Shown: positions 1-64,000 of the stretch, piece by piece | How positions within the stretch are numbered: position 1 is the first letter of the stretch | Layout of the letters: every line of letters starts with the position of its first letter | DNA from: Escherichia coli | GTDB lineage: Bacteria > Pseudomonadota > Gammaproteobacteria > Enterobacterales > Enterobacteriaceae | Length of the DNA stretch: 64,000 nt | Direction: 5' to 3' (one strand) | Assembly (NCBI RefSeq): GCF_003018115.1 | Contig: NZ_CP027457.1 | Made by a program: the position numbers and the translations under genes | Notes under the pieces: model-generated | Seen by the model: only the letters and a program-made list of their open reading frames with translations | What the model was told of the DNA's origin: nothing | The model's database searches: none

Positions 1-1429
1 CATTCATAAAATAGATATCACAGGTTTTATTATCTGTATTGATTATGATTTTTTCGAATGTTTTATAGGCAAGTGTACGACATAGCTCTCGCCCATTTTT
101 ACTGGTTAAGTCAATAGCATGAAAATCACCAAGTGAACTCACCGCTTTACTCTTCAAAGTTTTTAATGATACAGAAGCCCTTCGTAATTCCTTATCTAAT
201 ACTCTGATTTTTTCTGCTATAGCGGTAACTTCAGGCGCAACAGATAATGCAGCAATTAAATTATTAATTTTCATCTGGAGCTCAATAATTTTCAACTCTA
301 AAGTTTCATTAGCATCTTTCTTGTTTTCAACTGGTTGGATTTTACTACAATTAAAAAGCAACTCATTAATGATATTATAATCAACCAAATCTCTCTTTAT
401 TGATGGCCTGTCACATCGATGCAGTCTTCTCATCGGACAAACATAATAGCCATGCAAACTTCCAGATACCGCATGAACAATCATGGTATTACCACAAGCC
501 TCGCACTTCATAACTGTTCGAAGTAGATTTATCAACATAGGATTTTTGCTACTATTGCTAATACCAAAAGGTGCCAACCGAATTTCCTGCACAGCGTAAA
601 ACAAATCATCTGATATGACTCTGGGATAATAGCCAGCGATTTCACTTATTCCTTTACCTCTTGCACGATATGAAGGTACGCATATACCTATCAGAGCTTT
701 ATTCGCTAATAATTTTTCAATTACAGAAGGTCCCCATGCACTTTCTTTTCCTGAGAAATTCTTTACAGCATGATCATTTAAATACTTGGCTATTGCATTC
801 AATGAGCGCCTTTCCATCCTGAGTTTAAAAATTAGCTCAATAGTTTTCACCCTGTCGGGGTCTGGAACAAAAGCCGTTCTTTTGTCATCCAATGAGAGCC
901 ATCTCGGACAAGACGCCGTCATAATCGTGCCTGACTCCAGTGCATCCTGCCGTTTTTTCTTCCATGATAATTTAACCCGACTTGACTTTATCTCGCTTTC
1001 TTCATTTGCCCTTTGTGCTATAAGTATGGCTTTTATTAATGAATATGGCTCATTCAATGAGTCAATATTATAGACTGTATTATCGCAAAGAGTTATAACA
1101 TCAATACCGTGATTCAAAATCAATTTCAGACGCTCAATCGCTTCACCGACTTTTTCTCTTGAAAGTCTGTCCAGACTTTCAACTAACAATGTAGTCCCTG
1201 GCAATATATAACCATGTTCTATAGCATCTAAAAATTCCGAAAAAGCTCCTGATTGTGCATGCTTTCCATTGAATGCGCTTAACCCCAAATCTTCATACGT
1301 TACGGTATCAAGGTAATAATCACTATTTACCTTTAGCCATTCAGTAATAAGCCTTCTCTGGCGGTTTAATGAATCACCAGACATCTGACCTGGTGATGAA
1401 AATCGCATATATGCTATGGCTTTTTTCAT
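1..1429 (-). CDS. ybcK: Large serine recombinase (resolvase-type N-terminus), 5' portion only; gene runs off the window start
   Basis: Reverse-strand translation from ATG near 1429 reads MKKAIAYMRFSSPGQMSGDSLNRQRRLITEW... (resolvase catalytic Ser motif) and stays open to position 1; matches my recollection of DLP12 YbcK. Not in the ORF track because it lacks a stop in the window. Confidence 0.8.
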   Translation of the reverse strand, partial: MKKAIAYMRFSSPGQMSGDSLNRQRRLITEWLKVNSDYYLDTVTYEDLGLSAFNGKHAQSGAFSEFLDAIEHGYILPGTTLLVESLDRLSREKVGEAIERLKLILNHGIDVITLCDNTVYNIDSLNEPYSLIKAILIAQRANEESEIKSSRVKLSWKKKRQDALESGTIMTASCPRWLSLDDKRTAFVPDPDRVKTIELIFKLRMERRSLNAIAKYLNDHAVKNFSGKESAWGPSVIEKLLANKALIGICVPSYRARGKGISEIAGYYPRVISDDLFYAVQEIRLAPFGISNSSKNPMLINLLRTVMKCEACGNTMIVHAVSGSLHGYYVCPMRRLHRCDRPSIKRDLVDYNIINELLFNCSKIQPVENKKDANETLELKIIELQMKINNLIAALSVAPEVTAIAEKIRVLDKELRRASVSLKTLKSKAVSSLGDFHAIDLTSKNGRELCRTLAYKTFEKIIINTDNKTCDIYFMN

Positions 1430-1684
1430 GGTGACACCTGCTAAAGTATGCTTTTATAAACCTTAGTGGTGAGATATTATTTTTGTTTAATTTTTATTTA
1501 AAAAGACAATTAAGGTCACATTATCTTGAATATACAACAATAATCGTATTGCAATTTTCTTACACCATAATCTTGAAAGCACAAAAGAATGAATAAAAAC
1601 TAAAGACATTAACAAAAAGCATAAAACGAGGCCCATATAAATATACGAGCCTCCATATTTTAGTCGTTTAAAAACAAATTATTT

Positions 1685-2017
1685 TTAATGTGGTGTGCTT
1701 CGTGACAATAAATTAATAACCAACACACCGGCACAAATCAACATCATGCCTATAATGGCTGGCAGGTCCAACCGTTGGCCGAAAAATCCCCATGATAGTA
1801 AGCTAATCAGGACAATACCGACTCCTGACCAGATAGCATAAGCAATCCCTGTAGGAATATAAGCCAGCGTCTGAGCTAATAACCAGAATGATGCACAATA
1901 ACAAATAATTGTACCAACAGATGGCCATAACCGTGTAAAACCTTCTGAAAACTTCATTAAGGTTGTACCAATGACCTCTGCAAGTATTGCACCACCAAGA
2001 TAAATATAAGGATTCAT
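1685..2017 (-). CDS. emrE: SMR-family multidrug efflux protein EmrE (110 aa)
   Basis: Translation MNPYIYLGGAILAEVIGTTLMKFSEGFTRLWPSVGTIICYCASFWLLAQTLAYIPTGIAYAIWSGVGIVLISLLSWGFFGQRL... is essentially EmrE as I recall it; start taken at internal Met 19 of the track ORF. Confidence 0.95.
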   Translation of the reverse strand: MNPYIYLGGAILAEVIGTTLMKFSEGFTRLWPSVGTIICYCASFWLLAQTLAYIPTGIAYAIWSGVGIVLISLLSWGFFGQRLDLPAIIGMMLICAGVLVINLLSRSTPH

Positions 2018-2084
2018 AGCATATTCTTTCCTGTTCAAACTGGAGAGAATTGTACTACAGTTTGAACTCAACTCACCTGTTTCA

Positions 2085-2387
2085 TCATTGTGTACCCATT
2101 GATGTTCTTTTATATACCCTCAATACCCGTTTCATCGCGGCACTCTGGCGACACTCCTTAAAAATCAAATTCGTGCTCACCTTTCCTTCCCATTCTTCTC
2201 TGGTAGCGAACCGATAATACACCGTTCGCCAGACCTTACCATCAACGACCAGGATTCCTGCCCGCGCCATTTTAGCCGCAGCCTGATTTATGCTGGTTAC
2301 CGTTGCGCCTGTTACCGCGGCAACGTCCTGCGCACAGAATTTCTTATGAGTCCCCAGGTAATGAATAATTGCCTCTTTGCCCGTCAT
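2085..2387 (-). CDS. ren: Lambda Ren-like protein
   Basis: MTGKEAIIHYLGTH...AAKMARAGILVVDGKVWRTVYYRFATREE... is near-identical to lambda Ren as recalled; its start overlaps the P stop by 4 nt, as in lambda. Confidence 0.85.
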   Translation of the reverse strand: MTGKEAIIHYLGTHKKFCAQDVAAVTGATVTSINQAAAKMARAGILVVDGKVWRTVYYRFATREEWEGKVSTNLIFKECRQSAAMKRVLRVYKRTSMGTQ

Positions 2388-3085
2388 ACCCTTGCTCCTT
2401 TCAGCCCAAACTTAGCTTTGATTTCTGCGATCTTCGCCAGAGCCTGTGCACGATTTAGAGGTCTACCGCCCATGACAGGAAGTTGTTTTACTGGTTCAGG
2501 TATAGCCTCACCACGGTTAATTCGTGCGGTCATACAGGACAGTTCATCGGCAGCCTTGCGCCGTAATTCCGCGTCAGTCAACGCATTAGCCCGCATGTTC
2601 TGATACAGGTTGGTAACCAGCCAGTAGTGCGCGTTTGATTTCCACGGATAAGACTCTGCATCCGGATACAGCCCGCGCTTCCGGCAATACTCGTAAACCA
2701 TATCAACCAGCTCGCTGGCGTTTGGCAGCCCGGCGGTAACGGATGCTTCTTCCCGGCACCAGGCGACAAACTGCCCGGGTGATGGCAGGAATGGTCGATT
2801 CTGCCGACGGGCTACGCGCATTCCAGCGTTAACCTGTTCCATTGTGGTGATCCCGTTTTCCCGAAAAGCCAGCACCCACTGGCGGCGGATTTCGTTCAGT
2901 TCATTCTGGTCACGGTTAGCCAGGCTCGCCGGGAAAGTTGCCAGTAACTGGCTGAACACACCGTTGATGATCTGCGCTACCTGCTGTACCTGTGGCTTTT
3001 CGTCGTACTGTTCCGGCATGTTGTTGGCGATCCGACGCATCTGCTCACGGTCAAAGTTAACCATCTGTGCGGCGATGTTTTTCAT
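2384..3085 (-). CDS. P: Replication protein P (DnaB helicase loader), lambda P-like
   Basis: 233-aa translation MKNIAAQMVNFDREQMRRIANNMPEQYDEKPQVQQVAQIINGVF... matches lambda P over its full length as recalled. Confidence 0.9.
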   Translation of the reverse strand: MKNIAAQMVNFDREQMRRIANNMPEQYDEKPQVQQVAQIINGVFSQLLATFPASLANRDQNELNEIRRQWVLAFRENGITTMEQVNAGMRVARRQNRPFLPSPGQFVAWCREEASVTAGLPNASELVDMVYEYCRKRGLYPDAESYPWKSNAHYWLVTNLYQNMRANALTDAELRRKAADELSCMTARINRGEAIPEPVKQLPVMGGRPLNRAQALAKIAEIKAKFGLKGARV

Positions 3086-4101
3086 AGATCCACCCCGTAA
3101 ATCCAGTCAGTGTTTGTCAGGTCGAGTTTTGGTTTGCCGACTGTCACGCCAGCCTGTTGCTTGTTCCGGTTGATTTCGAGCTGGGTCCACTTGTCGCGGA
3201 GTTTGGCCGGACTCAGCACGTTACCGGACCAGAAGTTGTCCTGGCAGGCCCAGCGGAACAGTACACACATGTCGCGGTGGTTACGTCCATCACGTTCACG
3301 CATCAGACGGATATCGTTAGCCCACCCTGCAAAATTCGGTTTTCTGGCTGATGGCGCGATGGTCTTCACCATGTCAAACATCCACTCTGCGGCGGTCAGG
3401 TCTTCTGCTGTCCCCCACTTGCTGCCGCTCTGAATCGCAGCATCCGCTTTCACCACAGGAAGGTCGTTTTCTGGCAGGTCAGAGGATTCGCCAGAATTCT
3501 CGGACGAATAAGGTTTTATATTGTCTTTTGTTAGTTTGTCTTTTGTGTTTACCTGATTCGGGTAAGTGCCTTTACCTGATTTGGGTAAACTTTTCTTACC
3601 TGATTCAGGTAAATTTACCTCTTTCAGGTAAACTTTATTTTTCTTACCTGATTCGGGTAATTTTGACCATTCCCTGACCACATTATTAATGCCGATATTC
3701 CGCCCGCTCTGAATAAAAATCCCACGCTTTACCAGAACACTTTTTGCAGCAGAACACTTGTGCGGCAATATCCCGGTCAACTCGGAAAGTTGCTCGTTGC
3801 TCACCCAATCCAGTTTTTTATTAAAGCCATATGTTTTGCGCATGACAGCCAGGAAGACCAGAAGCTGGTGCTGTGTTAATCCGGCCAGCATTACAGCTTC
3901 CAGCAACTCATTTGCAATGCGCGTATAACCATCATCGAGATCTGCCACGCGCGGCTCCTTTTGTGCCGCATCCGGCACTGGAAAATTGAATATCTCAGCA
4001 GTGTTTGCCATAATTCCTCCCGCAATGAGTGTGTTACGATTTGCACCTGAAAGTCGGTTCTGTTGCCGCAGACCGACTTTCGCCATTTTTGAACCTGTCA
4101 T
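3082..4101 (-). CDS. O: Replication initiator O-like protein (lambda O-type N-terminal iteron-binding domain, divergent C-terminus)
   Basis: N-terminal VADLDDGYTRIANELLEAVMLAGLTQHQLLVFLAVMRKTYGFNK resembles lambda O; the gene contains the iteron array; the 4-nt overlap with P is typical. Confidence 0.85.
   Translation of the reverse strand: MTGSKMAKVGLRQQNRLSGANRNTLIAGGIMANTAEIFNFPVPDAAQKEPRVADLDDGYTRIANELLEAVMLAGLTQHQLLVFLAVMRKTYGFNKKLDWVSNEQLSELTGILPHKCSAAKSVLVKRGIFIQSGRNIGINNVVREWSKLPESGKKNKVYLKEVNLPESGKKSLPKSGKGTYPNQVNTKDKLTKDNIKPYSSENSGESSDLPENDLPVVKADAAIQSGSKWGTAEDLTAAEWMFDMVKTIAPSARKPNFAGWANDIRLMRERDGRNHRDMCVLFRWACQDNFWSGNVLSPAKLRDKWTQLEINRNKQQAGVTVGKPKLDLTNTDWIYGVDL
3550..3660. repeat. 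Replication origin iterons: five copies of about 16 bp TACCTGATTCGGGTAA (each TACC-N8-GGTA dyad) inside the O gene, next to an AT-rich stretch (about 3490-3545)
   Basis: Directly visible copies starting near 3550, 3573, 3597, 3616 and 3645; the same arrangement as ori-lambda inside O. Confidence 0.65.
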
Positions 4102-4643
4102 ATTGCCCCCAGCATGGTGGTGACCATCGCCATCAATGGACCAGCCAGATCTGGGTCCACTCGAAACATCGACACAATGCCTTCACTCATCTCCTTCAGT
4201 TTCTGGTGGCGTGGTGCGTTGAGAATGACCGCCTGCTTTGCCTCACTGAGTTCCTTTTCCATTTCAGCCAGCCGAGCCATGAAGCTATCCTGCTCAACCA
4301 GGTGGCCGCGATATTCCAGCGGTAGTACCGCCAGAATTGCCGGGGTCAGTTCACGCACGTTATTTCGGTATTTTTCAGAATCGAATTTGTTATCGAGGAA
4401 GCGGAACAGCTTCTGGCGTGCACGACTGACATCATCAGGAAAATCGATGGTGCCGCCGCCCTGTGCTCGATACTCATTCACAATGAGTGCGGCAACTACA
4501 TCCTGATTATCTTCAGCAGACCAGGCGCGGACGGCATCACGAATTTTTTCGTGGCCTGGCACCTGTTTTATTTGAGAACGATTTATCACCGCAGTCGGGC
4601 TAAATCCGCTAGTCTGTTGGTATGTAAGTGGTTGCATAATCAT
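4098..4643 (-). CDS. CII-position regulatory protein, possibly YdaT/CP76-family (181 aa)
   Basis: Occupies the cII position between cro-like and O; motifs EYRAQGGG and LTPAILAVLPLEY recall the YdaT/phage CII (CP76) family. Family assignment is from memory only. Confidence 0.5.
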   Translation of the reverse strand: MIMQPLTYQQTSGFSPTAVINRSQIKQVPGHEKIRDAVRAWSAEDNQDVVAALIVNEYRAQGGGTIDFPDDVSRARQKLFRFLDNKFDSEKYRNNVRELTPAILAVLPLEYRGHLVEQDSFMARLAEMEKELSEAKQAVILNAPRHQKLKEMSEGIVSMFRVDPDLAGPLMAMVTTMLGAI

Positions 4644-4667
4644 CGCCTTATCAGTTAACGCCGCAGA

Positions 4668-4895
4668 TTAGGCGGCAGAATTACTCGCGTTAAACAATGG
4701 TGCGAGGTCGGGACGAATATCTGCTGGCTTAATCTTTCCACCAGTGGCTGAGACAATTTTCATTACATAGCGGGCATCAATTCCGCCACCGTGTAGCCAA
4801 CGCCAAACAGTGGGCTGGGCTACACCGCATAGATCTGCCAGTCGTTTTTGACTACCTGTAATACTGATTGCGAGTTGAATGGTTTGATTTGTCAT
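4668..4895 (-). CDS. Cro-like HTH regulator (YdaS-like), 75 aa from the ATG
   Basis: Helix-turn-helix motif QKRLADLCGVAQPTVWRWL; divergent from the cI-like gene; AGGA 8 nt upstream of the ATG at 4895 (track ORF starts at a TTG at 4901). Confidence 0.6.
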   Translation of the reverse strand: MTNQTIQLAISITGSQKRLADLCGVAQPTVWRWLHGGGIDARYVMKIVSATGGKIKPADIRPDLAPLFNASNSAA

Positions 4896-5005
4896 TATCA
4901 ATTCCTATTGGTATTACAATGAATGGATAATAGCAATGCGTATTAACCATGGCAATAGCAAAACGTGTTTTGACCATCAATACGCAAGCGTATAAATTAA
5001 AACTT
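4896..5005. promoter_or_regulatory. Immunity-region divergent promoter/operator region (OR-like), with dyad sites ATAATAGCAATGCGTATTAA (about 4927-4946) and GCAATAGCAAAACGTGTTTTG (about 4952-4972)
   Basis: Intergenic between divergent cro-like and cI-like genes; dyad-symmetric repeats sharing AATAGCAA with the OL-like region at 7530-7577. Confidence 0.45.
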
Positions 5006-5698
5006 ATGAAAAAAGAAACTCTTGCTGATCGCTTAAACCTAGCGATGGAACAATCTGGGATGTCTCAAGGCGCTCTTGCAAAGGCGTCTGGCGTAGCTCA
5101 ACCCACAATCTGGAGACTGACAAGCGGCAACGCGCGCGGCTCAACAAAAATTGTTGAAATAGCGAATGCATTGGGTGTTCGAACAGAGTGGCTCTCATCA
5201 GGCATAGGCCCGATGAGAAATGACGGTCAACAATCAGGGAAGCCTACTGTCAACCATTCCAAATACTTCAAGATTGACGTTCTTGATATAGAAGTGAGTG
5301 CCGGGCCGGGAGTCATCAACCGTGAGTTTGTAGAAGTCCTACGCTCGGTTGAGTACTCGTTTGACGATGCTCGTCACATGTTCGATGGCAGGAAGGCGGA
5401 AAATATCCGCATCATTAACGTACGTGGTGACAGCATGTCAGGAACAATCGAACCAGGTGATCTGCTGTTCGTTGATATCACGGTTAAATCTTTCGACGGT
5501 GATGGCATCTATGCGTTTCTGTACGACGACACAGCCCATGTAAAGCGCCTGCAAATGATGAAGGATAAGCTGTTGGTTATCTCTGATAACAAGAGCTACT
5601 CACCGTGGGACCCGATCGAGAAAGACGAGATGAACCGGGTGTTCATTTTTGGGAAAGTCATCGGGAGCATGCCGCAGACCTACAGGAAGCATGGGTAG
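5006..5698 (+). CDS. cI: cI-like prophage repressor (N-terminal XRE-type HTH plus C-terminal S24/LexA-like autoprotease domain)
   Basis: HTH motif GMSQGALAKASGVAQPTIWRL; C-terminal region with GDSM Ser motif (RGDSMSGTIEPGDLLFVD) and downstream Lys (HVKRLQ). Start could also be the upstream ATG at 4949 (track); 5006 leaves room for operators. Confidence 0.8.
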   Translation: MKKETLADRLNLAMEQSGMSQGALAKASGVAQPTIWRLTSGNARGSTKIVEIANALGVRTEWLSSGIGPMRNDGQQSGKPTVNHSKYFKIDVLDIEVSAGPGVINREFVEVLRSVEYSFDDARHMFDGRKAENIRIINVRGDSMSGTIEPGDLLFVDITVKSFDGDGIYAFLYDDTAHVKRLQMMKDKLLVISDNKSYSPWDPIEKDEMNRVFIFGKVIGSMPQTYRKHG

Positions 5699-5733
5699 GT
5701 AGTATGTAAAGAATTACCTTTGGTTGATTTGTA

Positions 5734-5763
5734 ATAGCTACCGATTACGTTATCGGTAGCTAT
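5734..5763 (+). terminator. Perfect hairpin (12-bp arms ATAGCTACCGAT / ATCGGTAGCTAT, 6-nt loop) followed by an A/T-rich tract; possible terminator or attenuator after cI
   Basis: Inverted repeat read directly from sequence; followed by aagaaattttt. Confidence 0.35.
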
Positions 5764-5821
5764 AAGAAATTTTTATGTCTTTAACTGTGTTTATTTATTC
5801 AATACTAGTTGGACTATAGCA

Positions 5822-6844
5822 ATGAAAGATAACAGACAAAAAGTCGTTCATTATAAAAAAGCAGTAATCCCACACAGCAAATCATCATTACAAAACATAC
5901 TACTTAGTATTATAGGTGAGGGCGGCGTTGCAGAAAAAGTACTTAGTAGACAAGAAAAAATAACACCTTCAGATGAAAATTCGGGGTATCGTTTCTTAAA
6001 TAAAAGCGACACATACAAAACTATACTTTTTGGGCAACTGGTTTTATTTGAAAAAGACAAAAGCCAGTCTCTATTAGAGCTTAGTGATAATGTTAAATTT
6101 TATGACATTAACTCCATCACGTCTAATGATATAATTATTGATGGAGATAAACGTAGTGACAAAAAAAGAGAGTTTGTAGATTCAATTTTATATTTTGGTG
6201 TACTAAACAACCATGTCATGATCGTTCAATCCACATCGCTTCGAGCAAGGGAGCTTGAGGCGCATTTGAATTGGCTAATTAATACATTCACAGATGAAAA
6301 AGAATCTGTGTTAATGCTTCAAGATAAGCCATCCGAAGAAACGATGAAAAAAATGGAGAAAGCACCAGCCAAGAGCATAAAAATTGGTGGATTACCCATT
6401 ACTTCAGAAGTTAAAAATTCAGAGAACCAAACACCCTCCTTTTCAAATGGTTCGGTGAAGACAATAAAATACCGCCCAATAGGGAAAGGAGGTGCGCTAC
6501 TAAAAGCATTTTTTGGCGATAACTGGGCAAATGATATAAACATTAAAGATTCATTAGATGAGGCCAATTTACAAGTAAGCCTCGAGATTACATACTTCAG
6601 AAAAACAAATGATAGCGGTCAAGCTGTTATAGACAGTATTGCTACCTCACTACGACATCTAGATGAGGATGATATTAGCATCAAACTTCAAGGCGGTGGG
6701 GAAATAACGGGAAAAGAGATAAAATTATCCGGAAAAATTAGCGTTGAACATAACAATGGCATTATTGATGAAAATGATTTATTCTTAAAAATGCATAAGT
6801 GGCTGTTCTCAAAACTTGATGCCGGAGAATTGGTTGCAAAATAA
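5822..6844 (+). CDS. Hypothetical 340-aa soluble protein, first gene of a rexA-position two-gene module (candidate phage-exclusion component)
   Basis: Long ORF in a markedly AT-rich segment immediately downstream of cI on the same strand; no family recognised by eye; no predicted TM segment. Confidence 0.6.
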   Translation: MKDNRQKVVHYKKAVIPHSKSSLQNILLSIIGEGGVAEKVLSRQEKITPSDENSGYRFLNKSDTYKTILFGQLVLFEKDKSQSLLELSDNVKFYDINSITSNDIIIDGDKRSDKKREFVDSILYFGVLNNHVMIVQSTSLRARELEAHLNWLINTFTDEKESVLMLQDKPSEETMKKMEKAPAKSIKIGGLPITSEVKNSENQTPSFSNGSVKTIKYRPIGKGGALLKAFFGDNWANDINIKDSLDEANLQVSLEITYFRKTNDSGQAVIDSIATSLRHLDEDDISIKLQGGGEITGKEIKLSGKISVEHNNGIIDENDLFLKMHKWLFSKLDAGELVAK

Positions 6845-6865
6845 CCTACCAAAAGGAGGGCGATA

Positions 6866-7372
6866 ATGAAATCGAACATCATCCACCTTATTGGTATGTT
6901 GGTCTTCTATTTTGCTGGTTACTTTTTGTTCAAGTTAGCATTGGGCTATATTACACCGGGTGTTGTCCTAACAGCTCCGTGGGCTGTGGTTGGACTCATG
7001 CAATTGCCATTATCATATTGTATACAAGCCATTTTTAAGGCAAATGAGGCCAATGACCACTCGTCTTTAACCCCTAGTGAGGTTAGGCGATTAGTGCCAA
7101 TAGTCAAATCCAAGAGACTGAAATTGGTTTTATTATTAGCTTTCTATGTATTTTCAACTTTGTTTGTAATCTTGGGGTTAATAGCAAGCACAAATGATCA
7201 AGCCCTACTCTTCAGGGTCTTAAAAATTTCAGGTGGATTACTCTTTATTTCTCTCTATACCAGTGTATTCGTTCATAAAATAATGGTTGAGCTTCAAGAG
7301 TTTAAAGCGTTATTAAACCGAAGAGAATCAGAGAAGAAGGAAAGAGAGTCACTCCTTGATAGATTAAAATGA
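6866..7372 (+). CDS. Hypothetical 168-aa membrane protein with four predicted TM helices and a charged C-terminal tail, second gene of the rexB-position module
   Basis: Hydrophobic stretches IIHLIGMLVFYFAGYFLFKLALGYI, VVLTAPWAVVGLMQLPLSYCIQAIF, LKLVLLLAFYVFSTLFVILGLIAS and GGLLFISLYTSVFVHKIMV; RBS AAGGAGG upstream; 21-nt gap from the upstream gene. Confidence 0.6.
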   Translation: MKSNIIHLIGMLVFYFAGYFLFKLALGYITPGVVLTAPWAVVGLMQLPLSYCIQAIFKANEANDHSSLTPSEVRRLVPIVKSKRLKLVLLLAFYVFSTLFVILGLIASTNDQALLFRVLKISGGLLFISLYTSVFVHKIMVELQEFKALLNRRESEKKERESLLDRLK

Positions 7373-7381
7373 CCCCCCCTC

Positions 7382-7408
7382 CCCGGCCGTCGTGCCGGGT
7401 TTTCTTTT
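7382..7408 (+). terminator. Rho-independent terminator (stem CCCGGC/GCCGGG, loop CGTCGT, then TTTTCTTTT)
   Basis: Read directly from sequence, 10 nt after the stop of the membrane-protein gene. Confidence 0.65.
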
Positions 7409-7529
7409 GCCTCCCCTCATCACACACCGTTCAAAAAACCACCATAACCCCCGCTTCAGTTATCGCTATGCGATGCAAGTCACAAAATTAATTCCTTTTG
7501 CTATCAAACAGTTAATATCAAAATACATC

Positions 7530-7577
7530 AATCAATAGCAATAAGTATTGATATCACCAATAGCAATAGCTATTATT
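7530..7577. promoter_or_regulatory. Candidate OL-like operators / pL region: TCAATAGCAATAAGTATTGA and CCAATAGCAATAGCTATTATT
   Basis: Dyad-symmetric sites sharing the AATAGCAAT core with the OR-like region; located upstream of the N-position ORF, as OL/pL are in lambda. Confidence 0.35.
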
Positions 7578-7649
7578 ACCATGTCGCAACAACACAACGA
7601 TACGGCAACCACCTGATTCGCCGTTGCGATGACCGCTTAGATCCGCAGC

Positions 7650-8060
7650 TTGAATTTCAGCAGGCTCCGGGGAGTGCGAGGGGTGAAGCGGACGCGTGAA
7701 CGTCGGTGTGACCAGCTGAAATCAACTCAACACTTCATACCTCAGTCGCTTCAACGAGGCGGCTTAGTTATGACAACCGGCGGCCATCCACCGCCTGAAT
7801 ACGCGCAGAAGTCTCTATATGTTCAGCAGCCCAGCTTACGGGCAGGAGTTTTTATGGTTCATCAACATTACGGAACTCAGACCGTTAATCGCGGTGCCGT
7901 CCGGCCAGGTATGCTGGTTAAACACAAAGATGGTACCTGGACGGCATCAGCTAATTTGCGCGGTCGGCTTTACTTGCATCGCGGCATCGAACGAACGTAC
8001 ACAAAAGATTTGCTCGTGGAGGTTTACCTGAATGGTACTGGCGGTGGTCTGAGCCACTAA
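7650..8060 (+). CDS. Putative N-like antitermination protein (arginine-rich motif near N-terminus); start codon uncertain
   Basis: Track ORF begins at a TTG; translation contains RGVKRTRERR, resembling the lambda N arginine-rich motif (TRRRERR). Alternative starts: GTG near 7683, ATG at 7770, ATG at 7854 (the last with AGGAG 5 nt upstream). Confidence 0.35.
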   Translation: MNFSRLRGVRGVKRTRERRCDQLKSTQHFIPQSLQRGGLVMTTGGHPPPEYAQKSLYVQQPSLRAGVFMVHQHYGTQTVNRGAVRPGMLVKHKDGTWTASANLRGRLYLHRGIERTYTKDLLVEVYLNGTGGGLSH

Positions 8061-8064
8061 CTAC

Positions 8065-8370
8065 TCACTTGTTTGGGCCGTGTGGAGCCAAAGCAAATTC
8101 AAGGTTGTAGATACTCCCATCAGGGGCTTTGAAATCAACCTCAAACCGAGATGGCGGATTGAATGGATCGAGTACATTTTCTGCTACGCATGTAGATCTC
8201 CAATTGATATGGCCTTTGCCAAGCGAGCGAGATTCCCACCAAGCTCTCCAGGTCTGGTCTTGCGGTTGATCACTCCCCTTTTCCCTTACATACCAATGAT
8301 TCTTTTTCGACTGCTTACCCATTTCTGCGGTTGGGTACATCGGAGAAGACTTTAACTTATCAATCAGCAT
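8065..8370 (-). CDS. Hypothetical 101-aa protein encoded antisense to the early-left operon
   Basis: ORF on the opposite strand with AAGGTG 6 nt upstream of the ATG at 8370 (track extends to an upstream GTG at 8379); no recognisable family; no TM segment. Confidence 0.4.
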   Translation of the reverse strand: MLIDKLKSSPMYPTAEMGKQSKKNHWYVREKGSDQPQDQTWRAWWESRSLGKGHINWRSTCVAENVLDPFNPPSRFEVDFKAPDGSIYNLEFALAPHGPNK

Positions 8371-8508
8371 TCTAGACACCTTATTTATCAGATTTTGAGC
8401 AAGACATAGTGTGATCCAACATTTTGATTAATCAAGCGAGTTCATTCAAACAACTATGCAGTTAACGCACTGTCTGGATCCGCACATCAAAATTTCAGGA
8501 GTTTATCC

Positions 8509-8805
8509 ATGAACGCTTATTACATTCAGGATCGTCTTGAGGCTCAGAGCTGGGCGCGTCACTACCAGCAGATCGCCCGTGAAGAGAAAGAGGCAGAACT
8601 GGCAGACGACATGGAAAAAGGCCTGCCCCAGCACCTGTTTGAATCACTCTGCATCGATCATTTGCAACGCCACGGGGCCAGCAAAAAAGCCATTACCCGT
8701 GCGTTTGATGACGATGTTGAGTTTCAGGAGCGCATGGCAGAACACATCCGGTACATGGTTGAAACCATTGCTCACCACCAGGTTGATATTGATTCAGAGG
8801 TATAA
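8509..8805 (+). CDS. gam: Gam (RecBCD inhibitor), 98-aa form
   Basis: [60 protein letters not shown]... matches lambda Gam as recalled; AGGAG RBS. Confidence 0.95.
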
Positions 8806-8810
8806 AACGG

Positions 8811-9596
8811 ATGAGTACAGCACTCGCAACGCTGGCTGGGAAGCTGGCTGAACGTGTCGGCATGGATTCTGTCGACCCACAGGAACTGATCACCACTCTT
8901 CGCCAGACAGCATTTAAAGGCGATGCCAGCGATGCGCAGTTCATCGCATTGCTGATCGTCGCCAACCAATACGGCCTTAATCCGTGGACGAAAGAAATTT
9001 ACGCCTTCCCCGATAAGCAGAACGGCATCGTTCCGGTGGTGGGCGTTGATGGCTGGTCCCGCATCATCAACGAAAACCAGCAGTTTGACGGCATGGACTT
9101 TGAACAGGACAACGAATCCTGCACATGCCGGATTTACCGCAAAGACCGCAATCATCCGATCTGCGTTACCGAGTGGATGGATGAATGCCGCCGCGAACCA
9201 TTCAAAACCCGCGAAGGCAGAGAAATCACGGGGCCGTGGCAGTCGCATCCCAAACGGATGTTACGGCATAAAGCCATGATTCAGTGTGCCCGTCTCGCCT
9301 TCGGATTTGCTGGTATCTATGACAAGGATGAAGCCGAGCGCATTGTCGAAAATACCGCATACACTGCAGAACGTCAGCCGGAACGCGACATCACTCCGGT
9401 TAACGATGAAACCATGCAGGAGATTAACACTCTGCTGATTGCCCTGGATAAAACATGGGATGACGACTTATTGCCGCTCTGTTCCCAGATATTTCGCCGC
9501 GACATTCGCGCATCGTCAGAACTGACACAGGCCGAAGCAGTGAAAGCTCTTGGATTCCTGAAACAGAAAGCCACTGAGCAGAAGGTGGCAGCATGA
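8811..9596 (+). CDS. bet: Bet (Red-beta single-strand annealing protein), 261 aa
   Basis: Full-length match to lambda Bet as recalled ([66 protein letters not shown]...). Confidence 0.95.
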
Positions 9597-10273
9597 CACC
9601 GTACATTATCCTGCAGCGTACCGGGATCGACGTGAGAGCTGTCGAACAGGGGGATGATGCATGGCACAAATTACGGCTCGGCGTCATCACCGCTTCAGAA
9701 GTTCACAACGTGATAGCAAAGCCCCGATCAGGAAAGAAGTGGCCTGACATGAAAATGTCCTACTTCCACACCCTGCTGGCTGAGGTTTGCACCGGTGTGG
9801 CTCCGGAAGTTAATGCTAAGGCGCTGGCCTGGGGAAAACAGTACGAGAACGACGCCAGAACCCTGTTTGAATTCACTTCCGGCGTGAATATTACTGAATC
9901 CCCGATCATCTATCGCGACGAAAGTATGCGCACCGCCTGCTCTCCCGATGGTTTATGCAGTGACGGCAACGGCCTTGAACTGAAATGCCCGTTTACCTCC
10001 CGGGATTTCATGAAATTCCGGCTCGGTGGTTTCGAGGCAATAAAATCGGCTTACATGGCCCAGGTGCAGTACAGCATGTGGGTGACGCGAAAAGATGCCT
10101 GGTACTTTGCCAACTATGACCCGCGCATGAAGCGTGAAGGCCTGCATTATGTCGTGATTGAGCGGAATGAAAAGTACATGGCGAGTTTTGACGAGATGGT
10201 GCCGGAGTTCATCGAAAAAATGGACGAGGCACTGGCTGAAATTGGTTTTGTATTTGGGGAGCAATGGCGATGA
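9593..10273 (+). CDS. exo: Lambda exonuclease (Red-alpha), 226 aa
   Basis: [54 protein letters not shown]... matches lambda Exo as recalled; ATGA overlap with the bet stop. Confidence 0.95.
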
Positions 10274-10452
10274 CGCATCCTCACGATAATATCCGGGTAG
10301 GCGCGATCACTTTCGTCTACTCCGTTACAAAGCGAGGCTGGGTATTTCCCGGCCTTTCTGTTATCAGAAATCCACTGAAAGCACAGCGGCTGGCTGAGAA
10401 GATAAATAATAAACGGGAGGCGGTATGCACAAAGCATCTCCTGTTGAGTTAA
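10264..10452 (+). CDS. Small hypothetical phage protein (62 aa), lambda orf60a/orf61/orf63-position
   Basis: ORF overlapping the exo stop; position corresponds to the small orfs between exo and xis in lambda. Confidence 0.45.
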
Positions 10453-10622
10453 GAACGAGTATTGAGATGGCACATAGCCTTGCTCAAATTGGAGTCAGGT
10501 TTGTGCCAATACCAGTAGAAACAGACGAAGAATTTCATACGTTAGCCACATCCCTTTCACAAAAGCTGGAAATGATGGTGGCGAAAGCAGAAGCAGAAGC
10601 AGATGAGAGAGACCAGGTATGA
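10425..10622 (+). CDS. Small hypothetical phage protein (65 aa)
   Basis: ORF with GGGAGG-type RBS; acidic C-terminus; translationally coupled to the next ORF through an ATGA overlap. Confidence 0.5.
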   Translation: MHKASPVELRTSIEMAHSLAQIGVRFVPIPVETDEEFHTLATSLSQKLEMMVAKAEAEADERDQV

Positions 10623-10702
10623 CAACCACTGAATGCATTTTTCTGGCAGCGGGCTTCATATTCTGTGTGCTTATGCTTGCCGACATGGGGCTTGTTCAAT
10701 GA
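10619..10702 (+). CDS. Candidate 27-aa single-TM peptide (MTTTECIFLAAGFIFCVLMLADMGLVQ), below the ORF-track size cutoff
   Basis: ATG overlaps the upstream stop (ATGA) and its own stop overlaps the downstream ATG (ATGA); hydrophobic core consistent with one membrane helix. Confidence 0.35.
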   Translation: MTTTECIFLAAGFIFCVLMLADMGLVQ

Positions 10703-10914
10703 CACCTCAGCAAGAAAACGCCCTTCGCAGCATTGCCCGTCAGGCTAATTCTGAAATCAAAAAAGCCAGACAGCATTTTCCGGATAAAAACGTCGATGAC
10801 ATTTGCCGTAGCGTACTAAAGAAGCACCGCGAAACGGTAACGCTGATGGGATTCACACCGACTCATTTAAGCCTGGCGATCGGCATGTTGAACGGCGTCT
10901 TTAAGGAACGGTGA
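10699..10914 (+). CDS. Small hypothetical phage protein (71 aa from MTPQQ...)
   Basis: Internal ATG of track ORF 10633-10914, chosen because it is translationally coupled to the upstream small ORF. Confidence 0.5.
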   Translation: MTPQQENALRSIARQANSEIKKARQHFPDKNVDDICRSVLKKHRETVTLMGFTPTHLSLAIGMLNGVFKER

Positions 10915-11012
10915 ACATGAAAAGCAAAATCATCAGGGAGCTACAGGCTCCTTTTTTATTATTCGCATTTACCCTCAAGCGTATTAACCAACAATTCAGG
11001 GATTAATGAAAG

Positions 11013-11231
11013 ATGGCAGACATCATTGATTCAGCATCAGAAATCGAAGAATTACAGCGCAATACAGCAATAAAAATGCGTCGTCTGAACTACCAGACTG
11101 TATCCGCAACTCATTGTTGTGAGTGTGGCGATCCGATAGATGAGCGAAGACGCCTGGCTGTTCAGGGTTGTCGGACTTGTGCAAGTTGCCAGGAGGAGAT
11201 CGAACTTAAGAACAAACAATGGGGACTGTGA
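11013..11231 (+). CDS. TraR/DksA-family C4 zinc-finger protein (72 aa)
   Basis: CxxC...17...CxxC motif (CCECGDPIDERRRLAVQGCRTCASC) typical of TraR/DksA C4 zinc fingers; common in lambdoid early-left regions. Confidence 0.7.
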   Translation: MADIIDSASEIEELQRNTAIKMRRLNYQTVSATHCCECGDPIDERRRLAVQGCRTCASCQEEIELKNKQWGL

Positions 11232-11278
11232 TGGCCTCAAAGCAGCAAATTTCAACATCATCCAACTGAGGTGTAAAA

Positions 11279-11557
11279 ATGTTCAGAATCATTTTTCCTA
11301 ACACCTGGTACGTCGACCACCACGGCACTCCCTGCAAAATCCTGCGTTCTACCCACAACAAAGTTCACTACATCCGAAAAGGCAGAACATGTATCGCCAG
11401 CATGTTCCGCTTTAATCATGACTTTGAACCTGTGAATAAAGCTGATGCAGATCGGATAGCAGAAGAGATCGAAACGGCAGAACACATTAAGAAGTTACGT
11501 GACATGCGTTCAAAAAGCAGAGGTAACCATGGAATCATACAGCCTCACACTCGATGA
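11279..11557 (+). CDS. Hypothetical phage protein (92 aa), upstream of xis
   Basis: ORF with AGGTG-type RBS in the position occupied by ea-type accessory genes in lambda; no family recognised. Confidence 0.45.
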   Translation: MFRIIFPNTWYVDHHGTPCKILRSTHNKVHYIRKGRTCIASMFRFNHDFEPVNKADADRIAEEIETAEHIKKLRDMRSKSRGNHGIIQPHTR

Positions 11558-11900
11558 GGCCTGTCAGTTTCTTAAGATATCCAGACCAACCGCCACCAAC
11601 TGGATACGAACAGGCCGCCTACAGGCAACACGTAAAGATCCAACCAAGCCAAAATCTCCTTACCTCACAACACGGCAAGCCTGCATTGCGGCGCTTCAGT
11701 CTCCGCTGCATACTGTCCAGGTGAGCGCGGGTGATGGCATAACAGAGGAAAGAAAATGTCACTCTTCCGCAGAAATGAAATATGGTATGCCTCGTATTCG
11801 CTCCCGGGCGGGAAACGAATTAAGGAATCTCTTGGCACAAAGGACAAGCGGCAAGCTCAGGAGTTGCACGACAAGCGAAAAGCAGAACTCTGGCGAGTAG
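11529..11900 (+). CDS. xis: Excisionase-like (AlpA/Xis-type HTH) ORF; reading frame runs about 145 nt into int, so the true 3' end is uncertain
   Basis: [36 protein letters not shown] is an AlpA-like HTH; immediately upstream of the integrase. Confidence 0.45.
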
Positions 11901-12919
11901 AAAAGCTAGGGGATTTACCTGATGTCACTTTTGAAGAGGCCTGCCTAAGATGGCTTGAGGAAAAAGCTGATAAAAAATCTCTCGATTCAGATAAAAGCCG
12001 GATTGAGTTCTGGCTTGAACATTTTGAGGGTATAAGGCTTAAAGATATCTCGGAGGCAAAGATTTACTCTGCTGTAAGCAGAATGCATAACAGAAAGACG
12101 AAAGAAATATGGAAACAGAAAGTTCAGGCCGCCATCAGGAAAGGTAAAGAACCGCCTGTTTATGAACCAAAGCCAGTATCAACTCAGACAAAGGCAAAGC
12201 ATCTTGCCATGATAAAGGCCATTCTCCGTGCTGCAGAACGCGACTGGAAGTGGCTGGAAAAAGCGCCTGTCATCAAGATACCAGCGGTCAGAAACAAGCG
12301 AGTCAGATGGCTGGAAAAGGAGGAAGCAAAACGCCTTATTGATGAGTGCCCCGAACCACTGAAATCTGTCGTCAAGTTTGCGCTGGCAACTGGTCTGAGA
12401 AAGTCGAACATCATAAATCTGGAATGGCAACAAATCGACATGCAGCGACGAGTTGCCTGGGTGAATCCAGAAGAGAGCAAATCAAACCGCGCCATTGGCG
12501 TGGCGCTGAACGATACCGCCTGTAAAGTGTTGCGTGATCAAATAGGCAAGCATCACAAATGGGTGTTTGTACATACCAAGGCGGCTAAGCGAGCAGATGG
12601 AACATCAACGCCTGCGGTCAGGAAGATGCGCATCGACAGCAAGACATCATGGCTATCAGCTTGTCGTCGTGCAGGAATTGAAGATTTCCGTTTCCATGAC
12701 CTCAGACACACCTGGGCAAGCTGGCTGATTCAGTCAGGCGTCCCATTATCAGTGCTTCAGGAAATGGGCGGATGGGAGTCCATAGAAATGGTTCGTAGGT
12801 ATGCTCACCTTGCGCCTAATCATTTGACAGAGCATGCGAGGAAAATAGACGACATTTTTGGTGATAATGTCCCAAATATGTCCCACTCTGGAATTATGGA
12901 GGATATAAAGAAGGCGTAA
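11756..12919 (+). CDS. intD: Tyrosine integrase, DLP12 IntD-type (387 aa)
   Basis: Full-length match to DLP12 IntD as recalled ([46 protein letters not shown]...; C-terminal [10 protein letters not shown]...RYAHL catalytic region); stop 16 nt from the tRNA 3' end. Confidence 0.95.
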
Positions 12920-12934
12920 CTGATTGAATTGTAA

Positions 12935-13011
12935 TGGCGCGCCCTGCAGGATTCGAACCTGCGGCCCACGACTTAGAAGGTCGTTGCTCTATCCAACTGA
13001 GCTAAGGGCGC
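12935..13011 (-). tRNA. argU: tRNA-Arg (anticodon UCU)
   Basis: Reverse complement reads GCGCCCTTAGCTCAGTTGGATAGAGCAACGACCTTCTAAGTCGTGGGCCGCAGGTTCGAATCCTGCAGGGCGCGCCA; cloverleaf with TCT anticodon and encoded CCA. Confidence 0.95.
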
Positions 13012-13253
13012 GTTGATACCGCAATGCGGTGTAATCGCGTGAATTATACGGTCAACCCTTGCTGAGTCAATGGCTTTTGATCTGGTTGCTGAACAAGTGA
13101 ACGACCGCGTCTGATTTTCTGATTTATTTCGCTATAGCGGCAAACAAACGCACACCGCTGCGCGTCTGAATCAAGAAAACCCGTATTTTCATGTATCAAA
13201 GTACAATTTACCGCCCTAACGGAAAATTGTCCGCTCCTATGAGACTGGTAACT

Positions 13254-13886
13254 ATGAAACCAACGTCGGTGATCATTATGGATACTCATCCTATCATCAG
13301 AATGTCTATTGAAGTTCTGTTGCAAAAAAACAGTGAATTGCAGATTGTCCTGAAAACGGATGATTACCGCATAACCATCGATTATCTCCGAACCCGTCCT
13401 GTTGATTTAATCATTATGGATATAGACTTGCCCGGAACAGACGGTTTTACCTTCCTGAAAAGGATCAAACAAATCCAGAGCACAGTGAAAGTGTTATTTT
13501 TATCATCGAAATCAGAATGCTTTTATGCTGGCAGAGCGATACAAGCTGGTGCTAACGGTTTTGTCAGTAAATGCAATGATCAGAATGATATTTTTCATGC
13601 CGTTCAGATGATCCTCTCCGGATACACGTTTTTTCCCAGCGAAACGCTTAACTATATAAAAAGCAATAAATGTAGTACGAATAGTTCAACGGTCACTGTG
13701 CTATCTAATCGTGAAGTGACCATATTACGTTATCTAGTTAGCGGATTATCTAATAAAGAAATTGCCGATAAGTTATTACTTAGCAATAAAACAGTTAGTG
13801 CGCATAAATCTAATATTTATGGCAAGCTAGGTTTGCATTCAATTGTAGAGCTTATCGACTACGCCAAATTATACGAATTAATATAA
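13254..13886 (+). CDS. fimZ: Fimbrial response regulator FimZ (REC plus LuxR-type HTH)
   Basis: Translation from MKPTSVIIMDTHPIIRMSIEVLLQKN... matches FimZ as recalled; track ORF extends upstream to 13191. Confidence 0.9.
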   Translation: MKPTSVIIMDTHPIIRMSIEVLLQKNSELQIVLKTDDYRITIDYLRTRPVDLIIMDIDLPGTDGFTFLKRIKQIQSTVKVLFLSSKSECFYAGRAIQAGANGFVSKCNDQNDIFHAVQMILSGYTFFPSETLNYIKSNKCSTNSSTVTVLSNREVTILRYLVSGLSNKEIADKLLLSNKTVSAHKSNIYGKLGLHSIVELIDYAKLYELI

Positions 13887-13888
13887 TA

Positions 13889-14404
13889 TTAATTATAATT
13901 GATCATAAATATCGCATCCGCTTTCGCCACACCTGGCCGAACACCGCTGGCTAACGCTCGATAATTGGCAAAAAAGTTTAGTGTGACATTGCCATTTGCA
14001 TCTACTTCCTCAGTCGGGCTCGCCTCCCCCAGTGCGAGCCGGGAGCGATCGCTATTACGTAATTCGATGGCGACGGTTTGTGCCATTGCGGGATCATCCA
14101 GAGCCAGCAGGTTGGCATCAGATGCCGGCGTTCCCGTAAATAAAATCGCAACTGAACCCGGAGGACATCCCTCCAGCCGCAGGCTAAAAGGGACGAGTGC
14201 CGTGGTATCGCCAGCGTTCAGTAATTGTGTCGTAGGCCATCTGCCTAAATCTACCGTCTTATCAATATCCGCTGTGTTTACGGTACAGGAGAAATCAACA
14301 ACGTTACCGTGCAAATTGATATTAATCGTTCCTAAAGGGTCAGCTGCCCATCCACTGGAACTCCACAGTAACCCGCAGAAACAGCTAAAGAATACTCTTC
14401 TCAT
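13889..14404 (-). CDS. sfmF: Type 1-like fimbrial minor subunit SfmF
   Basis: Signal peptide MRRVFFSCFCGLLWSSSGWA followed by fimbrial subunit domain; gene order matches the sfm operon. Confidence 0.85.
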   Translation of the reverse strand: MRRVFFSCFCGLLWSSSGWAADPLGTININLHGNVVDFSCTVNTADIDKTVDLGRWPTTQLLNAGDTTALVPFSLRLEGCPPGSVAILFTGTPASDANLLALDDPAMAQTVAIELRNSDRSRLALGEASPTEEVDANGNVTLNFFANYRALASGVRPGVAKADAIFMINYN

Positions 14405-14414
14405 TCTCCGTACC

Positions 14415-15422
14415 TCATTGATAATCGACGCGTAAATACCCCAGCGCGCTAAACGGCCCTTCGGTCGGTTTTTGACCGGTAATACTGATAGGCCAGGCGC
14501 GAAGTGTGACATTGGCTGCCGCAGCTGCATCCAGACGGAAAGGAATAACGCTATTGAGATCGTTAGGCGTGATCGGCGTATCGTTCTGATCGGCGACAAT
14601 AAAACCTAAATCCTGATTGTCCGACACCATCGCCTGACCAGAAACGGCACTGGCTTCCAGACGCATTGTTAAATAAGCCTGCGCAGCAACATTCGTACAT
14701 TTGACCGCAATGCTCTTGGTTTGCGGCATGACACCAGCAGGTCGATTACCCGGCCCTGCCGCACTAAATAACGATGCGCCGATATCACCAAAATCAAATT
14801 CAACAATCTGCCCGGCATTTAATTCGCAGTTTTGCGGTACTTCAACCCGGCCACCAAAACTAATGGTATAAACAGGTGTAACCAACGGATCGTAAGGCGT
14901 TGATGTCACATACACGGTAAACATCACCTGTCTGGGGATCTCCACCATGTTAATAAAGGGCCGAATAACCTTTAAACGAAATATCAAACGAGAATCCATC
15001 ACCCCGAACGGAAGGTTTTGCGAAACGTTAGGATCTGTTCCCATACGAATATAATTTTGCGGGGGAAATTGAATATCCATCACGCTATCAACCAGACTCA
15101 TCGCACCTAATAGATAATCATTTAATTGCATATATTTATAATTATCGATAGTTTCCTGAACAATAAAGTTGGTGACATAACTACGGTATGTATAATTCAC
15201 CAGCGTGCCGGGTGGACAAATTGCTGACACACCTACCCAGCCGGATTTTTCCGGTAAAACAACAATCTGCCCTGGCTGATTATTGGTGCTATTAAAGACA
15301 TTTGAGAGATCATAGTGTTCATCTTCTGCTACGCCAGTACTATTTGCACAAACAGTAGCCCAGGATATGTTTGCCAGACACAAACATGCCATTGCCAATA
15401 ATAATCTGCAGATTATCTTCAT
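14415..15422 (-). CDS. sfmH: Fimbrial adhesin-like protein SfmH
   Basis: Signal peptide plus FimH-like two-domain protein; position in the sfm operon. Confidence 0.85.
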   Translation of the reverse strand: MKIICRLLLAMACLCLANISWATVCANSTGVAEDEHYDLSNVFNSTNNQPGQIVVLPEKSGWVGVSAICPPGTLVNYTYRSYVTNFIVQETIDNYKYMQLNDYLLGAMSLVDSVMDIQFPPQNYIRMGTDPNVSQNLPFGVMDSRLIFRLKVIRPFINMVEIPRQVMFTVYVTSTPYDPLVTPVYTISFGGRVEVPQNCELNAGQIVEFDFGDIGASLFSAAGPGNRPAGVMPQTKSIAVKCTNVAAQAYLTMRLEASAVSGQAMVSDNQDLGFIVADQNDTPITPNDLNSVIPFRLDAAAAANVTLRAWPISITGQKPTEGPFSALGYLRVDYQ

Positions 15423-15434
15423 TGATAATTTCCT

Positions 15435-18044
15435 TTATGAGCCAGGATGTGTGCAAACTGCCGAAATAACAGTGACGGCTTGCTGTAAGCTTTGCTTCGG
15501 CAATACATAGTGCGCAATGCAGCGTGAGTTCGCGCCGTCTCCCCACTGAACCAGTAATTCACCAGACAATGGCGCACCACTTAAATAAACTTGCCCGTCA
15601 TCACCCACCATACTGGTTATTCCGGTACTGTTTTCCCGTACCAGTGATCCAAACGGCACCGGTTTTCCGCCCTGGGTAACGGTAATGAGCGCCCGCACGC
15701 CTATGCGGGTATCAAAATTGGCACGAACCAACGCGCCTTGCGTCGGCACAACGCTGCTAATATTTTTTTCAACATCGATGGAATTCCCCATCGTATTGGT
15801 ATCAAGCGCGATACGGTTATACCGATAAACCGTGGCATACGGCATCACCGCATAGCCGCGCCAGTCGGTTAAAATGCCAGTTTGATTTTCAATGCGTACA
15901 CCGCCTGCGCCAGGCGCTTTAATCAAAACATTGGTATCCCCTAAAGGCTGGCTCAGCGTTATGCCATTTTCATGCCCGACCACACCGCCAGACAGCTGCC
16001 AGTTAACGTCATGTTGATCGCGGTCGTAGTTATACCCGACCCCCAGCGTACCGTAAGCGGCCTGCCAGTTTGCCGTGGCGCTGCCCGTGTACCCATTATT
16101 CGAGGTATCACCCTGGCTTACGTGATAACTCAGGTTGTGGCCTTCCAGTAAGGTCCCACCTACACCTGCCAGCCAGCTATTTTGCCCGTTGCTGTTACGG
16201 TTGGCGTTAAAGGAGGCATAAGCGCGGTCGAGCGCATTTTCCCGGGTGTAGCGACGTTTGGTCAAAACATTGAAAGGCACTGAAACATTAAGTCCGACAA
16301 TACGTTCGTTATCGGGGATCCCTACAGATTCATTCCACGAAAATGAGAGCGAATAACTGATGCCAACCCAGCTGCTGGTATACCCCACCTGATACCACGT
16401 ATCTGAATCCGAAGTATTCCAGTATTTTTGATGGGTACCAGAGATATAAAGCGAGCCAAAGTCATTAAGTGATTGTGAAATATTTAACTGCAAACGGTCT
16501 TTACGGCTAAAGCGTAAATTGTGGTAATTCACGATTATCGGTTCATCGCGATGCTCACCGTCGTAATCGTAATCATATTCGTACCCCTCCATTCGACGAT
16601 ACGCAACATCATCAAGGGTATAAAAACCTTGTGTCGAATAGCGGTAACCCATTAACTGAAAATTGGTGCCGAAGGTGTTCATTGATTTCGCATAGAGGAA
16701 GCGAATGGAATCCCCCTCATGACGACTGTCGTCGGCTAACTGACTGCGCGCATGCGTTACATCCAGCGACACTGCGCCCCAGTTCCCGAGGTTGCGCCCC
16801 AGCCCTAACAAAAAGGCGGTGTAATTTGCAGATAATTGCGTCCCGCCGTAGGCAGTAAATTCCTGTGGTAAACCACCGAGTGCCGTGCCCTGAAAAAAGA
16901 AAGGCGATGATTGCTGACTATTACCGCTACGAAAATCGCCCGCCGTCAGGTCAAATTTGAAACGCCCTTCGCGTTGTAAAATTGGCACTGTTGAATACGG
17001 AATAGTGTAATTCTGCTGATTGCCATCGCGTTCGTCGATGGTGACGTCCAGATCGCCATTTGAAGATGTCGGGTGCAAATCTGTAATTTCAAAAGCGCCG
17101 GGGGAAACATAGCTTTGATAGATAATAAAACCATTTTGCCGAATCGTTAGCTGGGCCGCCGTACGGGCAATCCCACGTACCGTTGGGGCAAACCCTTGCT
17201 GGCTATCAGGATACATATTATCGGAAGAATAAAGCCGTACACCACGAAATCCAACACCATCGAAAATATCACTTCCTGTATTGCCGTCTCCCATTACCAG
17301 TTCACTTTTCAGCGGAATAATGGCGCGCTGTACCCAGGTGCCAATATTATTCCACTGTTCTGAATGATATCCATTTCCGCGAAAATAGTTCCAGGAACCA
17401 TTGTTGCGTAAACGCCACGGGCCAATATTAATCCCGCTGAGCTCACTAAAAAAATAGCTATCGTTACCATTACCTCTGTTACCGGTGAAATTATAATTCA
17501 GGAGTAAAGCAGGAATACCTTCATCCCACTCTTCAGGCGGAATGTAACCGTGAGCGCTACTCAACAACGCTATCTGAGGAATAGTGATGTTCAGGCGCAT
17601 CGCTGCAAAATCAAAGTTAATTGTGGCATCAGGTACAGATTTCAGTAAATTGATGCATTTATTGTTTTGCTGCTGGGCTAACTCGGGAAATGCACTGCTA
17701 TTAAGGCCAATTCGTTCAAGGAGTACCTGGTTAAAACAGGGCATTAACCCACCTGATTTATCACCTGTATTTTCTGTTGTCGATTCAAATACGATATCCT
17801 GTGAACCAATGAACTCATCATTACGCCAGAGATCCACCCGATACACTCCCGCAGGTTGATGATTGCCTCTCTCAAAGCGCGATAAATCAGCAACGGATGT
17901 GCCATTCTCTAATAAAAATGCCGGGTTGAAATAACTTTCCGCATAGCTTAAAAAGGAGGGTAAAATGGCAAGAGATGAATAACAAATTCCGGCCAGACAC
18001 CAGGTATACCTCTGCGGAATATCCGTAGTAGTGGGTATTTTCAT
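15435..18044 (-). CDS. sfmD: Fimbrial outer-membrane usher SfmD
   Basis: 869-aa usher-family protein between chaperone and adhesin genes. Confidence 0.9.
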
Positions 18045-18074
18045 AATTAGCTCTGATATTGTCAGATGATTCGG

Positions 18075-18767
18075 TTAGTTTAAGTTCACTTCTCTGACCG
18101 GGGTTACTGAACCATAATCATTAACGGTCTGAAATTTCAGCTTTCCCTGCACTCCTGAGGGTAAGGGAATTTGTGAATTAACTCTGGGTGCAGCCATAGC
18201 ATTCCCCAACTTTTGGCTGCCCACTTGTAAGTTAACCAGGGTGACATAAAAAGGTGATGGATTATGAACATTGATATAGTTACCGGATCGCGAAAACTTG
18301 AGTGTGTCCGGCGCTTCTGCGGGTAATTCTTGTAATTGAATTGGACGGAGAAATAATTTCATGCGCGATAAAATCGCCAGTTGCAAAACATTCCTGCCGT
18401 TCAATGCATTTTTATCTACCGAAGGGATCGTCTTAACATTCATCCAGAACAGAGACTCACGATCTGCTGCCAGCGGTGGACCGGTGTAAATAATACGCAA
18501 AGTATTTTCGCTTTTGGGTTCACTAACAAACAGTGGCGGTGTAATGATGAATGACTTTTCTTTTACACCGCTGCTGTTTTCAATCCACGAATTGACCAGA
18601 AAACGCTCATTGGTATGGCTATTTCTAATCCATACCGCAGTCTGTTTAGCATCAGCGGGATAAATAATACGCGTGGCACCTAATGCGATCCCTCCGGCAG
18701 CATGGGCGCTGGCCGAAATGATTAAATAAAATATAATGAGCATCAATAACTTTATTTTAGTCATCAT
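18075..18767 (-). CDS. sfmC: Periplasmic fimbrial chaperone SfmC
   Basis: 230-aa PapD-like chaperone with signal peptide. Confidence 0.9.
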
Positions 18768-18986
18768 AGTTAATACGCCTTGTGTATTCCTGACGGCAAA
18801 AATAAGAAATATAAAGAAATGATTGCTTTGGTTTCTTACAACACATCATTCCCTTTTCATTTAATAAAGCGGCATGATACAAAGTGAACATGATTTCGAT
18901 TTACATTGCCACCATACCGCTTCAGACAACCGGTACATTACTTTGTTATAAGACGTGGTATATAATTCAAAACAACGTGGTTTTGA

Positions 18987-19529
18987 TTATTCGTATCTCA
19001 TAATAAAAGTCGCGTCAGCATTTGCTTGCCCTGCTGATGCACTTGTACCGGTGCCTTTATAACGTGCAGAAAAATGAAGAACGTTGGTCCCGGGGATCAA
19101 GTTCTGGTTGGTTGAGAAGCTATTCCCATCAGGTTTGAGAATTGCGGATGTATTATCAAGTATTTCAATACCGACACCCGTTGCTGTTGTTGTATTGGTA
19201 CTGGATGCAATGGCCAATAAATTATCATTGATTGCATCAGCCTGACCAGAAAATGCAACGGCAGCATTAGCGGCAACAACAGGATCGCAGTCGTTCAACT
19301 GAATGGTGAATGGAATTAATGCAGAGGTATTACCAACAGCATTGAAAATATCGGTACGATATTGACCGAGTGTGACAACCTGGTCTGCCGAGTCAGTATT
19401 CACTGAACAGGCAGCATTCACCAGTTCGCCTTCAAAGTGAATTGTACCGCCATCTACAACGGCAGCATAACTACCCGTAGCGGCGAATAGTGCGGCAGCC
19501 AGCGCAGACGAAATAAATCTTAATTTCAT
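18987..19529 (-). CDS. sfmA: Fimbrial major subunit SfmA
   Basis: Signal peptide [22 protein letters not shown] and fimbrial subunit fold; start taken at internal Met of the track ORF. Confidence 0.9.
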
Positions 19530-19999
19530 ATATATTCCTTCAATCTCATTTATCGACTCCACATCCGTATATAACCGATTACTTTATTTAAGACACTGAT
19601 AGTAGTAAATTCCTTTTTATCCTCTAAGAATGTCTTAATTGAAAATATGCACTCTATTCTAAAAAATAGAGAGCCCCGTTAGATGAATACTTCCGCGCAA
19701 AATATATTCAACACAAATATAGACCTGAAGCGGTAAATTACCAGGCTGAAAATTCTTTTTATATTGTCAGGTATTTCTTAAATTATCTTAATCCTTAGAC
19801 AAGGAAATAAATCAGTTCCAGATTTACAACGCCATCATGGACGAAAAATGAAGCTTTCAATCTCAGCGACAGTGCGCCTCACCTTCGCAAGAGGTCGCTT
19901 CACGCGATAAATCTGAAACGAAACCTGACAGCGCGCCCCGCTTCTGACAAAATAGGCGCATCCCCTTCGACCTACGTAACAGATGGAATCCTCTCTCTG

Positions 20000-20866
20000 A
20001 TGGCAGCAAAGATTATTGACGGTAAAACGATTGCGCAGCAGGTGCGCTCTGAAGTTGCTCAAAAAGTTCAGGCGCGTATTGCAGCCGGACTGCGGGCACC
20101 AGGACTGGCCGTTGTGCTGGTGGGTAGTAACCCTGCATCGCAAATTTATGTCGCAAGCAAACGCAAGGCTTGTGAAGAAGTCGGGTTCGTCTCCCGCTCT
20201 TACGACCTCCCGGAAACCACCAGCGAAGCGGAGCTGCTGGAGCTTATCGATGCGCTGAATGCCGATAACACCATCGATGGCATTCTGGTTCAACTGCCGT
20301 TACCGGCGGGTATTGATAACGTCAAAGTGCTGGAACGTATACACCCGGACAAAGACGTAGACGGTTTCCATCCTTATAACGTCGGTCGCCTGTGCCAGCG
20401 CGCGCCGCGTCTGCGTCCCTGCACCCCGCGCGGTATTGTCACGCTGCTTGAGCGTTACAACATTGATACCTTCGGCCTCAACGCCGTGGTGATTGGCGCA
20501 TCGAATATCGTTGGCCGCCCGATGAGCATGGAACTGCTACTGGCAGGTTGCACCACCACCGTGACTCACCGTTTCACTAAAAATCTGCGTCACCACGTAG
20601 AAAATGCCGATCTACTGATCGTTGCCGTCGGTAAGCCAGGTTTTATTCCCGGTGACTGGATCAAAGAAGGCGCAATTGTGATTGATGTCGGCATCAACCG
20701 TCTGGAAAATGGCAAAGTTGTGGGCGACGTGGTGTTTGAAGACGCGGCTAAACGCGCCTCATACATTACGCCTGTTCCGGGCGGCGTTGGCCCGATGACG
20801 GTTGCCACGCTGATTGAAAACACGCTACAGGCGTGCGTTGAATATCATGATCCACAGGGTGAGTAA
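20000..20866 (+). CDS. folD: Bifunctional methylenetetrahydrofolate dehydrogenase / methenyl-THF cyclohydrolase
   Basis: 288-aa translation matches FolD as recalled. Confidence 0.97.
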
Positions 20867-20867
20867 C

Positions 20868-21080
20868 ATGGCGACATTTTCTTTAGGTAAACATCCGCAC
20901 GTTGAGCTGTGCGACTTGCTGAAGCTGGAAGGCTGGAGCGAAAGCGGCGCGCAGGCGAAAATCGCGATTGCCGAAGGCCAGGTGAAAGTTGATGGCGCGG
21001 TTGAAACGCGCAAACGCTGCAAAATCGTCGCCGGTCAGACAGTGAGTTTTGCAGGTCACAGCGTACAGGTTGTTGCCTGA
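20868..21080 (+). CDS. ybcJ: S4-like RNA-binding protein YbcJ (70 aa)
   Basis: MATFSLGKHPHVELCDLLKLEGWSESGAQAKIAIAEGQVKVDG...; internal start of track ORF 20814-21080. Confidence 0.8.
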   Translation: MATFSLGKHPHVELCDLLKLEGWSESGAQAKIAIAEGQVKVDGAVETRKRCKIVAGQTVSFAGHSVQVVA

Positions 21081-21187
21081 TCCCTTTCCCGGCCTGTATC
21101 AACAGGCCGGTTCTCTTTTCAGACTTTTGCCCTCTACGCCCCATTCATTCATGCTGATAGCATCGACATTTTGCCGAAGCGACCATC

Positions 21188-21709
21188 ATGCCAACCGTTA
21201 TTACGCACGCCGCCGTTCCTCTATGCATTGGTTTAGGGTTGGGTTCGAAAGTCATCCCTCCGCGCCTGTTATTTGCCGGAATCATCCTGGCGATGCTGCC
21301 CGATGCCGACGTCTTGTCGTTTAAATTTGGCATTGCTTACGGCAATGTTTTTGGTCATCGCGGGTTTACCCATTCGCTGGTGTTTGCGTTTGTTGTCCCG
21401 CTGTTATGTGTGCTGATTGGACGCCGATGGTTCAGGGCTGGGCTGATTCGCTGCTGGCTGTTTTTAACCGTCTCGTTGCTATCGCACAGCTTACTGGATT
21501 CGGTAACCACTGGCGGTAAGGGCGTTGGCTGGCTGTGGCCGTGGTCAGATGAACGCTTTTTCGCTCCCTGGCAGGTGATTAAAGTCGCGCCGTTTGCATT
21601 GTCTCGTTACACCACAGCGTACGGGCATCAGGTGATTATTTCTGAATTGATGTGGGTGTGGTTGCCGGGGATGCTACTGATGGGAATGTTGTGGTGGCGC
21701 AGACGATAA
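21188..21709 (+). CDS. ybcI: Inner-membrane protein YbcI (DUF457-type metal-dependent hydrolase-like)
   Basis: 173-aa hydrophobic protein; conserved position between ybcJ and cysS. Confidence 0.85.
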   Translation: MPTVITHAAVPLCIGLGLGSKVIPPRLLFAGIILAMLPDADVLSFKFGIAYGNVFGHRGFTHSLVFAFVVPLLCVLIGRRWFRAGLIRCWLFLTVSLLSHSLLDSVTTGGKGVGWLWPWSDERFFAPWQVIKVAPFALSRYTTAYGHQVIISELMWVWLPGMLLMGMLWWRRR

Positions 21710-21744
21710 CCGGATGCGAAAACTCGCATCCGGCAATAGCGCAA

Positions 21745-23130
21745 TTACTTACGACGCCAGGTGGTTCCTTGCGGGCCATCTTCCAGCACGATCCCCATCT
21801 CGTTAAGACGGTCACGCGCCGCATCTGCCGCCGCCCAGTCTTTCGCTTTACGGGCATCCAGACGCTGTTGAATTAACGCTTCAATCTCAGCCACTTCGCT
21901 GTCGTCTGCCTGCGCGCCGCTTTGCAGGAACGCTTCCGGTTCTTGCTCCAGCAGGCCCAATACAGCGGAAAGTTTACGCAGGTGAGATGCCATTGCATTC
22001 GCCGCTGCCATATCTTCTGCTTTCAGACGGTTCACTTCACGCGCCATATCAAACAGCACGGAATAGGCTTCCGGGGTGTTAAAATCGTCGTCCATCGCTT
22101 CAATAAAGCGCGCTTCAAACGCTTCACCACCGGCAGGGGCAACAGATTTATCCGTACCGCGCAGCGCAGTGTAGAGACGCTCCAGCGCCGCACGCGCCTG
22201 CTTCAGGTTCTCTTCGCTGTAGTTCAGTTGGCTGCGATAGTGGCCCGACATCAGGAAGTAACGCACGGTTTCCGCGTCGTAGTATTTCAGCACATCACGC
22301 ACGGTGAAGAAGTTACCCAGCGATTTGGACATCTTCTCGCGGTCAACCATCACCATCCCGGAGTGCATCCAGTAGTTCACATACTGGCCATCATGCGCAC
22401 AGGTGGACTGAGCGATTTCGTTCTCGTGGTGCGGGAACATCAGGTCTGAACCGCCGCCGTGGATATCAAAGTGGTTACCCAGCTGCTTGCAGTTCATTGC
22501 CGAACATTCAATGTGCCAGCCTGGACGGCCCGCGCCCCACGGAGACGGCCAGCTCGGTTCGCCCTCTTTCGACATCTTCCACAGAACGAAGTCCATCGGG
22601 TTGCGTTTGTCATCAACCACGTCAACGCGCGCGCCTGCCTGCAGCTGGTCGAGATCCTGACGCGACAGCACGCCATAAGTTGGATCGGTCGGGACGTCGA
22701 ACATCACGTCGCCGTTGTCCGCCACATAAGCGTGACCTTTGGCGATCAGTTGTTCAGTGAGTTCAATAATTTCTGCGATATGGTGCGTCGCGCGCGGCTC
22801 CATATCCGGGCGCAGAATGTTCAACGCATCAAAATCTTTGTGCATTTCGGCGATCATGCGATCCACCAGCGCCACAAAGCTTTCGCCATTTTCATTGGCG
22901 CGTTTGATGATTTTGTCGTCGATATCGGTAATGTTGCGCACATACTTCAGCTTATAGCCGAGGAAACGCAGATAGCGCGCAACCACGTCAAAAGCAACAA
23001 AGGTACGCCCGTGACCGATATGACAGAGATCGTAAACGGTGATTCCACACACGTACATGCCGACTTCCCCGGCGTGAATAGGCTTAAATTCCTCTTTTTG
23101 GCGTGTCAGAGTATTGAAGATTTTTAGCAT
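21745..23130 (-). CDS. cysS: Cysteine--tRNA ligase
   Basis: 461 aa with class I motifs HIGH (CHIGHGR) and KMSKS. Confidence 0.97.
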
Positions 23131-23303
23131 CGAAGATTCCGTTTAGACATGTGTGGGTAATTGAGTTGCGTATAATACCCATATTTCCCGCGCGAATCAG
23201 CATACATTGCGTGATGATCCGATCGTGCGGTTATGCTATAACACCACCCTATATATGACCCGAACTGGGTTGAAGCACCAATCAAACGGAACAGGATGCA
23301 AAA

Positions 23304-23798
23304 ATGGTTACTTTCCACACCAATCACGGCGATATTGTCATCAAAACTTTTGACGATAAAGCACCTGAAACAGTTAAAAACTTCCTGGACTACTGCCGCG
23401 AAGGTTTTTACAACAACACCATTTTCCACCGTGTTATCAACGGCTTTATGATTCAGGGCGGTGGTTTTGAACCGGGCATGAAACAAAAAGCCACCAAAGA
23501 ACCGATCAAAAACGAAGCCAACAACGGTCTGAAAAATACCCGTGGTACGCTGGCAATGGCCCGTACTCAGGCTCCGCACTCTGCAACTGCACAGTTCTTC
23601 ATCAACGTGGTTGATAACGACTTCCTGAACTTCTCTGGCGAAAGCCTGCAAGGTTGGGGCTACTGCGTGTTTGCTGAAGTGGTTGAAGGCATGGACGTGG
23701 TAGACAAAATCAAAGGTGTTGCAACCGGTCGTAGCGGTATGCACCAGGACGTGCCAAAAGAAGACGTTATCATTGAAAGCGTGACCGTTAGCGAGTAA
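23304..23798 (+). CDS. ppiB: Peptidyl-prolyl cis-trans isomerase B (cyclophilin)
   Basis: 164-aa cyclophilin ([36 protein letters not shown]...). Confidence 0.97.
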
Positions 23799-23800
23799 TC

Positions 23801-24523
23801 GTGGCGACACTCTTTATTGCAGATCTTCATCTCTGCGTGGAAGAACCGGCGATCACCGCCGGTTTTCTGCGTTTTTTAGCGGGGGAAGCTCGCAAGGCCG
23901 ACGCGCTGTATATTCTTGGCGATCTGTTTGAAGCGTGGATTGGCGACGACGATCCCAACCCACTCCATCGCCAGATGGCGGCAGCGATCAAAGCGGTGTC
24001 CGATTCCGGCGTTCCCTGTTATTTCATTCATGGCAACCGTGATTTTCTGCTCGGCAAACGCTTTGCCCGTGAAAGCGGCATGACGTTATTGCCGGAAGAA
24101 AAGGTGCTCGAACTTTATGGTCGTCGGGTGCTGATTATGCATGGCGACACGCTGTGCACCGATGACGCGGGTTATCAGGCTTTTCGCACCAAAGTCCACA
24201 AACCCTGGCTGCAAACGCTATTCCTCGCTCTGCCGTTGTTTGTGCGCAAACGCATTGCCGCGCGAATGCGCGCGAACAGTAAAGAAGCCAACAGCAGTAA
24301 ATCGCTGGCGATCATGGACGTTAACCAAAACGCGGTGGTCAGTGCGATGGAAAAACATCAGGTGCAATGGCTGATCCACGGGCATACCCATCGCCCGGCG
24401 GTACATGAACTTATCGCCAATCAGCAACCTGCTTTTCGCGTGGTACTGGGTGCCTGGCATACGGAAGGTTCGATGGTGAAAGTCACGGCGGATGACGTTG
24501 AGCTGATTCATTTTCCGTTTTAA
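23801..24523 (+). CDS. lpxH: UDP-2,3-diacylglucosamine hydrolase
   Basis: 240-aa calcineurin-like phosphoesterase matching LpxH as recalled. Confidence 0.95.
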
Positions 24524-24640
24524 AAAACCCGCAACTTTGCTGATTTCATAGCCACGCAACCGTTTTCCTTGCTCTCTTTCCGTGCTATTCTCTGTGCCCT
24601 CTAAAGCCGAGAGTTGTGCACCACAGGAGTTTTAAGACGC

Positions 24641-25150
24641 ATGTCTTCCCGCAATAATCCGGCGCGTGTCGCCATCGTGATGGGGTCCAAAAGCGACTGG
24701 GCTACCATGCAGTTCGCCGCCGAAATCTTCGAAATCCTGAATGTCCCGCACCACGTTGAAGTGGTTTCTGCTCACCGCACCCCCGATAAACTGTTCAGCT
24801 TCGCCGAAAGCGCCGAAGAGAACGGTTATCAGGTGATTATTGCGGGCGCAGGCGGCGCAGCGCACCTGCCAGGTATGATTGCCGCCAAAACGCTGGTGCC
24901 AGTGCTGGGCGTGCCAGTACAGAGCGCCGCACTGAGCGGTGTCGATAGCCTCTACTCCATCGTACAAATGCCACGCGGCATTCCGGTGGGTACGCTGGCG
25001 ATTGGTAAAGCTGGCGCGGCAAACGCGGCATTACTGGCAGCACAAATTCTTGCGACTCATGATAAAGAACTGCACCAGCGTCTGAATGACTGGCGCAAAG
25101 CACAAACTGATGAAGTGCTGGAAAACCCGGACCCGCGAGGTGCGGCATGA
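24641..25150 (+). CDS. purE: N5-carboxyaminoimidazole ribonucleotide mutase
   Basis: Translation from [20 protein letters not shown]... matches PurE as recalled; internal start of the track ORF. Confidence 0.95.
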
Positions 25151-26214
25151 AACAGGTTTGCGTCCTCGGTAACGGGCAGTTAGGCCGTATGCTGCGTCAG
25201 GCAGGCGAACCGTTAGGCATTGCTGTCTGGCCGGTCGGGCTGGACGCTGAACCGGCGGCGGTGCCTTTTCAACAAAGCGTGATTACCGCTGAGATCGAAC
25301 GTTGGCCGGAAACCGCATTAACCCGCGAGCTGGCGCGCCATCCGGCCTTTGTGAACCGCGATGTGTTCCCGATTATTGCCGACCGTCTGACTCAGAAGCA
25401 GCTTTTCGATAAGCTCCACCTGCCGACCGCACCGTGGCAGTTACTTGCCGATCGCAGCGAGTGGCCTGCGGTGTTTGATCGTTTAGGTGAGCTGGCGATT
25501 GTTAAGCGTCGCACTGGTGGCTATGACGGACGCGGTCAATGGCGTTTACGCGCCGATGAAACCGAACAGTTACCGGAAGAGTGTTACGGCGAATGTATTG
25601 TCGAGCAAGGCATTAACTTCTCTGGTGAAGTATCGCTGGTTGGCGCGCGCGGCTTTGATGGCAGCACCGTGTTTTATCCGCTGACGCATAACCTGCATCA
25701 GGACGGTATTTTGCGCACCAGCGTCGCTTTTCCGCAGGCCAATGCGCAGCAGCAAGCGCAAGCCGAAGAGATGCTGTCGGCGATTATGCAGGAGCTGGGC
25801 TATGTGGGCGTGATGGCGATGGAGTGTTTTGTCACCCCGCAAGGTCTGCTGATCAACGAACTGGCACCGCGTGTGCATAACAGCGGTCACTGGACACAAA
25901 ACGGTGCCAGCATCAGCCAGTTTGAGCTACATCTGCGGGCGATTACCGCTCTGCCGTTACCGCAACCGATAGTGAATAGTCCGTCGGTGATGATCAACCT
26001 GATTGGTAGCGATGTGAATTATGACTGGCTGAAATTGCCGCTGGTGCATCTGCACTGGTACGACAAAGAAGTCCGTCCGGGGCGTAAAGTGGGGCATCTG
26101 AATTTAACCGACAGCGACACATCGCGTCTGACCGCGACGCTGGAAGCCTTAATCCCGCTGCTGCCGCCAGAGTATGCCAGCGGCGTGATGTGGGCGCAGA
26201 GTAAGTTCAGTTAA
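25147..26214 (+). CDS. purK: N5-carboxyaminoimidazole ribonucleotide synthase
   Basis: 355-aa ATP-grasp protein; 4-nt overlap with purE. Confidence 0.95.
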
Positions 26215-26232
26215 GCAGGTGCTCATTTGATT

Positions 26233-26319
26233 GCCGGATGCGGCGTAAACGCCTTATCCGGCTTACCGCTCCGATACCCATTGTAGGCCTGATAAGACGC
26301 GTCAAGCGTCGCATCAGGC
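26233..26319. repeat. REP/BIME elements (GCCGGATGCGGCGTAAACGCCTTATCCGGC and AGGCCTGATAAGACGCGTCAAGCGTCGCATCAGGC)
   Basis: Palindromic REP consensus-like units between convergent purK and ybcF. Confidence 0.6.
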
Positions 26320-26350
26320 ATGGTGCACCGATTGCTGGATGCTCTCATCA

Positions 26351-27244
26351 CTACAGCGAAATACAGGTCCCCGCTTCGCCCGCCAGCGTCTCTTCAATTC
26401 GCGATAACGCCCCAATCCACGCGGGTTTACCACGGCTTCTGACATAACCACTCACCGCCGTTACCTTCGGCCCCATCGAACCATCGGCTTTGGCAAATGG
26501 CGCTAACTCATCCGGTGTGGCATGGCGAATGGCACGTTGCTGCGGCGTTCCCCAGTTTTCATATACCGCATCAGCATCGGTGAGGATCACCAGCCCATCG
26601 GCGTTAATCTGCTCGGCGAGCAACGCAGCGGCGAGATCTTTATCAATCACTGCTTCACTCCCTGCCCCGTCTTCCGTCACAGGCACACCGCCGCCGCCAC
26701 TGCAAATCACCACATGCCCCTCTTTGAGCAACAACTCGATGGCTTCGCTGTCGAGAATTTTACGCGGTTGCGGAGACGCCACCACCCGGCGCAAATATTT
26801 ACCATCACGTTTCATCTGCCAGCCGTAAGCCGCTTCCAGTGCCTCTTGTTCTTCTGGCTGATAAACCGGACCAATAAATTTCTCTGGCTGCAAAAACGCC
26901 GGATCATCAGGCGAAACCTCAATGCGCGTCAGCACCGTCGTAACAGGCGGCATCTGCGGCTGTGCGCTCAAGCTCTGCGCCAGCATATAGCCAATCATCC
27001 CCTGACTTTCTGCCACCAGCACATCCAGCGGATACGGTTCTACCTCTTTCCACGCCAGATTCTGTAACGCCAGCAGCCCCACCTGCGGTCCGTTGCCGTG
27101 AACAATCGCCAGTCGATAAGAACGGGCCAGGCGCGCCAGCGCGGGGACAGCACTGGCGATATTGCGATATTGATTTTCCGCCGTCAGCGCCTCACCGCGC
27201 TGGAGTAAGGCGTTGCCCCCAAGAGCTACAACCAGTGTTTTCAT
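26351..27244 (-). CDS. ybcF: Carbamate kinase-like protein
   Basis: 297-aa amino-acid-kinase fold ([18 protein letters not shown]...). Confidence 0.9.
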
Positions 27245-28056
27245 GGTTTTCCTTGTAATAATTGTTGACCAAGCCAGAACCCCAGCAGTGTATCTGCCCC
27301 TGACGTATGCCCCAGCGCCAGCAGCGAATCAATCGCAACAGCGGTACGTTTCGGGCAACTCAGAGCATGAACAAAGTGCAGGAGTGGCGAGGCGAAATAT
27401 CCTTGCGCGGCATAACGTAAATAACTGACGCTCACCGCTGTGGTAACGAGTTGCAGATTGTCGGAACAGGCAAAAAACGGACGACCGGAGCGCGCATCTA
27501 AAGCGCCATAATACCAGGCCGCCAGCAGCATTCCGCTCAGCGTGTCATCATGACTCGGCGTTAATCCGGGGCCTTTACCCAGCCAGTGCCGCCAGTCGGT
27601 CTTAACGCCATTGAGCGCGGCCTGAAAACAGTGACGAAACTGGCGTAATTCAGCAGGCAGCGGATCGCTTGCCGCCAACACCAGTGGCCCGAAAAGCCCG
27701 GTTTCCTCCGCGCGTTGCATCCATGCAGCTACAAGCGGTTGAGGATGCGCAGGCGGCGTAATACGCAGCAAACAATAACGCTGTGGCTGTTTAACCGTGA
27801 AACGCCCGAGGCGAATCCCTTGAGCCACAACCTGTGGTCGTTCATTGCCGCATAATCCACCGCATAACGCATCGAATTGCGCACGGCGAAGCACCCATCC
27901 TCCGGGGCCGAAACCACTACCCTGACGATGCAGCGTTAACAGTTCGCCGCTTTCCGTCATCAGGTTAATCGCCCGCCGCCACACTCCCGCTAACCGCCAG
28001 GACTGGCGATAATTCGGTGCGCTACTACTGGCAAGCAGAGGATGGATGATCGTCAT
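27241..28056 (-). CDS. ylbF: DUF2877-family protein YlbF
   Basis: Translation from [12 protein letters not shown]...; conserved position; 4-nt overlap with ybcF. Confidence 0.8.
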
Positions 28057-28066
28057 TGCGCGTTCC

Positions 28067-29326
28067 TCAACCAATACCCATGCTTTCAGCCAGTGCTTCC
28101 AGCGCCTGTTCAAAGCACGCCAGCGGTGCCCGCACGGTGCCTGCGCCAATCTGCCCGATCCCCGCCTCTTTATGGGCGATACCGGTATTGATGAGTGGCG
28201 TAATGCCGGTTTCTACCACGCGACGAATGTCCAGTCCCAGGCACGCGCCCTGAAAATCCCAGCTTGGGATCTGCAACTGCATATTGCGTTCAAGGTAAAT
28301 TTCCGCCATCTCTTCAGATACCGCCCTGGCCGCTTCCATGCCACCCGCACCGACAAAGCGCGTTACGCCAGGCGCTGCGATCATTGCCGCACCTCCGATA
28401 CCAAAGGTTTCGGTAATCGCGCTATCGCCCATATCCGGGTTCGCCTGCTCCTGCGAGAAGCCGGTGAAAAACAGACCTTGCGGAGTGTTTACAGGCGCAG
28501 TAAACCAGCGTTCACCCAGCCCGCTTACCCGAATCCCGAACATATTGCCGTTGCGGGTCATTGCCGTGACGATGCTGCCTGCGCGGATCATCGCGCCAGC
28601 ATCCATCACCGCCTTGCAGTAAGCCATCGCGAGGTTGAGGAAGAACTGATCGGTCACGCTGAGGAAATCCATCACTTCCGCGATGTGCTGTTTATCATGA
28701 TCGAGGCGAGCAATTTGTGGGGCCAGCGCACGCATTAACAGTGCTGAGGAAGCAATATTGCGTTGATGGAACTCATCGCCCATGGTAATGCCCTGCGCCA
28801 TCATCGCAGTAAGATCGATACCGCGCTCCATGCGCCCCAGCGCCGCGCTTAATACTGGCATTAACACATCGCGCATCCAGCGATGGCGAGTCAGGACATC
28901 TTCGCCGTAAGCGCCAAAACGCATCACTTTGCCGATACCTTCGTTGAGGTTGCAGTACGCCCGGTTGCCGTCGGTCACGTTCTCGACCACCAGCATCGGC
29001 ATACTGGCAGAAGTAATACCGCCCATTGGCCCGACGGCATTCACATGGTGACAAGGAATGAAGTTCACTTCCCCCTGCTCCAGTATTGCCAGCGCCTGCG
29101 CTTCATCTTTCGCCCAACCTTCGAACAGACATGCGCCCACGCACGCCCCTTTCATGGGTCCGGTCATCTCCTGCCAGCGCATTGGCGGCCCGGCGTGAAG
29201 CAGTGTTTTGCCCGGGTGTAGTTCGCTGATAAGTGAAGAAGCCGGTTGCACATCCAGCCAGTGTGGACGAGCGCGACGAATTTGTTCGATAACCGCAGCA
29301 TTGGCTTGCGCCACTGATGTAAACAT
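28067..29326 (-). CDS. ylbE: DUF1116-family protein YlbE (intact 419-aa form)
   Basis: Uninterrupted ORF of 419 aa in the conserved position. Confidence 0.85.
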
Positions 29327-29335
29327 GGGAACCCC

Positions 29336-31003
29336 TTATTGCAAACGTTCTAATAAACGAGCCAGTTTTTTATTGCCGCCGGCGACTGGCGACCATTGGT
29401 AATGCACAACCGGTTTGCTGGCGCTTTGTAGCTCCAGCGCAAAACTGCGTAATCCGATGTTAATCACGGCGACGTTTTCCAGTAATGACGGTGTGTGTTG
29501 CTGTGCGGCAGGCGAGAGCGGATGAATTAACGCTGCCGCCAGCAAGGTGGCTTCCGGTAGCGAACTCACGACCGCAATCCCCGCATCTTCCAGCGTGGCG
29601 ATTTGCTGCGAGCGGCATTGCGGGTCACGTTCGGTACCTGTCACCGTGGCAATGGCGTACAGCGGTTGGCTGTCTGAACGCGCGGCACAGGCTTTTTGCC
29701 AGGCGCTCACCAGCGAGGCGGCAGGATCGGCGGTCGCGCCGAAGCCAATCACGACATCAAGTAGCAATACGCGCACTGACGGTTTAGCGCCGAGATCGGC
29801 AATTAACTGGTTGCGTAAGGTTGGGTCGATCATCGGATGGGGACGCCCGACGGTGTAGAAATCATCGCCGAGGTCAATAATCTGGTGACCATCGGCGTCG
29901 AGCATCATGCCGTGATGATGGGCATCATCGGCTTCCACGCCAAGGTGTCCGGCAAGTAATCCCGCCGCTTCGGCAGCCAGCGTACCGCCGGTATACAAAC
30001 CGCAAATAAATCCGCTGCTGGCAGGCGTTATCGCGTTACGTCGCGCCGTAACGCGTGAAAGCAGGCAAGCCAGGCGTGCGGCCTCATCCAGCGAGGAGGC
30101 AAACCAGACATTCTCGTCGCGGGCCACCGCCGGGGTATAACCTAAAAACAGCGCCACCGTCGGTTTGCCGGTTGCTTTCATGGCATTAACAATTTTCAGA
30201 CGCACCGCTTCGGCAGGTGGTTTTGAAACAAATGCCAGCACTTCGCTTTTCTCGTCTGCACTGAGCATTTCCAGCGCCGTCAGCGCACTGATGCCGCCCA
30301 CTTCACGGCTGAGGTCGCGGCCGCCAAGGCCAATCGCGTGAGTAATTCCCTCCCCTGCCAGCGCAATCTGCGAGCACAGCTCCTGAATCCCGGTACCGGA
30401 AGCGCCAATGACACCAATGTTGCCTTCCGGCATCACGTTAGCAAAAGCCAGCGGCGTGCCGGCAATCATCGACGTACCGCAGTCCGGCCCCATCACCAGC
30501 AAGCCTTTTTCCCGCGCGCGGGTTTTAAGTTGGATTTCATCTTCCAGCGTGACGTTATCGGAGAACATCATCACGTTGAGGTTGCGATCCAGCGCCTGAT
30601 TCGCCAGCTCCGCCGCATACTCGCCAGCCACTGAAATCAGCGCCAGATTGGCATCGGGTAATTTCTGACAGGCACTGTCCCAGCGACGCACCTGCGTCAA
30701 CGCCTGGCTGCTGCCTGACCCCTGCGCCAGTTGTTTTAGCGCCTCTTCAAGCTGCTGCATAATCGCCTGCGCGATCCCCGCATCCGCCGCTTCGCTACGA
30801 ATTGCCACGCAAATATCGTTCGGCGTGGCGTTATTAAAATCGTCATGCCAGAAACCTGTGGTATCTAATAACGCTTTATTGGCGGGCGTACCCATCATTA
30901 CGGAAACATCATCAACATTTTCTGATTCGCTGAGTTTTCGTGAAATAATCATTAAACTGACCGAATCCTGAAAACACCCTTTTTTAATAAAGGCGTGGAT
31001 CAT
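29336..31003 (-). CDS. fdrA: FdrA (succinyl-CoA synthetase alpha-like CoA-binding protein)
   Basis: 555-aa protein with CoA-binding/ligase-like domains. Confidence 0.9.
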   Translation of the reverse strand: MIHAFIKKGCFQDSVSLMIISRKLSESENVDDVSVMMGTPANKALLDTTGFWHDDFNNATPNDICVAIRSEAADAGIAQAIMQQLEEALKQLAQGSGSSQALTQVRRWDSACQKLPDANLALISVAGEYAAELANQALDRNLNVMMFSDNVTLEDEIQLKTRAREKGLLVMGPDCGTSMIAGTPLAFANVMPEGNIGVIGASGTGIQELCSQIALAGEGITHAIGLGGRDLSREVGGISALTALEMLSADEKSEVLAFVSKPPAEAVRLKIVNAMKATGKPTVALFLGYTPAVARDENVWFASSLDEAARLACLLSRVTARRNAITPASSGFICGLYTGGTLAAEAAGLLAGHLGVEADDAHHHGMMLDADGHQIIDLGDDFYTVGRPHPMIDPTLRNQLIADLGAKPSVRVLLLDVVIGFGATADPAASLVSAWQKACAARSDSQPLYAIATVTGTERDPQCRSQQIATLEDAGIAVVSSLPEATLLAAALIHPLSPAAQQHTPSLLENVAVINIGLRSFALELQSASKPVVHYQWSPVAGGNKKLARLLERLQ

Positions 31004-31319
31004 AACAACTCCTTAAAAATTGCACCCATGGCAATTGCACGAGCAGTGTTAATGTGGCGATTACGGTATCGATGACAACGAGTAAATAAGGTGATGAATA
31101 TCACACAGGGATTATTAACAAAAGAATTCAAATAACCGCCAGACTATTACGAGTTATTTTTTAATAAGCATGGTTGTTTTAAAAACCAGGTTAAAAGCGC
31201 GAAGATTATCAAATAAATTCTAACTATATTTTTTTGCCTGTCTGGATCACATAATCCAGATATTTTCCCTGTATGTTAATTGCAGTCATGCTTCACACCG
31301 TCGTTAAAAAGGAAGACAG

Positions 31320-32369
31320 ATGAAAATCAGTCGGGAAACACTCCACCAGCTAATTGAGAATAAACTCTGCCAGGCTGGGTTAAAACGTGAGCACGCTGCA
31401 ACCGTGGCTGAAGTATTGGTGTACGCCGATGCCAGAGGGATCCACTCTCATGGCGCGGTGCGCGTGGAATACTACGCGGAACGCATTTCAAAAGGCGGCA
31501 CCAACCGCGAACCGGAGTTTCGTCTTGAGGAAACCGGGCCGTGCTCGGCAATTTTACATGCCGACAATGCCGCCGGACAGGTCGCGGCGAAAATGGGTAT
31601 GGAACATGCCATCAAAACCGCCCAGCAAAATGGCGTTGCGGTGGTCGGTATCAGCCGGATGGGTCACAGCGGCGCAATCTCTTATTTTGTGCAGCAGGCA
31701 GCCCGCGCCGGATTAATTGGCATTTCGATGTGCCAGTCCGATCCAATGGTGGTGCCGTTTGGCGGCGCGGAAATTTACTACGGTACTAACCCACTGGCCT
31801 TTGCCGCGCCGGGAGAAGGCGACGAGATCCTTACCTTTGATATGGCGACTACCGTACAGGCATGGGGAAAAGTGCTCGACGCCCGCTCGCGTAATATGTC
31901 TATCCCGGATACCTGGGCGGTCGATAAAAACGGTGCACCAACAACCGATCCGTTCGCGGTACATGCTCTGCTCCCCGCCGCTGGGCCGAAAGGGTATGGC
32001 CTGATGATGATGATTGACGTCCTCTCAGGCGTCTTACTCGGCTTACCGTTCGGGCGACAGGTTAGTTCGATGTATGACGATTTACACGCCGGGCGTAATT
32101 TGGGGCAATTACATGTAGTTATTAACCCGAACTTTTTCTCCTCCAGCGAATTATTCCGTCAACATCTTAGCCAGACCATGCGCGAATTAAATGCCATTAC
32201 CCCCGCGCCCAGTTTAAATCAGGTTTATTATCCCGGACAGGATCAGGATATTAAACAACGCAAAGCCGCCGTCGAAGGCATCGAAATTGTTGATGATATT
32301 TACCAGTATTTAATTTCCGACGCGCTTTATAACACGTCATACGAAACGAAAAATCCCTTTGCGCAATAA
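31320..32369 (+). CDS. allD: Ureidoglycolate dehydrogenase
   Basis: 349-aa Ldh_2-family protein; position in the allantoin cluster. Confidence 0.95.
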   Translation: MKISRETLHQLIENKLCQAGLKREHAATVAEVLVYADARGIHSHGAVRVEYYAERISKGGTNREPEFRLEETGPCSAILHADNAAGQVAAKMGMEHAIKTAQQNGVAVVGISRMGHSGAISYFVQQAARAGLIGISMCQSDPMVVPFGGAEIYYGTNPLAFAAPGEGDEILTFDMATTVQAWGKVLDARSRNMSIPDTWAVDKNGAPTTDPFAVHALLPAAGPKGYGLMMMIDVLSGVLLGLPFGRQVSSMYDDLHAGRNLGQLHVVINPNFFSSSELFRQHLSQTMRELNAITPAPSLNQVYYPGQDQDIKQRKAAVEGIEIVDDIYQYLISDALYNTSYETKNPFAQ

Positions 32370-32390
32370 TTATTGAGACAGGACTTTCTT

Positions 32391-33626
32391 ATGATTACAC
32401 ATTTTCGTCAAGCCATAGAAGAAGCGCTGCCCTGGCTTTCCTCATTTGGCGCTGACCCAACGGGTGGGATGACCCGTTTACTTTATTCGCCGGAATGGCT
32501 GGAAACCCAGCAGCAATTTAAAAAAAGAATGGGCGCAAGTGGGCTGGAAACACGTTTCGATGAAGTGGGGAATTTATACGGTCGCCTGAGTGGCACCGAA
32601 TATCCACAGGAAGTGGTTCTGAGCGGTTCGCATATCGATACCGTGGTTAACGGCGGTAACCTCGACGGGCAATTCGGCGCGCTGGCGGCGTGGCTGGCAA
32701 TTGACTGGCTGAAAACGCAATACGGCGCACCGCTGCGTACGGTTGAAGTGGTGGCGATGGCGGAAGAAGAAGGCAGCCGCTTCCCGTATGTTTTCTGGGG
32801 CAGTAAAAATATCTTTGGACTGGCGAATCCTGACGACGTGCGGAATATCTGTGATGCCAAAGGAAATAGTTTTGTCGATGCGATGAAGGCTTGCGGATTT
32901 ACTCTGCCGGACGCCCCGCTAACTCCGCGTCAGGATATTAAAGCCTTTGTCGAACTGCATATCGAACAGGGCTGTGTGCTGGAAAGTAATGGGCAATCAA
33001 TTGGCGTGGTGAATGCAATTGTCGGGCAACGTCGCTATACGGTGACGCTGAACGGCGAATCAAACCATGCAGGCACCACGCCGATGGGTTATCGTCGTGA
33101 TACGGTTTACGCTTTCAGTCGCATTTGCCATCAGTCGATCGAAAAAGCGAAAAAGATGGGCGACCCGCTGGTGCTGACCTTTGGTAAGGTGGAGCCGCGC
33201 CCGAATACGGTGAATGTGGTGCCGGGTAAAACCACGTTCACCATTGATTGTCGTCATACCGACGCCGCCGTGCTGCGTGATTTCACCCAACAGTTAGAAA
33301 ACGACATGCGGGCGATTTGCGATGAAATGGACATTGGTATTGATATCGATTTATGGATGGACGAAGAACCCGTGCCGATGAATAAGGACCTGGTCGCCAC
33401 CCTGACAGAATTGTGTGAAAGTGAAAAACTGAATTACCGGGTGATGCACAGTGGTGCCGGGCACGACGCGCAAATTTTCGCGCCTCGCGTGCCGACCTGC
33501 ATGATTTTCATTCCCAGCATCAACGGGATCAGCCATAACCCGGCGGAACGCACCAATATTACCGACCTTGCCGAAGGGGTCAAAACGTTGGCACTCATGC
33601 TTTATCAACTTGCCTGGCAGAAATAA
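32391..33626 (+). CDS. allC: Allantoate amidohydrolase (M20 peptidase family)
   Basis: Translation from MITHFRQAIEEALPWL... matches AllC as recalled. Confidence 0.9.
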   Translation: MITHFRQAIEEALPWLSSFGADPTGGMTRLLYSPEWLETQQQFKKRMGASGLETRFDEVGNLYGRLSGTEYPQEVVLSGSHIDTVVNGGNLDGQFGALAAWLAIDWLKTQYGAPLRTVEVVAMAEEEGSRFPYVFWGSKNIFGLANPDDVRNICDAKGNSFVDAMKACGFTLPDAPLTPRQDIKAFVELHIEQGCVLESNGQSIGVVNAIVGQRRYTVTLNGESNHAGTTPMGYRRDTVYAFSRICHQSIEKAKKMGDPLVLTFGKVEPRPNTVNVVPGKTTFTIDCRHTDAAVLRDFTQQLENDMRAICDEMDIGIDIDLWMDEEPVPMNKDLVATLTELCESEKLNYRVMHSGAGHDAQIFAPRVPTCMIFIPSINGISHNPAERTNITDLAEGVKTLALMLYQLAWQK

Positions 33627-33636
33627 GGAGTCATAA

Positions 33637-34422
33637 ATGGGATATTTAAATAACGTCACCGGTTACCGCGATGATTTACTGGCTAACCGTGCGATTGTGA
33701 AACACGGTAATTTCGCACTGTTAACACCAGACGGTCTGGTAAAAAATATTATTCCGGGCTTTGAAAATTGTGACGCGACAATCCTCTCCACGCCAAAGCT
33801 GGGTGCCTCTTTTGTTGATTATCTGGTCACACTGCATCAAAACGGTGGCAACCAACAGGGCTTCGGTGGCGAAGGCATTGAAACGTTCCTGTATGTGATC
33901 TCTGGAAATATCACTGCCAAAGCCGAAGGCAAAACATTTGCCTTAAGCGAAGGTGGCTATCTTTATTGCCCACCAGGCTCCTTAATGACGTTTGTTAACG
34001 CCCAGGCCGAAGACAGCCAAATCTTTTTATATAAGCGCCGCTATGTTCCGGTAGAAGGCCATGCACCGTGGCTGGTTTCTGGCAATGCCAGCGAACTGGA
34101 ACGCATTCTCTATGAAGGTATGGATGATGTGATCCTGCTGGATTTTCTGCCCAAAGAGTTAGGTTTTGATATGAACATGCATATCCTCTCTTTTGCACCA
34201 GGTGCCAGCCACGGTTATATCGAAACACATGTTCAGGAACACGGTGCCTATATTCTTTCCGGTCAGGGGGTTTATAACCTCGACAATAACTGGATCCCGG
34301 TGAAAAAAGGCGATTACATCTTTATGGGCGCTTATTCTTTACAGGCTGGTTATGGTGTAGGGCGTGGTGAAGCGTTCAGCTATATTTACTCGAAAGATTG
34401 CAACCGCGACGTAGAGATTTAA
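33637..34422 (+). CDS. allE: (S)-ureidoglycine aminohydrolase (bicupin)
   Basis: 261-aa cupin protein (ylbA) downstream of allC. Confidence 0.9.
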   Translation: MGYLNNVTGYRDDLLANRAIVKHGNFALLTPDGLVKNIIPGFENCDATILSTPKLGASFVDYLVTLHQNGGNQQGFGGEGIETFLYVISGNITAKAEGKTFALSEGGYLYCPPGSLMTFVNAQAEDSQIFLYKRRYVPVEGHAPWLVSGNASELERILYEGMDDVILLDFLPKELGFDMNMHILSFAPGASHGYIETHVQEHGAYILSGQGVYNLDNNWIPVKKGDYIFMGAYSLQAGYGVGRGEAFSYIYSKDCNRDVEI

Positions 34423-34464
34423 GTCATACCACTCGCCTGATTATTTTTAGCTATGTTGGATTTT

Positions 34465-34491
34465 GCCACGGTTTATACCGTGGCTTTTTTT
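34465..34491 (+). terminator. Rho-independent terminator after allE (GCCACGG-TTTATA-CCGTGGC then T7)
   Basis: GC-rich hairpin followed by TTTTTTT, read directly. Confidence 0.7.
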
Positions 34492-34499
34492 GTAACATT

Positions 34500-34605
34500 G
34501 CCTGATGCGCTTCGCTTATCAGGCCTACATGATCTCTGCAATATATAGAATTTGCGCGATTTTCAGGAAGGATATAGTACTCATGCCGCATCCGGCATGA
34601 GTACT
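34500..34605. repeat. REP-type palindromic elements, including the perfect 13-bp-arm palindrome AGTACTCATGCCG-CATC-CGGCATGAGTACT
   Basis: REP-like GCCTGATGCG...ATCAGGC unit and perfect inverted repeat between convergent allE and glxK. Confidence 0.55.
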
Positions 34606-34649
34606 GCGCTCTTATACGAAATAAATAGCATCCGCTTTAAAGGCAAGAG

Positions 34650-35795
34650 TCAGTTTTTAATTCCCTGACCTATTTTAATGGCGCAGGCAATATTTCGCGC
34701 GCTGTTGAAGAGATTGATTTCACCGCTGGCGAGCACTTCGGCTAAAGGTGCCAGACGTGGCAAAATGCTGAATACCGCATCAATGCCATACTGGTGCACC
34801 ACTTCCACGCCATCACCCAATACGCCAGCAATCCCAATCACCGGTACATTAAACTGCTTCGCCACCGACGCCACACCCAGCGGCGCTTTACCGCCTGCCG
34901 TTTGCGAGTCGATGCGCCCTTCCCCGGTAATCACCAGTGCTGCGCCCTGCACTGCCTGCGCAAGATTGACCGCATTCAACACAATCTCAATACCTGGTTT
35001 AATATCCGCATTGAGAAATACCGCCGCCGCAATACCCATACCGCCCGCAGCGCCGCCGCCCGCCATCTGACAGACATTAATTTCAGTTTGCTGTTGTAAA
35101 ACACGGGCGTAATTTTGCAGCCCCTGTTCCAGCTCTTCGACCATCTCCGGCGTTGCCCCTTTTTGCGGGCCAAACACCGCCGCCGCGCCGCGTGCCCCTA
35201 CCAGCGGGTTATCAACGTCACATGCTACTTCAATATGGCAGTTCGCCAGACGCGGATCGCATTCCTCCATCTCAATGCTTGCCACGCGCGCTAAATTGCC
35301 GCCGTTAGCTGCCAGCACCTGACCGTCGGCATCGAGAAAACGCACACCAAGCGCCTGCGCCATGCCCATACCGCCGTCGACCGTCGCACTGCCGCCAATG
35401 CCGAGAATAATATGGCGAATGTCGTTATCCAGCGCATGCCGAATTAACTCCCCCGTACCAAAACTGGAGGCCAGCAACGGATTACGCTTTTCAGGCGCGA
35501 CCAGCATCAGGCCACTTGCTGCCGCCATCTCAATCACCGCTGTTTTCCCGTCGCCGGTAAGGCCATAAAAAGCATTCACTTTTTCGCCCATCGGCCCGCA
35601 GGCTTCAAGCGTCACGATGTTACCACCCGTCGCGGCGACCATCGCATCCACCGTCCCTTCGCCGCCATCCGCTATCGGCAAACAGATATAGTTCGCATCG
35701 GGAAAGAGGGTCGAAAACCCGGCTTTAATTGCCTGACAACATTTTTCTGCACTTAAGCTCTCTTTAAAAGAGTCTGGCGCAATGACAATCTTCAT
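34650..35795 (-). CDS. glxK: Glycerate 2-kinase
   Basis: Translation from [16 protein letters not shown]... is glycerate-kinase family. Confidence 0.92.
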
Positions 35796-35817
35796 TATCA
35801 ATCCTTTTTTCAACAAA

Positions 35818-37125
35818 TTATTCGATGCGTTCCCACGGAATAAGGTTATCCATAAGAACAGCCAGTAAAATCCCGACCAATAAGCCGTTACTGAGCAGAG
35901 GACGAAGCGTTAATGGAAGGTCTTGCAGATACACAGGCGGTAATGCCATTAAAAATATGCCGACAAATAACGGCAATGCGAGTCGATAAATATTGCGAGC
36001 GGTAAACGTTATTTGCTGGCTAAACACCAGCGCGGAAAAGAGTAAAGGCAGATAAGAAACCAGCATGACCGCACTACTCACGGGTAAAGGGATACTGCAA
36101 AACAGTCGCGTGAGTGCAGGAACCAGCGCCACCAGCAGGCAAATAACGCTGCCATAAATAAACGAACGCCGCGTGTAATCGCCAGTCTGGGTTAATAAAC
36201 CAATGGATGAAACAAACGGTGAAAATGGAATTACCGCCAGCGGTACGGTTATCAGCGTCATAAATCCGGTCGCCACAAAGCTGCGACGATAACGCGTATT
36301 CCCCGCGCCCTGCTGCGGATAAAACACATCCGTGCCCCGAATCGCACCGTAGGTATTGCTGATATTCACCAGACCTGTAATCACCGCCGTCAGAATAATC
36401 CCCGGAGACAAAGCACCGCCACTGCCGAGCGGGAACCACTGCCAGTGCAACTCACCGGAGAGCGAATGCGAAGAAGGAAAGCAAAAGTACCACAACAACC
36501 AGCCGGTTATGGTGCCGACCAGCAGGCCATAACGGGCAAAACGTTGCGGCAGGAAAATAATCATCGCCAGTACCAGGCACATCACCGCCACCGAGAGCGC
36601 GAACGGCGGTAACTGAATTTTAAAATTCGGGTCGGCTATGCCAAACGGCAGCCCGAGCATACCTTTGAAAAAGATAGTGGTCAGCTGCGCGCCCAGCATC
36701 AACATAAACAAGACCATCACCGACGGCGTAAATAACCGTGCCAGGCGATGGCCTAATCCGCTAAAACCAATCAACATCGTCAGCACGCCGGAGAGTGCAA
36801 TCCCCACCGCCAGACTGGTAGCGATATCGTTGATCGGTGTCTCGCGCGATGCTTCGCCAAGGGTGATAGTTAGGATGGTTCCCCACCACAGGCCCCCCGG
36901 CCCTTCCATAATAGCGCGACGATGGCCACAGAACGCCTGAGCGAAGCAGGCCAGTGCGGTAGCAAGAAAAGCATATTGTGTGAGTGTAAGCAGGCTACTT
37001 TGCGGCAACTGAAAAGCAGAAAGTAGCGTAGGAGGAACCACAACCGTGTTGCAAAAAATAAAGAAAAACCACTGAAATCCTGATAACAGGCTTTCGCGGC
37101 TGACTGCAAAATTGAACATAAACAC
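35818..37125 (-). CDS. ybbY: Putative purine/allantoin-pathway permease (NCS2-like), YbbY
   Basis: 435-aa polytopic membrane protein between allB and glxK. Confidence 0.85.
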
Positions 37126-37175
37126 ACCTTAACCGGAGAATGCCCGCCGCAAGGACGGGCATTGCAGGGGCCAGA

Positions 37176-38537
37176 TTACTGCTGATGTTTAAGGATAAAT
37201 TGACCTTTCGGCGCAACAGGGAAGCCCTGTTCAATGTCGTAAATCACATCACCACGTAAGATGGTTTTCGTGATACGCGCGCCAATGGTACGGCCAACAT
37301 ACGGGCTGACTTTGTGGCGATATTCCAGATCGTCATTGGTAAGAACATAGCTGCTATTCGGCTGAATGAAGACGAAGTCGGCATCTTTTCCTGGGGCGAT
37401 ACGGCCTTTTTGCTGCAGACCGAAAATATCTGCTGCGTTAGTCGCCATTAATTTGCCGAACATTGGCAGAGACATTCCGCGTTTCTGTACCGCTTCATCG
37501 AACATCACGTCCATACAGTTTTGCAGACCGGCAATACCGCCCCATGCTTCCATGATGTTGCCGGCTTTCATTTCCGGAGGGCATGGTGAGTGGTCGGAAA
37601 CCAGGCAGTCGATTTCACCGTTAAACAGTTTTTCCCACATGCCTTTCTGGTTTTCCAGATCGCGGATCGGCGGTGAACACTTCGCCAGAGTACCGATTTC
37701 TTCGAACTGATCGGTATCCAGTACAAAGTAATGCGGGCAGGATTCACAAGTAACGTCCTGACCTTCCTGACGTGCACGAGTCACTTCCTCAACACCTTCC
37801 GGGCTGCTGATATGGCAAACGTGCAGACGGCAACCGGCAACTTTCGCCAGATACAGCACGCGGCGAATCGCTTCCACTTCGGTAAATACCGGACGCGAAG
37901 CCACATAGTCATGGGCAGTTACGCGACCTTCACGTTTCGCTTCTTCGCCCAGTGCGTCACAGATCAGCGCGTTTTCGCAGTGCACCAGCACCGGCTGCCC
38001 CAGTTCGCCCAGCTTCTGCGCGCCTTTGAAGAACTGCCAGTCGTTTACATCACGGAAGTCGTTGTCGATACCGCGATCGCCACAGGTCGCAACGAAGCAT
38101 TTGAAGCCGACAACGCCCACTTCATCCAGCTCATGCAGACGGTCGATGTTGTAAGACACCAGGCCACCGAGTTGTGCCGCATCGATAGTCAGCTTGCCTT
38201 TAGCGGCATCGAACTTCAGTTCAATTGAAGCGCGGTCAACCGTTGCAGGCAGCTGGTTGAGCGGCATTTCGATCATGGTGGTGATACCACCTTTTGCCGC
38301 TGCGCGAGTACCGGTTTCATAACCTTCCCAGTGGCTACGACCCGGTTCAGAAATATGGGTGTGCGCATCAACCATGCCCGGCGAAACCACCAGACCAGAC
38401 GCATCCATAACTTCTTTTGCATCGCCCAGATCCTGACCGATAGCAGCAATTTTCCCGCCTTTAACGGCGATATCTACAACGCGAGCTTCGTTTTCTAAAA
38501 TAACGGTGCCGTTTTTAATGATTAAATCAAAAGACAT
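37176..38537 (-). CDS. allB: Allantoinase
   Basis: 453-aa amidohydrolase with metal-binding HxH motif ([10 protein letters not shown]). Confidence 0.95.
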
Positions 38538-38596
38538 AACAAACTCCTTGTAAAATACAGATTGGTTTTTAACTCAATGTTCAATATCGGGATTAA

Positions 38597-40051
38597 TTAA
38601 CCTATGGTTTTTTGCTCTCCTGTTTTTTCTGCTGTTGTACGTTTCTTTAATAAGGCGTAGGCCGCAAAGGCGACGATGACGCCGACAAACCATGAAACAC
38701 GCGATAACGGTTCCATTAAGGGAATAAACTTACCGCCAAGAGATAAAATAACGGCGACCAGAGTTACTGAAAACGCGGTGAGGTTAAAACCGTTATCGTA
38801 ATATTTATAATCGCCTGGTGCGGTGTACAGTTCATCAAGATTAATTTGCCCACGCATCACCACAAAATAATGCGCCATCATGACACCAATTACCGGACCC
38901 AGCATTCCGCCGATGATATCGAGGAACAGATAAATACTGTCCTGATTTTCCATTAATTTCCACGGGCAGATCAGCAGGCTGATAATACTGGCAATCAGTA
39001 CGCCGTTTTTATAGGTCAGTTTCGTCGGTGCAATAGCGGCAATCTGATAACCGGCCGGAATAATATTACCGGTGGCGTTAGTGGAAATGGTCGTCATCAG
39101 AATAACCAGTACCGCAAAGAACGAGGCAAACAGGCTGTCCCAACGCTGAACAATATCCAGCACGTTCCAGGTGTCAGCGCCGTAGTGAATACTGGCTCCG
39201 GCAATAATACATACCCCGGCGACCGCAAACAGAATATAGGCCACAACTAAACCCAGCGTTTGCCCCAGCGCTTGCTCACGAAACGAGTGGGCGTTTTGCG
39301 TAAAGTCGGATGCGCTCACCGCCGGTGCCGCCCAGACCGCAACTACCGCGTTAATCACCACCAGGAACAAGAATCCACTGTTTTCTGCTTTCTGAATACC
39401 GCTCGGAATGTAGTCAAAGATTGGACCGAGCCCGACCAGCGAAATCGCCCAAATCGCCATACCGCCGAAAACGATATAGATGCACGGGTTAAGAATGGCA
39501 GTGAATTTATTTAAAACTTTGCCACCGCCAAAACCTATACCAACGTTGACCAGCCAGAAGAGTAAGAAAGTAATTAAGCCCGGTAGAGAAAGGCCTAACA
39601 GAGTGAAATCACCACCGAGAGTCAAAAATCCCGGCCAGATTTTGCCAATCAGAATCAAGCAGGCCAGTGACCCTGCGTAACATTGCAGGCCAAACCACAT
39701 AATGGCAGCAATACCGCCTCTTAATAATCCGGGAAACAGTGCGCCACGTACGCCGTAAGAAGCACGCAGGATCATGGCAAACGGTACGCCGTATTTACTG
39801 CCCGCAGCACCGTTTAATACCATTACCGCGGCAATGAAAAAGGCGCTGAGGATAATTGCCAGCATAATACTAAAGGTAGACAAGCCGAGAATAAAAAAGC
39901 CGCCGACCATCACATAATTGGGAACGTTATGAACCGAACCCATCCATAAGGTAAAGTAGTTAAATGTTTTCCAGGTCCGCTGGCTTTGCGTTTTCGGCAA
40001 TAGATCTTCGCTATAGCCGCGTTGCTGAAATAGTTTTCTCTGATGTTCCAT
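38597..40051 (-). CDS. ybbW: Allantoin permease (NCS1 family)
   Basis: 484-aa polytopic transporter. Confidence 0.9.
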   Translation of the reverse strand: MEHQRKLFQQRGYSEDLLPKTQSQRTWKTFNYFTLWMGSVHNVPNYVMVGGFFILGLSTFSIMLAIILSAFFIAAVMVLNGAAGSKYGVPFAMILRASYGVRGALFPGLLRGGIAAIMWFGLQCYAGSLACLILIGKIWPGFLTLGGDFTLLGLSLPGLITFLLFWLVNVGIGFGGGKVLNKFTAILNPCIYIVFGGMAIWAISLVGLGPIFDYIPSGIQKAENSGFLFLVVINAVVAVWAAPAVSASDFTQNAHSFREQALGQTLGLVVAYILFAVAGVCIIAGASIHYGADTWNVLDIVQRWDSLFASFFAVLVILMTTISTNATGNIIPAGYQIAAIAPTKLTYKNGVLIASIISLLICPWKLMENQDSIYLFLDIIGGMLGPVIGVMMAHYFVVMRGQINLDELYTAPGDYKYYDNGFNLTAFSVTLVAVILSLGGKFIPLMEPLSRVSWFVGVIVAFAAYALLKKRTTAEKTGEQKTIG

Positions 40052-40220
40052 AAATCCCTCTTAATTTCACGTATCGAATAACGTTGTTTTAATCTAGCTA
40101 TGAGGAACAAATAAAATAAAAAATATTATTTTTAATACTGAAGCAACATCTTTGGCTGCTTTCTTTTTTAATATTGCTGGCCGATTCATTTTCTGATATC
40201 GGCCATTTTTATTGCGGGTA

Positions 40221-41099
40221 TCAGGCCAGTTTATGGTTAGCCATTAATTCCAGCGCCTGCACTAACGCAGAGTGATCCAACTGGCTGCCACCGTTTGCCG
40301 CGCAGGTATTAAATAACTCCTGGCAGGTCGCAGTGTTTGGCAGGTTCAGCGCAAGTGCTTTCGCACTTTGCAGTGCCAGGTTGAGATCTTTCTGGTGCAG
40401 CGCAATTTTGAAACCTGGATTAAAGGTGCGTTTAATCATGCGCTCACCGTGAACTTCCAGAATACGTGAGGAAGCAAAGCCGCCCATCAGCGCCTGGCGC
40501 ACACGTACCGGGTCTGCACCGGCTTTTGAAGCAAACAGCAGAGCTTCAGAGACCGCTTCAATATTGAGCGCTACGATAATCTGATTTGCCACTTTGCAGG
40601 TTTGACCGTCGCCGTTACCGCCCACAAGGGTGATATTTTTACCGAGCAGTTCAAACAGCGGTTTAACACGTTCAAATACCGCTTCGTCACCGCCAACCAT
40701 AATTGACAACGTCCCTTCACGCGCGCCGATTTCACCGCCGGAGACTGGCGCATCGAGATAATCACCGCCCAGTTCATTCACCTGACGAGCGAAACGTTTA
40801 GTTTCAATCGGGGAAATGGAGCTCATATCAACAATGGTTTTGCCCTTCAGCGAGGCTTTGGTACAACCATTTTCACCGAACAGAACTTCTTCAACCTGTG
40901 GTGTATCCGGCACCATAATAAAAATGATGTCCGATGCTTCCGTTACCTGGTGCGCAGTTTCAACACTGACGGCACCCAGTGACAGTAATTCATCAGCAAC
41001 CGGACCAATGGTTGTGACATGCAGTTGATGACCGGCACGCGCCAGATTAATGGCCATCGGTGTACCCATAATGCCTAAGCCAATAAATCCCAGTTTCAT
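40221..41099 (-). CDS. glxR: Tartronate semialdehyde reductase
   Basis: 292-aa protein with N-terminal Rossmann motif (MKLGFIGLGIMGTPMA), 3-hydroxyisobutyrate dehydrogenase family. Confidence 0.95.
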   Translation of the reverse strand: MKLGFIGLGIMGTPMAINLARAGHQLHVTTIGPVADELLSLGAVSVETAHQVTEASDIIFIMVPDTPQVEEVLFGENGCTKASLKGKTIVDMSSISPIETKRFARQVNELGGDYLDAPVSGGEIGAREGTLSIMVGGDEAVFERVKPLFELLGKNITLVGGNGDGQTCKVANQIIVALNIEAVSEALLFASKAGADPVRVRQALMGGFASSRILEVHGERMIKRTFNPGFKIALHQKDLNLALQSAKALALNLPNTATCQELFNTCAANGGSQLDHSALVQALELMANHKLA

Positions 41100-41198
41100 A
41101 ATTAACCTCTTTTAAATTTCGCTTTTCCTGAATTCAGACAACACGATCCCCTGCCAACTTAGCGGCCTAAAAAAGCATTGCCTGAACAGCGTTACGTT

Positions 41199-41975
41199 TT
41201 AACGGTACGGATCCATCCAGCGTAAACCGGCTTCCGTGGTGGTTTGGGGTTTATATTCACAACCAACCCAACCGTTGTAGTCAGAATTTTCGATTACCTT
41301 AAAGAGATAATCATAATTAATTTCTCCGGTCCCCGGTTCGCCGCGATGCGGATTATCGGCAATTTGCAGGTGACCAATTTTATCGGCCCACTGAGTCATG
41401 GTGTTGGTTAATTCACCTTCCATCCGCTGCATGTGATAAATGTCATACTGAATTTTCAAATTGCAGCAACCAACATCATCAATCAATTTCAGCGCCTGCC
41501 GAGTTCCGGTGAGATGGAAACCAGGAATATCAAAATGGTTAATAGGTTCAATCAGTAATAAAATATCTTCTTTCATCAGCATATTCGCGGCATAACGCAG
41601 GTTTTCTACAAGCGTTGCGTGAATCTGTTCACTGCTGAAACCAGCCGGCGTTTTACCGACCAGACAGTTAATTTTTTTATTACCCAGCGCACGGGCATAA
41701 CGAATCGCTGCTGCTACGCCATCCCGAAACTCTTCTTCACGGCCAGGAATACAGGCAATACCGCGCTCCCCCGCCGCCCAGTCACCCGCCGGTAAATTGT
41801 GCAGCGTATGTTCGAGTTTATTACTCGCCAGCACCTGTTTTAATTCTTCAATGTCGTAGTCATAAGGAAACATAAATTCAACGCCGCGAAAACCACACTG
41901 CGCAGCTTTCTCAAAACGGGCGAGAAAATCATATTCACCAAATAACATCGATAAATTAGCAGAGAAACGTAACAT
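41199..41975 (-). CDS. hyi: Hydroxypyruvate isomerase
   Basis: 258-aa TIM-barrel xylose-isomerase-like protein. Confidence 0.95.
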   Translation of the reverse strand: MLRFSANLSMLFGEYDFLARFEKAAQCGFRGVEFMFPYDYDIEELKQVLASNKLEHTLHNLPAGDWAAGERGIACIPGREEEFRDGVAAAIRYARALGNKKINCLVGKTPAGFSSEQIHATLVENLRYAANMLMKEDILLLIEPINHFDIPGFHLTGTRQALKLIDDVGCCNLKIQYDIYHMQRMEGELTNTMTQWADKIGHLQIADNPHRGEPGTGEINYDYLFKVIENSDYNGWVGCEYKPQTTTEAGLRWMDPYR

Positions 41976-41987
41976 TATTTATCTCCC

Positions 41988-43769
41988 TTATTCATAGTGC
42001 ATGAAGCAGGTTTCAGTCGGTGCGTCCGCTGCGTTATCGGCGATATCTTCAAATTCCATGACGTTATCCAGTTCGCTGCCCATCGAAATATTGGTCACAC
42101 GCTCGAGAATAACTTCCACGACTACCGGTACCCGATATTGCGCCATTAAGGCTTTCGCCTGTTCAAAGGCTGGCGCAATATCTTCCGGTTTGAAGACGCG
42201 AATAGCTTTACAACCTAAACCTTCCGCTACTTTTACGTGGTCGACGCCGTAACCGTTCACTTCGCTGGAGTTGATATTCTCGAAAGCGAGTTGCACGCAG
42301 TAGTCCATGTCAAAGGCGCGTTGTGACTGGCGAATCAGCCCCAGATATGCGTTATTCACCAGCACATGGATGTACGGAATGTTGAACTGCGCGCCAACGG
42401 CTAACTCTTCAATCAGGAACTGGAAGTCAAAGTCGCCAGAAATCGCCACCACATTGCGCTCTGGATCAGCGGCACAAACCCCCAGCGCCGCCGGAATCGT
42501 CCAGCCTAACGGACCAGCCTGACCACAGTTGATCCAGTGGCGGTCTTTAAAGACATGCAGCATTTGTGCCGCAGCGATTTGTGACAGGCCAATGGTGGTG
42601 ACATAACAAACATCGCGACCAAAGGCTTTGTTCATCTCTTCATACACGCGCTGCGGTTTCACCGGCACGTTGTCGAAATGGGTTTTGCGCAGCAAAGTGC
42701 GTTTGCGCTGCTGGCAGTCGGCGACCCATTCTTTACGACACGGCAGACGACCCGCTTTTTGCATCTCCTGCGCCACTTCAACCAGCAGTGTCAGCGCCGC
42801 TTTAGCATCAGAGACAATGCCGAGATCCGGACACAGCACGCGGCCAATTTGCGTCGGCTCAATATCGATATGAACGATTTTGCGCCCTTCGGTGTATTTC
42901 TCTACCGAACCGGTATGACGGTTAGCAAAACGGTTACCGATACCAAACACCATGTCGGACGCCAGCAACGTTGCGTTACCGTAACGATGCGCGGTTTGCA
43001 GACCGACCATCCCGGCCATCAGTTCATGATCGTCCGGGATACAGCCCCAGCCCATCAGCGTTGGGATCACCGGAACGCTGGTCAGTTCAGCAAACTGTTG
43101 TAACAGTGCAGCTGCGTCAGCATTGATTACCCCGCCCCCGGCAACAATCACCGGACGTTCGGCCTGAATTAACATTTCTACAGCTTTTTCGATCTGCGTA
43201 CGGCTGGCAGCAGGTTTGTAGACCGGCAGCGGTTCGTACATGTCAGGATCAAACTCGATTTCCGCAACCTGAACGTCGAACGGTAAATCCACCAGTACCG
43301 GCCCCGGACGACCAGAACGCATCAGGTGAAATGCCTGTTGCAGCACGCGAGGCACCAGCGCCGCTTCACGAACTGTAACCGCCATTTTGCTGACCGGTTT
43401 AGCAATTGCTTCAATATCTACGGCCTGAAAATCTTCTTTATGCAGACGGGCGCGCGGTGCCTGGCCGGTAATGCACAGAATAGGAATGGAATCAGCAGAA
43501 GCGGAATAGAGCGCGGTGATCATGTCCGTGCCCGCAGGACCGGAAGTCCCCAGACATACGCCGATATTACCTGCCGTTGCGCGGGTATAACCTTCCGCCA
43601 TGTGCGAAGCACCTTCCACATGACGCGCCAGAATGTGACGAATACCGCCGTGCTTACGCATCGCTGAGTAGAACGGATTGATTGCAGCTCCCGGAACACC
43701 AAAGGCGGTGGTGATACCTTCTTTCTCCAGCACATACATTGCCGCGTCAACGGCTCTCATTTTTGCCAT
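41988..43769 (-). CDS. gcl: Glyoxylate carboligase (ThDP-dependent)
   Basis: Translation from [37 protein letters not shown]...; track ORF extends 30 codons upstream. Confidence 0.95.
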
Positions 43770-43858
43770 TTTATTCCTACCTCTATTAATTGGAAAAATT
43801 TTCCAGCTTTCAAATTTTGTCAAAAAAACCCGCTCCGCAGAGCGGGATGCGACAGACA

Positions 43859-44674
43859 CTATGGATGTGCTTTCAGTCCCAACGCCGTGCTGATATCGCG
43901 GGCGGTGTCTCTGACCAGCTCACCCTGACTGACAAAACGATCTTCTGTCAGTCTTGATGAAGGCCCGGAGATGGAGATAGCGGCAACAACACTACCTACA
44001 TCATCGTAAATTGCTGAAGCTATGCAATTCAGACCTACAACATGCTCTTCTTTATCTACGGTATAGCCCAGTTCACGCGCTTGCTCCAGGTCCTTCAGTA
44101 AGGTGGGCATATCCACAAGCGTAGTTGGCGTAAACTGCTGCAAACCGGTTTGCAGAATGATGCTCATCAACTCCTCTTCCGCCAGCGGATAAAGCAGCGC
44201 TTTGCCCGCACCGGAAGCATGCAGTGGCAGACGACTGCCCAGTGGCGCACACATCCTGACCATCGATTTACACTCTAACTGACCAATTAATACCGCTTCA
44301 TTGCCGTTACGGATCGCGACATTGACCGTTTCGCCGGAAAGTAACATCAGACGGCGCATAAACGGCCCGGCGACGGAGAGGACATCGCGGTTATGGATGT
44401 ACGCTGCACCGACGTTAAAGACACCTAATCCTATATGCCACCAGCCTAACTGACTGTCCTGATAGACAAAATCCGCTGCCTGTAAAACCTTCAGCAAGCG
44501 AAAGGTCGTGGAGAGCGGCAAATCCAGATTGAGAGAAATATCGCTAACCGAAGAACTTCCCCCACTTTTTTCCAGATATTGCAGAATCGCAATTCCCCGC
44601 TCTAATGCCTGTGCGCCCTTCTGTGCCACAGGCTCCGCCTGTCCTGGCCTGCCGCGCCGTCTAACTTCCGTCAT
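43859..44674 (-). CDS. allR: Allantoin regulon repressor (IclR family)
   Basis: 271-aa IclR-type protein. Confidence 0.92.
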
Positions 44675-44751
44675 ACCTACGTTAACTCCGACCTACAAGT
44701 GAGCATAAACAATGAACAATTAGTTTATCTTATGCAAGTCGGTTGCAGGCG

Positions 44752-45234
44752 TCACGCAAAACAGAGTTCCTGTTCAGGAATACTTTCAACATCACAGTTG
44801 TCACTGCCGCCGCGATCGATGGTCAGAAAATCGGTGACGCGCTGCCAGGCGAAAAGTGGGTGATGCCAGACGTTACGATGGTAATTCACTCCCTGTTCGC
44901 CGTTGGTAATAAACGCCCGCAGGGTTGACAGGTCTGGTTTGTCGTCACCTAACGCCACGACCACCACAAACACCTCACCTTTCATCGGGATAAAGGCCTG
45001 AGTACCCAGCGGATGACGTTCGAGTTCGTGAATGGTCAGCGGCAGATTCGCCGGTTGCGCGCGGTTAATGCTGATAAGCGTACGGTCTTGCTCAAGAATC
45101 TCAACCAGCGCCAAATCGTGGTAACGCTCCACCAGGCCATTGTTAATATGGAAAAAATCCCGTTGCTGCGTTTCGATTACGTCGCCATAAGCACTAAAGG
45201 CTTCCTGACTTAACGGTAATACCTGAAGTTTCAT
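44752..45234 (-). CDS. allA: Ureidoglycolate lyase
   Basis: 160-aa protein in the conserved position. Confidence 0.92.
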
Positions 45235-45463
45235 CTTTTTGTCCTTGTAACATAATTCCGTTCAACCACCGCCGACCGGTCAGCTTGGTTTCAATAACAG
45301 GCAATCTAAAACCTTAAGAGAACAACATCAACACAAAAGTTGGAATATTTTTCCAAAACTAGATTTAGTCCACAAATTGAACAGGGTTATCATGTAAAAA
45401 TACTGATAAATCAGAGGATAAGAAAATCACGCAACTTGCGGATTTAAAAGGGGATACCTGAAG

Positions 45464-46390
45464 ATGTTCGATCCAGAAACCTTGCGGACTTTCATTGCGG
45501 TTGCTGAAACAGGAAGTTTTTCAAAAGCGGCAGAACGATTATGTAAAACCACGGCGACGATCAGTTATCGCATTAAACTTCTGGAAGAGAATACCGGAGT
45601 AGCGCTGTTTTTCCGTACGACTCGCAGCGTGACGTTGACAGCGGCTGGCGAGCATCTACTTTCCCAGGCCAGAGACTGGCTGAGCTGGCTGGAAAGTATG
45701 CCAAGCGAGCTGCAACAGGTGAATGATGGCGTGGAACGCCAGGTGAATATTGTCATCAACAACCTGCTCTACAACCCCCAGGCCGTCGCCCAGTTGCTCG
45801 CGTGGCTGAATGAGCGTTACCCCTTTACCCAGTTTCACATCTCCCGACAAATCTATATGGGCGTCTGGGACTCGCTATTGTACGAAGGTTTTTCGCTGGC
45901 TATCGGCGTCACGGGAACTGAGGCGCTGGCAAATACCTTTAGTCTTGATCCCTTAGGATCGGTGCAATGGCGATTTGTCATGGCGGCGGATCATCCGCTG
46001 GCGAACGTTGAAGAGCCGCTAACAGAAGCGCAGTTGCGGCGCTTTCCGGCGGTCAATATTGAAGACAGCGCCCGCACCTTAACCAAACGCGTCGCCTGGC
46101 GATTGCCAGGGCAAAAAGAGATTATTGTTCCTGATATGGAAACGAAAATCGCCGCCCATCTGGCGGGCGTTGGCATTGGTTTTTTGCCAAAATCGCTTTG
46201 CCAGTCAATGATCGATAATCAACAACTGGTCAGCCGGGTAATCCCAACGATGCGCCCTCCTTCGCCATTGAGTCTGGCATGGCGCAAATTTGGCAGCGGC
46301 AAAGCGGTAGAAGATATTGTGACCTTGTTTACCCAGCGCAGGCCGGAAATCAGCGGATTTTTAGAAATTTTCGGCAACCCACGCAGTTAA
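45464..46390 (+). CDS. allS: LysR-family activator of the allantoin regulon
   Basis: 308-aa LysR-type regulator with N-terminal HTH. Confidence 0.92.
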
Positions 46391-46443
46391 AAATCAAGTT
46401 TCCTTGCGCGTTGGCGCGTAAAATAGCGCGCAAGCTGATTTGA

Positions 46444-47553
<1,110 letters not shown>

Positions 47554-47632
47554 TGAGGGACGTATTTGTATTAGTCGCGACTTGATCTGACACATAGCCT
47601 TGAAAGGTTGAGAGTTACCGGTTTTGATATGA

Positions 47633-48040
47633 GTGTCGAATCCTTATCCAAAACAAGAGGTAACTCTCATGCTTCATACTGCCAATCCCGTCATCAAACA
47701 CAAAGCCGGTTTGCTCAATCTGGCTGAAGAACTCAGCAACGTATCAAAAGCTTGTAAAATCATGGGCGTTTCGCGTGATACGTTTTATCGTTACCGCGAA
47801 CTGGTCGCTGAAGGCGGTGTGGATGCGCAGATTAATCGTAGTCGCCGCGCTCCTAACCTTAAGAACCGTACCGATGAGGCAACTGAACAGGCTGTTGTTG
47901 ATTACGCCGTCGCTTTCCCGACACATGGTCAGCACCGGGCCAGCAACGAGCTGCGTAAACAGGAGGTTTTTATCTCCGACAGTGGTGTCCGTTCTGTCTG
48001 GTTACTCCATAACCTTGAGAATCTCAAAAGACGATACTGA
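47633..48040 (+). pseudogene. ybbD: Transposase N-terminal fragment (IS481-like HTH region), ybbD-like remnant
   Basis: 135-aa ORF resembling the HTH region of IS481-type transposases (VSRDTFYRYRELVAEGG...INRSRRAPN); no catalytic domain follows. Confidence 0.5.
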
Positions 48041-48094
48041 ACAAATTTTATCAGGTGACGTTCCGTAAAAAGTTGTATGGAGTTCTCGATGCAG

Positions 48095-48190
48095 TCGGCG
48101 CGACTATCAGTACCCCCGCTGAACCCTGGACTATCGGGCCGCCGTACTGGGGCATGTCACCCTGGCGTGCCGCTGGTTTTCCGCTAATGG
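48095..48190 (-). pseudogene. Orphan Rhs 5'-end fragment (start codon mutated ATG to ATT)
   Basis: Reverse strand encodes ...[31 protein letters not shown]..., a degenerate copy of the RhsD N-terminus ([32 protein letters not shown]); roughly 80% nucleotide identity to 53158-53228 by eye. Confidence 0.5.
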
Positions 48191-48554
48191 TTTATTTCCT
48201 CTTTCTTTCCCAGCAAGAATTTATTTTAATCCGGAAGGATTATTTATTTTCAGATAGGGACTCACATTAAACACGTAACATTTTAATTAATGCATGGCTG
48301 AATATGTATTACACAATGTCAGATATCGTAAAAGACCAGTGCAATTCTATGTAAACTCTCTGACTGTTCATTTTATTTGTTGTTTCAGGGTCGGAACTCA
48401 CCCTCAATAAACAACTGAATACGAGTAGATATTCATCGTCTGAGCTATATGGCTTTACACAATAGCCGACATGTCTTTTCTCAGTCAGGAATTTTACTTT
48501 TCCTCACTACGAAGTTGACGACTTCGATATGGGATAGACTCTTAATTCAAGCAA

Positions 48555-49046
48555 TTACTCTGCACAAGCATCAGGCAATCCAGCTCCAATATTTGTTATA
48601 AAATAATGCGTAACATTAATTTCACCAACAAAAAAAAGGTTTACGCTATCCCCTTGCCCTGGTATTTTACCATATTTACACCACACTTTTTTTGTATCTG
48701 GATCATTCTCTGATACGATTTTCGCCACTTGTTCCCTGGCCCTCACTGTCAATGTTTTCTTAAACCTACCCCCATCATCATTTGTTAGGGAAAAATAAGA
48801 AAAAAAATAATCATCTTCTACATTTGTGTATATTGATATATCCACCGCTACGTGCGGAAAAAAATCTGGGAGCCATGTAAAAACTCCATCATTTTCTGGT
48901 ATTGCCATATAGTTTATGTAATGTTTACTTACAAGAGATTCATCTTTGTATAAATAAAGATAAGTAATTACGCATAAAACAACAATGATTATAATAGCAA
49001 AAATAAATATTATCATCTTTGATAGATTACTTGAGATAGCCAGCAT
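48555..49046 (-). CDS. Probable Rhs immunity protein (N-terminal TM segment)
   Basis: AT-rich ORF immediately downstream of, and overlapping, the rhsD 3' end; hydrophobic N-terminus [22 protein letters not shown]. Confidence 0.6.
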
Positions 49047-52000
49047 CTTGTAAAGCCTTTATCGTTTTTTTATGCTCTGGATTAATATAATCACTACATC
49101 TATCTGAGCAATCTGTTGTTGATGGACATGTCAACCCATGGTCATTTACAGCCAAGTCTTTTTTATTATCTTCAATCATTTCAGAATGGGATAGCTTTAC
49201 TTTTCTGCCGTACATACCGAACAGATTTAACCCGTAATCTCTAATCTCTTTTTCATAACCCAGCCCTTTCGCCGATCGGCTAACACCAGCGTCATTTAAT
49301 TTAGACACTCGACAAAATGCCATACAATGGAAAAATTGATCAGTCCCACCTAAATTTAATCTCTTCATATCTTCATAAGTATCAGATAATATATCCCATG
49401 CTCTTTGATGGTTTAGTTGATCTTTTCTTCTTATTAGCGCTACATCTGCGGGACTTAACCCTAATGGATCAATACCATTCACCGGATTCAGCGGATACGC
49501 ATACAGACTCCATCCCCCCTCCAGCCCTATCGGGTCCTGAGTGATATACCGCCCCTGCAACGGATCGTAGTACCGGTTCCGGTTGTAGTACAGCCCCGAC
49601 TCCGTATCATACTGCTGCCCCGGCAGCCGGTACGGCTGGTGCAGGTGATGCGGGTTCTCCTCATTAAGCTGGTTGCCCCATTCATCATATTCCGCGCTCC
49701 ACGCCGTATTGCCGTCTTCACTGATAAGCGCCAGCGGCAGGCCCCGGTGGTCACAGTGATAAAGATGTATTTTTCGCTCAGGCAAATAAACCGGCTCTAT
49801 CTGTGCCGCCAGCCGCTCCACCGTCAGCCCGCACTGCGCAAGCCACTGGCGGCTTTCACTGCTCACGCAGTTTGCCCGGATTTCCCCCTCCAGCCTGTCC
49901 AGCAGCCCCACCAGTTCAGCCGGGAACACCACACCGTGACCGTCCTCACTCCCTTCCTGCTGTAACTTCTCCACCAGGCTTCGCCGCTGCGCTTTATCCA
50001 GTTCGCCGTTCTCTGTCTCGATGCGGATGAGCGGCGCGAAGCTCCCCGGCTGGTATACCGTCTGGATACGCGTGGTATCGGTCTGTACCGTCGTCAGCCA
50101 GTCGCCGTCCCATCCGTACCACGTCACCTCCGGTTTACGCGACAGCGACATCCATCCCGTCAGGTCACTCTCGCGACGCCACACCCGTTTCCCCGTCCGG
50201 CGGCCCAGCGGGTCGTAGAGGTAGCGGCTCTCGACCAGTGGCTCCTCATGCTGTATCCGCGTGTAAAACACCAGCCGGTGCTGGCTGTCGTAGTGGTAGT
50301 GGTGGGTCCGCTCGTCGTCCGTCCGTATCACACCCGTCGGGATGCGGTCCGTCTTCTCCGTCAGCCTGCCGTATTCATCGTGGCGGTAGACATAGTGCGC
50401 ATCCTCCGCGATGCGGTTATCCGGCCACACTGTGAGTGTACTGTCCGGGTGCAGCTCCGGGTCCGGCAGCCGGTTGCCCGCCGGGTCCGTGGCATACGGG
50501 ATGCGGATGTCCAGGTCTGGTGCGAGGGTGCGCACACTCTCCAGCCTGCCCGTGGCGCTGTAGCCGTATTCCCGCGTCTGTCGCGGGCCGCTGATGCGCA
50601 CCAGGTCGCCGTTGTCACTCCACCCGTAGTCACGGTCATATACCAGGCTGTTCAGGTGCTGGCTCTGTAACTGGCCTGCGGGGGTGTATGTGCTGGTCAG
50701 TTCGTATGCGGCATTACTGCCTGCCATGCTGCCGAAGCTGCGCACCGTCTCACGGTGCAGCCTGTCCCGCGTATACTCGACCAGCGGCGTCCCGCCCAGC
50801 TTCATTCCCGCCAGGTAACCGCTGCCATACGTCAGCCACTCCACCGGCGGCAGGCTGTCCGGCGTGACGCGGTTTGCCAGCCCCTGCTCGTTGTATGCGT
50901 GTTTCGTCTCATGCTGCCACAGCAGTTCCCCCGTCTCCGGGTTCTCCACCGTCTGGCGTTCGCCGGTCAGGCGGCCTTTATCGTCATAGCCATAGTGGAC
51001 GGCAACACGGTGGCCTTCGCTCAGGTGGCTGATGTCTGTCAGCCAGCCGTGGCCATCATACTGCCACTGCTCTGCCGGTTCGCCGTTCACCGTGCGGTGA
51101 GTGATACGGTCCGATTCATCGTAGTACCAGAGGGTGACAAGTCCCTCATCCTCACTCTGTGTGAGTTTTCCTGTCAGGTCATAATGATAACGCTGCGTCC
51201 GCCCGTCAAAGCCGCCCTGCTGTACCAGGCGGTCCAGCGCATCGTAACTGAAATCACTGTGGCTGCCGTTCTCGTTAGTCAGACTGATGACACGTCCGGC
51301 AACATCGTACTCCATACTGCGCGTCAGCCCGCCCTGCGTGGTGCTGACCGCCTTTCCCCACGCATCGTACTGTGTCTCGCTCCGGTTGCCGTCCGGAGTG
51401 ATAACGGCAGTCAGGTCGCCTGCGGCGTTGTACTCATACTGCGTTTCACGGCCCTGTGCGTCTTTCACCGAGGTTAACCGGCCACGGTTGTCATAGCGGC
51501 GGTAACGGCTGATACCTTCCTCGCGGTGGACCGCCGTCATCTGGCCGAAGCGGTCGTATTCATAGCGGGTCTGGTAGCCCGAGCAGTCGGTGAACGCCAG
51601 CAACTGCCCGTAGCGGCTCCACGTCATCTGCCGGGTGCTGCCCGTCGCATCTGTTGTCGTGGCCGGTAATTCACTGTGCGGATTATCATAAGCATACCGG
51701 ATGACGTCCCCGCTGCGCGATGTCTCCGATACCAGCCTGCCCGGTTCATCATATGCCCGGCGGCTCTCCAGCCCGTCCGGGGACACCACCGCCGTCAGCT
51801 GGTTCCCGTCGTTATAGTAAAATTTCGTCTCCCGCCCGTCCGGTGTGGTGATGTCCGTGATATCGCCGGACACCACATTCAGACCGTACTCTGTCCGCCG
51901 TCCCGCCGCGTCCGTCTGCGCCGTGAGCCTTCCTGCCGCGTCATACCCGCTGTGCGTGACGCTGCCGTCCGCCAGTTCTTTTTTCACCACCCGTTTCAGC

Positions 52001-53256
52001 CCGCCTTCACCTTCTGTATGCAGCACCTCACGCCGGTTCAGGCTGTCGGTGACGGTGATGCGGTCCTGCTCATAAAGATAGCGGTAACTTAACCCTGCCG
52101 GGTTCAGTTGCTCCACCACCCGCCCCGTATCGTCGTAGCGGTAGCGCATCTCCGGCCTTCCCGCATAACGGTGCGCCACCATCCGGCCCGGGTGCTGCGC
52201 GTCATACGTGAAAGCGCGCACCTGCGTATTGCTGCGGTCATATACCGCCAGCAGTTCACCGGCTTCCGTATACGTGTACCGCACCAGTGGCGCAGCGGGC
52301 AGGCTCTCCGGGTATGCCGGGTCGTGCATCAGCCACACCGCCGAAAGGCGGATACCCCTGTCGGGGCCGTATTCGGTACCGGGCAGTGTGTCGGGGAACG
52401 CTGAGGCTGAGAGAGGGCGGGAACTGTCAGAAGAAGATAGCGAAGAGGTGCGGGCCTCTTCCGCACGCTGCGCCTGCGTGGTCAGCACCAGACGGAACTC
52501 CCGCCCGGCACCGTCCGTCACGCCGGTGATTTCCCCGGCCAGGTCGCCTGCGGCCTCACGCCGGTACGTCAGCGTCCGCCCGAAGCGGTCCGCCATCCCG
52601 GTAAGCACCCGGTACGGCGGCAGCGGCGCTGGCAGTACGTCCTCAGCACCCGGCACCCGCTCAGACCACCCCAGTATCCACCACGGCCCCTGTGCGCTGT
52701 TGGTCGCCAGGTAAAGATGCGGACTTAACCGGATATCCGGCGGCAGCGCCCCCCACAGCCGCGCCAGCGTGTGGCCGTCCGGCTGTGCTGCCTTACCACC
52801 GCGCACCAGCCACATTGACTCGCTGCGGCTGTACACCGCCTCACCCGGCAGCAGCGGCTCAAAGTGAATGCTCCGCCCGCCGTTGTCGTTGAGTATCAGT
52901 CCGTCATCACGTAGCTGTAAGCGGATATCAGAAGGCGCTTTCCAGCCGGGGCCGAAAAAGCCCACCGGTGCAGGCGTCCGGGTCCGGTAGCTGCTGTAGG
53001 TGCGGGAGAGAATGAACGGCAGCGGGCCGTGCAGCGCAAGGTCCGTCTCGCCGGGCAGCACCTTCGCCCCCAGCAGCGGATTTACCGGGTTGCCCGAAGT
53101 CATCCCGCCCGGACACACCGAGCACGCCACGCCAGTTGGCGCGCCAATTCTTACACCTGCCGACCCCTGGACAATGGGACCGCCATACTGAGTCATATCT
53201 CCCTGACGCGCCGCTGGTTTTCCGCTCATATAAAGTGCCCTTTTAGTTTTGTTCAT
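49027..53256 (-). CDS. rhsD: Rhs-family protein with YD-repeat core and variable AT-rich C-terminal tip after the DPxGL motif
   Basis: 1409-aa ORF; N-terminus [26 protein letters not shown] (the track start lies 9 codons upstream of MSGKP, making the preferred start about 53229); YD repeats; DPLGL boundary followed by a low-GC tip. Confidence 0.92.
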
Positions 53257-53656
53257 ATCCCTGTGTTAGCAACAAAAAAATAAAATGACACACAAGACCA
53301 GCTAATGTATTTATATATTTTTCACATAAACTTATTTGTTCTCAATCAACAACAACTGTTATTACAGGTCACTTTCAATATTTTATTAAACTAAAATTTT
53401 TAGCACAGATGAATTCATCATCAACAAATTCACTATATGGATAATATCCATTCAACGCATATGATTTATGATTTTATTAGTCTGAGTTATTTTTGTAGGG
53501 CTATATTTAAAATTATTAAACTCCACCGATTCAGATTAATATCAGCAATAGAAAAACAGGAAATCACCAATTCAATAACATCATCAATGAAACATATTGT
53601 AGAATTAATTTAAACAAGGCGTTCCATTCAACCAGAACGCCCCTTATTTACTCTCA

Positions 53657-56071
53657 TCACCCCGCAAACTGCCTGAACAGCGCCTTACCCTTAACCAGTC
53701 TCGCGCCCAGCCAGCCGCCGAAAAGCGACAGCAGCAGCGCACCGCAGCACGGCAGAACAATCCACAATCGCCAGTCTGGCTCCCACGGGAAATCAAACAC
53801 TTTCGCCTGCAACACTGCCAGCGCCGTTTCCGCACCAATTGCGGCCACCAGGCCAGAAACAAACCCAAGCATGGCGAACTCGCACCACAATGTCGTGCGC
53901 AGCAGTTTTTTCCCCGCACCGAGTGTGCGCCACACCACCAGCTCCTGATGACGCTGACGCATTCCCACCTGCACCTGTGCCAGCAACAGCAACATACCGC
54001 AGGCGGTGACCAGCACCACCATCACCTCCAGCGCCCGACTTACCTGCTCCAGCACCTGACCGACCTGTTTTAAAATCGCGCCAATGTCTAACAGGCTAAT
54101 GGTCGGGAACTGGCGGTTGAGTTGCGTCAACATGCCGTTGCCATTCTCCCAGCGGAAACTGGTAAGCCAGCTCTGCGGTTGCCCGTCTAATGCCCCTTCC
54201 GGGAAAATAAAATAGAAATTAGGCCGCAAACTTTCCCAGTCCACTTTGCGCAGGCTGGTCACTTTAGCGCGGAACTCCTGGGTATCGCCCATAAAAGTCA
54301 CGGTATCTCCGAGGGTAACGTTTAAGCGTTTCGCCAGCCCCTCTTCCATCGACACTTCATCAGCTTTTGGCGGCCAGTTACCGGCGACAATCGGATTATG
54401 ATCGGGCCGCGTATTTTGCCAGGTAAGATTGAGTTCGCGGTTGAGCGCCTCATCTTCATTGCCTTCTGTCGGCTTGCCGTTAATCGCCGTCAGCCGCGCT
54501 CGCACCACCGGATAAAACGATTCCGGGACTATCTGATGTTCCGCGAGGAACGCTTTTAGCGGCGTAACCTGTTCTGTGGCGATGTTGATTAAAAAGTAGT
54601 TCGGGCTTTCTGGCGGTAGCTGTTGTTGCCAGCGGTCTAGCAGATCGCCACGCAACACCAGCAGCAGCGCCAGCAGCATAAAGGAGAGCGAAAAAGCTGA
54701 AAGCTGGCTTAACGTTGACCACGGCTGACGTAACAGGCGGCTAACCGCCAGGCGCAGAGGCAGCGATTTCAGCGTCATGCGGCGAAGTACATTCAGCAGC
54801 ATCCAGCCCAGCACACCGCACAGCAAAGCCAGTACTACCGCGCCCGCCAGCACCGCCCAGAGCAGCATACTGCCGCCCATTAATCCGGCAAGCAGCAGCA
54901 CAACCACCACACTGACAATCGGCAGATAAAACTTCAGCGGCCAGACGTTCGCTACCACATCATTACGTAATACGCGTAAAGGCTGCGTTGCCAGCAACAA
55001 GCGGTACGGTCGTAGCCCCACCAGCAGCGAGATGACTGTCATGGTGCCAAGCGCCCACAGCCACGGCCAGAGACTGGCAGGCGGTAGTGCAGCAGGCAGA
55101 ACGGGCTTGAGCAGCACCATCAACACGTTTTCGAACAACAGGCCTATCGCCCCACCGGTAACGGCTGAAAGCGCCAGCACCATCAACCACTGACCGACGA
55201 TTAGCTTACGCAGTTGCGCTCGCCCTGCCCCCAGCGTTTTGAGGATCGCCACCAGATCGTAGCGACTGCGACAGTAATGATTCATCGCTACCGCCACTGC
55301 TGCCACTGCCAGCAGCAAGGTCAGAAGCGCCGAAAGCAGCAGGAACTGTTGCGAGCGTTCCATCGATCGCCCCAGCGCGCCTTCGTCCTGTTCCAGACCG
55401 TACCAGCGTTGTTCGGGTTTAAGCTGAGGTAACAACCATTTCTCATAGCTGTCGAGCTGGTTCTCGCTGCCGCCGAATTTATAGCGCCAGGTGACCCGAC
55501 TCCCCGGCTGCACGGCTCCGGTTTTATCGACATCCGCCAGATTCATCATCAGACGCGGAGCCATCTGGAAGGGGTTAAAACCGGAATCCGGTTCCTGAAT
55601 CACTTCTCCGGCAATCCGCAAGGTGGCATCGCCCACGTCAATGGTGTCGCCCGTTTTCAGGTTAAGCAGTGCCATCAGGCGTGGGGCCAGCAATACGCTG
55701 CCCGCCTGCGGTTTCAGGCCAGGGGGATTGGTTTGCAGATCGCCATACATCGGGTAGATATCATCCACCGCTTTGACGTTCGCCAGCTGCGGTGTGTCGC
55801 CTGCAAATGTCATGGTGGCGAAAGTCAGCTGCTTGCCGACTTTCAGGCCGCGCTTTTGCGCTTCCTCCAGCCACGCTTGCGGCACTTCGCGCGAACTGCG
55901 CAACGCCCGATCGCCCGACATAAACTCCCGGCTTTGCTGGCTTAAGCCCTTCTCCATGCGATCGCTGATATTGCCCAGCGCCAGCACGCAGGCCACCGCC
56001 AGGCTTAGCGCCAGCCAGACAATTAATAACGACGGCGAGCGCCATTCGCGCCAGAACCAACGTGCAATCAT
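53657..56071 (-). CDS. ybbP: ABC transporter permease (FtsX-like, duplicated), YbbP
   Basis: 804-aa polytopic protein, 4-nt overlap with the upstream ATPase gene. Confidence 0.9.
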   Translation of the reverse strand: MIARWFWREWRSPSLLIVWLALSLAVACVLALGNISDRMEKGLSQQSREFMSGDRALRSSREVPQAWLEEAQKRGLKVGKQLTFATMTFAGDTPQLANVKAVDDIYPMYGDLQTNPPGLKPQAGSVLLAPRLMALLNLKTGDTIDVGDATLRIAGEVIQEPDSGFNPFQMAPRLMMNLADVDKTGAVQPGSRVTWRYKFGGSENQLDSYEKWLLPQLKPEQRWYGLEQDEGALGRSMERSQQFLLLSALLTLLLAVAAVAVAMNHYCRSRYDLVAILKTLGAGRAQLRKLIVGQWLMVLALSAVTGGAIGLLFENVLMVLLKPVLPAALPPASLWPWLWALGTMTVISLLVGLRPYRLLLATQPLRVLRNDVVANVWPLKFYLPIVSVVVVLLLAGLMGGSMLLWAVLAGAVVLALLCGVLGWMLLNVLRRMTLKSLPLRLAVSRLLRQPWSTLSQLSAFSLSFMLLALLLVLRGDLLDRWQQQLPPESPNYFLINIATEQVTPLKAFLAEHQIVPESFYPVVRARLTAINGKPTEGNEDEALNRELNLTWQNTRPDHNPIVAGNWPPKADEVSMEEGLAKRLNVTLGDTVTFMGDTQEFRAKVTSLRKVDWESLRPNFYFIFPEGALDGQPQSWLTSFRWENGNGMLTQLNRQFPTISLLDIGAILKQVGQVLEQVSRALEVMVVLVTACGMLLLLAQVQVGMRQRHQELVVWRTLGAGKKLLRTTLWCEFAMLGFVSGLVAAIGAETALAVLQAKVFDFPWEPDWRLWIVLPCCGALLLSLFGGWLGARLVKGKALFRQFAG

Positions 56072-56754
56072 GCTTCCTCCTGCAACTGCCCGTTCACCAG
56101 CCGTAAGCAGCGGTCGCAGCGTGCCGCCAGTTGCAGGTCGTGGGTCACCATAATCAACGTGGTGCCATGCTCACGGTTGAGGGAAAACAGCAGGTCGGCA
56201 ATTTTATCACCCGTCTGGCGGTCAAGGTTGCCGGTGGGTTCGTCGGCAAACAGCACATCAGGTCGACCGTTAAAGGCTCGTGCCAGCGCCACTCGTTGCT
56301 GTTCACCGCCGGAAAGCTGTGCCGGAAGATGATCCAGACGTTTACCCAGCCCTAACTGTTCGAGCAACGCTTTCGCTCCGTTACGACTTTCCGCGCTACT
56401 CTCACCGCGCAGCAGAGCCGGAAGCTCGACGTTTTCCAGCGCGTTAAGGGTAGGAATTAACATAAATGACTGAAAAACAAAGCCGACGTGCTTCGCGCGC
56501 AACTTTGCCCGCGCTTCTTCGTCCATATTATGTAGCGGTTGTCCCACCAGACTCACTTCGCCACTGCTGCCGTCATCAAGCCCGGCGAGGATCGCCAGCA
56601 AGGTTGACTTACCCGATCCCGACTCGCCCACCAGTGCGATGGTCTCGCCACGTTTGACAACCAGCTCAACTCCGGTGAGGATGGAGAGTTCATGCTCCCC
56701 CTGACCGACGGACTTCTTAAGATGATGAACTTCAACAATGTTTTCCGCTGGCAT
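56068..56754 (-). CDS. ybbA: ABC transporter ATP-binding protein YbbA
   Basis: Walker A (GESGSGKST), ABC signature (LSGGEQQR), Walker B (ILFADEPTGNLD). Confidence 0.9.
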   Translation of the reverse strand: MPAENIVEVHHLKKSVGQGEHELSILTGVELVVKRGETIALVGESGSGKSTLLAILAGLDDGSSGEVSLVGQPLHNMDEEARAKLRAKHVGFVFQSFMLIPTLNALENVELPALLRGESSAESRNGAKALLEQLGLGKRLDHLPAQLSGGEQQRVALARAFNGRPDVLFADEPTGNLDRQTGDKIADLLFSLNREHGTTLIMVTHDLQLAARCDRCLRLVNGQLQEEA

Positions 56755-57348
56755 TTGCCCTTCCTGTTCCTGGTCCTGTTAACCTTCCGTGCCGCCGCAG
56801 CGGACACGTTATTGATTCTGGGTGATAGCCTGAGCGCCGGGTATCGAATGTCTGCCAGCGCGGCCTGGCCTGCCTTGTTGAATGATAAGTGGCAGAGTAA
56901 AACGTCGGTAGTTAATGCCAGCATCAGCGGCGACACCTCGCAACAAGGGCTGGCGCGCCTTCCGGCTCTGCTGAAACAGCATCAGCCGCGTTGGGTGCTG
57001 GTTGAACTGGGCGGCAATGACGGTTTGCGTGGTTTTCAGCCACAGCAAACCGAGCAAACGCTGCGCCAGATTTTGCAGGATGTCAAAGCCGCCAACGCTG
57101 AACCATTGTTAATGCAAATACGTCTGCCTGCAAACTATGGTCGCCGTTATAATGAAGCCTTTAGCGCCATTTACCCCAAACTCGCCAAAGAGTTTGATGT
57201 TCCGCTGCTGCCCTTTTTTATGGAAGAGGTCTACCTCAAGCCACAATGGATGCAGGATGACGGTATTCATCCCAACCGCGACGCCCAGCCGTTTATTGCC
57301 GACTGGATGGCGAAGCAGTTGCAGCCTTTAGTAAATCATGACTCATAA
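56722..57348 (+). CDS. tesA: Acyl-CoA thioesterase I / lysophospholipase L1 (SGNH hydrolase)
   Basis: Translation from MMNFNNVFRWHLPFLFLVLLTFRAAAADTLLILGDSLSAGY... with GDSL motif. Confidence 0.92.
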   Translation: MMNFNNVFRWHLPFLFLVLLTFRAAAADTLLILGDSLSAGYRMSASAAWPALLNDKWQSKTSVVNASISGDTSQQGLARLPALLKQHQPRWVLVELGGNDGLRGFQPQQTEQTLRQILQDVKAANAEPLLMQIRLPANYGRRYNEAFSAIYPKLAKEFDVPLLPFFMEEVYLKPQWMQDDGIHPNRDAQPFIADWMAKQLQPLVNHDS

Positions 57349-58147
57349 AGCAACGGAGATCCTGACAGGTAAAGTTATGCAAAAATCGGTCTTAATTACC
57401 GGATGTTCCAGTGGAATTGGCCTGGAAAGCGCGCTCGAATTAAAACGCCAGGGTTTTCATGTGCTGGCAGGTTGCCGGAAACCGGATGATGTTGAGCGCA
57501 TGAACAGCATGGGATTTACCGGCGTGTTGATCGATCTGGATTCACCAGAAAGTGTTGATCGCGCAGCCGACGAGGTGATCGCCCTGACCGATAATTGTCT
57601 GTATGGGATCTTTAACAATGCCGGATTCGGCATGTATGGCCCCCTTTCCACCATCAGCCGTGCGCAGATGGAACAGCAGTTTTCCGCCAACTTTTTCGGC
57701 GCACACCAGCTCACCATGCGCCTGTTACCCGCGATGTTACCGCACGGTGAAGGGCGTATTGTGATGACATCATCGGTGATGGGATTAATCTCCACGCCGG
57801 GTCGTGGCGCTTACGCGGCCAGTAAATATGCGCTGGAGGCGTGGTCAGACGCGCTGCGCATGGAGCTACGCCACAGCGGAATTAAAGTCAGCCTGATCGA
57901 ACCCGGTCCCATTCGTACTCGCTTCACCGACAACGTCAACCAGACGCAAAGTGATAAACCAGTCGAAAATCCCGGCATCGCCGCCCGCTTTACGTTGGGA
58001 CCGGAAGCGGTGGTGGACAAAGTACGCCATGCTTTTATTAGCGAGAAGCCGAAGATGCGCTATCCGGTAACGCTGGTGACCTGGGCAGTAATGGTGCTTA
58101 AGCGCCTGCTGCCGGGGCGCGTGATGGACAAAATATTGCAGGGGTGA
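57338..58147 (+). CDS. ybbO: Short-chain dehydrogenase/reductase YbbO
   Basis: 269-aa SDR with N-terminal nucleotide-binding motif TGCSSGIG. Confidence 0.9.
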   Translation: MTHKATEILTGKVMQKSVLITGCSSGIGLESALELKRQGFHVLAGCRKPDDVERMNSMGFTGVLIDLDSPESVDRAADEVIALTDNCLYGIFNNAGFGMYGPLSTISRAQMEQQFSANFFGAHQLTMRLLPAMLPHGEGRIVMTSSVMGLISTPGRGAYAASKYALEAWSDALRMELRHSGIKVSLIEPGPIRTRFTDNVNQTQSDKPVENPGIAARFTLGPEAVVDKVRHAFISEKPKMRYPVTLVTWAVMVLKRLLPGRVMDKILQG

Positions 58148-58165
58148 GTTGAAGCGCGCGCTTAA

Positions 58166-59062
<897 letters not shown>

Positions 59063-59092
59063 TATTCCGTTGATCGGCACATGAACCACAAC

Positions 59093-59118
59093 GCCGGATG
59101 CGATGCTGCGCATCCGGC
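59093..59118. terminator. REP-type hairpin GCCGGATGCG-ATGC-TGCGCATCCGGC between convergent cnoX and fetB (likely bidirectional terminator)
   Basis: Perfect inverted repeat read directly. Confidence 0.5.
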
Positions 59119-59124
59119 ATCGCA

Positions 59125-59904
59125 TCATTTCTTCTTCAATTGCGTCACCACCAACTGGTGGCGCGAATTATAAAACTTACGATAGGTTAAATAGCAGGCA
59201 ATAATGGTCGACAAGCTGGCGGTTGAGAGCAGCATAAAGGTCACCATAATCTGATATTTAATCGCCTTCACCGGATCAATCCCGGCAAATATCAGCCCGG
59301 ACATCATTCCTGGTAAACTCACTAAGCCAACCGTTTTTGCTGAATCGACCGTCGGAATTAAAGCCGCGCGAATACTGTCGCGAATCAATATCGCTGAAGC
59401 CTGCTTCGGCGTCGCGCCAAGACTCAGTTTCTCCTGAATCTGTTGCTGTTCGCTAATGACCCGTTGCCCTAAATTGTTGTAACACAACCCCACCGCTACC
59501 ATGGCGTTACCGGCAATCATCCCGGCGATAGGGATCACCTGCATCGGGATAAATTCAATCGACCCTGAGAGAATCAGCACCGCCAGGGTAATTCCCGCCC
59601 CGACCGTAATGGCAATAAACGATGAGATAAAAGCTTTAGCAATATATTTACTGCGTTTTTGCGCGTTCCACGCCGCATTAAAGCAGATAAATAACACCAT
59701 CAATAATGTCAGGCTGGCATCATCCACGCTGAAAATATACTTCAGCACATAGCCAACAATAATCAGCTGAATTATCGCGCGCCCGACGCTCCAGAGAATA
59801 TCTTTCTCCAGCGCCAGTTTTTCTTTATGGCTAATTAAGATTGCCACCACTACCAGCATTAATGCCAGTGCTAATGATTCGTTAGTAATATTATGCGAGT
59901 TCAT
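59125..59904 (-). CDS. fetB: Iron export ABC permease FetB (YbbM)
   Basis: Polytopic membrane protein from MNSHNITNESLALALMLVV... Confidence 0.9.
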   Translation of the reverse strand: MNSHNITNESLALALMLVVVAILISHKEKLALEKDILWSVGRAIIQLIIVGYVLKYIFSVDDASLTLLMVLFICFNAAWNAQKRSKYIAKAFISSFIAITVGAGITLAVLILSGSIEFIPMQVIPIAGMIAGNAMVAVGLCYNNLGQRVISEQQQIQEKLSLGATPKQASAILIRDSIRAALIPTVDSAKTVGLVSLPGMMSGLIFAGIDPVKAIKYQIMVTFMLLSTASLSTIIACYLTYRKFYNSRHQLVVTQLKKK

Positions 59905-60568
59905 AGCGTGCTTCCTGCATTTCTCCGGCATGCGGTTGCAATGTAATCACTTTATCCGCATGATTAATTTCGACTTTATCGTGTGTCACCCACAGCACGG
60001 CAATATTTTGCTCGCGCACATAACGATGGATCATCTCATTAACGTTATGTTTATTACTTTCATCCAGCGCACTGGTGATTTCATCCAGCAATAAAACCTT
60101 CGGCATAAATTGCAGGTTACGAATCAGTGAGATGCGTTGTTTTTCACCACCAGATAGCTCGGCGATATTTTTCGTCAAAATGCTGTCCGGCAAGGCGAAG
60201 CGTTCGAGAAAATCGAGAAAAATGGCTGGGTCAGGCTGCCGGTTACGGATCTGCCAGGGAAAGATCAGATTATCGTATACCGTATCGCCAAACAGCGTCG
60301 GTGTCTGGGCGCAGTAAGAGACTTGCTGGCGGTAGATTTCTGGCTTTAGTGTGCTGACATCCTCACCTTCAAACAGTAACGTTCCGCTGGTTGGGCTGAT
60401 CAATGAAGCAACTATTTTTAGCAGCGTACTTTTGCCACAACCAGAAGGACCGGTAATTAACTTAAATTCGCCAGCACGCAGCGAAAAATTGATGTTATTA
60501 AGAATCTTCGTATCACCCGCCAGATATCCTACGTTTTGTAGCTGAAGCAAAGGACTATTTTCCTGCAT
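59891..60568 (-). CDS. fetA: Iron export ABC ATPase FetA (YbbL)
   Basis: Walker A GPSGCGKST, signature LSGGEKQR, Walker B LLLDEITSALD. Confidence 0.9.
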   Translation of the reverse strand: MQENSPLLQLQNVGYLAGDTKILNNINFSLRAGEFKLITGPSGCGKSTLLKIVASLISPTSGTLLFEGEDVSTLKPEIYRQQVSYCAQTPTLFGDTVYDNLIFPWQIRNRQPDPAIFLDFLERFALPDSILTKNIAELSGGEKQRISLIRNLQFMPKVLLLDEITSALDESNKHNVNEMIHRYVREQNIAVLWVTHDKVEINHADKVITLQPHAGEMQEARYELA

Positions 60569-60713
60569 CGCTGTTCCCTTTTTCTGATTTTTACTAAAAA
60601 CAGTTTATCCTTCGCAGGAATAAGGGGGAACTCTCTTTCAGTAATCAGGTATAATTTGTTTAATCAAGCAGCAATTTTGCTGATTATGGACGGTACAACA
60701 GGAGGTTTTTCCG

Positions 60714-61631
60714 ATGCTTATCTTTATCCCGATTCTCATTTTTGTCGCGCTGGTCATTGTCGGCGCGGGCGTCAAAATCGTGCCGCAGGGCTATCAATGG
60801 ACGGTAGAACGTTTTGGTCGCTATACCAAAACGTTACAGCCGGGGCTCAGTCTGGTGGTGCCGTTTATGGATCGCATTGGTCGCAAGATCAATATGATGG
60901 AGCAAGTGCTCGATATCCCTTCCCAGGAAGTTATCTCGAAAGATAACGCCAACGTTACCATCGACGCAGTCTGTTTTATTCAGGTGATTGACGCGCCGCG
61001 CGCTGCCTATGAAGTCAGCAATCTGGAGCTGGCGATCATCAACCTGACCATGACTAACATCCGTACCGTGTTGGGTTCAATGGAACTTGACGAAATGCTC
61101 TCTCAGCGCGACAGCATCAACTCACGCCTGCTGCGTATTGTCGATGAAGCCACCAACCCGTGGGGGATTAAAGTCACCCGTATTGAAATTCGCGACGTGC
61201 GCCCACCGGCAGAGCTTATCTCTTCAATGAACGCGCAGATGAAAGCGGAACGTACCAAACGCGCTTACATTCTTGAAGCGGAAGGGATCCGTCAGGCGGA
61301 AATCCTCAAAGCAGAAGGTGAAAAACAGTCGCAAATCCTGAAAGCGGAAGGCGAACGTCAGTCGGCGTTTTTACAGGCTGAAGCGCGTGAACGTTCCGCC
61401 GAAGCAGAAGCCCGCGCCACCAAAATGGTGTCTGAAGCTATCGCCTCCGGTGATATTCAGGCGGTGAACTACTTCGTAGCGCAGAAATACACCGAAGCGT
61501 TACAGCAGATCGGTTCCTCCAGTAACAGCAAAGTAGTGATGATGCCATTAGAGGCCAGCAGCCTGATGGGGTCGATTGCCGGGATTGCCGAGCTGGTGAA
61601 AGACAGTGCCAACAAACGGACTCAGCCATGA
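60714..61631 (+). CDS. qmcA: SPFH/stomatin-family protein QmcA
   Basis: 305-aa protein with N-terminal TM and SPFH domain. Confidence 0.92.
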
Positions 61632-62080
61632 TGGAGTTAATGGTCGTTCATCCACATATTTTCTGGCTCAGTCTCGGCGGTTTGCTGCTGGCAGCCGAGA
61701 TGCTGGGCGGAAATGGTTATTTGTTGTGGAGCGGCGTGGCAGCGGTGATTACCGGCCTGGTAGTCTGGCTGGTGCCGCTGGGTTGGGAGTGGCAAGGGGT
61801 GATGTTTGCCATCCTGACGCTGCTCGCCGCCTGGCTGTGGTGGAAATGGTTGTCGCGGCGGGTGCGCGAACAAAAGCACAGCGATAGTCATTTAAACCAG
61901 CGCGGGCAGCAGCTGATTGGCCGACGTTTTGTGCTGGAATCTCCGCTGGTCAACGGGCGCGGTCATATGCGCGTCGGTGACAGTTCATGGCCTGTCAGCG
62001 CCAGCGAGGATCTCGGCGCAGGTACGCATGTTGAAGTCATTGCGATAGAAGGGATAACGCTGATCATCCGTGCGGTCATC

Positions 62081-62086
<6 letters not shown>
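61628..62086 (+). CDS. ybbJ: NfeD-like membrane protein YbbJ
   Basis: 152-aa protein, 4-nt overlap with qmcA (typical SPFH/NfeD pair). Confidence 0.9.
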
Positions 62087-62230
<144 letters not shown>

Positions 62231-62264
62231 TCCGCCATGTTAAATGTTAACTGGCATTGGCAAT

Positions 62265-62627
62265 TTACTCTTCCCGGCCTTTACTCATACTTTTTTGGTC
62301 TTCATCCGGATAGTGTTTTTTTAGATATTCCAGGACGTTTTTATTGACCTTGTGTTGGGTATACACCCACCCTTTCCAGTAATCAGGCTGGTCCAGGTAA
62401 ACTTCTGGCGGAATGGTGAAATCAGAAAGCGTTAACCATTCGGCTAACAGATCGGGGTTTCGTTTCTGGATCAACTGCAACAGCATAATCAGCGACATGG
62501 CAGAGGCAGGAGCCGTACTATCGCCGCTTAAATACTTCCACACTGTCGACCGGTTCGAACGAAAAAGGATCGGTAGCAATGCCCGGTCCAGATTCATTTC
62601 ATTAAAAATCTTCTCAAATTCATTCAT
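62265..62627 (-). CDS. Hypothetical 120-aa protein
   Basis: ORF in AT-rich DNA; no recognisable family. It is not CueR, which I would expect next to ybbJ in K-12. Confidence 0.45.
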   Translation of the reverse strand: MNEFEKIFNEMNLDRALLPILFRSNRSTVWKYLSGDSTAPASAMSLIMLLQLIQKRNPDLLAEWLTLSDFTIPPEVYLDQPDYWKGWVYTQHKVNKNVLEYLKKHYPDEDQKSMSKGREE

Positions 62628-62993
62628 TTAAATTTTCCTGCCTGGCGTAAACCTCTTAAAAATTGAGATTTATCAAAGAAACGTATTTTAGCACACATCA
62701 GGAACCGCTTCACGTTTAGTCCAGAAACAGAATTTATTTCGCTTATCAAAACAAGTCTTTACTCTTTTTTACATTGAAAGAGCACGAAATAATTTCCTTT
62801 TTTATTTATATAAGAAACCATTTTTGTTTCTTATTGGTGATGTTTACGCTTACACCAGACAAAAATGCGCTTTACATCACACAAATGGCGGCGTAGATTT
62901 CGATTAAATTGCAACGTAGTTTATTTCTTAAAACAATATTATTTGTTTCTTATAGAAACATTAATACGACTTATTTTGAACAAGAGAAAATGA

Positions 62994-64000
62994 ATGAAAA
63001 CTGTAAACGTAGCTTTACTGGCACTCATAATTTCAGCAACATCCAGCCCTGTTGTTTTAGCTGGTGATACCATTGAAGCGGCGGCAACAGAGCTTTCAGC
63101 CATTAACTCTGGCATGTCGCAATCGGAGATTGAGCAGAAGATTACCCGCTTTTTAGAACGCACAGACAACAGCCCCGCTGCGTATACCTATTTGACTGAA
63201 CATCACTACATCCCTTCTGAAACACCTGATACCACTCAGACTCCCACTGTCCAGACAGATCCTGACGCAGGACAAAAAACCGTTGCCGCTACAGGTGATG
63301 TACAGACAACTGCTCGTTATCAGAGCATGATCAACGCCCGACAGTCTGCGGTAACTGACGCCCAGCAAACGCAAATTACAGAGCAACAGGCGCAGATCGT
63401 AGCCACACAAAAAACGCTCGCCGCGACTGGAGATACGCAAAATACCGCGCATTATCAGGAGATGATTAATGCCAGACTGGCGGCTCAAAATGAGGCTAAT
63501 CAGCGCACTACCACTGAACAAGGGCAGAAAATGAATGCGCTGACAACCGATGTGGCAGTACAACAGCAAAATGAAAGGACTCAATACGATAAACAAATAC
63601 AAAGTCTGGCGCAGGAGTCTGCCCAGGCACATGAACAAATTGACAGCCTGTCACAAGACGTAACCCAAACGCACCAACAGTTAACCAACACCCAAAAACG
63701 GGTTGCAGATAACAGCCAGCAAATTAACACGCTCAACAACCATTTCAGTTCGCTAAAAAACGAAGTTGATGACAATCGTAAAGAAGCCAATGCGGGAACT
63801 GCATCTGCCATCGCTATCGCCTCACAACCACAGGTTAAAACCGGTGACGTGATGATGGTGTCAGCGGGAGCGGGAACCTTCAACGGTGAATCTGCGGTGT
63901 CTGTAGGAACATCTTTTAATGCCGGAACGCATACCGTGATTAAAGCCGGTGTCTCTGCAGATACACAATCTGATTTCGGCGCGGGTGTCGGCGTGGGATA
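62994..64000 (+). CDS. YadA-like trimeric autotransporter adhesin (signal peptide, coiled-coil repeats, start of the C-terminal membrane anchor); 3' end beyond the window
   Basis: MKTVNVALLALIISATSSPVVLAGD signal peptide; Q/T-rich heptad repeats (ATGDVQTTARYQSMINARQ / ATGDTQNTAHYQEMINARL); anchor-like ...GTASAIAIASQPQ...GDVMMVSAGAGTFNGESAVSVGTSFNA...; open to the window end. Confidence 0.7.
   Translation, partial: MKTVNVALLALIISATSSPVVLAGDTIEAAATELSAINSGMSQSEIEQKITRFLERTDNSPAAYTYLTEHHYIPSETPDTTQTPTVQTDPDAGQKTVAATGDVQTTARYQSMINARQSAVTDAQQTQITEQQAQIVATQKTLAATGDTQNTAHYQEMINARLAAQNEANQRTTTEQGQKMNALTTDVAVQQQNERTQYDKQIQSLAQESAQAHEQIDSLSQDVTQTHQQLTNTQKRVADNSQQINTLNNHFSSLKNEVDDNRKEANAGTASAIAIASQPQVKTGDVMMVSAGAGTFNGESAVSVGTSFNAGTHTVIKAGVSADTQSDFGAGVGVG

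Follow-up and report, generated by a model that had tools for sequence, protein, structure and literature searches.

Organization of the locus

The relics described here lie in a 64,000-nucleotide stretch of Escherichia coli DNA (contig NZ_CP027457.1, assembly GCF_003018115.1), hereafter the window, whose coordinates are used throughout. Around them the genes follow in the order allS, selU (mnmH), the two relics, ybbD, an rhs gene of full length and ybbP (Table 1), the equivalent order in MG1655 (NC_000913.3) being rhsD, ybbC, ylbH, ybbD, ylbI, ylbG and selU. The relics sit at the margin of the RhsD island that faces selU, and they meet there 3'-end to 3'-end. In the genomes free of ylbG (about 2,500), alignment to the window ends at 47544-47560 on the selU side and resumes at 53647-53651 on the ybbP side, and these limits place the RhsD island, which separates selU from ybbP, at 47561-53649 (~6.1 kb).

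Both relics have names in K-12. The transposase remnant is ylbG (b0502, 372 bp) and the Rhs fragment is ylbI (b4632, a 96-bp pseudogene); the two are annotated K-12 pseudogenes, and the PGAP label on their equivalents reads 'incomplete; missing C-terminus', while MG1655 keeps ylbG as a CDS described as a 'putative DNA-binding transcriptional regulator'. The K-12 pair (NC_000913.3, 529497-530016) occupies the same locus in the same order, on the same strands and at the same lengths, with the same ATT in place of the ylbI start codon; identity to the window is 99.4-99.8%, and ylbG differs by 2 nt. The initial annotation had called the transposase remnant ybbD-like, a name that belongs to a separate gene, ybbD (b0501). 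That gene, directly downstream of rhsD, is intact in this strain and split in K-12, and its product is presumed to be the immunity partner of the C-terminal tip of RhsD. The arrangement is fixed across E. coli: in a megablast search at ≥80% coverage, the segment 47560-48560 was present in 2,724 of 5,426 complete E. coli genomes, K-12 and O157:H7 among them, almost always at ≥99% identity. Both relics are already known and ordinary, a scar of evolution and not a working element.

Table 1. Features between selU and ybbP in the window. L012 and L015 are the intact IS481-family reference copies; IR, inverted repeat.
Feature	Position	Strand	Description
selU (mnmH)	46459-47553	+	
Left terminal IR	47567-47593	+	TGTATTAGTCGCGACTTGATCTGACAC; same sequence, or nearly so, at the left ends of L012 (1899) and L015 (1071)
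5' UTR hairpin	47610-47668	+	10-bp perfect outer arms GAGAGTTACC / GGTAACTCTC; RNA fold
ylbG	47669-48040	+	123 codons and stop; transposase codons 1 to ~120 with HTH domains, then a frameshifted tail
Internal-deletion junction	48025-48033	+	9-nt imperfect microhomology (CAAAAGACG); BLAST segments to L002, L012 and L015 overlap there
Internal IS piece	48034-48093	+	IS ~940-999, transposase codons ~280-299, '...ILNKFYQVTFRKKLYGVLDA'; frame differs from that of ylbG
IS/Rhs junction	48092-48093	.	2-nt 'CA' common to the IS alignment (ends 48093) and the Rhs alignment (extendable to 48092)
ylbI	48093-48188	-	codons 1-32 of a Rhs/PAAR-type N-terminus; ATT for ATG
Leader/spacer, ybbD to ylbI	48189-48541	-	AT-rich, 33-38% GC
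ybbD	48555-49046	-	163 aa; NCBIfam NF011298, 379 bits; PF26610 YbbD_head
rhsD, full-length	49027-53256	-	1409 aa; Pfam RHS_repeat x13, DUF6531, RHS; K-12 rhsD alignment
ybbP	53657-56071	-	

The IS481-family remnant

What remains of a 1201-bp IS481-family element occupies 47567-48093 on the plus strand. Two intact copies served as references, one on an E. albertii plasmid (L012, NZ_CP117662.1) and one on an E. coli plasmid (L015, NZ_OY856300.1), each 1201 bp long with TGT...ACA ends and a 346-aa transposase that exceeds the IS481 cut-off. The transposase of L012 reaches 293 bits on the NCBIfam model NF033577 ('IS481 family transposase'), above the cut-off of 224, and carries rve and rve_3 at residues 162-326; L015 is flanked on both sides by an ACTGAC duplication. 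The left IR, the 5' hairpin and the transposase N-terminus are common to these elements and the window copy, whereas in the latter the DDE (rve) core is shorter by 472 bp and the terminal 202 bp, right IR included, are gone. Its left IR occurs once in the window, 6 nt in from the island's border on the selU side, and no right IR was found anywhere in the window in a scan allowing up to 3 mismatches, so that only one of the two repeats expected of an IS481 element is present. Lacking both the right IR and the DDE core, the remnant is incapable of transposition. A composite element bracketed by IS481 ends was also considered and was rejected, as the whole window holds no right IR.

The 5' UTR hairpin, which ends at the ATG of ylbG and sequesters the Shine-Dalgarno sequence, has a predicted folding energy of -26.5 kcal/mol (z = -3.4) and is conserved across all IS copies compared. 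The open reading frame that contains ylbG spans 47633-48040 (+), with the annotated ATG at 47669, and matches Pfam HTH_29 (E 2.4e-20) as well as HTH_32. On NF033577 its product scores 88.9 bits against the cut-off of 224, the match being confined to positions 2-112 of the 284 in the model, and a Pfam search found no rve/DDE catalytic domain in it. Judged by these profile matches, ylbG is a homologue of the IS481 family, but a fragment, as the initial annotation had recognized in describing a truncated IS481-like transposase N-terminus.

Downstream, the element is interrupted twice. An internal deletion of 472 bp, equivalent to L012 2366-2837, removed most of the rve/DDE domain and shifted the frame, by which the stop codon of ylbG was created; on the 3' side of this gap, codons ~278-299 are retained. 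The 53 nt between the open reading frame and ylbI (48041-48093) are IS sequence as well, and no spacer intervenes. Identity of the internal piece reaches 94% with L015 2001-2069 and 81-84% with L012 and two further copies (L002 and L004). The 5' part of the remnant is 95.7% identical to L012 and 86% to L015, and the 3' piece 81% and 94%, respectively. An origin of the two pieces from two different IS copies was rejected as unnecessary; since the identities to L012 and L015 are reversed between the two parts, the IS group is itself mosaic. This mosaic pattern implies recombination among IS variants.

As a separate observation, antisense matches to the Rfam family psRNA2 (RF02349), below threshold at 32-34 bits (gathering score 65), fall on the left end in all of the IS481-family copies that were examined: 47495-47666 (-) in the window, 1818-1998 in L012, 1009-1170 in L015 and 2935-3100 in L002. 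This suggests that the psRNA2 family overlaps IS481-type left ends, that is, their hairpin and IR.

The Rhs 5' stub

On the opposite strand, the initial annotation had seen a degenerate copy of the first 30 or so codons of rhsD with ATT in place of ATG. The fragment and its start codon are as described. ylbI aligns without gaps to the rhsD start (53134-53229, -), with 75 of 96 bases identical and an E value of 9.5e-18 against the whole 64-kb window, where the next-best match has an E value of 0.64; the nucleotide identity by which that reading was to stand or fall is therefore significant. The intervals first proposed, 48095-48190 and 53140-53235, contained the right features and were displaced by 2-6 nt from the actual 48093-48188 and 53134-53229. 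The first codon (48188-48186) is ATT in the window and in 5/5 other loci checked.

Translated, ylbI shares 28 of 32 residues with RhsD, whose MSGKP start lies at 53229 and whose 5' end is the paralogous counterpart of the fragment; this identity assigns it to the N-terminal PAAR-like region of Rhs proteins, and its match to Pfam PAAR_motif (E 9e-4, 19.9 bits) stays below the gathering score of 27. With ATT at its head and a pseudogene annotation, ylbI has no usable start codon or open reading frame. It stops at codon 32, where IS sequence follows, and thus holds no YD/RHS repeat core, core-end motif or toxin tip, the complete domain set occurring only in the adjacent rhsD; nor is it an orphan toxin/immunity module, being a 5' fragment with no cargo downstream.

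The pattern of divergence bears on where the fragment came from. Seventeen of the 21 differences between ylbI and rhsD fall at third codon positions, and over codons 2-32 (20 differences, Nei-Gojobori) dS is ~1.6, a value near saturation, dN is 0.056 and dN/dS is 0.035. Three amino-acid differences are specific to ylbI, namely T13P, R27L and G29V; over these codons the number of nonsynonymous differences between rhsD and a further E. coli rhs gene (strain JNEC-KY203) is 0, and for this reason the nonsynonymous changes are unique to ylbI. Moreover, homology between rhsD and ylbI starts at the start codon, the sequences upstream being unrelated, and identity of ylbI to sampled E. coli rhs 5' ends ranges from 75% to 82%, with no close full-length relative.

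These data weigh against the view that ylbI arose by local duplication of the rhsD 5' end during Rhs rearrangement and decayed thereafter. A local duplicate would agree with the shared orientation, the shared island and the 28 identical residues, but neutral decay would not yield differences that are overwhelmingly synonymous, homology ends at the start codon, and ylbI is slightly closer to another rhs lineage (82%) than to rhsD (78%); we regard local duplication as highly unlikely, and the term degenerate copy does not hold. Mostly synonymous divergence together with homology that ends at the start codon points instead to a different rhs gene that was under purifying selection before it was truncated. 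ylbI is accordingly the stub of a separate and once functional rhs lineage, which no longer occurs in the genomes that were searched. A full-length rhs gene with the ylbI leader or its synonymous signature was not found: BLASTN against E. coli gave no match above 82%, in 100,044 species genomes scanned for the exact pattern the sole match was a mis-binned E. coli contig of K-12-like arrangement, and two ylbI signature patterns retrieved nothing from the JGI metagenomes.

Within ylbI, on the plus strand (48151-48171) and downstream of ylbG, there is a terminator-like hairpin with a T-tract. With 1 site observed and 1.0 expected, it is probably fortuitous.

The junction and the leader

The IS remnant and ylbI are joined at a 2-nt CA microhomology, which is typical of illegitimate joining. 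Because the Rhs stub is attached to an internal position of the IS and not to its terminus, the joint indicates illegitimate recombination, as opposed to transposition of the element into an rhs gene.

Upstream of ylbI, the AT-rich leader retains the Shine-Dalgarno sequence AGAGGA (48202-48197), and the proximal part aligns with the vgrG-linked rhsE-type leader. The spacer was considered as a part of the ybbD module, and this was rejected because homology stops at 48542 in other species, among them one whose YbbD is 71% identical; in addition, no second rhs start was present downstream at the YbbD-homologue loci of those species. A segment of 183 bp (48237-48419) is 86% identical to positions 6001-6185 of a variant RhsE locus (L003), in which it lies downstream of a putative immunity gene and adjoins an H-rpt/ISAs1 element. 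The K-12 RhsE locus, considered as a second carrier of this segment, was rejected, since the segment is absent there and restricted to the variant locus. In another enterobacterium (Logan SRR19631114; L016, ~880-960), a ybbD that is 71% identical follows an rhs tip near pbpC and yfhM, and the spacer downstream of it holds, by translation read by eye, a short orphan rhs core-end fragment.

According to published data, the interval from ybbD to ylbI contains a 'constitutive promoter' that binds sigma-70 RNA polymerase (Shimada et al. 2014, PMC3946193), and a ChIP peak of FNR has been assigned to ylbI (PMC1802558). The published TCGTCA-19-TAAAAT element was located at 48521-48491 (-). A consensus promoter scan detected no strong promoter, and Rfam together with promoter and terminator scans gave nothing above threshold across the relic span. 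The sigma-70 binding and the FNR peak fit a fossil rhs leader, and, given the promoter binding seen in vitro upstream of ylbI, some residual transcription may occur.

Decay or function

Whether the relics have been put to use was judged from their substitutions and from the tolerance of the locus. When the changes in ylbG were polarised with the two intact IS copies, its branch was found to carry 10 nonsynonymous changes and 1 synonymous change, a ratio that shows decay with no purifying selection; the pairwise dN/dS is 0.77. In MG1655, cassettes of 7 kb have been inserted between ybbD and ylbG, an interval that served as a neutral landing pad (PMC2847246; bioRxiv 10.1101/2020.01.04.894907). 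Given this use and the natural deletions and interruptions by IS elements, the region is dispensable.

Domestication has been weighed against decay. By this account, YlbG, formed from the DNA-binding domain of the transposase, would act as an HTH regulator or an inhibitor of transposition, and/or the promoter in the leader of ylbI would produce a regulatory RNA lying antisense to ylbG as well as to the 3' end of selU. The ylbG frame is intact in the island-bearing genomes examined, its annotation in MG1655 names a regulator, the relic is 99.2-99.8% conserved, and both sigma-70 holoenzyme binding and the FNR ChIP peak lie upstream of ylbI. Against these stand the ten-to-one excess of nonsynonymous changes on the ylbG branch, the failure of the consensus scan to reveal a strong promoter and the tolerance of 7-kb insertions as well as of natural IS insertions and deletions, while the high identity merely mirrors the shallow divergence of E. 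coli. We hold domestication to be improbable. It is less probable still that an rhs promoter survives in the ylbI leader, with its sigma-70 binding in vitro and FNR ChIP signal, and drives an RNA of ~400 nt through the Rhs stub and antisense over ylbG and the left-end hairpin of the IS toward the 3' end of selU, or that YlbG is an HTH repressor of related IS481 elements that arrive on plasmids; if true, the ~400-nt RNA would give the fossil a regulatory role.

ylbI as a recombination target

The initial annotation had proposed that the Rhs fragment could serve as a target of recombination. Efficient RecA-dependent exchange in E. coli usually needs a minimal efficient processing segment of ~23-27 nt. 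Exact identity between ylbI and rhsD extends over 17 nt at most, which falls below this length and makes ylbI a poor target. Moreover, the deletion product that exchange between rhsD and ylbI would leave was present in 0 of 5,426 genomes, as searched with a 610-nt chimeric query at ≥80% coverage. Matches at 60% coverage that resembled chimeras were rejected as ordinary rhsD 5' ends lengthened by megablast extension.

Were ylbI a live substrate, RecA exchange with the rhsD 5' end or with incoming rhs DNA would delete or replace the Rhs element. The geometry, direct repeats 5 kb apart, would permit a deletion; recombination is known to act on Rhs cores and on orphan C-terminal fragments (PMC2935791), and in the window itself rhsD is joined to a ylbH-type tip across a 252-bp repeat. 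On the other hand, 96 nt at 78% identity with no exact run beyond 17 nt offers little to RecA, the predicted product is missing from every genome searched, and the variants that do occur are IS-mediated (L013 and L014). A role as a live substrate is therefore very unlikely, and that proposal is not sustained.

The RhsD island as a variable site

Alternative arrangements across E. coli, which the initial annotation had suggested looking for, do exist, in the form of IS insertions and IS-mediated deletions; rhsD/ylbI recombinants do not figure among them. In one genome (L013, 7630-10700), ISCro1 of the IS66 family is inserted in the spacer between ybbD and ylbI. In another (L014, 7455-9640), a deletion flanked by IS3 and IS1 has taken ylbI, ybbD and nearly all of rhsD, and most of ylbG is kept.

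Where the island is missing, the interval between selU and ybbP differs from genome to genome. An empty-site genome (L007) can be aligned only up to 47560 and has ~226 bp of REP elements in the gap; a second genome (L008) has a dinQ-like type I toxin there, and a third (L009) has an Hcp/TssD-fusion gene with three DUF2931 genes. The selU-ybbP interval can thus be described as a variable site with at least 4 states, the RhsD island included, in which every non-empty state holds toxin-related cargo. Repeats of the REP/BIME type at window positions 26232-26328, 34497-34600 and 62081-62214 match the L007-type REP cluster at 78-97% identity.

In this strain, the K-12 rhsD core is fused directly to a ylbH-type C-terminal tip, after which the intact 163-aa ybbD follows; the rhsD-CT/ybbC module of K-12, that is, the K-12 rhsD tip and ybbC (~945 bp), is missing (window 49484-49735 and 48542-49480; L001 9176-10119). 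The joint between rhsD and the ylbH-type tip falls inside a 252-bp stretch that is duplicated in K-12, and either it is the state that preceded displacement or it is a deletion produced by recombination between core and orphan. Among three island-bearing genomes (L001, L010 and L013), the relic region together with the spacer and ybbD (47567-49480) is 99.2-99.8% identical, slightly more uniform than selU at 98.6-99.2%; the rhsD core, at 92-98%, is far less uniform. The rhsD core of island-bearing genomes is probably a mosaic.

Proposed history and relation to known systems

Taken with its proposed history, the region is most probably a fossil junction without function, located where the RhsD island borders on selU. 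The initial annotation had taken the relics, downstream of the Rhs element, for scars left by past Rhs rearrangement, and this outline was right, with IS and rhs fragments illegitimately joined. For the history itself, we infer both the order of events and a former full-length tandem rhs. A 1201-bp IS481-family element would once have lain beside selU. Downstream of rhsD-ybbD, in the same orientation and transcribed toward the IS, there may have been a second rhs of a lineage distinct from rhsD, equipped with an AT-rich leader and a ribosome-binding site of its own. Illegitimate joining at 2 nt of microhomology would then have fused IS position 999 to rhs codon 32, removing the tail of the IS and its right IR along with the body of the second rhs, its toxin tip and its immunity gene, so that of this gene the promoter, leader and 32 codons would be left; the event could have been a deletion on the spot, or the joint could mark where a patch of horizontally acquired DNA ends. 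A separate deletion of slippage type, at the 9-nt microhomology, would have taken the 472 bp of the transposase DDE core. Both stubs would have drifted since, ylbI acquiring ATT for ATG together with three altered residues and ylbG acquiring ten altered residues. No genome with a full-length second rhs at this site was found among those searched; tandem rhs genes have been documented in Salmonella (PMC2935791).

Comparison with known systems helps to place ylbI. Orphan rhs C-terminal modules, such as K-12 ylbH and those of Salmonella, which are attributed to 'C-terminal displacement' (Jackson et al. 2009, PMC2935791), resemble ylbI in being relics of turnover that lie downstream of a full-length rhs in the same orientation. 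Besides homology to the 3' end of the core, these modules still carry a toxin tip with an immunity gene, and recombination can reactivate them (PMC2935791). ylbI, by contrast, is a 5' end of 32 codons with no toxin or immunity cargo and no evidence of recombination. A second point of comparison is the 5' stub of rhsE in WP4-S18-ESBL-09 (L003, ~8335-8369), in which, as in ylbI, a similar leader, the start codon position and the first codons stand beside an IS. That stub, with ~17 nt of coding sequence left, abuts an ISEc1/H-rpt element annotated as intact and is consistent with IS-associated truncation, whereas ylbI abuts an internal IS position, which indicates an illegitimate deletion.

The locus has little significance beyond bookkeeping, the relics being annotated in K-12 and the site being in use for neutral integration. 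The present analysis adds the anatomy, namely two separate illegitimate deletions with their exact break points and microhomologies, the corrected name ylbG, the origin of ylbI from a distinct rhs lineage and the variability of the selU-ybbP site. The lineage of ylbI hints at two rhs genes that formerly stood in tandem in the RhsD island, which would add a little to the known course of Rhs turnover.

Follow-up and report, generated by a model that had tools for sequence, protein, structure and literature searches.

Colicin M is a periplasm-acting phosphoesterase that attacks undecaprenyl-pyrophosphate-linked peptidoglycan precursors and is blocked by Cmi, a periplasmic protein anchored in the inner membrane. 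It is cited as a lipid-head-group toxin in the description of the Lipocone superfamily (Burroughs, Nicastro & Aravind, eLife 2025, PMC12419801), which also describes a prokaryotic serum amyloid A family, prok-SAA, as a C-terminal tip of Rhs polymorphic toxins. The superfamily is marked by a pattern of His, Glu and Asp residues with a downstream polar residue and a Gly cap, and phosphoesterase or transesterase activity on lipid head groups has been predicted for prok-SAA by analogy with TelC and PTDSS1/2 (PMC12419801). The immunity proteins of Lipocone toxins are all transmembrane (TM) proteins or lipoproteins, and a Cys4 immunity domain of a helix and four strands is paired with prok-SAA and Min-Wnt (PMC12419801).

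Three further systems are relevant here. TelC of Streptococcus intermedius, from the TelC-TipC pair, is an LXG toxin of the type VII secretion system (T7SS) and a lipid II phosphatase (Whitney et al., eLife 2017, PMC5555719); it cleaves lipid II and is toxic only outside the cytoplasm (PMC12419801). Vertebrate SAA is a secreted, apolipoprotein-like acute-phase protein with no immunity partner and no established enzymatic activity. Lastly, BteO, from the BteO-BtiO pair of Bacteroides fragilis (He et al., PNAS 2025, PMC12541434; PDB 9UU0), is a type VI secretion system (T6SS) effector that binds OmpA and is reported to be non-enzymatic.

We analyzed a 64-kb stretch of Escherichia coli DNA, hereafter the window, in which an Rhs gene ends in an AT-rich tip overlapped by a small AT-rich gene. 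The features on which the argument depends are the following.

48093 to 48188, minus strand: ylbI, a 32-codon remnant of an Rhs N terminus that marks the end of the Rhs element
48555 to 49046, minus strand: ybbD, candidate immunity gene, 163 amino acids, intact ("YbbD family protein" in RefSeq)
48800 to 48807, minus strand: T run inside ybbD, T8 here and T7 in K-12 (pairwise DNA alignment)
48948 to 49016, minus strand: predicted N-terminal TM anchor of YbbD, residues 11 to 33 (Kyte-Doolittle)
49027 to 49046, minus strand: 20-nt overlap of the Rhs 3' end with the ybbD start, the same in RefSeq
49027 to 53229, minus strand: Rhs gene at the rhsD locus, full length ("RHS element core protein")
49030 to 49455, minus strand: putative toxin tip, predicted prok-SAA/Lipocone-fold domain, 142 residues (profiles and model)
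49135 to 49341, minus strand: helices H2 to H4 with the conserved polar set (translation; helix limits from the model)
49485 to 49456, minus strand: ten-residue PxxxxDPxGL motif, core/tip boundary and presumed autoproteolysis site (translation, GC break)

The longest open reading frame called for the Rhs gene runs from 49027 to 53256 (minus strand), and Met10 at 53229 is the likely start because NCBIfam RHS_core covers residues 10 to 1267 of the protein (2737 bits against a cutoff of 2000). Pfam recognized RHS_repeat in 13 stretches (E 5e-69), together with RHS and DUF6531, and a PAAR-like match at the N terminus was partial (Pfam E 0.009, NCBIfam E 0.1). With ybbP on one flank and ylbG/selU on the other, the locus is rhsD, and the core shares 95% protein identity with K-12 RhsD. 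The resemblance to K-12 RhsD and RhsC extends to residue 1267, where the NCBIfam Rhs_assc_core domain also ends, and not beyond. An earlier, sequence-only reading had named this gene rhsD; the name holds for the locus but not for the tip, which differs from that of K-12 RhsD and is instead the tip carried by the K-12 orphan ylbH. Downstream, ylbI is 87.5% identical to Rhs residues 10 to 41.

The same reading had proposed that GC content drops after the DPLGL boundary over about the last 150 rhsD codons, and that the small AT-rich gene overlapping the Rhs stop begins with a TM segment. Measurement bore this out. The tip spans 142 codons (Rhs residues S1268 to K1409; 49455 to 49030, minus strand; TAA stop at 49029 to 49027), GC falls from 63% to 37% (0.631 in the core, 0.369 in the tip), and ybbD, of 163 codons, stands at 33% (0.327). 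At third codon positions the values are 0.751, 0.275 and 0.244, respectively. In successive 60-nt windows past DPLGL, GC was 0.60, 0.50, 0.40 and 0.32, so that the drop is completed within about 120 nt; 5.4% of all 426-nt windows in the 64 kb are as AT-rich as the tip. An Rfam scan of 47.5 to 53.8 kb gave no matches. Promoter and terminator scans near the cassette returned counts not above those of shuffled sequence, and we therefore do not claim a separate ybbD promoter.

The earlier reading had not been able to assign the tip to a known toxin fold, but profile and structural comparisons do provide an assignment. The sole meaningful Pfam match was SAA (PF00277; 21.6 bits, E 2.9e-4), under the gathering threshold of 30.8 bits, and the top three matches in a PDB sequence search were all SAA. 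A profile built from seven relatives of the tip recovered 187 representative proteins, of which 129 had at least 100 residues and were scanned; 104 of these 129 matched Pfam SAA, with a best E value of 8e-28. Against a hidden Markov model of published prok-SAA, made from 32 sequences of the published supplement with the tip's two close relatives omitted, the tip scored 60.1 bits, compared to 7.1 for the best of 1000 shuffles. In hhalign the tip reached a probability of 99.3% (E 3e-20) with prok-SAA and of 93.9% with animal SAA, and a combined profile of the tip and prok-SAA retrieved only SAA chains from the PDB, down to E 1e-21. The published prok-SAA list includes sequences 59 to 61% identical to the tip, one of which (HAU8267270.1) matches a Kluyvera Rhs orphan tip (P0020) in sequence. 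Neither the exact E. coli tip sequence nor the word "Escherichia" occurs in the published Lipocone supplements that we searched. On these comparisons, the tip is very probably homologous to prok-SAA.

The predicted structure points in the same direction. An AlphaFold2 model of the tip (pLDDT 87.8, pTM 0.81) contains helices at residues 2 to 33, 39 to 52, 56 to 78, 90 to 107, 116 to 123 and 129 to 138, numbering from the Ser that follows DPLGL as residue 1. Within this model we recognize the four-helix cone and short fifth helix of a soluble prok-SAA domain. A Foldseek search of the PDB returned crystals of human SAA1 and mouse SAA3 as its seven best matches (probability 0.99 to 1.0, TM-score 0.67 to 0.70), the eighth having a probability of only 0.09. 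The sequence has no TM-like window, its best 19-residue hydropathy mean being 0.55. Profiles and model together thus show the tip as a predicted soluble, SAA-like helical cone that belongs to prok-SAA within the Lipocone superfamily.

Most Rhs tips that have been characterized act in the cytoplasm. This speaks for a cytoplasm-acting toxin, such as a nuclease or NADase, lying beside an unrelated small membrane protein. We consider this very improbable here, given the SAA-like fold, the lack of any nuclease, deaminase or ART family match to the tip in Pfam or NCBIfam, and a membrane-anchored or lipoprotein neighbor that is conserved over divergent loci. PADLOC defense models matched neither the tip nor YbbD.

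Ten alignment columns were at least 90% conserved among the 129 divergent homologues, namely, D39, H43, C44, C48, E70, D73, D96, D100, N104 and G107. In alignment with published prok-SAA, D39, H43, D100 and G107 were invariant, and conservation of E70 and N104 reached at least 90%. None of the conserved residues of the family (Asp, His, Glu, Asp, Asn and Gly) has been lost from the tip. The model places H43 on H2, E70 and D73 on H3, and D100, N104 and G107 on H4, an arrangement that reproduces the superfamily's His/Glu/Asp, downstream polar and Gly-cap pattern; in the superfamily, these polar residues line what is predicted to be the opening of the active site. The SAA-Wnt clade, to which prok-SAA belongs (PMC12419801), carries an sNxxGR motif on H4 that reads VNDHGL in the tip; Asn and Gly are present, the Arg is a Leu throughout the Rhs-type subclade, and a few published prok-SAA members also lack it. 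The tip thus shares with prok-SAA its profile, helix pattern, polar set and use at Rhs C termini, and departs from prok-SAA as published in VNDHGL, in an additional C110, in a C-terminal helical tail of about 20 residues and in its YbbD_head partner. Its conserved Cys pairs, C44/C48 and C116/C120, are no proof of action outside the cytoplasm, because they could bind zinc instead of forming disulfides. Animal SAA (SAA1 and SAA3; PDB 4ip8, 4q5g and 6pxz) has a homologous four-helix cone in which the D-x3-H, E and D-x3-N-x2-G positions align with those of the tip, at only about 17 to 19% identity, and vertebrate SAA lacks the Cys pairs.

Two non-enzymatic readings of the tip deserve consideration. 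In the first, the SAA-like cone binds an envelope protein, for example, the peptidoglycan-binding C-domain of an OmpA family member, and upsets cell wall homeostasis, with YbbD acting as a decoy of the target. BteO offers a precedent, acting only in the periplasm, binding OmpA C-domains and being neutralized by a periplasmic immunity protein (PMC12541434), and binding of mammalian SAA to E. coli OmpA has been reported (cited in PMC12419801). We regard this reading as unlikely, although it is the strongest of the alternatives. The combined prok-SAA and tip profile missed BteO in the PDB sequence search, and strict conservation of Asp, His, Glu, Asp and Asn in a family of about 20 to 30% identity is more typical of catalysis. 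Furthermore, the BteO study assayed peptidoglycan hydrolase and amidase activity only, and not lipid-linked substrates (PMC12541434). BteO also differs from the tip in its nine helices, its beta-hairpin and an N-terminal TM helix of its own. Its immunity protein mimics the OmpA C-domain, a resemblance that is absent from the YbbD model. From its RH...HE...DxxxD residues we had suspected BteO to be a CapCone-1 Lipocone, but a CapCone-1 profile from the published supplement did not match 9UU0 among PDB sequences. With 9UU0 matched by neither the CapCone-1 nor the prok-SAA profile, the link to BteO is therefore confined to fold similarity and residue spacing.

In the second non-enzymatic reading, the cone cleaves nothing and instead captures a lipid or embeds itself in the membrane. 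SAA binds retinol and the lipids of lipoproteins, a mouse SAA3 crystal among the top Foldseek matches (6py0) holds retinol in its cone, and the superfamily model puts the lipid tail within the cone (PMC12419801). Against this, the tip is hydrophilic, as its hydropathy maximum shows, and the conserved residues at the predicted cone opening are polar or acidic rather than hydrophobic. We therefore consider a lipid binder or membrane disruptor improbable.

To what extent does the downstream gene look like the immunity partner of such a toxin? NCBIfam NF011298 matched YbbD over residues 1 to 163 of 163 (378.9 bits against a cutoff of 326), and Pfam YbbD_head (PF26610) is recorded on its homologues. 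For another family, NF007301 (E 8e-17 to YbbD), we considered K-12 YbfC as a possible identity and dropped it, as BLASTP of YbbD against YbfC gave no match at E 1e-3. The ATG at 49046 has AAGG 9 nt upstream, and RefSeq annotates it as the start in a genome of 99.8% identity. A second candidate ATG, at 49016, lacks an AAGG-type motif and would leave a gap of 10 nt instead of the overlap. The single hydrophobic stretch of YbbD peaks at a 19-residue Kyte-Doolittle value of 3.37 (residues 12 to 30), and residues 2 to 35 form a helix in the predicted model. Most relatives, though not all of them, keep the two Cys of the soluble domain, C123 and C161; with these two Cys, YbbD lacks the four absolutely conserved Cys of the published Cys4 immunity domain.

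The pairing itself recurs outside E. coli. At least four lineages besides this one have YbbD-type genes directly behind their SAA-like Rhs tips. YbbD_head genes begin 0 to 10 nt after such tips, or overlap them, in Kluyvera (loci L004-6) and at loci L008 and L009/L010, and a YbbD-like protein is encoded behind the tip at L007; where the genes overlap in relatives, they do so by 1 to 4 nt. Tips of Kluyvera and metagenomic Rhs genes that are 30 to 65% identical to this one are likewise directly trailed by YbbD_head genes. At more distant loci the position is held by a WLP-motif TM protein (L012) or by a lipoprotein with a lipobox (L011). In short, ybbD occupies the immediate downstream, co-oriented position expected of an immunity gene and remains linked to this toxin type across lineages.

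Within E. coli, the tip and ybbD travel together. In K-12 the same module forms the displaced orphan ylbH-ybbD behind another tip/immunity pair, rhsD-ybbC, and K-12 DNA matches the window at 97 to 100% in 150-nt steps over a span that begins about 190 nt before DPLGL, takes in the tip, ybbD and ylbI, and extends through ylbG. There the module has been cut off from the full core by the inserted rhsD tip and ybbC, and ybbD is a pseudogene because the T8 to T7 change shifts its frame; in the window, the tip sits on a complete Rhs protein and ybbD is intact. Comparison of the two sequences shows a module that moved as a unit, a newer tip in K-12 (rhsD-ybbC) and a ybbD that has since decayed there. 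Such "C-terminal displacement" in Rhs genes, with its orphan tips, was reportedly described by Jackson and colleagues in 2009 and by Koskiniemi and colleagues in 2014. The suggestion of a horizontally exchanged toxin/immunity cassette, made in the earlier reading, thereby gains comparative evidence, in the form of the break at PxxxxDPxGL, the K-12 orphan copy and the YbbD_head genes behind related tips.

Of 5426 complete E. coli genomes, 2723 carry the module at a coverage of at least 80%, and in most of these its identity is 95% or higher. Among eight full-coverage rows from a spread sample of E. coli, four had the contiguous arrangement of the window and four were K-12-like. In complete E. 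coli genomes with the module, annotation of the tip-carrying gene goes no further than Rhs protein, and the usual label of the gene behind it is "hypothetical protein". These frequencies bear on whether the cassette could be a disused one, its tip and ybbD being relics on an Rhs element that is unexpressed or unsecreted in this strain. K-12 retains a coreless ylbH and a frameshifted ybbD, apparently unharmed; we noticed no T6SS genes adjoining the locus; and promoter-like sites were not enriched near the cassette. Yet both frames are intact here, the tip is in frame with a complete core, every family-conserved residue has been kept, and about half of complete E. coli genomes carry the module. 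We give the relic interpretation little credence, and it concerns deployment and not the function of the proteins.

Taken together, these observations suggest how a functional cassette might work. The tip would presumably be released by the Rhs autoprotease, as in known Rhs and Tc proteins, and would probably act in the periplasm of the target, on the outer surface of the inner membrane. There it may cleave or exchange a lipid head group held by a phosphate linkage; by analogy with TelC, an undecaprenyl-(pyro)phosphate-linked cell wall or polysaccharide intermediate such as lipid II is the likeliest substrate. YbbD, with one predicted N-in membrane anchor and a periplasmic domain of about 125 residues, most likely binds and blocks the toxin in the periplasm and so protects siblings, as its position, topology and conserved linkage suggest. 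A periplasmic site of action with YbbD as immunity protein is, in our view, likely; enzymatic attack on a lipid head group, proposed by analogy, is about as likely as not. For a complete Rhs polymorphic-toxin cassette operating through this entire chain of steps, the evidence tips slightly in favor. In the literature searched, we found no experiments on this Rhs tip protein or on any prok-SAA toxin, and no functional studies of ylbH, ybbD or rhsD, or of Rhs with lipid II.

The closest functional parallels agree with this scheme in part. TelC belongs to the same superfamily (PMC12419801), cuts a phosphate-linked lipid head group as is proposed for the tip, and is neutralized by an outward-facing, membrane-anchored immunity protein as is proposed for YbbD. 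It belongs to another clade (ClaspCone-CapCone-TelC), does not match the tip directly in sequence, is delivered by a Gram-positive T7SS and not an Rhs cage, and has an immunity protein of unrelated fold. Colicin M and Cmi are proposed to work like the tip and YbbD, but the fold is unrelated and colicin M enters through FhuA/TonB, a different route from that of an Rhs tip.

The cassette as such is ordinary Rhs biology, and the interest lies in the identity of the toxin. For annotation, profiles and a structural model allow a fold to be named for the tip of a tip-immunity module carried by about half of complete E. coli genomes. The window provides an intact, tractable E. coli example of prok-SAA with its natural candidate immunity gene, and K-12, because its ybbD is frameshifted, is a natural immunity-defective target; the predicted periplasmic lipid-head-group enzyme is therefore testable in a few bench experiments. 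We propose, tentatively and with some doubt, that one of the commonest E. coli Rhs tips, present in K-12 as the silent ylbH, is an active SAA-homologous enzyme that kills by cleaving an undecaprenyl-phosphate-linked envelope precursor on the periplasmic side. If this were true, that His/Glu/Asp opening would also account for the mutations that abolish toxicity in BteO, a structurally similar effector reported as "non-enzymatic." Debate continues over what SAA, a major acute-phase protein of humans, does biochemically, and an active tip enzyme would let E. coli genetics give the first direct access to the biochemical activity that is ancestral in the SAA family.

The region is the E. coli rhsD locus. 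In minus-strand order, ybbP is followed by a full-length Rhs gene, the small gene ybbD, an AT-rich spacer and two remnants, beyond which lie selU/mnmH, allS, allA, allR and gcl.

Features of the rhsD locus
beyond 53.6 kb, minus-strand order: ybbP, before the Rhs gene
49027-53229/53256, minus: full-length Rhs gene, next after ybbP
49485-49456, minus: core/tip boundary motif, ending DPLGL
49455-49030, minus: tip, 142 codons, directly after DPLGL
48555-49046, minus: ybbD, 163 codons, follows the Rhs gene
48093-48188, minus: ylbI, 32-codon remnant, a copy of the Rhs N-terminus
47633-48040, plus: ylbG, helix-turn-helix/transposase-like remnant

The Rhs protein matches the NCBIfam model RHS_core at 2737 bits (cut-off, 2000) over residues 10-1267 and contains 13 Pfam RHS-repeat stretches. 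Its core shares 95% protein identity with K-12 RhsD over 1258 residues, and the likeness ends at residue 1267; the name rhsD, used in the sequence-only reading, therefore suits the locus but not the tip, which differs from that of K-12 RhsD. In the longest ORF call, which starts at 53256 (ATG), the protein has nine extra residues (MNKTKRALY) that lie outside both the RHS_core model and the RefSeq annotation. The ∼400 nt 5′ of the Rhs start (53230-53650) are very AT rich (GC, 0.25 to 0.36) and adjoin a 63%-GC gene. Just past the cassette, ylbI and ylbG mark the end of the element, hinting at an earlier rearrangement or the loss of a second Rhs gene.

The sharp drop in GC previously noted for the last ∼150 codons after DPLGL was borne out: it covers the 142 codons of the tip, with 36.9% GC (third positions, 27.5%) compared to 63.1% (75.1%) in the core. 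The shift is finished within ∼120 nt, and only 5.4% of same-length windows across the 64 kb are as AT rich. We likewise found that the small AT-rich gene described as overlapping the Rhs stop is ybbD (32.7% GC), whose ATG lies 20 nt before that stop, with AAGG 9 nt upstream; RefSeq uses the same start. Its predicted N-terminal transmembrane (TM) segment corresponds to a single very hydrophobic stretch, residues 11-33.

In K-12, the gene order is rhsD (with a different tip), ybbC, ylbH, ybbD, ylbI, ylbG. The DNA is 97 to 100% identical to K-12 ylbH-ybbD-ylbI-ylbG (150-nt steps) over a stretch that begins ∼190 nt before DPLGL, takes in the tip and ybbD, and runs to 48000, compared to only 87 to 91% between the core farther upstream and K-12 rhsD. 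The tip and the K-12 ylbH tip are identical proteins; K-12 ybbD has four substitutions and, in a T8 run (48800-48807), lacks one T, which makes it a pseudogene. Given the identical tips, the near-identical DNA and the K-12 frameshift, we concluded that the module, a displaced orphan in K-12, is “armed” at this locus. The tip and ybbD have moved as a unit, as expected of the exchanged cassette proposed earlier, and the arrangement fits the C-terminal displacement pattern of Rhs genes reportedly described by Jackson and colleagues in 2009. The T8 run is a site prone to slippage, by which immunity could be switched off or on. The tip-ybbD segment is present at a coverage of at least 80% in 2,723 of 5,426 complete E. 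coli genomes, and both arrangements, armed and K-12-like, occur in a spread sample of E. coli genomes.

The sole informative family match of the tip was Pfam SAA (serum amyloid A; E = 2.9e-4, 21.6 bits), below the 30.8-bit cut-off, and its top three PDB sequence matches were all SAA and weak. We took this match as a lead and tested it in five ways. First, a profile of seven relatives (46 to 92% identical, DPLGL removed), searched against 1.84 billion representative proteins, retrieved 187 proteins at E ≤1e-3; among the 129 of at least 100 residues, 104 carried Pfam SAA (best E, 8e-28) and 22 carried RHS repeats. Second, a “prok-SAA” family, used as a polymorphic-toxin tip, has been defined within the Lipocone superfamily (Burroughs, Nicastro & Aravind, eLife 2025, PMC12419801). 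Its published list includes HAU8267270.1, matching in sequence a Kluyvera orphan Rhs tip that we found independently, and WP_074823867.1, which are 59% and 61% identical to our tip over the aligned domain; the exact E. coli sequence is absent from the supplementary sequence lists searched. Third, an HMM of 32 published prok-SAA sequences, with those two left out, scored the tip at 60.1 bits (profile positions 4-103), compared to 7.1 bits for the best of 1000 shuffled tips, and hhalign matched the tip clade to prok-SAA (99.3%, E = 3e-20) and to the published animal SAA set (93.9%, E = 1.6e-7). Fourth, a joint tip and prok-SAA profile hit only SAA chains in the PDB (E down to 1e-21). Finally, in a Foldseek search of 350,542 PDB chains with an AlphaFold2 model (pLDDT 87.8, pTM 0.81; helices 2-33, 39-52, 56-78 and 90-107 plus two short ones), the seven best matches were human SAA1 and mouse SAA3 crystals (probability 0.99 to 1.0, TM-score 0.67 to 0.70), and the eighth had a probability of 0.09. 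Taken together, these tests support homology to SAA well, although the tip sequence by itself falls under the Pfam threshold; the tip, which the sequence-only reading could not assign to a known toxin fold, thus groups with SAA and prok-SAA.

Eleven residues are at least 90% conserved over the 129 homologues: D39, H43, C44, C48, E70, D73, D96, D100, N104, G107 and C120 (numbered from the Ser after DPLGL). In alignment with the published prok-SAA set, D39, H43, D100 and G107 never vary, and E70 and N104 hardly do. The Rhs protein is complete, and its clearly delimited, SAA-like tip retains the polar set of the family. The conserved residues sit on helices 2, 3 and 4 of the model, a placement that matches the pattern described for the predicted Lipocone active site at the cone opening (His/Glu/Asp, a polar residue closing H3, another following the Asp, and a Gly cap; PMC12419801). 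The clade motif sNxxGR reads VNDHGL here, keeping Asn and Gly but losing Arg. The tip also has two i, i+4 Cys pairs, C44/C48 in H2 and C116/C120 in the fifth helix; judged from sequence, these might equally well form a Zn(Cys)4 site or disulfide staples of the kind characteristic of exported proteins.

YbbD matches NCBIfam NF011298 over its full length (379 bits; cut-off, 326), RefSeq names it “YbbD family protein,” and its homologues carry Pfam PF26610, YbbD_head. We checked the neighbors of increasingly distant SAA-like Rhs tips and found this membrane-anchored partner conserved across lineages. A YbbD_head gene directly follows the tip in three Kluyvera loci (L004-L006), in L008, whose tip is only ∼30% identical to ours, and in L009/L010; a YbbD-like protein that can be aligned occurs in L007. 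Two more distant loci differ: the neighbor in L012 is a TM protein whose WLP motif is similar, and in L011 the tip is immediately followed by an ORF (∼3150-3650, plus strand) that begins MSRSTLFSFALLALSGC, a lipoprotein lipobox, a candidate lipoprotein immunity gene missed by the gene caller. The L013 contig ends too close to the toxin gene for a partner to be identified. All relatives carry Lys/Arg ahead of the TM helix, with neutral or acidic residues behind it, and the soluble part of most contains a shared Cys pair, a pattern suggestive of an N-in, C-out (periplasmic) topology. The partner published for prok-SAA (PMC12419801) is a four-cysteine immunity domain, a class to which YbbD does not belong. 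In L009/L010 (4933-5667) and L004 (3295-5135), tip relatives lie within arrays of orphan Rhs tips beside other toxin/immunity pairs (TseH with Imm58, an Ntox16 fragment and more RHS C-terminal fragments), which makes the SAA-like module just one of many cartridges that can be swapped.

The tip model also resembles PDB 9UU0, MBP fused to residues 83-end of the Bacteroides fragilis T6SS effector BteO (He et al., PNAS 2025, PMC12541434), and the match probably involves the BteO part, since no other MBP chain was listed. The toxicity of BteO is confined to the periplasm and shows as elongation, blebbing and lysis; the effector binds the C-domains of OmpA, changes the muropeptide composition and was called non-enzymatic (PMC12541434). 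Binding of OmpA has also been reported for mammalian SAA (cited in PMC12419801), so action of the tip by binding is the main rival to catalysis, although we consider it unlikely. The non-enzymatic label reflects sacculi and muropeptides that were not hydrolysed, in assays that did not extend to lipid-linked substrates, and R143A/H144A, H167A/E168A, D187A and D191A each abolish toxicity (PMC12541434). The BteO spacing His...Glu...D-x3-D resembles H43...E70...D96-x3-D100 of the tip, a lead toward equivalence; in sequence searches, neither the prok-SAA nor the CapCone-1 profile detected BteO.

We favor a catalytic mechanism in which the Rhs autoprotease would release the tip for contact delivery and the tip would act at the periplasmic side of the inner membrane, cleaving or exchanging a phosphate-linked lipid head group, most plausibly that of an undecaprenyl-linked precursor, unless blocked by the periplasmic domain of YbbD. 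The immunity proteins of Lipocone toxins are all TM proteins or lipoproteins in the published survey (PMC12419801). The precedent is TelC, a characterized superfamily member that strips lipid II of its head group and whose toxicity is seen only outside the cytoplasm.

That Rhs genes carry tip/immunity cassettes is textbook knowledge. A family-level description of this tip's fold, which lists close relatives, had already been published, and Pfam already contained YbbD_head. The novelty here is modest. What is new is the identification of the tip of a very common E. coli module, K-12 ylbH included, as prok-SAA, with YbbD as its conserved partner and a model resembling BteO. We found no experiments on any prok-SAA toxin in the literature searched. 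K-12 offers a natural immunity-null target, and the main value of these findings is that a published prediction on the SAA family becomes cheaply testable.

Follow-up and report, generated by a model that had tools for sequence, protein, structure and literature searches.

Head-to-head coding overlap of tesA and ybbA in Escherichia coli, with the tesA promoter embedded in ybbA

Where two divergent genes appear to share their first codons, it must be asked whether both start codons are used, where the two promoters lie and whether the arrangement serves the genes concerned. This question is raised by tesA and ybbA, which occupy opposite strands and point away from each other (open reading frames, PGAP and K-12 annotation) in a 64,000-nucleotide stretch of E. 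coli chromosome (the window, to whose positions the coordinates below refer). Gene order at the locus is ybbP (53657-56071, minus strand), ybbA (56068-56754, minus strand), tesA (56722-57348, plus strand, 208 aa in the K-12 annotation), ybbO (57338-58147, plus strand) and cnoX. A segment of 1.1 kb around tesA/ybbA was found in 5416 of 5426 complete E. coli genomes at ≥ 95% identity.

Full identity to solved structures (PDB 9GE6-9GE8) and matches to NCBIfam equivalogs show that TesA and YbbA are products of real protein-coding genes. YbbA (228 aa), the ATPase of the YbbAP type VII ABC transporter, aligned with equivalog PRK10584 over residues 1-228 of 228 and is identical to PDB 9GE6_B over its full 228 aa. 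TesA, an esterase that acts on lipids in the periplasm, matched PRK10528, and YbbA, YbbP and TesA all matched their equivalogs above cutoff. The locus encodes together a MacB/LolD-like ATPase, a 10-TM FtsX-type permease and an SGNH esterase, the set of proteins that makes up YbbAP-TesA. TesA and YbbAP form a physical complex (PLoS Biol 2025, PMC12646458).

In the RefSeq annotation of K-12 MG1655, tesA occupies 519139-519765 (minus strand) and ybbA 519733-520419 (plus strand), and the 33 nt that they share correspond to 56722-56754 of the window. In strain F9792, PGAP places the tesA start at the second ATG, which gives an overlap of 30 nt. The original prediction of a coding overlap of about 30 nt, between a tesA start at about 56722 (plus strand) and a ybbA start at 56754 (minus strand), thus had accurate coordinates. 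The two frames are codon-aligned in antisense, so that a Met codon in either gene is read as His in the other. The tesA strand reads ATG ATG AAC TTC AAC AAT GTT TTC CGC TGG CAT (TesA MMNFNNVFRWH) and the opposite strand ATG CCA GCG GAA AAC ATT GTT GAA GTT CAT CAT (YbbA MPAENIVEVHH). As translated, the overlap would encode the n-region of the TesA signal peptide (MMNFNNVFRWH) and residues 1-11 of YbbA. It lies in tolerant segments of both proteins: the n-region of TesA, and in YbbA five residues ahead of the domain together with the start of the first strand. Taken as a whole, the evidence is best explained by a genuine, conserved head-to-head overlap of two genes whose products work together (probability about 0.85).

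The start of ybbA is the ATG at 56754, the only possible start in E. coli. It is the first start codon past the upstream in-frame stop, and the first 25 codons of the E. coli gene contain no further ATG, GTG or TTG. Since the equivalog covers residues 1-228 and the LolD, MacB and FtsE profiles begin at YbbA residue 5-7, there is no room for a downstream start. The ATG was kept in all 80 Enterobacteriaceae loci compared. A Shine-Dalgarno core, AGGAA (56761-56765, minus strand), lies 7-11 nt 5' of it in invariant or nearly invariant columns, and is the antisense of Phe-Leu codons in the core of the TesA signal peptide.

The start of tesA was approached by comparing tesA loci from 80 Enterobacteriaceae species, 74 of which were aligned. 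The open frame of the gene runs from 56692 to 57348 (plus strand), with in-frame ATG codons at 56692, 56722 and 56725 and a TTG at 56755. Only the ATG at 56725 was invariant (74 of 74 species). Position 56723 was T in 58 species and C in 16, and the ATG at 56722 is accordingly ACG in 16 of 74 (about 20%), where YbbA has Arg11. The codon for YbbA His10, which opposes the ATG at 56725, was CAT in all 74 species, whereas that at the His21 position (His being its most common residue) was CAT in 39, CAC in 24 and a non-His codon in 11. The difference is a sign of selection for ATG on the strand of tesA. Conservation and the mapped transcription start site (TSS; see below) suggest that tesA is translated from the ATG pair 56722/56725, of which the second is conserved, and the ATG at 56722 may also be used in E. 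coli. On the same grounds, the start codons in use appear to place the 5' coding ends of both genes on shared nucleotides. With the conserved tesA start at 56725 (a product of 207 aa), the conserved core of the overlap is the 30 nt from 56725 to 56754.

Initiation of tesA further upstream, at the first ATG of the frame (56692-56694), would extend the precursor to 218 aa and the overlap to 63 nt. GGAG precedes this ATG by 5 nt in E. coli, the frame is open to it and the corresponding position (-36) is ATG, GTG or TTG in most species. However, the TSS at 56690 would leave it a leader of 2 nt, and the GGAG (56683-56686) lies upstream of the TSS and is not transcribed, which disfavours the 218-aa form. 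Neither element is kept: across species the fourth base of GGAG (56686) was A in 41, T in 14, G in 11 and C in 8, and position 56692 was A in 39, G in 24, C in 9 and T in 2, making the codon ATG, GTG, CTG or TTG. The start-like codon is merely the antisense of YbbA His or Gln 21, and the would-be extension is free to vary at positions opposed to 4-fold sites (56698, entropy 1.47). A tesA start at 56692 is thus very improbable. The original prediction had drawn its feature from 56692, a position that holds as the first ATG of the open frame and probably not as a start codon.

It could also be argued that there is no real overlap, the annotated start being a longest-ORF artefact and tesA starting at the TTG at 56755-56757, which abuts the ybbA ATG and is the sole start in frame that would avoid it. 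A shorter tesA of 594 nt, starting from a non-overlapping GTG that matches 56755, is annotated in K. pneumoniae MGH78578, and a clear Shine-Dalgarno sequence is absent before 56722/56725. Nevertheless, several Citrobacter species have TGG (Trp) at 56755 and a few other species GTG, and initiation there would leave a signal peptide (M-PFLFLVLLTFRAAA) that lacks a charged n-region. All 74 aligned species keep the ATG at 56725, though the opposing His codon could be CAC, and the TSS at 56690 gives a normal leader of 32-35 nt to the ATG at 56722/56725. The TTG is not conserved as a start codon, and its use is the least probable of the readings considered here. A downstream, non-overlapping tesA start, which would have removed the overlap, is unlikely.

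N-terminal sequencing, which had been suggested for confirming the tesA start, cannot identify it in mature TesA because the signal peptide is cleaved; this is a general limitation of N-terminomics for secreted proteins. The signal peptide is encoded by 56722-56799 (plus strand), and mature TesA begins with ADTLL at 56800, as do the chains in PDB 1IVN and 9GE8_T. Among translation-start data, the TetRP supplement has no entry for tesA or for ybbA, and the texts of the Ribo-RET preprint and TRAINSPOTTER do not include tesA.

The start of tesA is often misplaced by gene callers. In Klebsiella, Enterobacter and Raoultella its frame is open for 245-286 codons upstream, antisense to ybbA (loci L009, L023, L026, L034, L047, L052, L056, L057 and L071). 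Over-long 'TesA' calls are found in public protein sets; one of them (P0001) has 402 aa, TesA itself being residues 196-402.

A sigma-70 promoter contained entirely within ybbA codons 25-34 drives transcription of tesA. The promoter (TTGACA-17-GAGGAT, plus strand; -35 at 56654-56659 and -10 at 56677-56682) was the best-scoring plus-strand match of a 1.25-kb region in a weighted scan, and 11 of its 12 hexamer columns were invariant in 74 species. The -10 hexamer is GAGGAT in E. coli and AAGGAT in most other genera. A scan of 56300-57200 for strict consensus promoters gave no match, because GAGGAT agrees with the consensus at just three of six positions. From the promoter a TSS was predicted near 56689-91 before the published one was found, at 56690 (plus strand; NC_000913.2 519021, minus strand; 45 reads, 32-nt leader; Kim et al. 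2012, PMC3415461). The 51-mer that Kim et al. give upstream of the TSS matches 56640-56690 exactly. The TSS falls within ybbA codon 22, 64 nt inside ybbA, with the promoter directly upstream, which bears out the expectation that the tesA promoter would be embedded in the coding sequence of its partner.

The 5' leader of tesA (56690-56721, plus strand) is antisense to ybbA codons 12-22 and is nearly invariant, 4-fold sites 56704, 56707, 56710 and 56719 included. The invariant block of the ybbA 5' region contains GTTTGACAA. No Rfam family matched 56000-57700 at E ≤ 1, so no known RNA family explains the conserved leader.

Constraint on synonymous positions was concentrated at the junction. Mean third-position entropy of ybbA in 74 species was 0.15 bits for codons 1-10, 0.41 for codons 11-20, 0.63 for codons 21-30 and 0.81 for codons 31-40, against a median of 1.10 and a minimum of 0.80 among 10-codon windows elsewhere in the gene. 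The value of 0.15 bits in the overlap compares with about 1.0-1.1 in the remainder of both genes. Constraint extends past the overlap into the region of the leader and promoter: 4-fold sites in ybbA codons 11-35 had a mean entropy of 0.44, with 5 of 13 invariant, compared with 1.26 and 1 of 79 elsewhere (Mann-Whitney U test, P = 4.9e-5; Fisher's exact test, P = 1.4e-4). For tesA codons 11-35 the extra synonymous constraint was marginal (0.96 versus 1.26, P = 0.05). In two loci ybbA is seemingly frameshifted, those of Citrobacter amalonaticus AUH_CA_2023_1 (L042) and Leclercia adecarboxylata NCTC13032 (L027). These were not accepted as true pseudogenes; the loci are collinear with E. coli, and the indels of 1-3 nt are probably assembly errors.

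Transcription in the ybbA direction is weak, and the datasets that report it disagree. Four TSSs on the minus strand lie within tesA (56909-57323). Those at 56909 and 57141 were supported by two reads each (Kim et al. 2012, PMC3415461). In Cappable-seq data the ybbA-direction TSSs were at 57096 (RRS 2.45), 57323 (RRS 1.55) and 57543, inside ybbO (RRS 1.63), and there was no TSS on the K-12 plus strand within 340 nt upstream of ybbA. For these assignments window position is 575711 minus the U00096.2 coordinate, and the offset of +776 from U00096.2 to U00096.3 was obtained by comparing tesA coordinates. The Romero 2014 supplement has no entry for tesA or ybbA. A weighted scan over 74 species found no conserved, well-formed promoter at the ybbA-direction TSSs. 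Three candidates were rejected as neither conserved nor well formed: CAGAAT around 56815-56820, TTGACA at 57086-57081 and TTTGCA-18-AACAAT at 57134-57105. All reported TSSs for ybbA are inside tesA or ybbO, so that the embedding of its promoters in partner coding sequence, also part of the original prediction, stands as well. Published TSS maps, of the kind that had been proposed as a check, place the tesA TSS inside ybbA and the weak ybbA-direction TSSs inside tesA or ybbO.

At the RNA level the two genes overlap far beyond 30 nt, over hundreds of nucleotides. tesA-ybbA is one of 16 divergent excludons detected in at least 50% of 58 MG1655 RNA-seq samples (ExcludonFinder, PMC12288877). Double-stranded RNA captured with p19 includes complementary pairs of 21-22-nt RNAs, offset by 2 nt, at five positions in tesA (Huang et al. 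2020, PMC7373196). By exact mapping, one such duplex (56757-56779, both strands) covers the ybbA Shine-Dalgarno sequence and tesA codons 12-19, and others map to 56823-56850, 57006-57027 and 57195-57216. Since duplexes extend to 57216, a transcript in the ybbA direction must have its start upstream of 57216 and cross much of tesA in antisense. In the p19 gene tables tesA had values of 182-2396 compared with 4-86 for its neighbours, which is suggestive only, as the meaning of the columns is presumed. It is likewise suggestive that, in what are presumed to be sense/antisense pairs, the second value was about equal to the first for tesA only. The locus therefore shows two marks of a divergent excludon: overlap of 5' transcripts, from the TSSs in the literature and the ExcludonFinder list, and RNase III-type double-stranded RNA in the p19 pairs, its dependence on RNase III at this locus being presumed.

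The age of the arrangement was assessed in distant TesA homologues, sampled at 41-70% identity, by reading their contigs for neighbours. A divergent ABC ATPase with an FtsX permease was present wherever the contig was long enough; for one homologue (L090) the neighbour was cut at the contig end. Start-to-start distances, by gene call, were -33, -2, 0, +17, +21, +25 and +52/55 nt. The homologue at -33 nt has 70% identity and the same design (MMNFKNVFRWH/MPAENVLEVHH), and that at -2 nt shares CATG. Among the genomes sampled, the overlap of 30-33 nt was found only in Enterobacteriaceae and in this one closer relative (70% identity). In no case would two promoters fit between the genes, so the placement of promoters within the coding sequence of the partner is probably ancestral.

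These observations suggest how the locus may work. Transcription of ybbAP would be low and would begin at weak starts well within tesA or past it, with a leader antisense to much of tesA. tesA and ybbAP RNAs would pair and be cut by RNase III. The stronger tesA promoter would meet weak ybbAP transcription face to face, giving polymerase interference and antisense decay, with the net effect that tesA is favoured and ybbAP kept low. The coding overlap of 30-33 nt itself would most likely be a tolerated, now frozen by-product of an ancestral back-to-back layout.

Alternatively, the overlap may be an active device, a divergent excludon selected for reciprocal coupling of tesA and ybbAP through polymerase collision and RNase III, either for setting the TesA:YbbAP ratio or for switching between the two. 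In favour of this are the RNA-seq listing of tesA-ybbA as a divergent excludon, the p19 duplexes across tesA with the ybbA Shine-Dalgarno sequence among them, the extreme conservation of both the junction and the tesA promoter within ybbA, the back-to-back starts kept in distant lineages and the fact that TesA and YbbAP are partners in a complex. However, the conservation can be explained by double coding together with an ordinary promoter and leader, and distant homologues without overlapping starts show that the coding overlap is dispensable for the arrangement. No experiment showing reciprocal expression of tesA and ybbAP was found. Mutual exclusion of the excludon type also sits awkwardly with the products: subunits of one complex are expected to be co-expressed, and exclusion would be an odd logic for two parts of one machine. 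Selection for such a device is therefore rather unlikely, and the overlap as a frozen by-product is preferred. A narrower proposal, that the antisense ybbAP leader and the tesA promoter in ybbA form a conserved circuit of cis-antisense RNA and transcriptional interference, setting the ratio of the soluble periplasmic hydrolase to a membrane transporter of low abundance, is more speculative still. If it were true, an excludon-type mechanism would control stoichiometry within one complex instead of switching between opposing functions.

Divergent excludons were first described in Listeria. Like them, tesA-ybbA has divergent transcripts that overlap at their 5' ends and recorded fragments of double-stranded RNA. 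It differs from them in that typical excludons overlap in long 5' UTRs and encode opposing functions, whereas here the coding sequences themselves overlap and the products are partners. The asd/yhgN and rsd/nudC pairs yield the same RNase III-type duplexes of 21-22 nt from divergent 5' overlap (Huang et al. 2020, PMC7373196). In contrast, tesA is not discussed in that text and its duplexes run through most of the gene, indicating a long antisense leader.

Divergent overlap of coding sequences is very rare in E. coli, and here it joins genes of a single machine, YbbAP-TesA. In K-12 only 2 of 663 overlapping adjacent gene pairs were divergent, the rarest class, and overlaps by a multiple of three were hardly ever seen (Huvet and Stumpf 2014, PMC4161906). 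tesA-ybbA shares 5' coding ends, as does this head-to-head class, and is both divergent and a multiple of three. The two divergent pairs are unnamed in that study (PMC4161906); tesA-ybbA is presumably one of them.

The overlap itself is already known from the K-12 annotation, the 2025 YbbAP-TesA structure paper (PMC12646458) and the ExcludonFinder list (PMC12288877). As it has been both annotated and remarked on in print, little is added here as discovery. The locus is the same as the K-12 b0494/b0495 junction and YbbAP-TesA (PMC12646458), with proteins identical to PDB 9GE6-9GE8 and nothing differing. What is added is the conservation of the start codons, the conserved tesA promoter embedded in ybbA and the start-to-start spacing in distant homologues. 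Specialists may find three points useful, namely the second ATG as the conserved start, the conserved promoter in ybbA with its matching TSS and the antisense transcription over most of tesA. The same bases carry a promoter and a 5' leader, two start codons, a Shine-Dalgarno site and the sequences for a signal peptide and for the N-terminus of an ATPase. A deletion or tag placed at the 5' end of one gene will hit the partner or its promoter, and so will the commonly used leaderless 'tesA when made at the native locus. For annotation, it is also relevant that the frame antisense to ybbA is open for up to 286 codons in some genera, as the 402-aa 'TesA' illustrates.

The neighbouring junctions are compact too. 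ybbA and ybbP overlap by 4 nt (ATGA, 56068-56071), a classic layout for translational coupling, and Kim et al. (PMC3415461) report a weak internal ybbP TSS inside ybbA (NC_000913.2 519490, 3 reads). On the other side, the co-directional tesA and ybbO overlap by 11 nt (57338-57348), with the ybbO ATG (57338) within the last tesA codons. This overlap is identical in the K-12 and PGAP annotations and fits a tesA-ybbO operon.

Inside tesA, on the tesA strand, a perfect TATAAT (57148-57153) follows a poor -35 hexamer, CTGCCT, at a spacing of 18 nt (57124-57153, plus strand). Eight of the 12 hexamer columns were invariant in 74 species, and the element could be an internal promoter for ybbO. Its complement adjoins the weak ybbA-direction TSS at 57141.

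Further out, the open frame of cnoX (ybbN) has an ATG at 58172 (296 aa), 12 codons 5' of the annotated start at 58208 (284 aa). Directly beyond ybbP lies an Rhs element (rhsD in K-12; RHS core protein, positions 1-429 of locus L001), and the window upstream of about 53200 is probably Rhs sequence.
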